Virus record (IMG/VR): IMGVR_UViG_2703718850_000011
Length of the DNA: 12,381 nucleotides
Strand: one strand, 5' to 3'
Source: a virus
Taxonomy: Duplodnaviria > Heunggongvirae > Uroviricota > Caudoviricetes
The notes under the pieces were generated by a model, which saw only the letters and a program-made list of their open reading frames with translations, was not told the origin of the DNA and did no database searches. Shown one piece after another: positions 1 through 12,381 of this stretch. Positions within the stretch are counted from its first letter, which is position 1. Each line of letters opens with the position of its first letter. The position numbers and the translations under genes are program-made.

Positions 1-486
1 TTAACGGATAAACAGCCAGATCAGCAGACACACCATCACCAGCACAGCAAAATCCATCAGGCTTGCCACATCCCATGCACATGATTCAAAACCGCCCCAC
101 CACGGCATATCATACGCCTGCAATACCCGAACATTTCAATCCAGCGATTATTCAGTCTGGGTGTGTTCGCGCACAATGAAGAACGTACAACCAGAGCCTA
201 CACAACCACAGCACAAACTGCATGAAGGCAAGGTGTTATATCTATAACCTCTCCTGTTTTCATCAACAAACAAAAATCAATTCCCGCCCCAAGGGGAAAA
301 TGATATCGTGAAGTCGATGCAAAAAAGTGTTGCACTCGTGCTATCCCTTGTCGTTAGCGGAGGTTGCGAAAGTCAACAGATAAAGTTATAGTTACACCGA
401 TGCATAAGCATTGCTTAAAATTTAACAACATTCCCTATTAGACTTGAGAATACTGTTAACAACACCCAACAAACTAGGAGTAAAGC

Positions 487-531
487 ATGATTAGAAACTT
501 TCGATTCTCTGATGAGCATCCGGATTTCTGA
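487..531 (+). CDS. Candidate leader peptide ORF, 14 codons (MIRNFRFSDEHPDF)
   Basis: Consensus Shine-Dalgarno AGGAG at 476-480 with 6-nt spacer to ATG 487. Lies 40 nt upstream of the hairpin at 571-601 and about 70 nt upstream of the main ORF. Confidence 0.3.
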   Translation: MIRNFRFSDEHPDF

Positions 532-570
532 TTAGGCTCTAAAAGCACCGAAGTCGGGATATGAGTGCAC

Positions 571-601
571 AAGGGCGGTTTTTAACCGCCCTTAGCTTTT
601 T
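571..601 (+). promoter_or_regulatory. Terminator-like hairpin plus T-tract immediately 5' of the 602 start codon (possible attenuator or translational control element)
   Basis: Perfect inverted repeat AAGGGCGGT (571-579) / ACCGCCCTT (585-593) around a short T-rich loop, then AGC and TTTTT (597-601) running directly into ATG 602. Confidence 0.45.
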
Positions 602-1606
602 ATGGACCAAAGTATGACAATCGAATTCTGTCTGGCTGTCTTGACAAGTAAATCTGTGATAGCCCTTCTTAATTTTCTTTTTCTCGCTTTAGTAATAGTG
701 ATGGGAGCTCTGCTCGGAAGCACGCTTCGAACTGGAAAAAACAGCGATACTAGTGACAAAAAGTTCATTGGTAGCACGCATATGATAGGTATTGGTGCTG
801 CTTTTATCTGCGTCCCCTTCATAGCTTCATTTCTACATCTAAATTATCAGTCACTTTTGCTTCCGCTAGCCGATACAACAGCAGCCGTATACATTGAACA
901 GTTGTTCATGCTGATATCTCTTGCAGGCATAGCTTCCTATCTTGGTTATGGGCTACTTGATAACATTGCAAACAAAGTTCTTCAGAGCCAGGTGCAAGAG
1001 ATTGGCCAGGAGCAAAAAGAAGCCAAACACTCTATCGAAGCTTTAGTTAATGAGAATAAGCAAATCAAGAGCAATGAGAAAAAAATCAGGCTCGAACTGC
1101 TGTATTTGAAAGCTAAAGATGCTGTAGAGTCAGGTCAGCGATATGGTGAGAAAACAACTGAAGAAGATAAGCTAGCTTCTAAGAAGAAATACAATGATGC
1201 CCTTGCTTTTTTAGATGAGGGGCTTAGAGAAATCAATGAAGAAGATGACTATCATTCATTTGACAGATTCATGGTTTTGAAAGCATTTACCCTAAAGCGA
1301 ATTGATGATATTGCAGGCGCGCTGGAAATTGTTAAAAAATTATTAGTGAAAGATAAAACAAATCCAGTCTTGCTTTACAACATGGGTTGTTACCTTTTGC
1401 TATCTAAGCAGCATAAAGATGAACAAGAAGTTAAAGATTTCATTATGAAAGCTTTGACTGTTACTCCAGAGAAAGAGGCGCATAAACCCTTGCAGAAAAA
1501 AATCATAGAAAAAGTTTTGGCGCGCTTGGATTCAGATATACAGGATCTGTTTAATGATGATGAGTTAGCCAGAATCAGAGAGATGGTTGGGAGCAAAGCA
1601 AACTAG
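602..1606 (+). CDS. Hypothetical membrane protein: three predicted N-terminal TM helices, coiled coil, TPR-like helical C-terminal domain; AT-rich cargo gene
   Basis: Only long ORF in the AT-rich island. Hydrophobic segments at about residues 8-38, 60-80 and 97-118; charged coiled coil at about 125-165; helical-repeat C-terminal region. Codon usage strongly A/T-biased, unlike the neighbouring phage genes. Followed by an intrinsic terminator. No obvious Shine-Dalgarno before ATG 602 or the alternative ATG 614. Confidence 0.7.
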   Translation: MDQSMTIEFCLAVLTSKSVIALLNFLFLALVIVMGALLGSTLRTGKNSDTSDKKFIGSTHMIGIGAAFICVPFIASFLHLNYQSLLLPLADTTAAVYIEQLFMLISLAGIASYLGYGLLDNIANKVLQSQVQEIGQEQKEAKHSIEALVNENKQIKSNEKKIRLELLYLKAKDAVESGQRYGEKTTEEDKLASKKKYNDALAFLDEGLREINEEDDYHSFDRFMVLKAFTLKRIDDIAGALEIVKKLLVKDKTNPVLLYNMGCYLLLSKQHKDEQEVKDFIMKALTVTPEKEAHKPLQKKIIEKVLARLDSDIQDLFNDDELARIREMVGSKAN

Positions 1607-1622
1607 CCCATCCTTGTTCTTT

Positions 1623-1652
1623 GAAGCGCCTGTAAAATGGCGCTTGTTTTTG
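1623..1652 (+). terminator. Rho-independent terminator downstream of the 602-1606 gene
   Basis: Stem AAGCGCC (1624-1630) / GGCGCTT (1639-1645) with 8-nt loop TGTAAAAT, followed by GTTTTTG, starting 17 nt after the stop codon. Confidence 0.65.
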
Positions 1653-1831
1653 AGTTCTATACTTTCAGCAGAAAAATAATTTCAGGACTATTTTCAGACA
1701 AATTCATATAAAATAAATAATACCAACATTGAGTATCCGCTCTGTAATTATATAATCTATGTACAGGCTCCTATCGAACGCAAGTCAGCCAGCTGTAGTA
1801 CGTTCTTGCATACGACATGCCGCAGCTTCTG

Positions 1832-2395
1832 TTATTCTGGCACGAAATTCCTCACCGACTTCAAATCCGCCATATTATTCAGCTCTTCCTTCATCTCCCG
1901 CTGGCGACGATAAATCTCGTCATTGCGATCGACCTGTGCCTGAACCATTGCAGTAAGCAGTTCATCCAGTTGTTGCATCGACAGTTTCACCTGCTGGTTT
2001 TCTGCATCGCCCCATACCATGGTTTTTCGCGCAGTGTCAGACTTTGATGCCATTACTGCCGGATAAAGACGAGCCAGTGAGTCGGCCCCAGCATTCCAGG
2101 TACGACCGTTCCATTCGAACGTGAACGGCTGCGCTTCCTGTTCTGTGCGCCAGGCTTCGATTTCCCGCTTTTTGGCATCTCTGGCTGCGGCAATAACTTC
2201 AGGCGTGACTGTGAACGGGGCGATTTCACCCCATCTGCCACTCTGCAGTTCCTGCCAGATTTGCCGGCCAGTTTCTGCTGTATCATTTGCCGAAGCTGTG
2301 TATGGAAGTGGCATTTCCATACCTGAAAACACGACCATGCAGTCAACATCTCCGGTTTCAAGATACCTTTGTTCGCTGATTTTTTTTATTTTCAT
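1832..2395 (-). CDS. Putative tail fibre assembly / chaperone protein (assigned by position), 187 aa from ATG at 2395
   Basis: Immediately downstream of the tail fibre gene with coupled start (TGATG). Size is typical for tail fibre assembly proteins (lambda Tfa 194 aa). I do not recognise the conserved Tfa sequence itself, so the family assignment is positional only. The six-frame ORF starts at GTG 2398; the ATG at 2395 is the likelier start. Confidence 0.5.
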   Translation of the reverse strand: MKIKKISEQRYLETGDVDCMVVFSGMEMPLPYTASANDTAETGRQIWQELQSGRWGEIAPFTVTPEVIAAARDAKKREIEAWRTEQEAQPFTFEWNGRTWNAGADSLARLYPAVMASKSDTARKTMVWGDAENQQVKLSMQQLDELLTAMVQAQVDRNDEIYRRQREMKEELNNMADLKSVRNFVPE

Positions 2396-3858
2396 CACAT
2401 CGTCCTTATAAAAGCAGCAATAATAAACTCACCTTCTCCGGTGTAATCCGGAGTTCCGGATAATGCACGGTAAACACCCGGCAATGTGTGCTTCTCTGTA
2501 CCAGAAAGCCCAATCTTCGGCGACGATAATGCTCCATCCGGAACACTGAATACCACGGGAGTAAGGACGGAGCCCGGGTAATATTGCCCTCGTACGACGC
2601 TAGCTGTTTTAGTGCTGCCACGGCTATTAAAGGCTGCCAGTGTTATGCTTCCAGCATACGGATCACCATAATTATCGTTTGTGGTCATGCTCAGGATTTT
2701 GGCAATATCATACAGGTCAATATTTATTTTCTCCCATTCACTCAGTGAAGGGCCATGTATGGCATCGTATGTTGCCCGATACAGTTCACCGTTCATCCCG
2801 TAAAAAACAGCCATCTTCAGCATCAGCGGGACAGTAAGGTTATTCCGCATCTCATCAGCGAAAAATAAATCAATCACACCTGTAAACTGTACTTCCGGTA
2901 TAATTTCGCAGTCAGCGCTGACCGTATACCGCCCCGGTGTGGCATTTGAGATCCAGTCAAGAAGCACTTCCTTCGACGAAAAGCTGAGAACGTCACCTTT
3001 TGTGAAGATATGCCCGAATCCCAGACTTCCTGCAACAGCGGCCCGCCCCTGCGTTCTGTCATAAATGTCTGACTGAAGCCCATAATTTCCGCCTGCTGCT
3101 GAGTTTCCACTATTTCCATTGATACCCAGAACGTCACACATCTCTTCGGCTGTGGATTGTGACAACAGCTGTTTCCCTTTTTCAGAAACAGGAGCCAGAG
3201 AACACTGCCCGTTACCGCTAAAACTGGGAAACCCATCTTCACCGGATGGAAGACGGCCTAACGCAGTCAGAACGGGATTTAAAGGCTGTTTTCCGTCCAG
3301 CATCTTCATTATCGTTACGGAAAACGCCGGGTCATTACCCAGCGCCTCCGCCAGTTCGTTCAGCGTGTCCAGGGTTTCCGGAGAAGAACCCACAAGAGCA
3401 GCAAGCAGTTTGCGGACAAACGCCGCATTCACTGTTTCCAGACCTGAAGCATCGTCCGGTGGTGTCGGTGTCATAGGGGTACCGGTGAAGACCGGACTAT
3501 CCAGTGACGCTTTTGTCTTCACCTCATTCATGACCTTACTGACTGCAAGGGATGTGGCGGCCTCTGTCTGCGAAGTGCTGTCAGTACGGTTACTGAGCTT
3601 GACAACTCCCTTTGTGGTCGTACTGGCATCTTCCAGGCCCACAGCAGATGCAATCTCCTCTGCCCGTTTTGCCGCATTTTCTGCGCGTGTTGCTGCAGAC
3701 TCAGCAGAACTTTTGCTCTGCACTGCCACCGCTGCACTACCTGCAGCCTCTTCCGCCTTACCGAATGCCTCGCCGGCCAATGATGCCGCCGCTGCTTCAT
3801 AGCCCGCCGCGGTGGATGCGCTCTGTGCCGCTGCCGTTTCAGAAGACCTGGCGTTCAT
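2395..3858 (-). CDS. stf: Side tail fibre protein, C-terminal fragment (487 aa from first ATG); frame stays open upstream to about 4155 without a start codon
   Basis: Ala/Ser-rich shaft repeats (KTSETNA..., SKSSAESAATRAENAAKRAEEIASAV...LEDASTTTKGVVKLS) followed by a globular C-terminal domain, with a small putative chaperone gene immediately downstream (1-nt TGATG overlap). The N-terminal part of a full-length fibre is absent. Confidence 0.75.
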   Translation of the reverse strand: MNARSSETAAAQSASTAAGYEAAAASLAGEAFGKAEEAAGSAAVAVQSKSSAESAATRAENAAKRAEEIASAVGLEDASTTTKGVVKLSNRTDSTSQTEAATSLAVSKVMNEVKTKASLDSPVFTGTPMTPTPPDDASGLETVNAAFVRKLLAALVGSSPETLDTLNELAEALGNDPAFSVTIMKMLDGKQPLNPVLTALGRLPSGEDGFPSFSGNGQCSLAPVSEKGKQLLSQSTAEEMCDVLGINGNSGNSAAGGNYGLQSDIYDRTQGRAAVAGSLGFGHIFTKGDVLSFSSKEVLLDWISNATPGRYTVSADCEIIPEVQFTGVIDLFFADEMRNNLTVPLMLKMAVFYGMNGELYRATYDAIHGPSLSEWEKINIDLYDIAKILSMTTNDNYGDPYAGSITLAAFNSRGSTKTASVVRGQYYPGSVLTPVVFSVPDGALSSPKIGLSGTEKHTLPGVYRALSGTPDYTGEGEFIIAAFIRTM

Positions 3859-4155
3859 CTCGGATGTTTTTGCCTCCTTCGCGGCATTTTCTGCCGCCGT
3901 TGCCGAGGAGGCTGCACCACTGGCGCTTGATGATGCGTTCGTTTCTGATGATTTTGCTGCCTCTTTTGAGGCCTCCGCCTCACGGGCTGAGGTGGCAGCT
4001 TCTGACGCTTTCGCGGTCGCGGTGGATGCTGAGGTGGCGGCTGATTGTTGTGACGCTGCCGCATTCGTTTCTGACGTTTTCGCGGCAACAGCACTGGTGG
4101 CCGCCGCGCTTTTCGAGGACTCTGCAGCGGCTGCACTTTTTGATGCCTCAGAGTC
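3590..4155 (-). repeat. Imperfect tandem Ala/Ser-rich peptide repeats of the tail fibre shaft (coding repeat)
   Basis: Translation in the stf frame: EASKSAAAAESSKSAATSAVAAKTSETNAAASQQSAATSASTATAKASEAATSAREAEASKEAAKSSETNASSSASGAASSATAAENAAKEAKTSEMNARSSETAAAQSAS... The recurring KxSETNA / SSA units generate spurious long ORFs in all other frames. Confidence 0.55.
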
Positions 4156-4394
4156 TCATGTAACTGCGCCGTTAACCCGGACGTGCTGACGTCCCGCCCG
4201 GCAATCCGTACCTGATACCAGCCGTCGCTCAGTTTCTGACGAAACGCCGGGAGCTGTGTGGCCAGTGCGCGGATGGCTTCAGCCCCCGTTTTCACACGAA
4301 GGTCGATGCGGCGGCCAAATCGTTGTAAATCCCCGTAAAGGCAGATGCGCGCCATGCCCGGTGACGCCAGAGGGAGTGTGTGCGTCGCTGCCAT
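3855..4394 (-). pseudogene. I: Tail tip assembly protein I, N-terminal about 82 codons only, continuing out of frame into tail-fibre repeat sequence
   Basis: Starts MAATHTLPLASPGMARICLYGDLQRFGRRIDLRVKTGAEAIRALATQLPAFRQKLSDGWYQVRIAGRDVSTSGLTAQLHETL (gpI-like). From about 4148 downward the frame yields an Arg/Pro/Gln-rich low-complexity string, which is the alternate-frame reading of the Ala/Ser-rich tail-fibre repeats that run in another frame. Confidence 0.7.
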
Positions 4395-5035
4395 TTGTCG
4401 GTATACCTCTCTCGTTTGCTCAGTTGTTCAGGAATATGGTGCAGCAGCTCGCCGTCACCACAGTAAATGGCGGCATGATTCGGCACCGATGAACCAAAGC
4501 AGCACAGCAGCACATCGCCCGGTTGTGCTGATGACAACGGCACCTGATACAGCCCTGTGGCCTCCAGATTATCCAGATAGAGATTCTGACCGTGACGCCA
4601 CCAGTCATCCTCACGATGAAAATCCGGCATCTCAATCCCCGCCAGATGATAAGCATCCCGGAACAGCGTGTAACAGTCCGTCACCCCGTGCTCAAAGCAC
4701 CGCCCGGTAAGATGCGGCACACAGCGGAACTTATGAATCGTCCCCCGGCAGACCAGCCACCACGGCAAATCACTCTGCACCTGCAGCCGCCGGTCGGCCT
4801 CACTCAGCCAGGGCAGACCACCGGGGTGGCTGTGGACCAGCGCCACTATCTCACCCTGCATTTCTGCCTGCAGCCAGTCCTCCGGAACCATCCGGAAATA
4901 CGCCTCCGGCTCACCGGAGATATTCACGCAGGGGAAATATCTTTCCCCCTCCGGCGTGCTTACCACGAAGCCGCACGACTCCGCTGGCGCACATCGCCGG
5001 GCGTGCGCCAGAATCGCTGATTCTGTCTCTGTCAT
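4292..5035 (-). CDS. K: Tail tip assembly protein K with JAB/MPN and NlpC/P60 domains, 247 aa from ATG at 5035
   Basis: JAMM motif HSHPGGLPWLSEAD (H-x-H-x7-S-x2-D) followed by an NlpC/P60-like region with candidate catalytic Cys (GVTDCYTLF) and His. The six-frame ORF extends to 5077, but the ATG at 5035 (MTETESAIL...) sits 1 nt after the L stop and is the likelier start. Overlaps the I start by about 100 nt, as in lambda. Confidence 0.85.
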   Translation of the reverse strand: MTETESAILAHARRCAPAESCGFVVSTPEGERYFPCVNISGEPEAYFRMVPEDWLQAEMQGEIVALVHSHPGGLPWLSEADRRLQVQSDLPWWLVCRGTIHKFRCVPHLTGRCFEHGVTDCYTLFRDAYHLAGIEMPDFHREDDWWRHGQNLYLDNLEATGLYQVPLSSAQPGDVLLCCFGSSVPNHAAIYCGDGELLHHIPEQLSKRERYTDKWQRRTHSLWRHRAWRASAFTGIYNDLAAASTFV

Positions 5036-5039
5036 GGGA

Positions 5040-5738
5040 TTACTGCGAAAGTTTGTTAATGGAAAGGAAGCCGCCAAAGTTGCCGACGTTATTGCGGAAC
5101 TTACAACCGCTCAGGCATTTGCTGCATTTATCCTTCGTGATATCGGACGTTGGCTGGTCATATTCATCCGCGACCGCCGGACCGTGATAACCGCACTCAT
5201 CGCCGCGATAGGTCCAGGTGCAGGTGTTGGCCAGCATGATACGTCCCGGAAAAACAGCGCCGTCCGTTTCCGTCGGCGTGGACAGTACAAAGGAGGCACT
5301 CACCGCGCTCAGTTCGCTGCACTGCTCAATGCGCCAGCGGCTGATCACCTCCTGCTCCGGATCGGCGTCACTGTTTCCGTTGACGAAGTTCACCGCATCC
5401 AGAAAACGGGCGTAAACCTTACGCCGGACCACCGTTCCGCCGACCAGACTCTGCAGATCTTCCGCCATCCCGGTGACCATACCGTACAGGTTAGAAACCG
5501 TCAGCGTGGGGCGCGTACTGGTGCCTTTGCCATTCAGTTCAAAACCACTCCCCTGAATGGGATACGGCTGATACTGTCGCCCCTGCCAGGTGACCGGCTC
5601 ACCTTTTTCGTTCTGCTCATTACAGAAAAAATAACGTTCTCCACCGACCTCTGTCAGGTCGATTTCCCAGAGCACCACGCTGGCCGACTGCTCCGCACGG
5701 GTGCATTCATTCAGTGTTTCCTGCCGGATATCCTGCAT
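5040..5738 (-). CDS. L: Tail tip protein L, 232 aa
   Basis: 232 aa, the lambda gpL length. C-terminal cysteine cluster (TCTWTYRGDECGY ... CSKCLSGCKF) typical of gpL. Gene order H-M-L-K. Confidence 0.9.
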   Translation of the reverse strand: MQDIRQETLNECTRAEQSASVVLWEIDLTEVGGERYFFCNEQNEKGEPVTWQGRQYQPYPIQGSGFELNGKGTSTRPTLTVSNLYGMVTGMAEDLQSLVGGTVVRRKVYARFLDAVNFVNGNSDADPEQEVISRWRIEQCSELSAVSASFVLSTPTETDGAVFPGRIMLANTCTWTYRGDECGYHGPAVADEYDQPTSDITKDKCSKCLSGCKFRNNVGNFGGFLSINKLSQ

Positions 5739-6067
5739 CAGTTCACCACCTGTTCAAATTCTGCGCTGAACTCAACACGCAGCATACTGACCCGCGACGA
5801 CCATTTTGCGCAGGTCACCTTTATCTGCCGCCACTCATAAGGCGGCGTCCACAGAAAGGATTTCCAGCCCCCGTGCTCAGCCAGAAACGACTCAAGCGCC
5901 GTGGCCTCCCAACGGGGAACAGAAAGCGTCACGCTGTACGTTTTCAGGTCGGCATTCAGCCCGGCAGGCGCTCGCTGGGAATAGCCATCACCAAAGCGCA
6001 CCTTTCTTACGGAAGGGGCCGAAGCCACATCCATACCGGGTTTCACTTTCCAGCGGAAGGTTTTCAT
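5738..6067 (-). CDS. M: Tail tip protein M, 109 aa
   Basis: 109 aa, the lambda gpM length. Position between H and L; ATGA overlap with H stop and with L start. Recognisable gpM sequence (FRWKVKPGMD..., WKSFLWTPPYEW). Confidence 0.88.
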   Translation of the reverse strand: MKTFRWKVKPGMDVASAPSVRKVRFGDGYSQRAPAGLNADLKTYSVTLSVPRWEATALESFLAEHGGWKSFLWTPPYEWRQIKVTCAKWSSRVSMLRVEFSAEFEQVVN

Positions 6068-8559
6068 CGTCCACCTCCGGAGAACAGACCACCATCGCGC
6101 ATCTGCCCGGTCACAACATCCATTGCCGCCTTACGGGCTACGTCATAAACCGCCTTCAGCGCCTGTGGCCCTATCTGACCGTTCGTGCCGTCGTTGTTAA
6201 TCACCACATGGTTATTCTGCTCAAACGTCCCGGACGCCTGCGAGCGGCTGTCCGCCATGCTGCCCGGTGTACCGACATAACCACCGGTGGCATAGCCGCG
6301 CATCAGCCGGTAGAGATTTCCCACGCCAATCCGGCTGGTTGCCTCCTTCGTGAAGACAAATTCACCACGGTGAACAATCCCCGCTGGCTCATATTTGCCG
6401 CCGGTTCCCGTAAATCCTCCGGTTGCAAAATGGAATTTCGCCGCAGCGGCCTGAATGGCTGTACCGCCTGACGCGGATGCGCCGCCACCAACAGCCCCGC
6501 CAATGGCGCTGCCGATACTCCCGACAATCCCCACCATTGCCTGCTTAAGCAGAATTTCTGTCATCATGGACAGCACGGAACGGGTGAAGCTGCGCCAGTT
6601 CTGCTCACTGCCGGTCAGCATCGCCGCCATATTCTGTGCAATACCATCAAAGGTCTGCGTGGCTGCACTTTTTACCTGCAACATACTGTCCGTGGCGCTC
6701 TCTTCCCACTCACTCCAGCCGGACTTCAGGCCTGCCATCCAGCTCCCGCGAAGCTGGTCTTCAGCCGCCCAGGTCTTTTTCTGCTCTGACATGACGTTAT
6801 TCAGCGCCAGCGGATTATCGCCATACTGTTCCTTCAGGCGCTGTTCCGTGGCTTCCCGTTCTGCCTGCCGGTCAGTCAGTCCCCGGCTTTTCGCATCAAT
6901 GGCGGCCCGTTTTGCCCGTTGCTGCTGTGCGAATTTATCCGCCTGCTGCGCCAGCGCGTTCAGGCGCTCCTGATACGTAACCTTGTCGCCAAGTGCAGCC
7001 AGCTGGCGTTTGTACTCCAGCGTCTCATCTTTATGCGCCAGCAGGGATTTCTCCTGTGCAGACAGCTGGCGACGTTGCGCCGCCTCCTCCAGTACCGCGA
7101 ACTGACTCTCCGCCTTCCACAAATCCCGGCGCTGCTGGCTGATTTTCTCATTTGCTCCGGCATGCTTCTCCAGCGTCCGGAGTTCAGCCTGAAGCGTCAG
7201 CAGGGCAGCATGAGCACTGTCTTCCTGACGATCGCCCGCAGACACCTTCACGCCGGACTGTTTCGGCTTTTTCAGCGTCGCTTCATAATCCTTTTTCGCC
7301 GCCACCATCAGCGTGTTGTAATCTGCCTGCAGGATTTTTCCGTCTTTCAGTGCCTTATTCAGTTCCTCCTGACGGGCGGTATATTTCTCCAGCGGTGTCT
7401 GCAGGCGTTCGTAAGCCTTCTGCGCCTCTTCGGTATATTTCAGCCGTGACGCTTCGGTATCGCTCTGCTGCTGCGCATTTTTGTCCTGTTGACTCTGCTG
7501 CTCAGCCTTCTTTCGGGCGGCTTCAAGCGCAAGACGGGCCTTTTCACGATCATCCCAGTAACGCGCCCGCGCTTCATCGTTAACAAAATAATCATCCTTG
7601 CGCAGATTCCAGATGTCGTCTGCTTTCTTAAACGCAGCCTCTGCCTTAATCAGCATCTCCTGCGCGGTATCAGGACGACCAATATCCAGCACCGCATCCC
7701 ACATGGATTTGAATGCCCGTGCTGTCCTGTCTGCCCAGGTCTCCAGCGTGTCCATGTTCTCTTTCAGGCGGCGGGTCTGGTCATCAAACCCTTTCGTTGC
7801 GGCTTCGTTCGCCGCCTGCAATGCCCCGGCTTCATCGCCGGAACGCTGCAACTGAGCAACATACGCAATCTGTTCCGCCGTCACGTTATGGAACTGGCGT
7901 GCCATCGCCGTCAGCCCCGACGTCGGGTCTGTGGTCAGCTTCCCGAAGGCTTCAGCGACCTTGTCCACCTCCACGCCGGATGCAGAAGAGAAACGCGCCA
8001 CACTCTGGCTGATGGACGCAATCTGAGCCTCACCGCTTACCCCCGCCTTAACCAGTGCGCTGAGTGACTCGCTGGTCTGGTTAAACGTCAGCCCTGCCGC
8101 CTGCCCGGCTCTGGACAGGACCAGCATACGATCTGCCGTCAGACCCGACTGATGACCGGAAAGGACCAGCGTTTTGTTGAAATCGGACAGGGTTGAGTTG
8201 CCCTGATACCAGGCATACGCCAGCGCACCGGTCGCCACCGCCAGCGAGGTGGCCCCGACCATCGGCAGGGTGATCGCACCGGCAAGCCCCCTGAACATGG
8301 GGATCATCCCGCCGAAGGAGTCCTTAACCTGACCACCCTGTTGCAGCAGGATCAGCCACGGACTCTGCCCGCCTGCAAGCTGCGTGGCCACGTCGGTGAA
8401 CTGCGCAGGCAGCATACGCATGGCAGCTTTATACTGCCCGACGGAAATCCCCGCTTTCTGTGCAGCCAGTGCCTGTCGGCTCAGCGACTGTTCAACGACT
8501 GCCGCTGTTTTTTTCGCATCACTTTCCGTACCGGAAAAATGACGCCTGACTCTGGCCAT
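6064..8559 (-). CDS. H: Tail tape measure protein (lambda gpH family), 831 aa from first ATG; native 5' end apparently lost
   Basis: About 830 aa with coiled-coil-rich centre and glycine-rich C-terminal region (GIVGSIGSAIGGAVGGGASASGG), located immediately upstream of M-L-K-I. The same frame is open from 8628 and encodes ...GDLVVDLSLDAARFDEQ upstream of the ATG at 8559 with no start codon, so the native N-terminus (about 22 aa in lambda H, 853 aa) is clipped. Confidence 0.9.
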   Translation of the reverse strand: MARVRRHFSGTESDAKKTAAVVEQSLSRQALAAQKAGISVGQYKAAMRMLPAQFTDVATQLAGGQSPWLILLQQGGQVKDSFGGMIPMFRGLAGAITLPMVGATSLAVATGALAYAWYQGNSTLSDFNKTLVLSGHQSGLTADRMLVLSRAGQAAGLTFNQTSESLSALVKAGVSGEAQIASISQSVARFSSASGVEVDKVAEAFGKLTTDPTSGLTAMARQFHNVTAEQIAYVAQLQRSGDEAGALQAANEAATKGFDDQTRRLKENMDTLETWADRTARAFKSMWDAVLDIGRPDTAQEMLIKAEAAFKKADDIWNLRKDDYFVNDEARARYWDDREKARLALEAARKKAEQQSQQDKNAQQQSDTEASRLKYTEEAQKAYERLQTPLEKYTARQEELNKALKDGKILQADYNTLMVAAKKDYEATLKKPKQSGVKVSAGDRQEDSAHAALLTLQAELRTLEKHAGANEKISQQRRDLWKAESQFAVLEEAAQRRQLSAQEKSLLAHKDETLEYKRQLAALGDKVTYQERLNALAQQADKFAQQQRAKRAAIDAKSRGLTDRQAEREATEQRLKEQYGDNPLALNNVMSEQKKTWAAEDQLRGSWMAGLKSGWSEWEESATDSMLQVKSAATQTFDGIAQNMAAMLTGSEQNWRSFTRSVLSMMTEILLKQAMVGIVGSIGSAIGGAVGGGASASGGTAIQAAAAKFHFATGGFTGTGGKYEPAGIVHRGEFVFTKEATSRIGVGNLYRLMRGYATGGYVGTPGSMADSRSQASGTFEQNNHVVINNDGTNGQIGPQALKAVYDVARKAAMDVVTGQMRDGGLFSGGGR

Positions 8560-8609
8560 CTGCTCGTCAAATCTGGCCGCATCCAGACTTAAATCAACGA
8601 CCAGATCGC

Positions 8610-9746
8610 CTAACTGACCTTCGAGTAGTCACGGGACAACTGTTCGTAGGAAACGCCAAGACCGGCGGCGATATACCGCAGCAGCGCCTGTTCAAGCGCA
8701 GAAAATCCATTGTCTGAATCCTGCGCGGTCTGCAGTTTCAGATCATCCCCAGGGAAAAGGTGCGGAATTTTGACACCGCCCAGCGTCACGTGATTCGTGT
8801 CATACCAGCTGGAGAACTTCTCCAGAATATTAATAAGCGGATTATCCTTCTGCCCCTGCGGCGCACCGGCGATATATTCAAAGGCCTTTTCGGTATCAAG
8901 TTCACTTTCGATTGTGGCTGCATACATGGCCTTCACAATGGCCGACTGAAGCTGTGTTACCTGCAGGGAATCGAGCATCTTCAGCCGCTCCATGACGCTG
9001 TAAAACTGATTAGCCCCACGGGTCTGCCCGTCCTCCACCGGCTCGAAAATATGCAGCATGGCCGGACGCCCGGTGGGAAGTTCACGCGGGATCCGTTCCC
9101 ATCCTCCACTACCAGAGAACGGAAAATCATCCTCACAGATGTGGTACGCGACGGCACGGCCATATCGATCGACCTCCACACCGGCCCGCAGAAAACGGTT
9201 CCCCATACCGTGTCCAGGCGTGTCCACCCGTTTCGGACTCACGGCTTTAAAACGCGTACGGAATAACTGCGTGCTTTCCGTATCCCAGACCGGCTGCACA
9301 AAGATTTCGCCGTTAAACGCATGAACGCCCACACCTTCACGGATAAATTCCGTGAACGTGCGTTTTCCTTCCACGTCGATCTCGCCAAACATCCCTTCGG
9401 CGTATTCCGACCAGGCCGCCTCCACCTCATCGACAAAGCTTTTTGCTGCGGTCTCCCGCATCCCCAGCCAGCGCCAGTTCGGACGGTAGCTGATCAGAAA
9501 CATATGCCCGACAATGTGATCTTTATGCAGGGCCACCGCATTAGCCGCTATTCCGTTATTGCGCACCAGATCATCTGCCCGGGCATTCCCCAGACGCAAC
9601 GCGGGCAGCAGGGCCGCATCGGCACTCTGCGCCGGTGGCAACCACTCCGCCATTTGCCCGCCAAATCCTGCGCCGCCCCCGTTGTAGCTGAGACTCTCAC
9701 GAAGCGGAACGCCGTTCACATCAATCAGGACAGGCGTTAGTTTCAT
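8610..9746 (-). pseudogene. B: Portal protein (lambda gpB family), truncated: 378 codons, where lambda-type portals are about 530 aa
   Basis: The N-terminal and central portal regions are recognisable (DDLVRNNG, LFRTRFKAVSPKR, EPVEDGQTRGANQFYSVMERLKMLDSLQ, AIVKAMYAATIESELDT, LRYIAAGLGVSYEQLSR). The frame ends at TAG 8610-8612 and the C-terminal third is absent. The tape-measure frame begins within about 20 bp. Confidence 0.85.
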
Positions 9747-9949
9747 AACCTCACTCCCAGCGGACGACGGCGACGCCGGGTTGTCCCCAGTACCGACTCC
9801 GCATCATTGATCGCCCGGTTAAGCTCATCCAGAGAAGCCGCCGTATATTCAATTCTGCGACCATCTTTCTGGACAGACACCACCCGTTTACCGGTTAATA
9901 AATCAAGGCGCGCCTGACGCAGCGCCTGCAGTTCAGCGACTGTAACCAT
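9743..9949 (-). CDS. W: Head-tail joining / head completion protein gpW, 68 aa
   Basis: 68 aa, the same length as lambda gpW, with the conserved core TGKRVVSVQKDGRRIEYTA. Its stop overlaps the portal ATG (ATGA). The annotated start overlaps the end of A by 17 nt, so the exact start is uncertain. Confidence 0.85.
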   Translation of the reverse strand: MVTVAELQALRQARLDLLTGKRVVSVQKDGRRIEYTAASLDELNRAINDAESVLGTTRRRRRPLGVRL

Positions 9950-11861
9950 TCACTCCTCCGGACAGCTTCGCTGCCAGTTCTTTCAGGGTTGGCCGGGTCG
10001 TCTCTTCTTCCCGGGATTTTGCCAGTACAGCCAGATCAAGCTGCCAGCGTTGCACGGACACACGTAATGCCGCGTAGGCATACACCAGGCAGTCCAGCGC
10101 TTCGTTACGCCGCTTTTTGTTATCCCACAGCAGACGCATCTTTCCTTTTTCCCACTTCTCCACAAGCTCTTCCGCGACCAGTTGCTGCGCCTCTGTCTGC
10201 GAAAAAATCTCCGGATCATCAGGAAAACGGATGGCATACGACGTGGCTTCATCCACAGGCGTGGGATCGGCTTTCATACGGGCATAGAGAATTTCTTTTG
10301 CGGTGTCCGTCCCCACTTCACACAGATACACGCCCCGCTGATTGCGGGTTTTTGGCATGGTGATCACCGGCTTGCCATAGACAGATGCGCCTTTTACCGG
10401 CAGCACCCGGAAAACACCGTGTTTTTTTGACCTCTGATAAACGATTTCTCCATCGATCCCCCCGATGTCCCAGCAGACACGGGAAATAGTCATTTCGGTT
10501 CCGTCTGCATGGCGGTATTTTTTGTTGATCGCCGCATCCACACGTAACAGCGTCTCTTCCTCATCGGGACGCCCCATAATGATGATTTTATCCACCAGAA
10601 AGGCTTCCTCTCCCGGAGCCCATCCCCAGACATACATCTCAAAACGGTTTCGCTGCGAGTCAATGCCCGCCGTCAGATAAACCACCCGGGCAGGCACCGC
10701 CGCCGTGTAACGCACAACCTTATCCATCAGTACCTGGTGATCGAGTTTTTCGCCCACGGCCTCTTCCCAGGTCTCGCCCAGCGTGGTGTTCACAAAGGTT
10801 TTCAGGCCGTTGGGATCTTTCAGTGCATCCAGCCAGTCATAGACAATCTGTACCCAGGTGGTGAACGGACTGTACGCCGTCCAGATATGGAAAGTGATGG
10901 AGCGCGGCGGCGGAATTTCATCACCCCGGTCGCTGAAAAACATCAGACCGTCACGGGTCCACATGCCCGTGTTTTCACAGATCCACCGCCCGTTGCTCTG
11001 GTCAAGCTCAGACTGATGGATCACGCAGCCATGATGTTCACAGAGGTAGAAAACGCTTTCTGGGCTGTCCTTCTCCCATTTAAGGCCAAAAGGCGTGGAT
11101 TCATCGCCAAATTTCAGATACTGCTCCTCCCCACAGTGCGGGCAGGGCACATAAAAACGCATGAAATGCGCCGACTCGTTGGCCGCTTTTTCGATCTGGC
11201 AGGAGCCTTTTATTTTAGGCGTCGAGCCGCGAATGGATTTTGGCCATACAGAGCCCTCAATACGCTTATCCCCCAGCAGGGTTGGCGAGCCCTCTTTTTC
11301 AACATCCGGCTCGAACGAGGAAAGTTCGTCATAGCAGACCACATCCACGGATTTTTCACGGTAGTTTTTGGCGGCAGCACCACCCAGGCACCAGAAACCC
11401 ACACGGGAAGTGAATCTTTTTAATGTCAGCGTGTTATCCCGGTGCTTACGTCCCAGCCAGGGGGAAAGAATTTTCAGACAGGGAACATCCCGTAATGTTG
11501 ACTCCACATGAGACTTCATAAAATCTTCAGCGGCAGAATCCGTAGGCTGAAACAGAAGACTGTTACGGTTTTTATGCTCAATAAAGTAACCAATAACGCC
11601 CATCAGCATTTTGGTGTAACCGACTCGAGCTGATTTTATAAGATTAATCGTGCGGATCCGGTCATTACCCATGCAGTTCATTATTGCCACCTGAAATGGC
11701 AACGTCTTCCACCGCCCAGCAAGATAAGAGGACTCCGGGGGCAAATAATAATTTTGATCGGCCCATTCAACGGTGGTTACAGGCAGTGGGCGTAAAAGCC
11801 CACGAAGTGCCACTCCACAAACAACAGCAAAGTTATTTAGCTGCTTCTCTGAGGTATTCAT
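9933..11861 (-). CDS. A: Terminase large subunit (lambda gpA family), 642 aa
   Basis: Length matches lambda gpA (641 aa). Contains the P-loop-like KSARVGYTK motif and conserved blocks ([57 protein letters not shown]) recognisable as the gpA terminase family. Sits between Nu1 and W. Confidence 0.93.
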
Positions 11862-12381
11862 CCAGCATCTCCGGTAACTTCTCTGCCGTTGATGCGCATC
11901 GGTTTGCCGCCTTTGCTATATCGGTTTTCAGGAAATCAAGCATAGCGGGCGTCAGTGCCGAAAACTGTCTCTGCATGGACAATGGAATGGAGTCAAGAAT
12001 GGCAGAGATCTCCTGTGCCAGTCTTCCCAGAGCAAAAAGGCAAAACCCTGTATCAATGACCTGCCCACTGTCGCGGGCATTTTTCAGTTCCTGTGCATCT
12101 GCCTGTGCCTTCGTCAGTCGGTAACGTTCGTAATCAATGGTGCCGGGCTGAAGGTCTGATTCGCTGGCAGCCCTCAAATCCTCGACCTCTTTACGGAGTT
12201 TTTCGTTTTCAATATCAGCTTCGCGCTGCGCATACCACTGAATGGCAGCAGTTGTATCAAAAACTGATTCAGTCCCTTTCCCTCCACCAGAAACTAGTGG
12301 TACCCCCTGACTCTGCCAGGCGGTGATAGTCCTGACATCAACGCCAAAAATATCGGCCAGTTTTTTCTTATTGACGTTCAT
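11833..12381 (-). CDS. nu1: Terminase small subunit (lambda Nu1 family), 182 aa, apparently complete; start codon is at the window edge
   Basis: Translation [30 protein letters not shown]... has the N-terminal helix-turn-helix typical of Nu1, the right length (about 181 aa) and overlaps the start of the large terminase gene by 29 nt, as in lambda. Confidence 0.9.

Follow-up and report, generated by a model that had tools for sequence, protein, structure and literature searches.

A gene that is preceded by a very short open reading frame and a terminator-like hairpin raises the question of whether these two elements control the gene in cis, as in attenuation, or whether the short frame is a gene in its own right that works together with its neighbour. 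The question is posed here by a locus in the window, which denotes the whole 12,381-nucleotide stretch of viral DNA that was analysed (IMG/VR record IMGVR_UViG_2703718850_000011). The first-pass annotation had reported a Shine-Dalgarno (SD) sequence, a 14-codon ORF, a hairpin, a T5 run and a 334-aa ORF, and a direct read finds each of them in its place. The layout had been called attenuator-like, which holds for the real leader ORF, the conserved terminator and the promoterless downstream (cargo) gene, but the antiterminator switch is absent. As the arrangement has been kept in 16 of 16 lineages, on prophages and on small plasmids, it argues for a real and undescribed peptide/terminator module. 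The features are as follows.

297-1678 (+): mobile cassette with promoter, micro-ORF, terminator, cargo gene and second terminator (homologous blocks)
364-392 (+): sigma-70 promoter-like site, TTGCGA-17-TATAGT (scan, 9/12 match)
399-412 (+): possible 5'-proximal stem-loop of the transcript, GAUGC-AUAA-GCAUU (inspection only)
476-480 (+): Shine-Dalgarno AGGAG of the micro-ORF (direct read)
484-538 (+): hairpin H1 around the entire micro-ORF, AGC-AUG... with ...UGA-UUAGGCU (folding)
487-531 (+): micro-ORF of 14 sense codons, MIRNFRFSDEHPDF, with TGA at 529-531 (direct read)
550-560 (+): spacer segment GAAGUCGGGAU, complementary to the last micro-ORF codons at 518-528 (duplex folding)
571-601 (+): intrinsic-terminator-like hairpin (571-593) with tail AGCTTTTT (594-601) (scan, folding, comparison)
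603-606 (+): degenerate cargo SD TGGA, homologous to the AAGGA of relatives (tail alignment)
614-1606 (+): cargo gene, 330 aa from ATG 614 (PGAP start)
1624-1652 (+): terminator-like hairpin closing the cassette, AAGCGCC-TGTAAAAT-GGCGCTT, then GTTTTTGAGT

Cassette Organisation and Distribution

The segment 297-1678 is 90% identical to its counterparts in E. coli GN25 and UID2309220033. In these two it is located between a prophage integrase and tRNA-Ser, and in the window beside tail-fibre genes; their flanks are unrelated to those of the window. Judged from these homologous blocks, the cassette, which at ~1.4 kb is portable, appears to be a self-contained mobile unit that moves as one. It is found at prophage ends, in a P22-like immunity region and on ~4-kb ColE1-type plasmids, the latter with 69 records from clinical and other isolates of Klebsiella pneumoniae, and the hosts examined are Enterobacterales or metagenome organisms. 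Prophage ends, immunity regions and small plasmids are typical places for two-part toxin/antidote and exclusion modules.

Transcription would start downstream of the promoter-like site at 364-392, and this start is putative. The promoter block GGTTGCGAAAGTCAACAGATAAAGTTATAGTT is near-invariant in E. coli, K. aerogenes, L007, L013, L025 and L027, and the variant TTGCAC-17-TATAGT occurs in L017 and Pantoea. By inspection, relatives also carry a short hairpin of differing sequence after the -10 box, for example AGAUGC..GCAUCU in L007, GGUGC..GCACC in L025, UGAUGC..GCAUCA in L027 and UGCAU..AUGCA in Pantoea.

Every cargo homologue examined has the micro-ORF upstream, and wherever one of two degenerate leader patterns matched in the viral and metagenome collections, the cargo gene follows downstream. 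Such strict 1:1 linkage shows that the micro-gene and the cargo belong together. An independent micro-gene with its own terminator, which had been offered as the alternative to attenuation, is at least as likely as cis regulation. Remote members of the family were reached by a full HMM search; a word-seeded protein search with the profile gave no new members, and a scan of viral contigs with the remote-member profile recovered no contig beyond the 8 known ones. A one-genome-per-species contig set scanned with protein profiles and leader patterns contains no member of the family, and tblastn with two queries gave no match among isolated phages. In Rfam, the window has no match at the gathering score, and the best permissive hits reach 13-21 bits against thresholds of 40-229. 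The literature search on a micro-ORF/terminator/cargo module found nothing.

The Micro-ORF and Its Peptide

A micro-ORF of 10-16 codons is located upstream of the cargo gene in all 16 lineages, a count that refers to distinct cargo lineages with readable upstream DNA and spans cargo identities from 100% to 29%. In each of them a strong SD (AGGAG, GAGGAG, GGAGG, AGAGG or GAGAGG) precedes its ATG by 5-8 nt; in the window, ATG 487-489 follows six nt after the SD. The peptide ends in Asp-Glu-x-Pro-Asp-[Phe/Leu/Ile]-stop throughout the 16 lineages, so that its last six residues are constant save one variable position while the cargo drops to 29% identity; the N-terminal half of the peptide differs between lineages, as does its length (10-16 aa). 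The D, E, P and D of this tail are invariant while their codons vary (GAT/GAC, GAG/GAA, CCG/CCA/CCT and GAT/GAC), with two to three codons used for each across remote members. Likewise, the last seven codons of 11 enterobacterial variants show synonymous differences only (TCT/TCA/TCC, GAT/GAC, CCG/CCA/CCT). Because the tail residues are fixed while the codons change synonymously, the micro-ORF is under selection as a peptide, and the comparison supports a genuine translated ORF. It is among the most conserved parts of the cassette, and it is unannotated in every record examined. A minus-strand gene was considered as the source of the conservation and rejected, as no minus-strand ORF covers 487-531. 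Elsewhere on that strand, an ORF at 592-822 is without support.

The peptide has no signal sequence, and four D/E/P residues fall within a 6-residue window of its tail, at positions 5-15 of the 10-16-residue peptides. The E. coli leader has three Phe codons, which are non-contiguous and change between variants (F5 to L, F7 to Y or V), and the aligned variants contain neither tandem identical codons nor a regulatory codon run.

Two local pairings involve the micro-ORF. The hairpin H1 folds with -17.4 kcal/mol (z = -2.3), and in an alignment of 12 sequences 89% of the cells are paired with almost no covariation; its stability lies at the 3rd-15th percentile of synonymous recodings, and it is absent from remote members. 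As a selected RNA structure H1 is weakly supported, lineage-specific and not universal, and it was dropped as a pillar of the argument. The spacer segment GAAGUCGGGAU forms its best duplex with 518-528 at -13.7 kcal/mol (p = 0.07 against a shuffled spacer), and most long-spacer lineages have analogous but differing complements. This pairing with the last codons is suggestive only; the spacer complement has no pairing link with the terminator and does not overlap it.

The Intergenic Terminator

In the window, the micro-ORF stop and the hairpin are separated by a spacer of 39 nt (532-570). The hairpin (571-593) consists of the arms and loop AAGGGCGGTT/TTT/AACCGCCCTT, i.e., 10 bp of which 6 are GC and a loop of 3, with an energy of -15.4 to -16.3 kcal/mol, and is followed by AGC and T5 at 597-601. 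Each of the 16 lineages has one stem-loop, with an energy between -13.4 and -18.2 kcal/mol and a T-rich tail, and the stems are unrelated, with at least seven sequences (AAGGGCGG, GAAAGGGCGA, ACGGGUCGCC, AAAAGCAGCC, AGAGCAGGCA, AAGCGAGCC and AAAGGCAGCC). As a strong hairpin and a T-rich tail have been kept with unrelated stems, the terminator is under selection as a structure. About half of the lineages, the window included, have an interrupted T-tract (UUAGCUUUUU or UUAACUUUU), which fits incomplete termination.

The terminator is followed by the cargo ATG after 17-30 nt in 15 of the 16 lineages. A promoter scan of all 16 lineages gave no sigma-70-like site from the leader ATG up to that of the cargo, and a cargo promoter within the leader or spacer was rejected on this basis. 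Without a promoter-like site of its own, the cargo must depend for its expression on read-through of the terminator. The window taken alone is less telling: a 2.4-kb scan gave 4 terminator-like sites where shuffled sequence gave 2.3 +/- 1.4, and the fold z-score of 452-640 is only -1.76. The layout is non-random because 16 lineages share it, while the single-window statistics are within chance.

The Cargo Gene and Its Protein

The longest cargo ORF opens at ATG 602-604 (334 aa), directly after the T5 run, which had led to the view that the run abuts the start codon. The true start is probably ATG 614, since 'ATGGA' at 602-606 aligns with the AAGGA Shine-Dalgarno of relatives, which stands 6-8 nt before their cargo ATG; the tail alignment has TTTTCAAGGAnnnnnnATG in Kaer, L007, L013, L025 and L027 against TTTTTATGGACCAAAGTATG in the window. 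In L020, the ATG equivalent to 602 meets a stop two codons later. The T-run therefore probably does not abut the true start, and the cargo, once described as having no recognisable SD, would retain a weak remnant, GGA at 604-606, 7 nt before ATG 614. The SD of the micro-ORF is strong (AGGAG) and that of the cargo weaker (AAGGA or UGGA).

The AF2 model of the cargo has transmembrane (TM) helices at 17-44, 56-77 and 94-120, the last being part of a single helix (94-182), followed by helical repeats at 187-333 (pLDDT >90). On this model the cargo is an uncharacterised membrane protein in which three TM helices lead into a long coiled coil and the C-terminal domain is TPR-like. Residues K228, N256, Y260 and K274 of this domain are invariant. 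The Pfam family YLATT (PF20303) matches it with 21.3 bits (E 2.5e-4) against a gathering threshold of 26.7 bits, and 7 of 16 family members show weak YLATT matches (best E 2.8e-5); on these profile scores the cargo is YLATT-like and uncertified as a member of that family. The match to TPR_17 (E 0.01) is under the cut-off, and TPR_19, TPR_2 and TPR_8 match single members of the cargo family. The best PDB matches of the C-terminal domain in Foldseek are TPR domains, all of them weak (E 0.016-0.1, none <=0.001), and the matched TPRs were solved with acidic C-terminal peptides (Sec72-Ssa1, FKBP38/51/52-MEEVD, RPAP3-SRMEEVD and PEX5-PTS1). A sequence profile matches designer PPR repeats about equally well. 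Inspection by the positive-inside rule suggests that the C-terminal domain is cytoplasmic, as the signal-less peptide would be. No family of the PADLOC-DB 2.0 defence models, PHROG or NCBIfam was found for the cargo, and we know of no toxicity or defence phenotype for it.

Alternative Explanations

Classical attenuation of the trp/his/phe type, in which the position of the ribosome on regulatory codons picks antiterminator or terminator, would account for the SD-bearing short ORF, the intrinsic terminator and the promoterless downstream gene, and the E. coli leader does have three Phe codons. The Phe positions are, however, scattered and unconserved, the conserved part is an acidic/Pro tail, and the cargo is not a biosynthetic gene. 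Moreover, duplex folding in 10 lineages found no antiterminator: neither terminator arm pairs upstream better than shuffles, the best pairings with the 5' UTR, leader or spacer (-5.8 to -13.5 kcal/mol) are never beyond the 5% shuffle tail, and in 8 of the 10 the energies do not improve on the shuffled median. Full-length and truncated folds always keep the terminator, so the mutually exclusive folds that had been anticipated were not obtained, and no alternative fold is able to switch the terminator off. The distance from the leader stop to the hairpin ranges from 13 to 70 nt across lineages, a gap whose size and variability do not allow a ribosome to mask the stem. Leader-peptide attenuation as formerly suggested thus lacks its antiterminator, its regulatory codon run and a fixed distance between stop and hairpin, and is highly improbable. 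Gated initiation of the erm/cat type, where the hairpin hides the cargo ribosome-binding site until a leader-stalled ribosome opens it, had also been envisaged, and in the window the MFE fold does extend the terminator stem by weak A-U/G-U pairs over UUUAUGGACC (597-606). This extension is unconserved, the leader and the hairpin do not overlap, and the AAGGA and ATG of relatives lie past the 3' end of the T-tract, beyond the conserved stem, which makes gating just as improbable as trp-type control. With no antiterminator and with the cargo ribosome-binding site outside the hairpin, neither type of attenuation is supported. The short transcript (~400 to 601) might instead be a functional terminator-ended sRNA whose ORF is incidental or secondary, and its promoter, 5' hairpin, structured body (H1) and intrinsic terminator do resemble an sRNA gene. 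Against this, the substitutions follow codons and the tail changes are synonymous only, conservation is lowest in the non-coding 5' UTR and spacer, and Rfam gives no match; a non-coding role is very unlikely, while a dual function as sRNA and peptide is possible. That a chance ORF lies next to an ordinary, functionless leftover terminator of an upstream gene would suit the window alone, where elements of this sort are frequent (4 terminator-like sites for 2.3 expected), but conservation in 16 lineages down to 29% cargo identity, synonymous variation, unrelated compensating stems and the movement of the cassette as a unit leave this explanation next to no credence.

The main rival is a cis-acting sensor, in which the DExPD-Phi nascent chain would stall or destabilise the ribosome at or just before the stop and thereby alter transcription or translation into the cargo. 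It could do so by termination arrest, as in PepNL, TnaC and SpeFL, or by the DE/P-dependent 'intrinsic ribosome destabilisation' (IRD) of the MgtL EPDP kind, and disturbed translation, caused for example by phage takeover, antibiotics, or Mg2+ or ribosome stress, would then induce the membrane protein. The invariant residues all lie among the final six, next to the stop, and both the N-terminal half and the length differ between lineages, a pattern that is expected if only residues near the peptidyl-transferase centre matter. Likewise, an ORF, a terminator and a promoterless gene form the layout of known leader-controlled genes, and two competing local pairings, H1 and the spacer complement, meet at the last codons. 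In addition, the tail counts as IRD-prone under the operational definition, with four D/E/P residues among six consecutive ones, all within the first 16; the risk of IRD is greatest for short nascent chains (bioRxiv 10.1101/2021.02.02.429294), and pepNL, a 14-codon E. coli uORF, encodes a proven stop-codon arrest peptide (PMC11890864). On the other hand, there is no RNA link between leader and terminator, as the arm pairing upstream is no better than in shuffles and the spacer complement does not overlap the terminator, and steric masking is excluded by the 13-70 nt between stop and hairpin. Known stop-codon sensors (TnaC, SpeFL, MgtL) act via Rho and not via an intrinsic terminator such as that of the cassette. 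IRD depends on composition, yet the order D-E-x-P-D-Phi is fixed in the micro-ORF; bulky residues are reported to counteract IRD (bioRxiv 10.1101/2021.02.02.429294), and bulky F, R and F precede the tail motif. The peptide also has no apparent similarity to known arrest peptides in an informal comparison that included the described PepNL C-terminus. Altogether, a cis-acting sensor is possible though doubtful.

Comparison with Known Systems

The closest parallel to the cassette is the mcc operon, in which an intrinsic terminator after the 7-codon mccA yields an abundant short and a minor long transcript (PMC4231749). Both systems have a tiny ORF with its own SD (7 codons in mcc, 10-16 in the cassette), an intergenic intrinsic terminator, a promoterless downstream gene reached by read-through only and a predicted large excess of the peptide message over that of the partner. 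The cassette differs in that its cargo is not a ThiF/MccB-type enzyme and has no homology to it, and in that its peptide is proposed to be a ligand or inhibitor and not an enzyme substrate. In mcc, termination is weakened by upstream RNA and regained on ribosome binding (PMC4231749), whereas pairing of this kind is undetectable in the cassette.

Among leader-controlled genes, MgtL works by alternative stem-loops and Rho-dependent termination. The mgtA leader and the micro-ORF are both short and carry a D/E/P motif near the N-terminus (EPDP and DExPD, respectively), and in both cases a membrane-protein gene downstream is reached only if transcription continues (bioRxiv 10.1101/2021.02.02.429294); in the cassette, however, the terminator is intrinsic, there is no switch structure, and the motif has a fixed order directly before the stop. 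PepNL, TnaC and SpeFL are likewise encoded by uORFs of 10-30 codons in which the stop-adjacent C-terminal residues are the conserved functional part, and PepNL also has 14 residues, ending in Ile13-Asp14 (PMC11890864). They share no sequence similarity with the cassette peptide, going by their descriptions, and the transcription controllers among them block Rho loading and do not work at an intrinsic terminator. The order of promoter, leader ORF, terminator and gene is that of trpL, hisL and pheL, from which the cassette differs in having neither a regulatory codon run nor an antiterminator.

A three-repeat TPR-like domain combined with a short peptide recalls Hop/FKBP/Sec72 (EEVD), PEX5 (PTS1) and the RRNPP quorum receptors, and the conserved part of the cassette peptide is an acidic C-terminal hexapeptide, although the matches of the cassette domain are weak (E >= 0.016). 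The RRNPP peptides are secreted and re-imported in Firmicutes, unlike the signal-less cassette peptide with its hosts among Enterobacterales or metagenome organisms. With type II toxin-antitoxin and abortive-infection pairs the cassette has in common a two-gene mobile module, a small upstream product expected in excess, and positions as prophage morons and on very small plasmids. However, its 'antitoxin' of only 10-16 residues would lack a DNA-binding domain, the ratio would depend on a terminator and not on translational coupling, and the cargo has no PADLOC match, its effector role being putative.

A Proposed Pairing of Peptide and Partner Gene across a Leaky Terminator

By comparison across the lineages, the micro-ORF is selected as a peptide and the terminator as a structure, both strictly linked to the cargo. 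The reading that we tentatively prefer, at somewhat less than even odds, is an mccA-mccB-like arrangement in which a leaky terminator separates a peptide gene from its partner gene and the peptide acts in trans on the TPR-like domain. The terminator would be a fixed leaky valve and not a switch: most transcripts would stop near 601 and encode the peptide only, and a minority would read through and also encode the membrane protein. Such a valve would therefore supply the peptide in large excess over its partner, as with the 7-codon mccA over mccB. The acidic C-terminal tail would dock on the cytoplasmic TPR-like domain, a binding that is predicted from weak fold matches and is the weakest step, and the docked peptide would keep the membrane protein inactive in the manner of an antitoxin. 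When peptide synthesis halts, for example by phage-induced shut-off or by loss of the plasmid or prophage, the short-lived peptide would decay and the effector would be released. Rapid degradation is expected for peptides of 10-16 residues and is an assumption built into the model.

A fixed valve explains both the missing antiterminator and the variable spacing of 13-70 nt, which a switch governed by ribosome position does not. The peptide-binding type of fold suggested by the TPR matches of the partner also counts for a peptide in trans, and the location on prophage ends, in an immunity region and on small plasmids counts for a two-part module. Several aspects weigh against it: the matches to peptide-binding TPRs are weak and designer PPR repeats fit about as well, the cargo has no PADLOC match and no known toxicity or defence phenotype, the tail drifts less, over cargo identities from 100% to 29%, than a co-evolving ligand usually would, unchanged residues beside the stop are a hallmark of nascent-chain arrest peptides, and the tail is DE/P-rich enough to count as ribosome-destabilising by the published definition. 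In its most specific form, the proposal is a new kind of two-component module of prophages and plasmids: an unmodified, ribosomally made cytoplasmic peptide of 10-16 residues would serve as a labile antidote or ligand, the TPR-like domain of a three-TM effector would recognise its DExPD-Phi tail, and an internal intrinsic terminator would hard-wire the ratio of the two; this form is speculative and less probable than the general arrangement.

Implications

If the peptide acts in cis, DExPD-Phi-stop would be a new nascent-chain motif, and the locus would exemplify leader control at an intrinsic terminator without an antiterminator. If it acts in trans, prophages and ~4-kb Klebsiella pneumoniae plasmids would carry a new signalling or antidote pair of the peptide/TPR kind, and the cassette would give a handle on an uncharacterised YLATT-like membrane protein. 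Should the two-component module hold true, the peptide would be the smallest proteinaceous antitoxin-like partner known, and the module would serve as a direct sensor of ongoing host gene expression.

Elements of the locus and the cargo start codon

The 14-codon ORF with its Shine-Dalgarno (SD) sequence, the hairpin and the T5 run pointed out in the first-pass annotation are all present and can be read directly from the sequence. The hairpin is perfect and GC-rich as described, and lies 39 nt past the small ORF where 40 nt had been given.

Features upstream of the cargo gene (window coordinates)
364-392, plus strand: promoter-like site TTGCGA-17-TATAGT (consensus scan)
422-451, plus strand: weaker promoter-like site (consensus scan)
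476-480, plus strand: SD AGGAG (read from sequence)
487-531, plus strand: micro-ORF MIRNFRFSDEHPDF, ATG at 487, 14 sense codons, TGA at 529-531 (read from sequence)
Micro-ORF stop to stem, plus strand: spacer of 39 nt (read from sequence)
571-593, plus strand: hairpin AAGGGCGGTT/TTT/AACCGCCCTT, perfect 10-bp stem with six G-C pairs, 3-nt loop
597-601, plus strand: T5 of the T-tract, preceded by AGC (read from sequence)
602, plus strand: ATG opening the longest ORF, 334 aa (ORF call)

Within the window by itself, these elements are unremarkable. The stem-loop at 571-593 folds at -15.4 to -16.3 kcal/mol, the fold of 452-640 has a z-score of only -1.76, and the consensus scan returned four terminator-like sites in 2.4 kb of the window versus 2.3 +/- 1.4 in shuffles.

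The T-run had been described as ending exactly at the start codon of a main ORF with no SD of its own, and both features are probably artefacts of choosing the longest ORF. Relatives carry AAGGA directly 3' of the T-tract and 6-8 nt 5' of the cargo ATG. ATGGA at 602-606 of the window aligns with this SD, and the homologous cargo start is ATG 614, which is also picked by PGAP; in one relative (L020) the ATG equivalent to 602 meets a stop after two codons. Such a mis-start is exemplified by P0004, a 347-aa cargo homologue (N-terminus MYKGGLLTALNFFMD), where the gene caller extended the start upstream through the terminator hairpin and the residues KGGLLTAL are the stem-loop in translation.

Conservation of the peptide and the terminator

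The cargo protein is one of a small family. A word-seeded search through 5.8 billion proteins gave 16 clusters and an exhaustive HMM search gave 13 representatives at E <= 1e-30, with full-length relatives reaching down to ~28% identity. The DNA around relatives was compared in 16 distinct lineages, which include K. aerogenes, Providencia stuartii, Proteus mirabilis, Pantoea, several metagenome and Logan contigs, three remote members and a K. pneumoniae plasmid. At the same position, all 16 have an ORF of 10-16 codons behind a strong SD; this ORF is annotated in none of the records examined.

Peptides of the micro-ORF at the loci of cargo relatives
Enterobacterial variants: MIR[NKT][FL]R[FY]SDEHPDF
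L017 and Pantoea: MIMKFRFSDEHPDF
L020: MRKFIVSDEHPDF
L029: MITNFNFCDERPDL
L030: MKGYVANVYMDERPDI
L031: MKLHDEWPDF
Klebsiella plasmid (L041): MKKIKLHDERPDL

Across the 16 lineages the peptide keeps an invariant core, D-E-x-P-D-[F/L/I]-stop. The four residues that never change use the codons GAT/GAC, GAG/GAA, CCG/CCA/CCT and GAT/GAC, and the last seven codons of 11 enterobacterial variants differ synonymously only, while the rest is variable between lineages: the ORF in its N-terminal half, length and stop codon (TGA or TAA), and likewise the 5' UTR and spacer. Synonymous changes in the tail together with this variable remainder rule out RNA-only constraint as the source of the pattern, and likewise chance, the probability of which is negligible. 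The small ORF is a translated one, and its peptide is under selection. When two degenerate leader DNA patterns were scanned independently in viral and metagenome collections, the cargo gene lay directly downstream at every match.

Each of the 16 lineages also shows one strong stem-loop, of -13.4 to -18.2 kcal/mol, with a T-rich tail behind it. The stem-loop lies 13-70 nt past the leader stop, and in 15 of the 16 a gap of 17-30 nt separates it from the cargo ATG. Its stem sequences are unrelated (AAGGGCGG, GAAAGGGCGA, ACGGGUCGCC, AAAAGCAGCC, AGAGCAGGCA, AAGCGAGCC, AAAGGCAGCC), so what has been preserved is the structure. This hairpin is a conserved, putative terminator; its U-tract is broken in about half of the lineages, the window included (UUAGCUUUUU, UUAACUUUU). 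The promoter-like site at 364-392 is nearly invariant in most enterobacterial relatives, with a short 5' hairpin after it in each. Upstream of the cargo gene in the window, no promoter-like site was found beyond this one and that at 422-451, and no sigma-70-like site occurs between the leader and cargo ATGs in any of the 16 lineages; hence cargo transcription must pass the hairpin.

Alternative RNA structures

Leader-peptide transcription attenuation (trp type) and structure-gated (erm-type) translation initiation had both been proposed for this layout, with RNA folding for mutually exclusive terminator and antiterminator structures as the check. In full-length and truncated transcripts of 11 lineages, the terminator formed in every fold and no structure competed for its arms. 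The best duplexes that either arm could form with the entire upstream stretch of 5' UTR, leader and spacer (-5.8 to -13.5 kcal/mol, 10 lineages) did not surpass the shuffled-sequence median in eight of the ten and were beyond the 5% tail in none, which leaves no antiterminator pairing. The codon comparison of lineages found no codon run in the leader, the distance from leader stop to stem is too long and too variable for steric masking, and the cargo SD is situated outside the stem. Therefore neither type is supported, and classical attenuation and translational gating are both very improbable.

The leader ORF forms a hairpin of its own (H1, 484-538; -17.4 kcal/mol, z = -2.3), which is 89% paired across 12 sequences with almost no covariation, reaches only the 3rd-15th percentile when set against synonymous recodings and is absent from remote members. 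The last micro-ORF codons (518-528) are complementary to a spacer segment (550-560), as are their equivalents in relatives, and the segment differs in sequence and position from lineage to lineage (GAAGUCGGGAU, AGAAAUCC, CUGGAU, GGUCCGGA, AGGAUG, AGAUCU, CAAGUC; individual p 0.02-0.16). The complement is absent from the two shortest spacers (13-15 nt), and no pairing links it to the terminator; the complementarity is suggestive. Such pairing would compete with H1. A dual-function sRNA at this locus is improbable, somewhat less so than attenuation or gating.

The cargo protein

The AF2 model of the cargo protein (mean pLDDT 78, 17-sequence alignment) has three TM helices, one very long helix (94-182) comprising TM3 and a coiled coil, and a confidently modelled helical-repeat domain (187-333, pLDDT >90), which would be cytoplasmic as judged by inspection of loop charges. 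No PADLOC, PHROG or NCBIfam family was found for it. The Pfam family YLATT stays below threshold (21.3 vs 26.7 bits), with weak matches in 7 of 16 members, and TPR matches are scattered among the family. Among PDB folds, the top matches are small TPR domains whose structures were solved together with acidic C-terminal peptides (Sec72-Ssa1, FKBP38/51/52-MEEVD, RPAP3, PEX5), at E = 0.016-0.1 with none reaching E <= 0.001; a sequence profile matches designer PPR repeats.

A conserved non-helical segment, LDSDIQDLFNDDEL, is seen at residues ~306-319 (window 1529-1570). D308, F313 and E317 are invariant and L312 nearly so, and AF2 models it as coil (pLDDT ~87). Its acidic S-D-x-x-x-x-F pattern resembles the micro-ORF tail SDEHPDF, and the segment might serve the TPR-like domain as an intramolecular pseudo-ligand.

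Genomic setting and mobility

Window positions 1-2400 are 100% identical to E. coli 1303, a bovine mastitis isolate, where this stretch is found at a lambda-like prophage's end, adjoining potB; the window also shares coordinates with the start of IMG/VR contig UViG_2675903580_000004.

Features flanking the cassette (window coordinates)
1-245, minus strand: frameshifted pseudogene (annotated in E. coli 1303)
298-281, minus strand: terminator-like hairpin beside the pseudogene (scan)
6064-8559, minus strand: tape measure, directly following the portal
8610-9746, minus strand: portal, truncated, only 378 aa (lambda-like structural gene)
9743-9949, minus strand: adaptor (lambda-like structural gene)
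9933-11861, minus strand: terminase large subunit (lambda-like structural gene)

The prophage of the window is defective and deletion-bearing. Its structural region (1832-12381, minus strand) also encodes minor tail and tail-fibre genes, most head genes are absent, and 4,487 bp (~4.5 kb) of the J region are missing relative to E. coli 1303.

The pseudogene and the hairpin at 298-281 mark the left boundary of the cassette. The 297-640 region is present in only 3 of 5,426 complete E. coli genomes. In the two of these other than E. coli 1303, namely GN25 and UID2309220033, the block 297-1678 is kept at 90% identity but has a Rac-like integrase on one side and tRNA-Ser on the other, the flanks being unrelated to those of the window; hence promoter, small ORF, hairpin, gene and second terminator travel as one cassette. 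Its contexts, namely prophage ends beside tail-fibre or integrase genes, a P22-like arc/ant region, the vicinity of umuDC-like genes and a 4-kb plasmid, are 'moron' sites of mobile elements. The cassette tends towards their integration-site edges; for example, tRNA-Ser lies just downstream of it in GN25. A tRNA-like sequence was noticed by eye in a metagenome contig (L007:2380-2465), ~400 nt upstream of the cassette.

The ColRNAI-type K. pneumoniae plasmid (~3,991 bp) occurs in 69 plasmid records, 68 of them typed non-mobilizable. Its module (NZ_CP036325.1, 1170-1342 region) has a 37% identical cargo homologue with its own micro-ORF and terminator. As the plasmid has only four annotated genes, the module among them, a role in maintenance or exclusion is suggested. 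Upstream of it, at L041:958-1024, is a near-perfect palindrome of 66 nt (ggtagccaaaggggcggggcttcgcttattcc/ttaggaataagcgaagccccgcccctttggctacc).

Possible modes of action

The comparison of lineages shows a strictly linked triad: a peptide and a terminator, both under selection, and a partner gene that lacks a promoter of its own. An RNA switch is not part of it. The best reading, which we hold tentatively, is that the terminator is a fixed leaky valve, which would make the peptide message far commoner than the partner message, and that the peptide then acts in trans. The most plausible route would be its acidic C-terminal tail binding the TPR-like domain, and its role may be antidote-like. The leaky-valve layout has a documented precedent in mccA-terminator-mccB, where a terminator likewise stands between a tiny ORF and its partner gene (PMC4231749).

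The main rival, in which the tail functions as a nascent chain, is somewhat less likely. The tail directly precedes the stop, as does the conserved part of stop-codon arrest uORFs such as the 14-residue PepNL (PMC11890864), and it qualifies as DE/P-rich by the published definition of segments prone to intrinsic ribosome destabilisation, the regulatory example being the EPDP of MgtL, comparable to DExPD (bioRxiv 10.1101/2021.02.02.429294). However, there is no structure that would connect ribosome and terminator, and the residues are fixed in their order as well as in composition.

Arrangements of this type are already known, whether it is taken as a leader ORF plus terminator or as a peptide gene followed by a leaky terminator; no description of the peptide, motif or cassette was found in Rfam, Pfam, PADLOC or the searchable literature. 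What is new, as known from sequence analysis alone, is the combination of an invariant DExPD-Phi tail, the lack of an antiterminator and a YLATT-like/TPR-like membrane partner.

Follow-up and report, generated by a model that had tools for sequence, protein, structure and literature searches.

SLATT-type effectors and RexB of phage λ are abortive-infection membrane effectors, which damage the membrane on triggering. Few parts of bacterial immunity are as poorly understood as these membrane-acting effectors of defence and addiction. The YLATT domain (Pfam PF20303, 'YEATS-Like-Associating Three TM') is defined computationally only, without a tested member. Other phage proteins act at the inner membrane by blocking phage genome injection, as HK97 gp15 and P22 SieA do, and superinfection-exclusion factors are often encoded past the tail-fibre genes or beside int/att.

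We analysed here a gene found beside the tail-fibre end of a prophage, in a stretch of 12,381 nucleotides hereafter called the window. Together with a micro-ORF, the gene forms a rare cassette, of which it is the larger member. With its 1.4 kb, its two genes and its carriage by E. coli and by a Klebsiella pneumoniae plasmid, the cassette is a small and tractable example of a membrane-acting element, and it gives a testable hypothesis on the gating of a YLATT effector.

A two-gene cassette carried by prophages and a plasmid

The sole long ORF of the region in the ORF list lies at 602..1606 on the + strand (334 aa). It is a real gene, and its homologues, with conserved motifs at 29-99% identity, place it beyond chance. 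Its probable true start is the ATG at 614, giving 330 aa, as in the RefSeq annotation of the identical locus of E. coli 1303 (WP_040082179). This start was favoured by comparison of homologues, since no Shine-Dalgarno (SD) sequence precedes the ATG at 602, which directly adjoins the T-run of a terminator. The ORF has a GC content of 38.7% and a GC3 of 37%, compared to 50-58% GC and 48-67% GC3 for the phage genes, and it belongs to a low-GC block extending from ~300 to 1830. A scan detected the intrinsic terminator of the gene at 1624..1655 (+), made of AAGCGCC...GGCGCTT (1624-1645) followed by the T-run GTTTTTGAGT. The convergent neighbour is a DUF4376 tail-fibre-chaperone-like gene (1832..2398, - strand; ORF list and RefSeq annotation of E. 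coli 1303), which is the final gene of the prophage tail module. The divergent composition, the convergence with a tail-fibre chaperone gene and the presence of its own terminator had all been proposed in an earlier note on this DNA, and they hold. The same note had suggested a single-gene effector, and missed both an upstream micro-ORF (487-531), which is co-inherited in every clade examined, and an intrinsic terminator (571-603).

The whole cassette (promoter, micro-ORF, terminator, main gene, terminator) spans 297..1678 on the + strand. These limits are the exact extent of 90% nucleotide identity to two other E. coli genomes sharing the block, and match the low-GC block. A consensus scan found a sigma-70 promoter-like site, TTGCGA-17-TATAGT, at 364..392 (+), which probably functions as the promoter. 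A block of ~34 nt at this site, GTTGCGAAAGTCAACAGATAAAGTTATAGTT, is identical between E. coli and Klebsiella aerogenes loci with otherwise unalignable flanks, and the site reads TTGCAC/TATAGT in Pantoea-like loci. Downstream, the micro-ORF (487..531, +) comprises 14 codons plus a stop, MIRNFRFSDEHPDF*. Its SD, TAGGAG (475..480, +), read from the sequence 6 nt ahead of the ATG, is strong and kept as (T/G)AGGAG across all clade A loci, whereas the SD of the main gene is weak. Between the two genes, the scan placed a terminator at 571..603 (+), with stem AAGGGCGGTT/AACCGCCCTT then AGCTTTTTAT, and it is predicted to fold even with a ribosome on the stop codon of the micro-ORF. A GC-rich hairpin with a T-run lies at the equivalent place in every clade, with different stem sequences.

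The micro-ORF was found upstream of every family member for which upstream DNA was available, down to 29% protein identity; in the P0042 subgroup, no recognisable micro-ORF was detected. The peptides encoded upstream are 10-14 residues long, and read MI[RM][NKT][FL]R[FY]SDEHPDF in clade A, M[NK]K[FI]K[FL][FH]DERPDL in clade B, and MNAFIKLDEWPIF and MKLHDEWPDF in clade C. A C-terminal motif, D-E-x-P-(D/I)-(F/L)-stop, is retained across the three clades. Each of its codons varies, those of D, E and P solely by synonymous changes, and the micro-ORF keeps 89-96% nucleotide identity where the main protein has 52-68% and the flanks ~35-50%. As judged from these alignments, the micro-ORF is conserved at the peptide level. 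The main protein has a conserved C-terminal D-I-Q-D-L-F of its own which resembles the D-E-H-P-D-F of the peptide, a likeness too short to count as evidence. In IMG/VR, a 24-nt micro-ORF pattern was found only beside the main gene. A motif scan of 1.07 Mb of DNA returned 52 matches, 50 of them adjoining family genes on the same strand, with one distinct off-target, an enrichment to be read as descriptive since the regular expression was composed after the peptides had been seen. The micro-ORF is missing from the standard annotation of every record seen and, as far as could be found, is undescribed so far. For scans of single-gene morons, the leader regions of AT-rich cargo genes appear worth inspecting.

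The cassette is rare in E. coli (3 of 5,426 complete genomes). The two other carriers have it in another prophage, with the integrase gene on one side and tRNA-Ser on the other. More generally, at least 5 unrelated prophage types carry it, either at a variable end or in an internal moron slot, and it is also present on IMG/VR prophage contigs; in the window, it has been kept in a decayed prophage. In one clade, the cassette makes up the main cargo of a 3,991-bp ColE1-type Klebsiella plasmid (~70 records), widespread in clinical Klebsiella pneumoniae. This plasmid is partition-less and has the main gene as its only sizeable non-replication gene; its copies are clonal, at 100% identity, and hold no variants that would show loss of the peptide gene alone. 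All contexts seen among Enterobacterales were prophages, remnants of prophages or small plasmids. Clade C is found between fdh and kup, and no phage genes were seen around it. The close family was absent from GTDB species-representative genomes, where a YLATT-TPR query returned only Andreprevotia and an unrelated TPR protein, and a search of plasmids with P0034 gave no match. The recurrence among unrelated prophages, together with the rarity in E. coli, bears out the earlier proposal of a horizontally acquired cargo gene (moron) at the prophage end. The associated idea of a hotspot at the tail-fibre end stands in part: variable prophage ends are indeed used, but the gene is not confined there, as the 4-kb plasmid and the chromosomal relatives show. 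A dependence on phage Q/N antitermination was also considered and rejected, because the orientation of the cassette relative to the phage operons differs between prophages.

Architecture and family placement of the membrane protein

Hydropathy and the positive-inside rule point to an N-terminal three-TM domain at ~residues 19-119 (656..958, +). The hydrophobic segments, at ~residues 19-41 (TM1), 58-80 (TM2) and 96-119 (TM3), agree with AF2 helices at residues 17-46, 59-77 and 94 onward. An N-out/C-in topology is predicted, because the sole basic loop (4 K/R) is between TM1 and TM2. Invariant or near-invariant residues of the family are G35, G39, G63, F68, P72, F73, S76, F77, Y82, E99, G109, Y113, G115 and D120. 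TM3 continues into a cytoplasmic helical stalk, ~residues 120-182 (959..1147, +), as seen by AF2 and heptad analysis: residues 94-182 are modelled as one continuous helix, with a pLDDT of 73-95 in the stalk. Positions a and d of the stalk heptads are 56% hydrophobic, versus 27% elsewhere, an only moderate pattern that makes a coiled coil plausible but unproven. The remainder (1148..1603, +) is a TPR domain, ~residues 183-306, followed by a C-terminal segment that is acidic and conserved and by a capping helix (together residues 307-334). AF2 predicts this C-terminal domain as confidently helical-repeat (pLDDT ~90), in the helix-turn-helix repeat superhelix fold of TPR proteins, and a LYNxGCY segment fits the TPR helix-A consensus, which is WYNLGxAY. 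The three-repeat groove is probably lined by the conserved polar residues K232, R233, N260, C263 and Q298.

The similarity to YLATT was detected at several levels. PF20303 matches the window protein with 21.3 bits (E 2.6e-4), below its gathering threshold of 26.7 bits, over a nearly full-length alignment (protein residues 26-133, model 3-101 of 107). Nine of the 21 family members match it, all of them below threshold, with a best E of 2.8e-5. Comparison by hhalign of the family profile with P0096/P0095/P0079 gave a probability of 98.2% and an E of 3.6e-14 over 199 columns, running from TM1 into the TPR. These three proteins carry PF20303 plus TPR, on a direct score for P0079 (72.4 bits, E 3e-20) and on precomputed Pfam hits for P0095 and P0096. 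For the TPR domain, TPR_17 scores 16.5 bits on the window protein, under the cutoff of 24.4 bits, and TPR_2 reaches an E of 4.5e-6 in some family members. The window protein resembles PF20303 YLATT in that its N-terminal three-TM domain shows the conserved glycine/small-residue and VPF-type motifs of that family, and it further resembles P0079, P0095 and P0096 in having a stalk and a TPR domain. It departs from PF20303 by its sub-threshold score and by the lack of a YEATS-like domain, none being found in the protein or among its Pfam-annotated neighbours. The cytoplasmic partner domain is a TPR in the window protein and in these three relatives, and a different domain in L055, another YLATT protein.

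Three TM helices and a helical-repeat C-terminal domain had been announced by the earlier note, and both are recovered here. Of its charged coiled coil, the long helical stalk is confirmed and the coiled-coil state is plausible only. We found no recognisable catalytic motif in the window protein either. The protein had been considered impossible to place in a family from its sequence alone; the profile comparison now places it with YLATT plus TPR proteins. Other searches added little: there was no match to PHROG families, nothing useful in NCBIfam, and only chance-level Rfam matches over 250-1850. Neither the PADLOC-DB v2 defence models (E up to 1) nor, by tblastn, the 50,697 sequenced phage genomes gave a match, and these two results are a counterpoint to the defence-related reading set out below. 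A literature search on YLATT, PF20303, the accessions and the peptide string returned nothing relevant, the eLife 2020 paper on conflict systems leaves YLATT unmentioned, and the DefensePredictor paper with its supplements contains neither the accessions nor the family.

Candidate roles of the peptide and of the membrane protein

We favour, with a probability of about 0.45, the view that the cassette is a peptide-controlled and membrane-damaging conditional effector, similar to a toxin-antitoxin or abortive-infection system. The micro-ORF peptide would be a trans-acting partner, docking in the TPR groove via its acidic D-E-x-P-(D/I)-(F/L)-COOH end. The terminator at 571-603 would leave this peptide in large excess over the membrane protein, and the effector would be inactive so long as the short, presumably labile peptide is produced. 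Once expression of the element ceases, upon phage-induced host shut-off or because the plasmid or prophage is lost, the peptide would decay; the stalk-tethered TM domains might then come together and make the inner membrane permeable or depolarise it. We only infer the peptide-TPR binding, the toxicity of the TM domain and the biological role, as well as the direction of control, as the peptide could activate instead of inhibit. Peptides of 7-14 residues are perhaps too short-lived as stoichiometric inhibitors. If the peptide is indeed the TPR ligand, it would represent a new class of functional bacterial micropeptide, and half of the system would be hidden by standard annotation.

A short ORF and then a terminator, both ahead of the regulated gene, are equally the textbook arrangement of leader-peptide attenuation. 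A signal-dependent ribosome arrest at D-E-x-P-D-F-stop could set terminator read-through in cis, the released peptide being functionless. The order of strong SD, short ORF, terminator and gene suits this explanation, as does the main start, 10-45 nt past the T-run and too tight for a separate promoter. The most conserved stretch of the micro-ORF is its last six codons, and arrest peptides such as TnaC and SpeFL are likewise conserved near the stop. The clade A micro-ORF is moreover conserved at the nucleotide level, within a predicted hairpin, and in clade B compensatory changes (GACTTG/CAAGTC, GATTTG/CAAATC, GACTTA/TAAGTC) are seen in a hairpin whose loop contains the stop codon, but in the clade A hairpin no pair is altered on both sides. 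Folding the leaders argues in the other direction. By eye and with constrained RNAfold, no antiterminator pairing was found in 14 of 14 leaders and the terminator formed throughout, whether the leader was free or carried a ribosome footprint (last codons and 10 nt downstream blocked), in a search confined to minimum-free-energy structures and not exhaustive. The distance from stop to terminator ranges from 13 to ~80 nt, and in clade A it is too long for steric block by a stalled ribosome.

Distant YLATT-TPR relatives bear on the same point. In these, a similar micro-ORF with an SD follows the main gene, 12-14 nt after its stop codon (peptides MDLWPIR, MKTDLRPIH and MSDRKPIH), where it is unable to attenuate that gene. 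No such micro-ORF accompanies L055, which is without TPR. This downstream position, together with the lack of a predicted antiterminator, makes a partner acting in trans, plausibly one bound by the TPR, more likely than a leader peptide, and we consider the cis-acting leader unlikely.

The peptide-gated effector was also weighed against two roles without a toxin. As a superinfection-exclusion factor, the protein would be an inner-membrane component of the lysogen stopping genome injection by incoming phages. It does occupy a moron slot past tail-fibre genes or beside int/att and, being transcribed separately, could be expressed while the prophage is repressed. Yet the throttled expression expected behind a terminator and with a weak SD fits poorly with a constitutive barrier, and the bulk of the protein, including the TPR groove, is predicted to be cytoplasmic, not in the periplasm, which is where the injection machinery arrives. 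The same module is found on the 4-kb plasmid and in non-phage chromosomal contexts, without resemblance to any PHROG family, and the co-inherited peptide is left unexplained; we see this role as quite improbable. An equally small chance is given to a membrane scaffold or envelope-stress sensor outside any conflict, in which the TPR would recruit a host protein, the peptide would tune the interaction and mobile carriage would be incidental. Bona fide YLATT-TPR relatives are indeed found beside housekeeping or envelope genes (rho, bacA/UppP or AttH, YggL), at host-like GC. These unremarkable chromosomal settings, like that of clade C, make a non-conflict physiological role possible, and the absence of a catalytic motif and of defence-model matches is in line with it. 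A scaffold or sensor agrees less well with the Enterobacterales contexts, which are all mobile or remnants, with a gene that is AT-rich relative to its surroundings, or with its rarity, in E. coli as in species-representative genomes.

Comparison with known systems

The principle proposed for the cassette, a small oligomerising TM module restrained by a cytoplasmic sensor, is close to that of SLATT-type 2-TM effectors (CBASS, DRT10 and related systems) and of λ RexB, which are likewise carried by prophages and defence loci. The likeness is one of principle, with no sequence relationship claimed. The window protein differs in its number of TM helices (three, not two or four), and the cassette has neither a nucleotide-signal synthase nor a RexA-like partner, its sole partner being a peptide of 7-14 residues. 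The N-out/C-in three-TM topology would be compatible with class I holins, which are encoded beside an endolysin gene in a lysis cassette, but the window protein carries a cytoplasmic domain of 210 residues; a holin function was rejected, as the gene lies outside lysis cassettes in every locus.

With toxin-antitoxin and post-segregational killing systems, the cassette shares a pair of neighbouring genes in one orientation, located on a mobile element, a small product predicted to be in excess, a partition-less 4-kb plasmid and prophages as carriers, and retention in a decaying prophage. It differs in that the putative antitoxin is a 7-14-residue peptide instead of a folded protein or RNA, and the putative toxin is a membrane protein of 330 aa that includes a sensor domain. 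Attenuators and arrest peptides (trpL, TnaC, SpeFL, ToiL-topAI) have in common with it a well-translated short ORF, a terminator and a C-terminal motif ending at the stop; the absence of a predicted competing antiterminator and the downstream micro-ORF of distant relatives set it apart.

The TPR domain resembles three-repeat carboxylate-clamp TPRs (Hop TPR1/2A, CHIP, FKBP38/52, Sec72) in size, fold and capping helix, over 113-134 aligned residues, although this may just reflect the abundance of such domains in the PDB. Carboxylate clamps bind acidic C-terminal peptides (EEVD-COOH), and the candidate ligand here has an acidic conserved C-terminus. Invariant Lys/Arg and Asn are found at helix-A positions expected to face the groove, and K278 is invariant, in a mapping made from sequence only.

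Finally, RRNPP systems (Rap-Phr, PlcR-PapR, AimR-AimP of arbitrium) also associate a TPR gene with an adjoining short-peptide gene, in some cases in temperate phages. The cassette peptides, of 7-14 codons, have no signal sequence or pro-region, and would therefore act within the cell that makes them. The receptor is anchored in the membrane, with about three repeats and no HTH or phosphatase output, and the hosts are Gram-negative. It is tempting, if still rather doubtful, to see in an intracellular micropeptide of 7-14 residues ending in D-x-x-P-x-x, read by the TPR of a YLATT effector that opens upon peptide loss, a new conflict or addiction module. The peptide level would then be a running report of mobile-element expression, and the module would comprise not only the versions on prophages and plasmids but also the chromosomal YLATT-TPR genes of various bacterial phyla. 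Such a module would be a Gram-negative, intracellular counterpart of RRNPP sensing, having a pore as its output instead of a transcription factor.

The cassette and its leader

The sole long ORF of the region lies at 602..1606 (+), and the earlier note had described it correctly: its GC content is low (38.7%, GC3 37%, with 50-58% GC in the phage genes and a low-GC block at ~300-1830), it is convergent with a DUF4376 tail-fibre-chaperone-like gene (1832-2398, -), it has its own terminator (1624-1655, +), and its product has three hydrophobic segments and a helical C-terminal part. The window is the beginning of IMGVR_UViG_2675903580_000004, and over its first 4,151 bases it matches E. coli 1303 (NZ_CP009166) at 99.98% identity; there, the RefSeq gene starts at ATG 614 and encodes a hypothetical protein of 330 aa (WP_040082179). 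Because ATG 602 has no Shine-Dalgarno sequence (SD) and stands immediately 3' of the T-run of an upstream terminator, and because ATG 614 lines up with the starts of Klebsiella and other homologues, position 614 appears the likelier start.

The same note had treated this ORF as a single-gene unit and had overlooked a promoter-like site (TTGCGA-17-TATAGT, 364-392, +), a strong SD (TAGGAG, 475-480, +), a micro-ORF of 14 codons encoding MIRNFRFSDEHPDF (487-531, +) and a strong intrinsic terminator (571-603, +), whose T-run ends at the start of the main gene. The unit is a two-gene cassette, in which a strongly translated micro-ORF is followed by a terminator and a weakly translated membrane protein. 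The micro-ORF was found at all family loci having upstream DNA to inspect, and its peptide is co-inherited with the large protein. In clade A, to which the window belongs, the peptide reads MI[RM][NKT][FL]R[FY]SDEHPDF, in clade B M[NK]K[FI]K[FL][FH]DERPDL, and in clade C MNAFIKLDEWPIF or MKLHDEWPDF. The final six codons always spell D-E-(H/R/W)-P-(D/I)-(F/L), and each codon is variable (GAT/GAC, GAG/GAA, CCG/CCT/CCA, TTC/TTT/TTA/TTG), D, E and P undergoing synonymous changes only. Within clade A, nucleotide identity is 89-96% in the micro-ORF and about 35-50% in its flanks, and the main proteins are 52-68% identical. The motif is kept despite codon variation, and the micro-ORF is conserved above both its flanks and the main protein: the peptide is under selection.

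In all clades, a GC-rich hairpin with a T-run is present 13 to about 80 nt past the micro-ORF stop, the stem sequence differing between clades, and the main gene starts 10-45 nt beyond the T-run (in clade B as much as about 85 nt, if the RefSeq start is the right one). In IMG/VR, a 24-nt micro-ORF pattern was found beside the main gene only, and no Rfam family matched. Every annotation inspected had missed the micro-ORF and the micro-ORF-terminator-effector layout, both of which appear to be undescribed.

Other structures were seen in the leaders. In several homologues (window 393-486 and its equivalents in loci L004, L010, L014 and L032), a short hairpin of differing sequence (e.g. GATGCATAAGCATTG, AGATGCTAAATGCATCT, ATGCTTTATACAGCAT) comes right after the predicted -10, and might stabilise the transcript as a stem-loop at its 5' end. 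There are also palindromes across or ahead of the -35 element, e.g. CTTGCACCGGTGCAAG in L014, so an operator is possible. In clade A (window 484-552), the start region of the micro-ORF, GCAUGAUUAGAAA, can pair with its stop region, UUUCUGAUUAGGC, which would put the whole ORF inside a hairpin; no compensatory changes were seen in it. Clade B (loci L034-L038) has a 6-bp hairpin whose loop holds the stop codon of the micro-ORF, and which does show compensatory changes (GACTTG/CAAGTC, GATTTG/CAAATC, GACTTA/TAAGTC).

Architecture and family of the membrane protein

The protein consists of three TM segments, a stalk and a cytoplasmic TPR domain. The hydrophobic segments are at residues 19-41, 58-80 and 96-119, and the only basic loop sits between TM1 and TM2, which gives an N-out/C-in topology. 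The AF2 model, computed from a 21-sequence alignment (mean pLDDT 77, around 90 over residues 130 to 330 but low for the TM segments), extends TM3 as a single helix up to residue 182, after which come seven shorter helices. The C-terminal domain has a TPR fold, with which Foldseek agreed, but weakly; no solved or viral relative was found beyond generic TPR/PPR similarity. Conserved residues are G35, G39, G63, F68, P72, F73, G109, Y113 and G115 in the TM domain and, in at least 90% of sequences, K232, R233, N260, C263, Y264, K278, Q298, D312, L316, F317 and E321 in the C-terminal domain. When mapped by TPR consensus, the family-invariant K232/R233, N260/C263 and Q298 would occupy helix-A positions, which are predicted to point into the groove. 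Residues 308-321 (nt 1523-1564) form a conserved non-helical segment, D-x-D-I-x-D-L-F...E-L, where D312, L316, F317 and E321 are invariant or nearly so; its D...F spacing equals that of the micro-ORF motif D-E-H-P-D-F, and the segment might sit in the TPR groove in cis, competing with the peptide.

The close family is small, with 16 clusters among 5.8 billion proteins, whose named members are all Enterobacterales, and 13 representatives at E < 1e-30 among 1.84 billion. Identity to the window protein is 50-100% in clade A (Enterobacterales), 35-38% in clade B and about 29% in clade C. The earlier note could not place the protein in a family, and profiles now allow it. Pfam PF20303 (YLATT) aligns nearly full-length at 21.3 bits, below its 26.7-bit cutoff, and matches 9 of the 21 family members, always sub-threshold. 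P0079, a distant match of the family profile, scores 72 bits on YLATT and also has TPR repeats; profile-profile alignment of the family with P0096/P0095/P0079 runs from TM1 into the TPR region (98.2% probability, E 3.6e-14). Even this distant group retains the signature KR...N..CY...D.F. Together with the TPR fold, the PF20303 matches and the profile-profile alignment therefore identify a divergent YLATT-stalk-TPR protein. A literature search found no publication on YLATT, a computationally defined and experimentally untouched domain family.

Two distant loci differ in domain content. An ORF without listed annotation on a Paenibacillus cellulosilyticus megaplasmid (L055, NZ_CP054613.1, 2998-3831) encodes a YLATT-like 3-TM domain, a low-complexity linker and then a C-terminal domain that is not a TPR and may resemble a winged helix, which shows that the YLATT TM module joins different cytoplasmic domains. 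The P0042 subgroup of distant relatives (L052, 1-2283) carries an N-terminal extension, and its gene lies 12 nt downstream of one for an MBL-fold protein (ComEC/Rec2-like, HPHNDH motif), in an apparent operon.

Carriage by prophages and a small plasmid

The carriers of the cassette are selfish elements, a partition-less high-copy plasmid and a decaying prophage among them. The block 297-1678 is common to the window and two other E. coli genomes, at 90% identity and in another prophage. That the gene is prophage-end cargo was borne out for clade A, a cassette that always stands alone in the variable regions of prophages: at the tail-fibre end adjoining potB in E. coli 1303, between int and tRNA-Ser in a Rac-like prophage, at the tail-fibre end of a Klebsiella aerogenes myovirus-type prophage, between tail chaperones and an Arc/Bro/Ant island in Proteus and Providencia siphovirus-type prophages, at the end of a Mu-like Pantoea prophage, at an e14-like end beside an icd fragment, umuDC, dinI and an invertase gene, and on eight IMG/VR contigs. 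The tail-fibre end proposed earlier thus holds for E. coli 1303 and K. aerogenes, but not for the int/tRNA-Ser site, the plasmid of clade B or the chromosomal sites of clade C. Clade A is present in 3 of 5,426 complete E. coli genomes, and was found neither among 185,579 species-representative genomes nor among 50,697 sequenced phage genomes. The clade B gene is the only sizeable non-replication gene of a K. pneumoniae plasmid of 3,991 bp, ColE1-type and non-mobilisable, which is 100% identical across about 70 records spanning several countries. Clade C and the distant relatives occupy chromosomal sites where phage genes are not visible.

The window prophage (3855-4394, 8559-9746; cf. 16151-20636 of the E. 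coli 1303 locus L001) is a decayed copy of that of E. coli 1303. A 4.5-kb deletion has taken out gpJ; at the junction, near 4150, the N-terminus of tail assembly protein I is now joined, out of frame, to the tail-fibre region. The portal gene breaks off after about 378 codons, right against the tape-measure gene, so the head genes and most of the tail genes appear to have been lost; the cassette is intact. Outside it, a small hydrophobic ORF (1-245, -; ending ...MPWWGGFESCAWDVASLMDFAVLVMVCLLIWLFIR-stop) reaches the window edge; RefSeq has it as a frameshifted hypothetical protein, and it may be what is left of another membrane moron. In a 4,768 bp Klebsiella plasmid copy (L054, OW968207.1, 2270-3040), an IS1 element interrupts the long frame of the main gene at its codon 3 or 4, past the micro-ORF terminator but short of the start annotated by RefSeq, and a second record (NZ_CP095604.1) has IS1 at the cassette; these one or two events would be in keeping with selection against expressing the large gene. 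In E. coli GN25 and UID2309220033, the Rac-like prophage with the 90%-identical cassette also has, about 10 kb away (L002/L003, 1-982), a CBASS-like pair of genes for a SMODS nucleotidyltransferase and a SLATT-domain protein.

Peptide partner or leader

A short ORF followed by a terminator is the layout of attenuation, and the micro-ORF could be a cis-acting leader of the main gene. However, RNAfold predicted the terminator in 14 leaders, both in free RNA and with a ribosome footprint on the stop codon, and gave no competing antiterminator, and in clade A the stop is too far from the terminator for steric blocking. Distant PF20303-carrying relatives gave the stronger evidence. They have no upstream micro-ORF; in each of them, a micro-ORF with an SD begins 12-14 nt past the main stop. 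Its peptides (MSDRKPIH in Andreprevotia lacus, MKTDLRPIH, MDLWPIR) share with the window's family the motif D-x-(basic/aromatic)-P-(I/D)-x-stop (cf. ...DEWPIF in clade C). Such a change of gene order with retained association is expected of a trans-acting partner, not of a cis-acting leader, and we consider attenuation unlikely. When all fetched loci (1.07 Mb, both strands) were scanned with one regular expression, 50 of 52 matches adjoined family genes on the same strand, with one distinct off-target, figures that are descriptive since the expression was written after the data were seen. No motif micro-ORF was found at the Paenibacillus locus, whose YLATT protein has a non-TPR cytoplasmic domain, and no recognisable D-x-x-P-x-x micro-ORF in the P0042 subgroup.

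TPR domains bind short extended peptides, and three-repeat clamp-type TPRs bind acidic C-termini. With the trans-partner gene order and the invariant residues at expected groove positions, this leads to a working model in which the micro-ORF peptide is a putative TPR ligand. The anatomy of the cassette is robust, and the function proposed on it is a hypothesis. The terminator would keep the peptide far in excess of the effector, and the peptide would fill the TPR groove and hold the effector inactive. If expression of the element stopped, the short peptide would be lost, and the TM helices, rich in small residues, would then assemble via the stalk and compromise the membrane. Such a scheme would follow toxin-antitoxin or abortive-infection logic, although control of the opposite sign is possible. 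We give this peptide-gated membrane effector a probability of about 0.45; that the protein is instead a superinfection exclusion factor, or a membrane scaffold or sensor outside any conflict, seems in either case quite improbable. The cassette would thus be a sensor-gated membrane effector, or a toxin-antitoxin-like module. In principle, the mechanism proposed here is analogous to that of RexB and of SLATT effectors such as that of DRT10.

Follow-up and report, generated by a model that had tools for sequence, protein, structure and literature searches.

Deletion scar between the tail genes I and stf in a lambdoid prophage remnant beside potB of Escherichia coli

The stretch of DNA analysed here (the window, 12,381 nucleotides in its full length) carries an open reading frame that begins like the lambda-type tail tip protein I, ends in an Arg/Pro/Gln-rich string and lies next to a side tail fibre gene. 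What joined these sequences, and do the joined frames still encode anything? The window is a lambdoid prophage remnant, read on the minus strand, beside potB in E. coli. Our reference was the prophage of E. coli 1303 (NZ_CP009166.1; its coordinates are given as L002), which is structurally complete. The features that the argument needs are as follows.

4292 to 5077, minus strand: K, JAB/MPN and NlpC/P60 tail tip assembly protein (Pfam Prok-JAB and NLPC_P60), intact, directly upstream of I'
4149 to 4394, minus strand: I' fragment, codons 1-82 of the 223 codons of lambda-type tail tip protein I; as in lambda, the 3' end of K runs into it
4149 to 4151, no strand: deletion junction 2, a 3-bp microhomology common to the stf-side and I-side parental sequences
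3855 to 4148, minus strand: read-through of the I' frame into the stf +1 frame, 97 codons and a TGA stop at 3855-3857
4156 to 4158, minus strand: TGA closing the stf frame upstream of junction 2
3856 to 3858, minus strand: first possible start in the stf frame, ATG, equal to Met279 of intact Stf; within ATGA it overlaps the I' chimera's stop
2395 to 4151, minus strand: stf' remnant, from the last two bases of codon 181 to codon 765 and the stop
1832 to 2398, minus strand: tfa (tail fibre assembly, DUF4376; PF14301, E 2e-15), intact, directly downstream of stf'
8611 to 8612, no strand: deletion junction 1, portal codon 378 joined to tape-measure codon 5

The element and its intact relative

The window follows the 1303 prophage collinearly at 99.6-100% identity and departs from it by two internal deletions. 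Three gap-free blocks account for it: window 1-4151 corresponds to L002 9001-13151 (99.98% identity over 4151 bp, with a single mismatch, at window 760; this block includes stf'), window 4149-8612 to L002 17636-22099 (99.55% over 4464 bp), and window 8611-12381 to L002 from 28884 (100%). The gaps between the blocks are 4487 bp and 6786 bp, and with flanks that match an intact relative so closely the resemblance is not fortuitous. The 1303 prophage has every gene of the block in the order of lambda: K, I (223 aa), J (1132 aa), an unbroken stf (765 aa) and tfa. The window has the gene order and orientation of both this prophage and the lambda K-I-J-(lom)-stf-tfa block; its K, I codons 1-82, stf codons 181-765 and tfa match their 1303 counterparts at 99.6-100% identity. 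For K, the annotation in 1303, as in thousands of genomes, reads C40 family peptidase, and the 1303 counterpart of tfa is annotated as a DUF4376 protein. The genes potB, potA, pepT, roxA and phoQP follow the element in three contigs that carry it (L006, L010 and L011) and likewise in 1303, and the element occupies the same chromosomal site as its intact relative.

The preliminary description had spoken of a second deletion junction. By comparison with 1303, the DNA lost from between I codon 82 and stf codon 181 amounts to exactly 4487 bp, and the other junction, at 8611-8612 between portal and tape measure, accounts for 6786 bp with a 2-bp TA microhomology. Overall, the portal C-terminus, protease, decoration protein, major capsid, FI, FII, Z, U, V, G, T, the start of H, the I C-terminus, J and the stf N-terminus are deleted or truncated, and I, stf, portal and tape measure are cut exactly at the junctions, as in a cryptic prophage. 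Because the I-J-stf deletion is accompanied by the portal-tape measure deletion, the prophage is predicted from its gene content to be unable to build heads or tails, or infectious particles, on its own. An IS3 copy lies upstream of Nu1 in the same prophage. An Rfam scan at gathering thresholds found no RNA families in the window.

Junction 2 and the gene fragments beside it

What is missing at junction 2 is the 3' part of I from codon 83 to codon 223, J in full (1132 aa) and codons 1-180 of stf. The 4487 bp are the exact sum of 429 nt from I, 3399 nt from J, 541 nt from stf and two spacers, one of 60 nt between I and J and one of 58 nt between J and stf. In 1303, J is followed by stf with no lom in between, and the window has therefore lost none. 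Compared with lambda and 1303, the window is thus without the C-terminal 141 codons of I, J and the first 180 codons of stf, and what remains of I and stf is joined out of frame. When the parental sequences were set beside the junction, CAG on the plus strand (CTG, Leu82 of I, on the minus strand) was the sole sequence that they shared, and the flanks stay I and stf DNA right up to it. Alignment to this intact lambda-like tail region fixed both breakpoints to the base. A short direct repeat, for which a check had been proposed, is present at the junction, but it is only 3 bp long.

J had been reported as absent between I and stf, and the searches agree with this. With the 1132-aa J of 1303 as tblastn query, the best E value was 5.5 in the window and 8.6 in L006, and L010 and L011 gave nothing at E <= 1e-3. 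No J-like sequence was found in the 21 kb around the window in the source genome, either between I and stf or elsewhere in the element.

The I-like ORF (3855-4394, minus strand) encodes 179 aa. It had been said to match gpI for about 82 codons and then, at about 4148, to enter the tail fibre gene in the wrong frame; tblastn with I of 1303 aligned window 4394-4149 to exactly residues 1-82 at 100% identity (E 1e-53), and from codon 83 the ORF follows the stf +1 frame. I' begins MAATHTLPLASPGMARICLYG, as lambda gpI does. The Lambda_tail_I domain (PF06805) was recognized at residues 14-85 of the ORF (E 6.5e-21, profile positions 2-71 of 83) and is cut at junction 2. The C-terminal part of I (about residues 134-223 in lambda) is absent, since full-length I of 1303 matches the window at residues 1-82 only (tblastn). 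I' is therefore a gene fragment and not a functional member of its family. Its upstream neighbour is K (4292-5077) and J is missing, so the K-I-J placement is not seen. In the lambda tail tip only residues 134/135-223 of gpI are resolved, touching gpJ and gpH, and this part forms a trimeric plug of the tail tip that contacts J and the C-terminus of the tape measure (PMC10721106, PMC12617516). The resolved part falls within the deleted codons 83-223.

The Arg/Pro/Gln-rich string is 97 residues long, with 24.7% Arg, 20.6% Pro and 18.6% Gln. The DNA of 3855-4151 is identical to stf of 1303, and that intact gene has no stop in its +1 frame for 100 codons (gene nt 536-835), a stretch that the junction joins at nt 542. 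The read-through extends over 97 codons because the +1 frame of stf is natively open there, and we judge this tail to be a non-functional frame artefact.

On the other side of the junction, stf' has lost the N-terminal collar (tail-attachment) domain, the linker and the beginning of the coiled-coil shaft. In lambda Stf the collar takes up residues 1-91, the linker 92-101 and the proximal coiled coil 102-393 (PMC12617516); in the window stf homology begins at gene nt 542, codon 181, and the collar domain ('prophage tail fiber N-terminal domain') is absent. Retained are the Ala/Ser-rich coiled-coil shaft, Phage_fiber_2 (PF03406, E 3.9e-11) and the C-terminal receptor-binding part. The preliminary wording 'tail-fibre repeat sequence' holds for the protein, whose shaft is of low complexity and rich in Ala and Ser (37% Ala and 24% Ser in this frame), but not for the DNA, in which Tandem Repeats Finder detected no tandem repeat. 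The shaft contains short imperfect repeats of 16-28 nt. This Ala/Ser-rich frame was described as opening at a stop near 4156 without a start codon, and minus-strand translation of 2395-4200 gave the same picture: the TGA at 4156-4158 sits in I-derived DNA, and no ATG, GTG or TTG precedes the ATG at 3858 in the stf frame. AAGGAGG, a Shine-Dalgarno-like sequence, ends 14 nt upstream of this ATG, and the 487-aa ORF that begins there is called as a gene in L005-L011. The ATG and its context already exist inside intact 1303 stf and were not made by the deletion.

Could the ORF with the Arg/Pro/Gln-rich tail be a genuine gene, either a natural I variant or a new functional fusion, that perhaps drives translation of stf' through the ATGA overlap? 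Its 179 codons are open, its stop overlaps an ATG preceded by AAGGAGG, and stf' and tfa are otherwise intact, with a single mismatch to 1303 in the region. Against this, the tail is the +1 frame of stf-identical DNA, a frame whose openness in the intact gene is a matter of composition, and the ATG, AAGGAGG and TGA all pre-exist within intact stf. The 179-aa chimera is on record as a called gene nowhere in an exact-product look-up, though contigs of the collection carry the DNA itself. No homologue of I with a natural tail of this kind was encountered, as I is adjacent to this stf in 0 of 4,993 matching E. coli records and 0 of 268 phage records (a record counted as adjacent if 80% or more of a 1301-bp query with junction 2 at its centre was covered). 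In addition, stf' has no collar, which is needed for tail attachment, and J, tube and head genes are missing from the element. We consider a genuine gene extremely improbable; the products of the I' chimera and of stf' are probably dead. In annotation, both the I-like ORF of 179 codons and the tail-fibre ORF of 487 codons are best marked as pseudogene fragments that stem from a single deletion event.

Origin of junction 2

Junction 2 is almost certainly a scar left when 4487 bp were spontaneously deleted from a lambda-like prophage beside potB. The ancestral order was K-I-J-stf-tfa, as preserved in 1303, and the 3-bp CAG is where I codon 82 was fused to stf codon 181, at the second base of the latter. 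The frame of I' runs on through the stop-free +1 frame of the stf shaft into what is probably a meaningless tail.

A scar of this kind supposes that the junction exists in the genome. An assembly artefact, in which I and stf were collapsed or mis-joined and the true genome has an intact I-J-stf region, could be suspected because the window comes from draft assemblies and the junction occurs in 0 of 5,426 complete E. coli genomes. Yet the same 38-nt junction string is present in L006 and L010 (GCA_900480535.1), in L011 (GCA_900478705.1) and in L008, an independent Logan assembly of a separate run (ERR3333574), and the window is 100% identical to the two NCBI assemblies and 99.99% identical to the Logan assembly. 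The junction lies inside contigs of 368 kb and 245 kb with normal flanks, and its breakpoints share 3 bp only, leaving no repeat to cause a collapse. Because it is identical in two NCBI assemblies and one independent read-archive assembly, we regard junction 2 as real and inherited, and an artefact as highly implausible. The exact junction string had no match in species-representative genomes or JGI metagenomes, so the allele is rare; it has presumably been passed on vertically within a small lineage.

As to the joining event, the breakpoints are without longer homology, an IS element or a site-specific recombination site, which points to illegitimate, probably recombinase-independent joining; replication slippage or microhomology-assisted end joining may have been responsible. 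The few shared bases, of which one copy is kept, and the lack of longer homology at the breakpoints are those of an illegitimate deletion. The scar itself suggests that microhomology was used; the calculated chance of at least 3 bp of microhomology in random joins is about 5%, and related junctions in other strains share 4-5 bp.

Specific machinery would be the other way to make such a deletion, namely an IS-mediated adjacent deletion, a tail-fibre invertase of the Pin/Cin/Gin type or homologous recombination between repeats. Invertase sites are present in the tail fibre genes of several phages, and the IS3 copy and the imperfect shaft repeats mentioned above could be cited in favour. At junction 2, however, there is no IS sequence or IS end; the window has no recombinase gene at or close to the junction, and no invertase gene is found among the window ORFs. 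A search for direct and inverted repeats over the deleted interval in 1303 found none that pairs the two breakpoints, the nearest repeat families being stf-stf or J-I at other positions, and a homology-driven deletion was rejected on this ground. Any of these mechanisms is very improbable; an enzyme acting in trans may have been involved. A microhomology-mediated illegitimate deletion that left dead gene fragments is the most likely reading of the sequence.

The junction created no regulatory signals in a promoter and terminator scan of 3600-4700, which yielded a single weak promoter-like site, within K, and, on the non-coding strand, three weak terminator-like hairpins, numbers close to those expected from shuffled sequence.

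Prophage decay and the tail fibre shaft

Five independent junctions at three different prophage loci end in stf codons ~147-198, at the start of the shaft:

window: I joined to stf codon 181
L005/L009: DUF968 gene joined to stf codon 198
L007: J C-terminus joined to stf codon 160
L001: K joined to stf at about codon 158, in a different prophage
L013: J fragment joined to stf at about codon 147, in a DLP12-like remnant

It is conceivable, though doubtful, that these codons form a fragile or recombination-prone site of recurrent deletion, at which E. coli prophages lose the J/tail-tip region. Several independent deletions in related prophages end within ~150 bp of the stf breakpoint of the window, at stf nt 554 there is a natural mosaic boundary with a tail fibre gene of a 112-kb record (H132), and a palindrome, TGCAGCGGCTGCA, with a 5-bp stem, lies 14 nt from junction 2. 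On the other hand, ascertainment bias is strong, since the queries that turned up all five junctions required a retained downstream stf and a broken upstream frame; there are only five events, the interval was picked after they had been seen, and the DNA has no tandem repeats. Chi sites are unsupported as the cause of the clustered endpoints: no exact Chi site was found in 31 kb, and the one 7-of-8 match, ACTGGTGG (L002 13093), adjoins the L005 breakpoint only. When the 5' 993 bp of stf were compared with complete E. coli genomes by BLAST, at least 80% was kept in 3,958 of 5,043 records; partial matches are dominated by mosaic divergence, and the table leaves the matter of a preferred endpoint unsettled. 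Such a hotspot could reflect a fragile site at the DNA level or a module boundary of natural tail-fibre mosaics.

Deletions, frameshifts and IS insertions are common in lambdoid prophages of E. coli (PMC2669165). In lambda PaPa, stf is inactivated by a frameshift within the coding region and tfa is kept (PMC10721106). The window resembles lambda PaPa in that stf is inactivated by a mutation within the gene while tfa is retained, but lambda PaPa has a frameshift in an otherwise complete, viable phage, whereas the 4.5-kb deletion of the window also took J and most of I. J and I are essential for tail assembly, and both are hit. Rac, e14, Qin and DLP12 of K-12 are defective or cryptic lambdoid prophages. 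Rac retains the N-terminal region of stf (stfR matches 1303 stf nt 1-905), which the window has lost. The cryptic lambdoid prophages of E. coli, such as the O157 Sakai pool (PMC2669165), are likewise integrated and have lost morphogenesis genes by internal deletions, and the element, like them, keeps scattered intact genes, the C-terminal part of the tail fibre with its chaperone, and a terminal cargo gene. Unlike other cryptic prophages, it is a young remnant with a near-identical intact relative that lets both deletions be mapped to the base.

In conclusion, this is ordinary prophage decay and no new kind of element. The significance is mainly for annotation: the Arg/Pro/Gln-rich ORF and the antisense ORFs over 3612-4189, all of them long, are not to be mistaken for genes. 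The sole wider question is whether the tail fibre shaft is a preferred endpoint of deletions. With both deletions, the potB-adjacent prophage is predicted to be non-viable in the lineage that carries it, and the near-identical intact copy in 1303 makes it a clean, base-resolved case of very recent prophage decay.

Gene order and the missing segment at junction 2

The long homology-supported ORFs of the window follow the lambda late-gene order on the minus strand, apart from one on the plus strand, and their assignments are borne out by Pfam.

Homology-supported ORFs of the window (ORF listing; Pfam families in brackets)
11833-12381, minus strand, Nu1
9933-11861, minus strand, terminase A
9743-9949, minus strand, W
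8610-9746, minus strand, portal fragment, 378 aa (Phage_portal_2)
6064-8559, minus strand, tape measure H (TMP_2 and Tape_meas_lam_C)
5738-6067, minus strand, M
5040-5738, minus strand, L
4292-5077, minus strand, K (Prok-JAB and NlpC/P60)
3855-4394, minus strand, I-like ORF, 179 codons (Lambda_tail_I, residues 14-85)
2395-3858, minus strand, tail-fibre ORF (Phage_fiber_2)
1832-2398, minus strand, tail fibre assembly gene, tfa (DUF4376)
602-1606, plus strand, single plus-strand gene

A 1301-bp query centred on junction 2 (window 4149-4151) was covered to 80% at no single place among 4,993 matching E. coli and 268 phage records. Nearly all matches consisted of the K/I half alone, with their start at query base 650 (window 4149). 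The best match to the whole window was E. coli 1303 (NZ_CP009166.1), with window 1-8612 matching at 99.8% in two pieces across 13,099 bp. According to its annotation, the 1303 region adjoining potB (L002) is a structurally complete lambdoid prophage running from terminase through head and tail genes to K, I, J, tail fibre and DUF4376. The window is collinear with it in three blocks.

Gap-free blastn blocks between the window and L002 (reverse complement)
Window 1-4151, L002 9001-13151, 99.98%, one mismatch
Window 4149-8612, L002 17636-22099, 99.55%, 20 mismatches
Window 8611-12381, L002 28884 onwards, 100%

Both breakpoints of junction 2 are thus defined against an intact lambda-like tail region, and the deletion proposed in the preliminary description, which had been made from the sequence alone, is confirmed as an observation and supported as an interpretation. 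The deletion took out 4487 bp (L002 13152-17638, record positions 1357741-1362227), made up of 429 nt of I, a 60-nt spacer, the 3399-nt J, a 58-nt spacer and 541 nt of the side tail fibre gene stf. The parental sequences read ...TTGATGCCTCAG|TGGCC... on the stf side and ...GCCGTCAGGCAG|AGTCTCATG... on the I side, and the window reads ...TTGATGCCTCAGAGTCTCATG... across the junction. CAG alone is common to the parents (coding strand CTG, Leu82 of I), so that of the short direct repeats looked for at this clean deletion a 3-bp microhomology was found and no longer repeat; neither an IS nor a recombinase gene is present at the site. The segment would have been lost by illegitimate recombination, through replication slippage or microhomology-assisted end joining. 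Since at least 3 bp of apparent microhomology is expected in about 5% of random joins by our calculation, the evidence for its use is modest; the 2-, 4- and 5-bp overlaps at other junctions of the prophage family add to it.

Carriers were traced by exact-sequence look-up of the 487-aa tail-fibre product and the 378-aa portal fragment. Over its 12,381 bases the window is 100% identical to GCA_900480535.1 (contig UDBR01000002.1, 368 kb) and GCA_900478705.1 (UCUN01000009.1, 245 kb), and it is 99.99% identical to the Logan assembly of run ERR3333574. A 38-nt junction-spanning string was found in all three. The breakpoints contain no repeat, which makes a mis-assembly very unlikely. The allele is rare, with no match among 5,426 complete E. 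coli genomes, species-representative genomes or JGI metagenome contigs.

The truncated I and stf reading frames

I of E. coli 1303 has 223 aa. The I-like ORF keeps codons 1-82 (MAATHTL...AQLHETL; I') and continues for 97 codons starting RHQKVQPLQSPRKARRPP, with 24.7% Arg, 20.6% Pro and 18.6% Gln. The Lambda_tail_I match breaks off at position 71 of the 83 in the profile. The window stf begins at the second base of codon 181, so the I frame enters the +1 frame of stf; the preliminary description had already called it the wrong frame. That frame is natively free of stops over nt 536-835 of intact stf, as expected of GCN-rich sequence, which explains the read-through. I' has the N-terminal domain of the I family; the C-terminal part and the gene context are missing, and it is best filed as a pseudogene fragment.

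The Ala/Ser-rich frame had been described as opening at a stop near 4156 without a start codon. Minus-strand translation of 2395-4200 places this stop at 4156-4158; from there the frame stays open as far as the tail-fibre C-terminus (37% Ala and 24% Ser over 4155-3859). The earliest ATG, GTG or TTG is the ATG at 3858 (Met279), where AAGGAGG ends 14 nt upstream and a TGA overlaps the ATG. All three elements are already inside intact stf, so they were not made by the deletion. The remnant, stf', retains the shaft, the repeats and tfa, lacks the N-terminal domain, and is likewise best filed as a pseudogene fragment. Antisense plus-strand ORFs of 183 and 125 codons over the shaft (window 3612-4189) have the same cause as the +1 read-through, the GCN-rich composition; such open stretches reach 288 codons in intact stf. 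They should not be annotated as genes.

In 1303, stf is a 765-aa frame without interruption, though PGAP marks the gene partial. RefSeq gives it as an incomplete pseudogene at L002 12589-13692 only, whereas the open frame spans L002 11395-13692; this call looks like an annotation artefact of a mosaic C-terminal part.

Other lesions and related prophages

Junction 1 (window 8611-8612, context 8559-9746) marks a 6786-bp gap against E. coli 1303, joined at a 2-bp TA microhomology. A TAG stop assembled at the junction ends the portal after codon 378 of 530, and the tape measure has neither its start codon nor its first 4 codons. This deletion also took the protease (C/Nu3), D, E, FI, FII, Z, U, V, G and T. 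Within the 5' tape measure, window 8017-8470 holds 13 of the 20 mismatches of its block in 450 bp, against 1 and 0 in the flanking blocks; it has the look of a small patch acquired by recombination from a different lambdoid tape-measure allele. An IS3-family element lies between the lysis/Bor/DUF1398 region and Nu1 in both the source genome (L010 5527-6689) and E. coli 1303 (L004 5887-7049). It is older than both deletions and probably already interrupted late-operon transcription.

The plus-strand ORF (602-1606, 334 aa), which runs against the other genes at the potB end of the prophage, matches Pfam YLATT (three-transmembrane domain) below threshold (21.3 bits, cut-off 26.7), and the C-terminal part of its product is long and helical. 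It is kept in all variants of the potB prophage, even the most deleted one (L005), and may be a cargo or defence-type gene.

The potB prophage carries different deletions in other strains, and two unrelated prophage remnants have similar scars.

Deletions ending in stf in other strains
GCA_002229595.1 and run SRR3989750 (L005, L009), DUF968 gene to stf codon 198, GCCA overlap, L005 9758-9761
SRR27242363 (L007), three deletions, of which one joins the J C-terminus to stf codon 160, L007 7597-7604
ZY22049, prophage near prfC (L001), K to about stf codon 158, L001 9438-9439
Z1323CEC0018, DLP12-like remnant (L013), J fragment to about stf codon 147, L013 ~6002-6004

Five independent endpoints, three in potB prophage variants and two in the unrelated remnants, thus lie in a stretch of about 150 bp where the Ala/Ser-rich shaft begins (L002 13101-13254, codons 147-198). 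No Chi site or tandem repeat explains this clustering, and it may be an ascertainment effect because every query that found these endpoints required the downstream part of stf. A true deletion hotspot at the start of the shaft is improbable.

In ZY22049, a gene with a SLATT domain and, after it, a reverse-transcriptase gene (L001 3917-5816) lie beside this other J-less remnant; the pair is of a retron-like defence type.

Lost tail functions

J, the central fibre and hub, had been reported absent between I and stf, and it is found nowhere else in the element. With J of 1303 as query, tblastn gave no match below E = 5.5 in the window or below E = 8.6 in L006, and none at E <= 1e-3 in L010 or L011 (L006 and L010 from GCA_900480535.1, L011 from GCA_900478705.1). 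The loci searched extend upstream over DUF968, RusA, Q, lysis, Bor and IS3 and downstream over the pot operon.

Structures of the lambda virion resolve gpI only over residues 134/135-223, which form a trimeric tail-tip plug bound to gpJ and to the gpH C-terminal helix (PMC10721106, PMC12617516); this part lies wholly inside the deletion. The Stf fibre of Ur-lambda is attached at the gpV/gpM junction by its collar, residues 1-91; a linker (92-101) and the proximal coiled coil (102-393) follow (PMC12617516). The collar, the linker and about 80 shaft residues are deleted here. Without them stf' would be unable to attach to a tail even if translated from Met279.

Frameshifts, deletions and IS insertions are typical of E. 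coli lambdoid prophages (PMC2669165), and laboratory lambda likewise carries a disrupted stf (PMC10721106). Junction 2 is the scar of a recent deletion in a defective prophage, an ordinary instance of textbook prophage decay.

Follow-up and report, generated by a model that had tools for sequence, protein, structure and literature searches.

A portal/tape-measure deletion junction in a defective lambda-like prophage and a recurrent breakpoint at portal codon 379

In phage 21 and in a prophage of E. coli strain 1303, a 530-aa portal gene is followed by C/Nu3, D, E, FI, FII, Z, U, V, G and T before the tape-measure gene H begins. How, then, does a 12,381-nt stretch of lambda-like DNA (hereafter the window) come to carry a short portal frame that directly abuts H? 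The original prediction took this arrangement for a deletion junction, and the intact relatives bear it out, in that neither has a short portal immediately in front of H. By its sequence, the window is best assigned to the late-gene arm of a phage-21/lambda-like prophage from the lineage of the potB-adjacent prophage of E. coli 1303 (NZ_CP009166.1, 1342725-1366378), which serves here as the intact reference, L002. BLAST divides the window into three blocks colinear with L002: window 12381-8611 corresponds to L002 1446-5216 at 100% identity (0 differences in 3,771 nt), window 8612-4149 to L002 12001-16464 at 99.55%, and the remainder to L002 at 99.98%, with gaps of 6,786 and 4,487 bp between them. 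Gene order is that of the phage 21/lambda late operon and the 1303 prophage, with 95-100% nucleotide identity over Nu1, A, W, portal codons 1-378, H, M, L, K and the tail-fibre region, whereas the DNA from the portal C-terminus through T, and from the I C-terminus through J to the 5' end of the tail-fibre gene, both present in the 1303 prophage, is missing. All gene identities and both truncations are backed by Pfam searches (Table 1), and Rfam and tRNA scans of the window returned no matches. The window contains no prophage end, its relatives L002 and L003 adjoin potB, and the ATG of Nu1 is its exact terminus; cos lies beyond it. In L005, where sequence further upstream is available, the same IS3 lies upstream of Nu1 (at ~0.7 kb) as in strain 1303.

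Table 1. Genes, gene fragments and deletion junctions along the window
Feature	Window positions	Strand	Basis
Nu1, terminase small subunit, 182 aa, intact	11833..12381	-	Pfam Phage_Nu1 E 1e-83; 100% identical to E. coli 1303
gpA, terminase large subunit, 642 aa, intact	9933..11861	-	Pfam GpA_ATPase + GpA_nuclease
gpW, head-tail joining protein, 68 aa, intact	9743..9949	-	Pfam gpW
Portal gene, truncated, codons 1-378 of 530	8610..9746	-	ORF; Pfam Phage_portal_2; 530-aa homologue at L002 4081-5673
Deletion junction D1, TA common to portal codon 379 and H codon 5	8611..8612	.	BLAST vs L002
H (tape measure) codons 6-22, without start codon or ribosome-binding site	8560..8610	-	translation; H start = L002 11988
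Tape-measure ORF from internal ATG, 831 of 853 aa	6064..8559	-	Pfam TMP_2 + Tape_meas_lam_C
M, tail tip protein, intact	5738..6067	-	Pfam Phage_min_tail
L, tail tip protein, intact	5040..5738	-	Pfam Phage_tail_L
K, tail tip protein (JAB/NlpC-P60), intact	4292..5035	-	Pfam; gene call in L005
I gene, truncated: ~82 I codons, then out-of-frame tail from tail-fibre DNA	3855..4394	-	Pfam Lambda_tail_I residues 14-85 only
Deletion junction D2, 3-nt microhomology CTG	4149..4151	.	BLAST vs L002
Side tail fibre ORF, 5'-truncated, 487 aa	2395..3858	-	Pfam Phage_fiber_2; L002 20408-21511 + downstream
DUF4376 protein, tail-fibre accessory position	1832..2398	-	Pfam DUF4376 E 2e-15

Alignment to L002 maps the first breakpoint, D1, to window 8612/8611, where the two alignments overlap by 2 bases, TA; the junction thus reads portal|H with a 2-nt microhomology (the search for one was anticipated in the original prediction), zero filler bases and no IS. 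The portal frame ends as predicted, after 378 codons (ORF 9746-8610, minus strand, TAG at 8612-8610), this stop being itself a product of the join. What remains of the portal covers positions 2-335 of the 354 in the Pfam Phage_portal_2 profile, so that it lacks the last ~19 of these and, relative to the full-length protein (~530 aa), the C-terminal 152 residues. The tape-measure frame is, likewise as predicted, already open ahead of the ATG at 8559: read on the reverse strand, 8640-8500 gives a stop, LLEGQL, GDLVVDLSLDAARFDEQ (17 H residues) and Met. The suggestion that about 50 bp replace the head and tail region has to be given up, however; nothing was put in its place, and those base pairs are H codons 6-22. 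Homology to H begins at window 8612, and the ORF from the internal ATG is 98-99% identical to H in many lambda-like phages. All that H itself has lost is 13 nt at its 5' end, start codon included; the ribosome-binding site upstream and the translational coupling to T went with them. The capsid and tail-shaft genes are indeed missing; they fall inside the 6,786-bp gap, which in L002 holds the portal C-terminus, protease/scaffold, decoration, major capsid, FI, FII, Z, U, V, G, T and H codons 1-5 (gene content according to RefSeq annotation of the 1303 prophage and phage 21).

A second deletion, D2, had gone unremarked. At window 4149-4151, 4,487 bp of L002 are missing, comprising the remainder of I, the whole of J and, from the side tail fibre gene, ~540 nt at the 5' end; this join, too, has a short microhomology, CTG (3 nt), without filler and without IS, and past it I is frameshifted. 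Among the genes for virion assembly, Nu1, A and W are complete (full-length by Pfam), as are M, L and K in the tail tip, whereas the full-length portal, protease/scaffold, decoration, major capsid, FI, FII, Z, U, V, G/GT, the start of H, part of I and all of J are gone. The element therefore cannot build a capsid or a tail tube, as had been predicted, nor can it form a tail tip; with J removed by D2, the defect is larger than was claimed. That terminase, W, M, L and K are still intact probably reflects nothing other than the recency of the deletions. A phage satellite (PICI, cf-PICI or P4-like) was considered and rejected: every gene in the window belongs to late DNA colinear with the prophage, and each loss either truncates a gene or breaks its frame.

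Could D1 be an artefact of assembly? E. coli genomes commonly carry several near-identical lambdoid prophages, a frequent source of misjoins, and D1 occurs in none of the complete E. coli genomes. Nevertheless, the concern voiced in the original prediction appears unfounded and a chimera is scarcely credible. Contigs of GCA_900480535.1 and GCA_900478705.1 are 100% identical to the window over 9,772 nt spanning D1 and D2, and Logan assembly ERR3333574 has both deletions at 99.99% identity (1 SNP in the 9,772 nt), so that the same junction and flanks recur in at least three independently made assemblies. Moreover, the overlap of 2 nt is far below any assembler k, which makes a de Bruijn-graph chimera impossible, and comparable junctions are present in closed long-read genomes. 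D1 was found neither in complete E. coli genomes nor in GTDB species representatives or IMG/VR contigs, and it is thus limited to a small lineage. Scans for the exact junction gave no match in GTDB genomes, IMG/VR or JGI metagenomes, a scan with the degenerate pattern TTAD gave only intact alleles with the synonymous TAT codon, and 1,857 of the 1,865 complete E. coli records with this portal segment run uninterrupted over the breakpoint.

The window is thus very probably a defective prophage that arose through two internal deletions by illegitimate recombination, D1 being the 6.8-kb event that fused a truncated portal to a start-less H. In portal codon 379, a DNA end or a nascent strand with the terminal sequence ...GGTCAGTTA would have been joined, via the 2-nt TA, to ...CCGGTA|GGCGATC in H codon 5, with loss of the intervening DNA from the portal C-terminus through C/Nu3, D, E, FI, FII, Z, U, V and G to T; the join would have created the TAG right after codon 378 and left H without its start codon and ribosome-binding site. 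The CTG-mediated D2 would have taken J and cut into I and the side tail fibre gene. The pathway may have been RecA-independent microhomology end joining or template switching, and the truncated products are presumably non-functional. All this is known biology, namely prophage decay via microhomology-mediated illegitimate recombination, with one exception that was unexpected: the portal-side breakpoint recurs.

The same two bases, the TA of portal codon 379 (L002 5215-5216, termed Hot1), lie within the crossover interval of all seven independent junctions identified, that is, of the window and at least six other independent prophage remnants. Each uses a different partner site. The window joins its portal to H (J1), L003 (three complete genomes and 49 contigs) to the C-terminus of an S49 protease (J2), strain GF4 to DUF4376 (J3) and Logan SRR22535167 to Z (J4); P0005 has an in-frame fusion to lom via an 8-nt microhomology (J5), P0022 joins a Salmonella-type portal to gpJ (J6), and in strain BA92 Hot1 supplies the right-hand partner in an internal deletion (J7). 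The left flanks are distinct alleles, 95-98% identical. In the position-unbiased survey of the 1,865 records, eight lacked an intact copy as best match, and all five of these that were read have a Hot1 junction (the three J2 genomes, GF4 and BA92). Further downstream by ~110 nt, at codon 414, a second site, GGAAG, is used by three further deletions and one duplication, and what BA92 keeps is precisely the 112-nt stretch bounded by the two sites. No earlier description of such a hotspot came up in searches of the literature. Not counted as junctions were 19 contigs ending 0-3 nt after codon 379, which are better explained by synonymous polymorphisms in codons 379 (TAC/TAT) and 380 (TCA/TCT), and 'MSYST...' ORFs seemingly starting at Hot1, which proved to be frameshifted in error-rich assemblies.

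What sets the left end of D1? The recurrent breakpoint indicates that this end was not randomly chosen, and a plain random-microhomology model fails to explain it. One possibility that deserves serious attention, though we would stop short of calling it probable, is a site-specific event at the codon-379 TA, such as a recurrent double-strand break, a nick or polymerase stalling and dissociation, followed by microhomology joining to any available partner. It would refine rather than replace the explanation by two illegitimate-recombination deletions. The shared dinucleotide in seven junctions, the different alleles of their left flanks, the uniform outcome in the inspected partial records, the reuse of GGAAG and the BA92 segment spanning exactly the two sites all speak in its favour. 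On the other side, the analysis turned up no enzyme or structure to account for Hot1 (inspection by eye revealed no fitting gyrase, IHF, Chi or restriction motif), single-strand folding energies are ordinary (z -1.0 and -0.35), Hot1 is unlike cosN, such portal junctions were not found in IMG/VR or JGI metagenomes, and the enrichment is only partly unbiased, several junctions having come from searches anchored on Hot1 itself. The more far-reaching proposal, which we regard as speculative and rather unlikely, is that portal genes of the lambda family contain two fragile sites defined to the nucleotide, GGTCAG(T/C)TA|Y at codon 379 and GGAAG at codon 414. A nuclease or nickase of host, phage or mobile-element origin that has so far escaped recognition, or else a fixed replication stall, would act there and repeatedly seed deletions, and thereby defective lambdoid prophages, in E. 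coli and Salmonella. Alternatively, an IS may once have occupied codon 379 as a preferred target and been removed with flanking DNA by its transposase and IS-excision enhancer (IEE), with microhomology end joining and no IS left behind. IEE-dependent excision yields flanking deletions of a few nt to >40 kb, and IEE has microhomology end-joining activity and is found in >33% of E. coli assemblies (PMC9943667). Such excision would account for the fixed end, for the retention of either side of the site (J7) and for the missing IS, and it accords with the IS3 in the window lineage and with the microhomologies at both repaired junctions (TA and CTG), which are not pathway-specific. It is nonetheless improbable, as it requires independent insertions at one dinucleotide in no fewer than four diverged alleles as well as in the Salmonella allele, and repeat insertions at a second site 110 nt away, while no inspected portal copy has an IS at codon 379, the resident IS3 lies ~4.6 kb from D1, outside the window, and the junction bears no IS or IS footprint.

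Might selection instead have favoured the arrangement as a functional one, for instance as a satellite-like or domesticated module with terminase, portal fragment and tail-tip genes? The remaining ORFs are all intact, and four of the seven Hot1 junctions place TAG or TAA right after codon 378, so that these four share one 378-aa product. Yet the absence of any difference from the intact prophage left of D1 makes the element too young for purifying selection to have left a mark; H is without its start, I out of frame and J missing; the products of the other Hot1 events differ, being variously a fusion to Lom, a tail of 14 aa or an in-frame internal deletion; PADLOC gave no hits; and selection could not fix one identical dinucleotide. 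We consider this reading very improbable. Several specific causes of a site-specific event were also tried and set aside. A hairpin or cruciform is at odds with the ordinary folding energies, and a mosaic boundary with divergence that shows no step among 111 intact portals. Terminase miscleavage was dismissed on the true cosN flank, GGTCTGCCACG|GGGCGGCGACCT, which is unlike the hotspot; a cosN-like 9-10-nt string, ATGGGGCGGCGAAAA, does occur between the two recurrent sites, but at ~50 nt from each it leaves the base-precise ends unexplained. The IS3 terminal repeats have no convincing similarity to the hotspot, and an integron core site, IS608 TTAC cleavage, Tc1/IS630 TA targeting, a type I-E CRISPR protospacer and a serine-recombinase dinucleotide crossover were weighed along with gyrase, Chi and IHF motifs, those open to a test each failing for at least one junction and none being claimed.

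Defective and cryptic lambdoid prophages of E. coli include the cryptic prophages of K-12 and the defective prophage pool of O157 Sakai. Like these, the element described here is lambdoid and presumably chromosomal, has been disabled by an IS insertion as well as by internal deletions, and retains many intact ORFs; unlike them, it is very young and near-identical to an intact relative, so that its breakpoints can be read at single-base resolution. With microhomology-mediated, RecA-independent illegitimate recombination in E. coli, IEE-associated deletions included (PMC9943667), it shares microhomologies of 2-3 nt, the absence of filler and kilobase-scale loss, but it differs in that one and the same dinucleotide serves repeatedly as an endpoint, with many partners, and in that no IS lies at or beside the junction. 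Even on its own, the D1 scar documents a young prophage turning defective, with head, tail shaft and J lost in two microhomology events, and it carries a practical lesson for annotation, as terminase and tail-tip genes look intact in elements that ought not to be scored as intact prophages. Should the hotspot be borne out by an unbiased census, prophage inactivation would run in part through particular fragile sites within a conserved structural gene, and the mechanism of illegitimate recombination, or that of prophage domestication, would become accessible to study.

The right-hand side of D1 has a peculiarity of its own. In the segment from H to the truncated I, 13 of the 20 mismatches with strain 1303 fall within the first ~600 nt right of the junction. 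Because of this clustering, and because L002 only stands in for the exact parent, H may contain a recombination patch, or the right partner in the D1 event may have been a second, closely related prophage.

Both sides of the junction between the portal gene and the tape-measure gene (H), here termed D1, are matched by a single prophage, the one adjoining potB in E. coli 1303 (NZ_CP009166.1, 1342725-1366378; L002), which serves as the intact reference. Window 12381-8611 equals L002 1446-5216 with zero mismatches, window 8612-4149 corresponds to L002 12001-16464 at 99.55% identity, with the dinucleotide TA common to the ends of both blocks; the breakpoint thus maps to window 8612/8611 and the microhomology sought there is this TA. 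When 8000-9200 was compared with phage genomes by megablast, H of many lambda-like phages was likewise matched (98-99%) only from window 8612 downward. What is missing at D1 amounts to 6,786 bp of strain 1303, i.e. portal codons 379-530, the S49 protease/scaffold, the decoration protein, the major capsid protein, FI, FII, Z, U, V, G, T and the first five H codons, in the same gene order as in phage 21. The alignment to L002 and the E. coli 1303 annotation therefore bear out the predicted loss of the capsid and tail-shaft module. ORF calls agree with a portal frame that stops at 8612-8610 after 378 codons, and the reverse-strand translation of 8640-8500 (a stop, LLEGQL, GDLVVDLSLDAARFDEQ, then Met) with a tape-measure frame open from 8628 and carrying 17 genuine H residues ahead of its first ATG at 8559. 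The idea that about 50 bp replace the head/tail module has to be abandoned, since these base pairs are H codons 6-22; no foreign DNA is present at the join in the alignment to L002. Whereas the 3,771 nt left of D1 show 0 differences from strain 1303, the H-to-I' block has 20 mismatches, 13 of them within ~600 nt to the right of D1 (window 8017-8470). The 5' part of H would hence represent a different allele, being either a recombination patch or a sign that the right-hand parent was a closely related second prophage.

Could D1 have been created by assembly? It is absent from all complete E. coli genomes searched, and at least six contigs encode precisely this 378-aa portal protein. Over 9,772 nt spanning both this and a second junction (D2), contigs of GCA_900480535.1 and GCA_900478705.1 match the window at 100%, the Logan assembly of ERR3333574 differs from the window by one base, and the same IS3 as in strain 1303 lies upstream of Nu1 where upstream sequence exists. 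An assembly-graph chimera is ruled out by the overlap of only 2 nt. Together, the identical contigs, the shared IS3 and the short overlap show that D1 is genuine and has been passed on within a small lineage; recurring as it does in other assemblies, it is not the artefact against which the original prediction had cautioned.

At D2, window 4151-1 (L002 20949-25099, 99.98%) overlaps the preceding block by CTG at window 4151-4149, and 4,487 bp of strain 1303 (L002 16465-20951) are skipped, comprising the rest of I (C-terminus), J in its entirety and the 5'-most ~540 nt of the side tail fibre gene. Both the aberrant I ORF and the fibre ORF without a start (table below) result from this deletion. 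Both scars carry the signature of RecA-independent, microhomology-mediated illegitimate recombination. H no longer has its start or its coupling to T. The prophage is predicted to be unable to form proheads, tail tubes or a tail tip, which upholds the earlier view that neither capsid nor tail tube can be built. The window is a young defective prophage, its other ORFs remaining intact because the events are recent, as judged from the unchanged left flank, and not because of selection.

Features of the window
Feature	Position	Strand	Evidence
Nu1	12381-11833	-	Pfam
gpA	11861-9933	-	Pfam
W	9949-9743	-	Pfam
Portal ORF, 378 codons	9746-8610	-	Pfam match ends at profile position 335/354
Tape-measure ORF	8559-6064	-	Pfam
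M, L, K	between tape-measure ORF and I ORF	-	Pfam
Aberrant I ORF, 179 aa	4394-3855	-	Pfam match covers only residues 14-85
Tail-fibre ORF, 487 aa, start-less	3858-2395	-	Pfam
DUF4376 gene	after tail-fibre ORF in reading order	-	Pfam
Hypothetical gene, 334-aa predicted membrane protein	602-1606	+	no confident family

Every phage gene is encoded on the minus strand. The window end, 12381, is the exact Nu1 start codon, which places cos just beyond it, and both the source lineage and E. coli 1303 have a complete IS3 (AAT target duplication) ~0.7 kb upstream of Nu1; the coordinates for this region are L005 1449-2707 and ~3180-3366. For the 334-aa protein, Pfam gives a sub-threshold match to the three-TM domain YLATT (21.3 bits vs cutoff 26.7), and PADLOC gives none. 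It is encoded by a cargo gene at the end of the prophage, and E. coli 1303 carries this gene too.

The deletion was correctly found and interpreted and belongs to an already known class; the interest of the window comes mainly from a recurrent portal breakpoint. In other prophage remnants, met while searching for D1 elsewhere and each aligned to intact partner sequence, the portal gene breaks off at the identical base.

Rearrangements at portal codon 379
Junction	Source	Partner (right-hand unless stated)	Join or microhomology
J1	window (D1)	H	ccggTA/GGCG
J2	L003, three complete genomes, 49 contigs	S49 protease C-terminus	tcaggTA/AGGC
J3	strain GF4, different chromosomal site	DUF4376 gene	ccggTA/GGTG
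J4	Logan contig, left flank identical to window	Z	ccatTA/ACCG
J5	P0005	lom, in-frame fusion	8 nt, TCAGTTAT
J6	P0022, Salmonella-type portal	middle of Gifsy-1-like gpJ	TAC
J7	strain BA92	portal codon 276, in-frame internal deletion; hotspot is the right-hand partner	TAT

At least seven independent rearrangements thus share this crossover point: L002 5215-5216 lies inside all seven crossover intervals, with seven different partners, and every junction keeps ...GGTCAGTTA or its Salmonella equivalent. This TA of codon 379 is found at window 8611-8612 and, in the loci compared, at L003 6096-6102, L004 ~8101, L008 2271, L133 5165, L134 ~4550 and L135 6998-7003. Different alleles, 95-98% identical, make up the left flanks, so the events are independent; they lie on diverged E. 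coli alleles and on one of Salmonella type. Four of the seven create an immediate TAG or TAA and hence a 378-aa product of identical length. In an E. coli survey that was position-unbiased within a 400-nt window, the intact copy was not the best match in only 8 of 1,865 records, and all five of these that were read (three J2 genomes, GF4, BA92) break at codon 379.

What might direct crossovers to this dinucleotide? Folding is ordinary, which speaks against single-strand structure, there is no divergence step as at a mosaic boundary, and the site is unlike cosN. Nineteen contigs from different assemblers (L138-L145, carrying P0135) end 0-3 nt past codon 379, most likely through graph branching at the synonymous TAC/TAT (379) and TCA/TCT (380) and not as further junctions; ORF starts seemingly at the hotspot are frameshift artefacts. 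Transposase together with the IS-excision enhancer (IEE) can produce IS-anchored flanking deletions with microhomology repair (PMC9943667). An origin of this kind is improbable here, however: it would call for recurrent insertion into a single dinucleotide on diverged alleles, and the copies inspected carry no IS at that position. The hotspot is therefore reported as a robust side observation that none of these candidates accounts for.

Another site used repeatedly is GGAAG at codon 414 (L002 ~5319-5326), ~110 nt downstream. It is a breakpoint in three more deletions, whose partners are S49, L (the case of a lambda-type portal) and, in BA92, the H C-terminus, and also in a Salmonella tandem duplication; the loci involved are L146, L147, L135 and P0168. 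Roughly midway between the two sites, within the segment deleted from the window, portal ATGGGGCGGCGAAAA (L002 ~5262-5276) matches 9-10 nt of the 12-nt cohesive-end GGGCGGCGACCT plus the preceding G, a cosN-like resemblance that may be chance. BA92 retains exactly the 112 nt between the codon-379 and codon-414 sites with a junction on each side, resembling a templated insertion from serial template switching.
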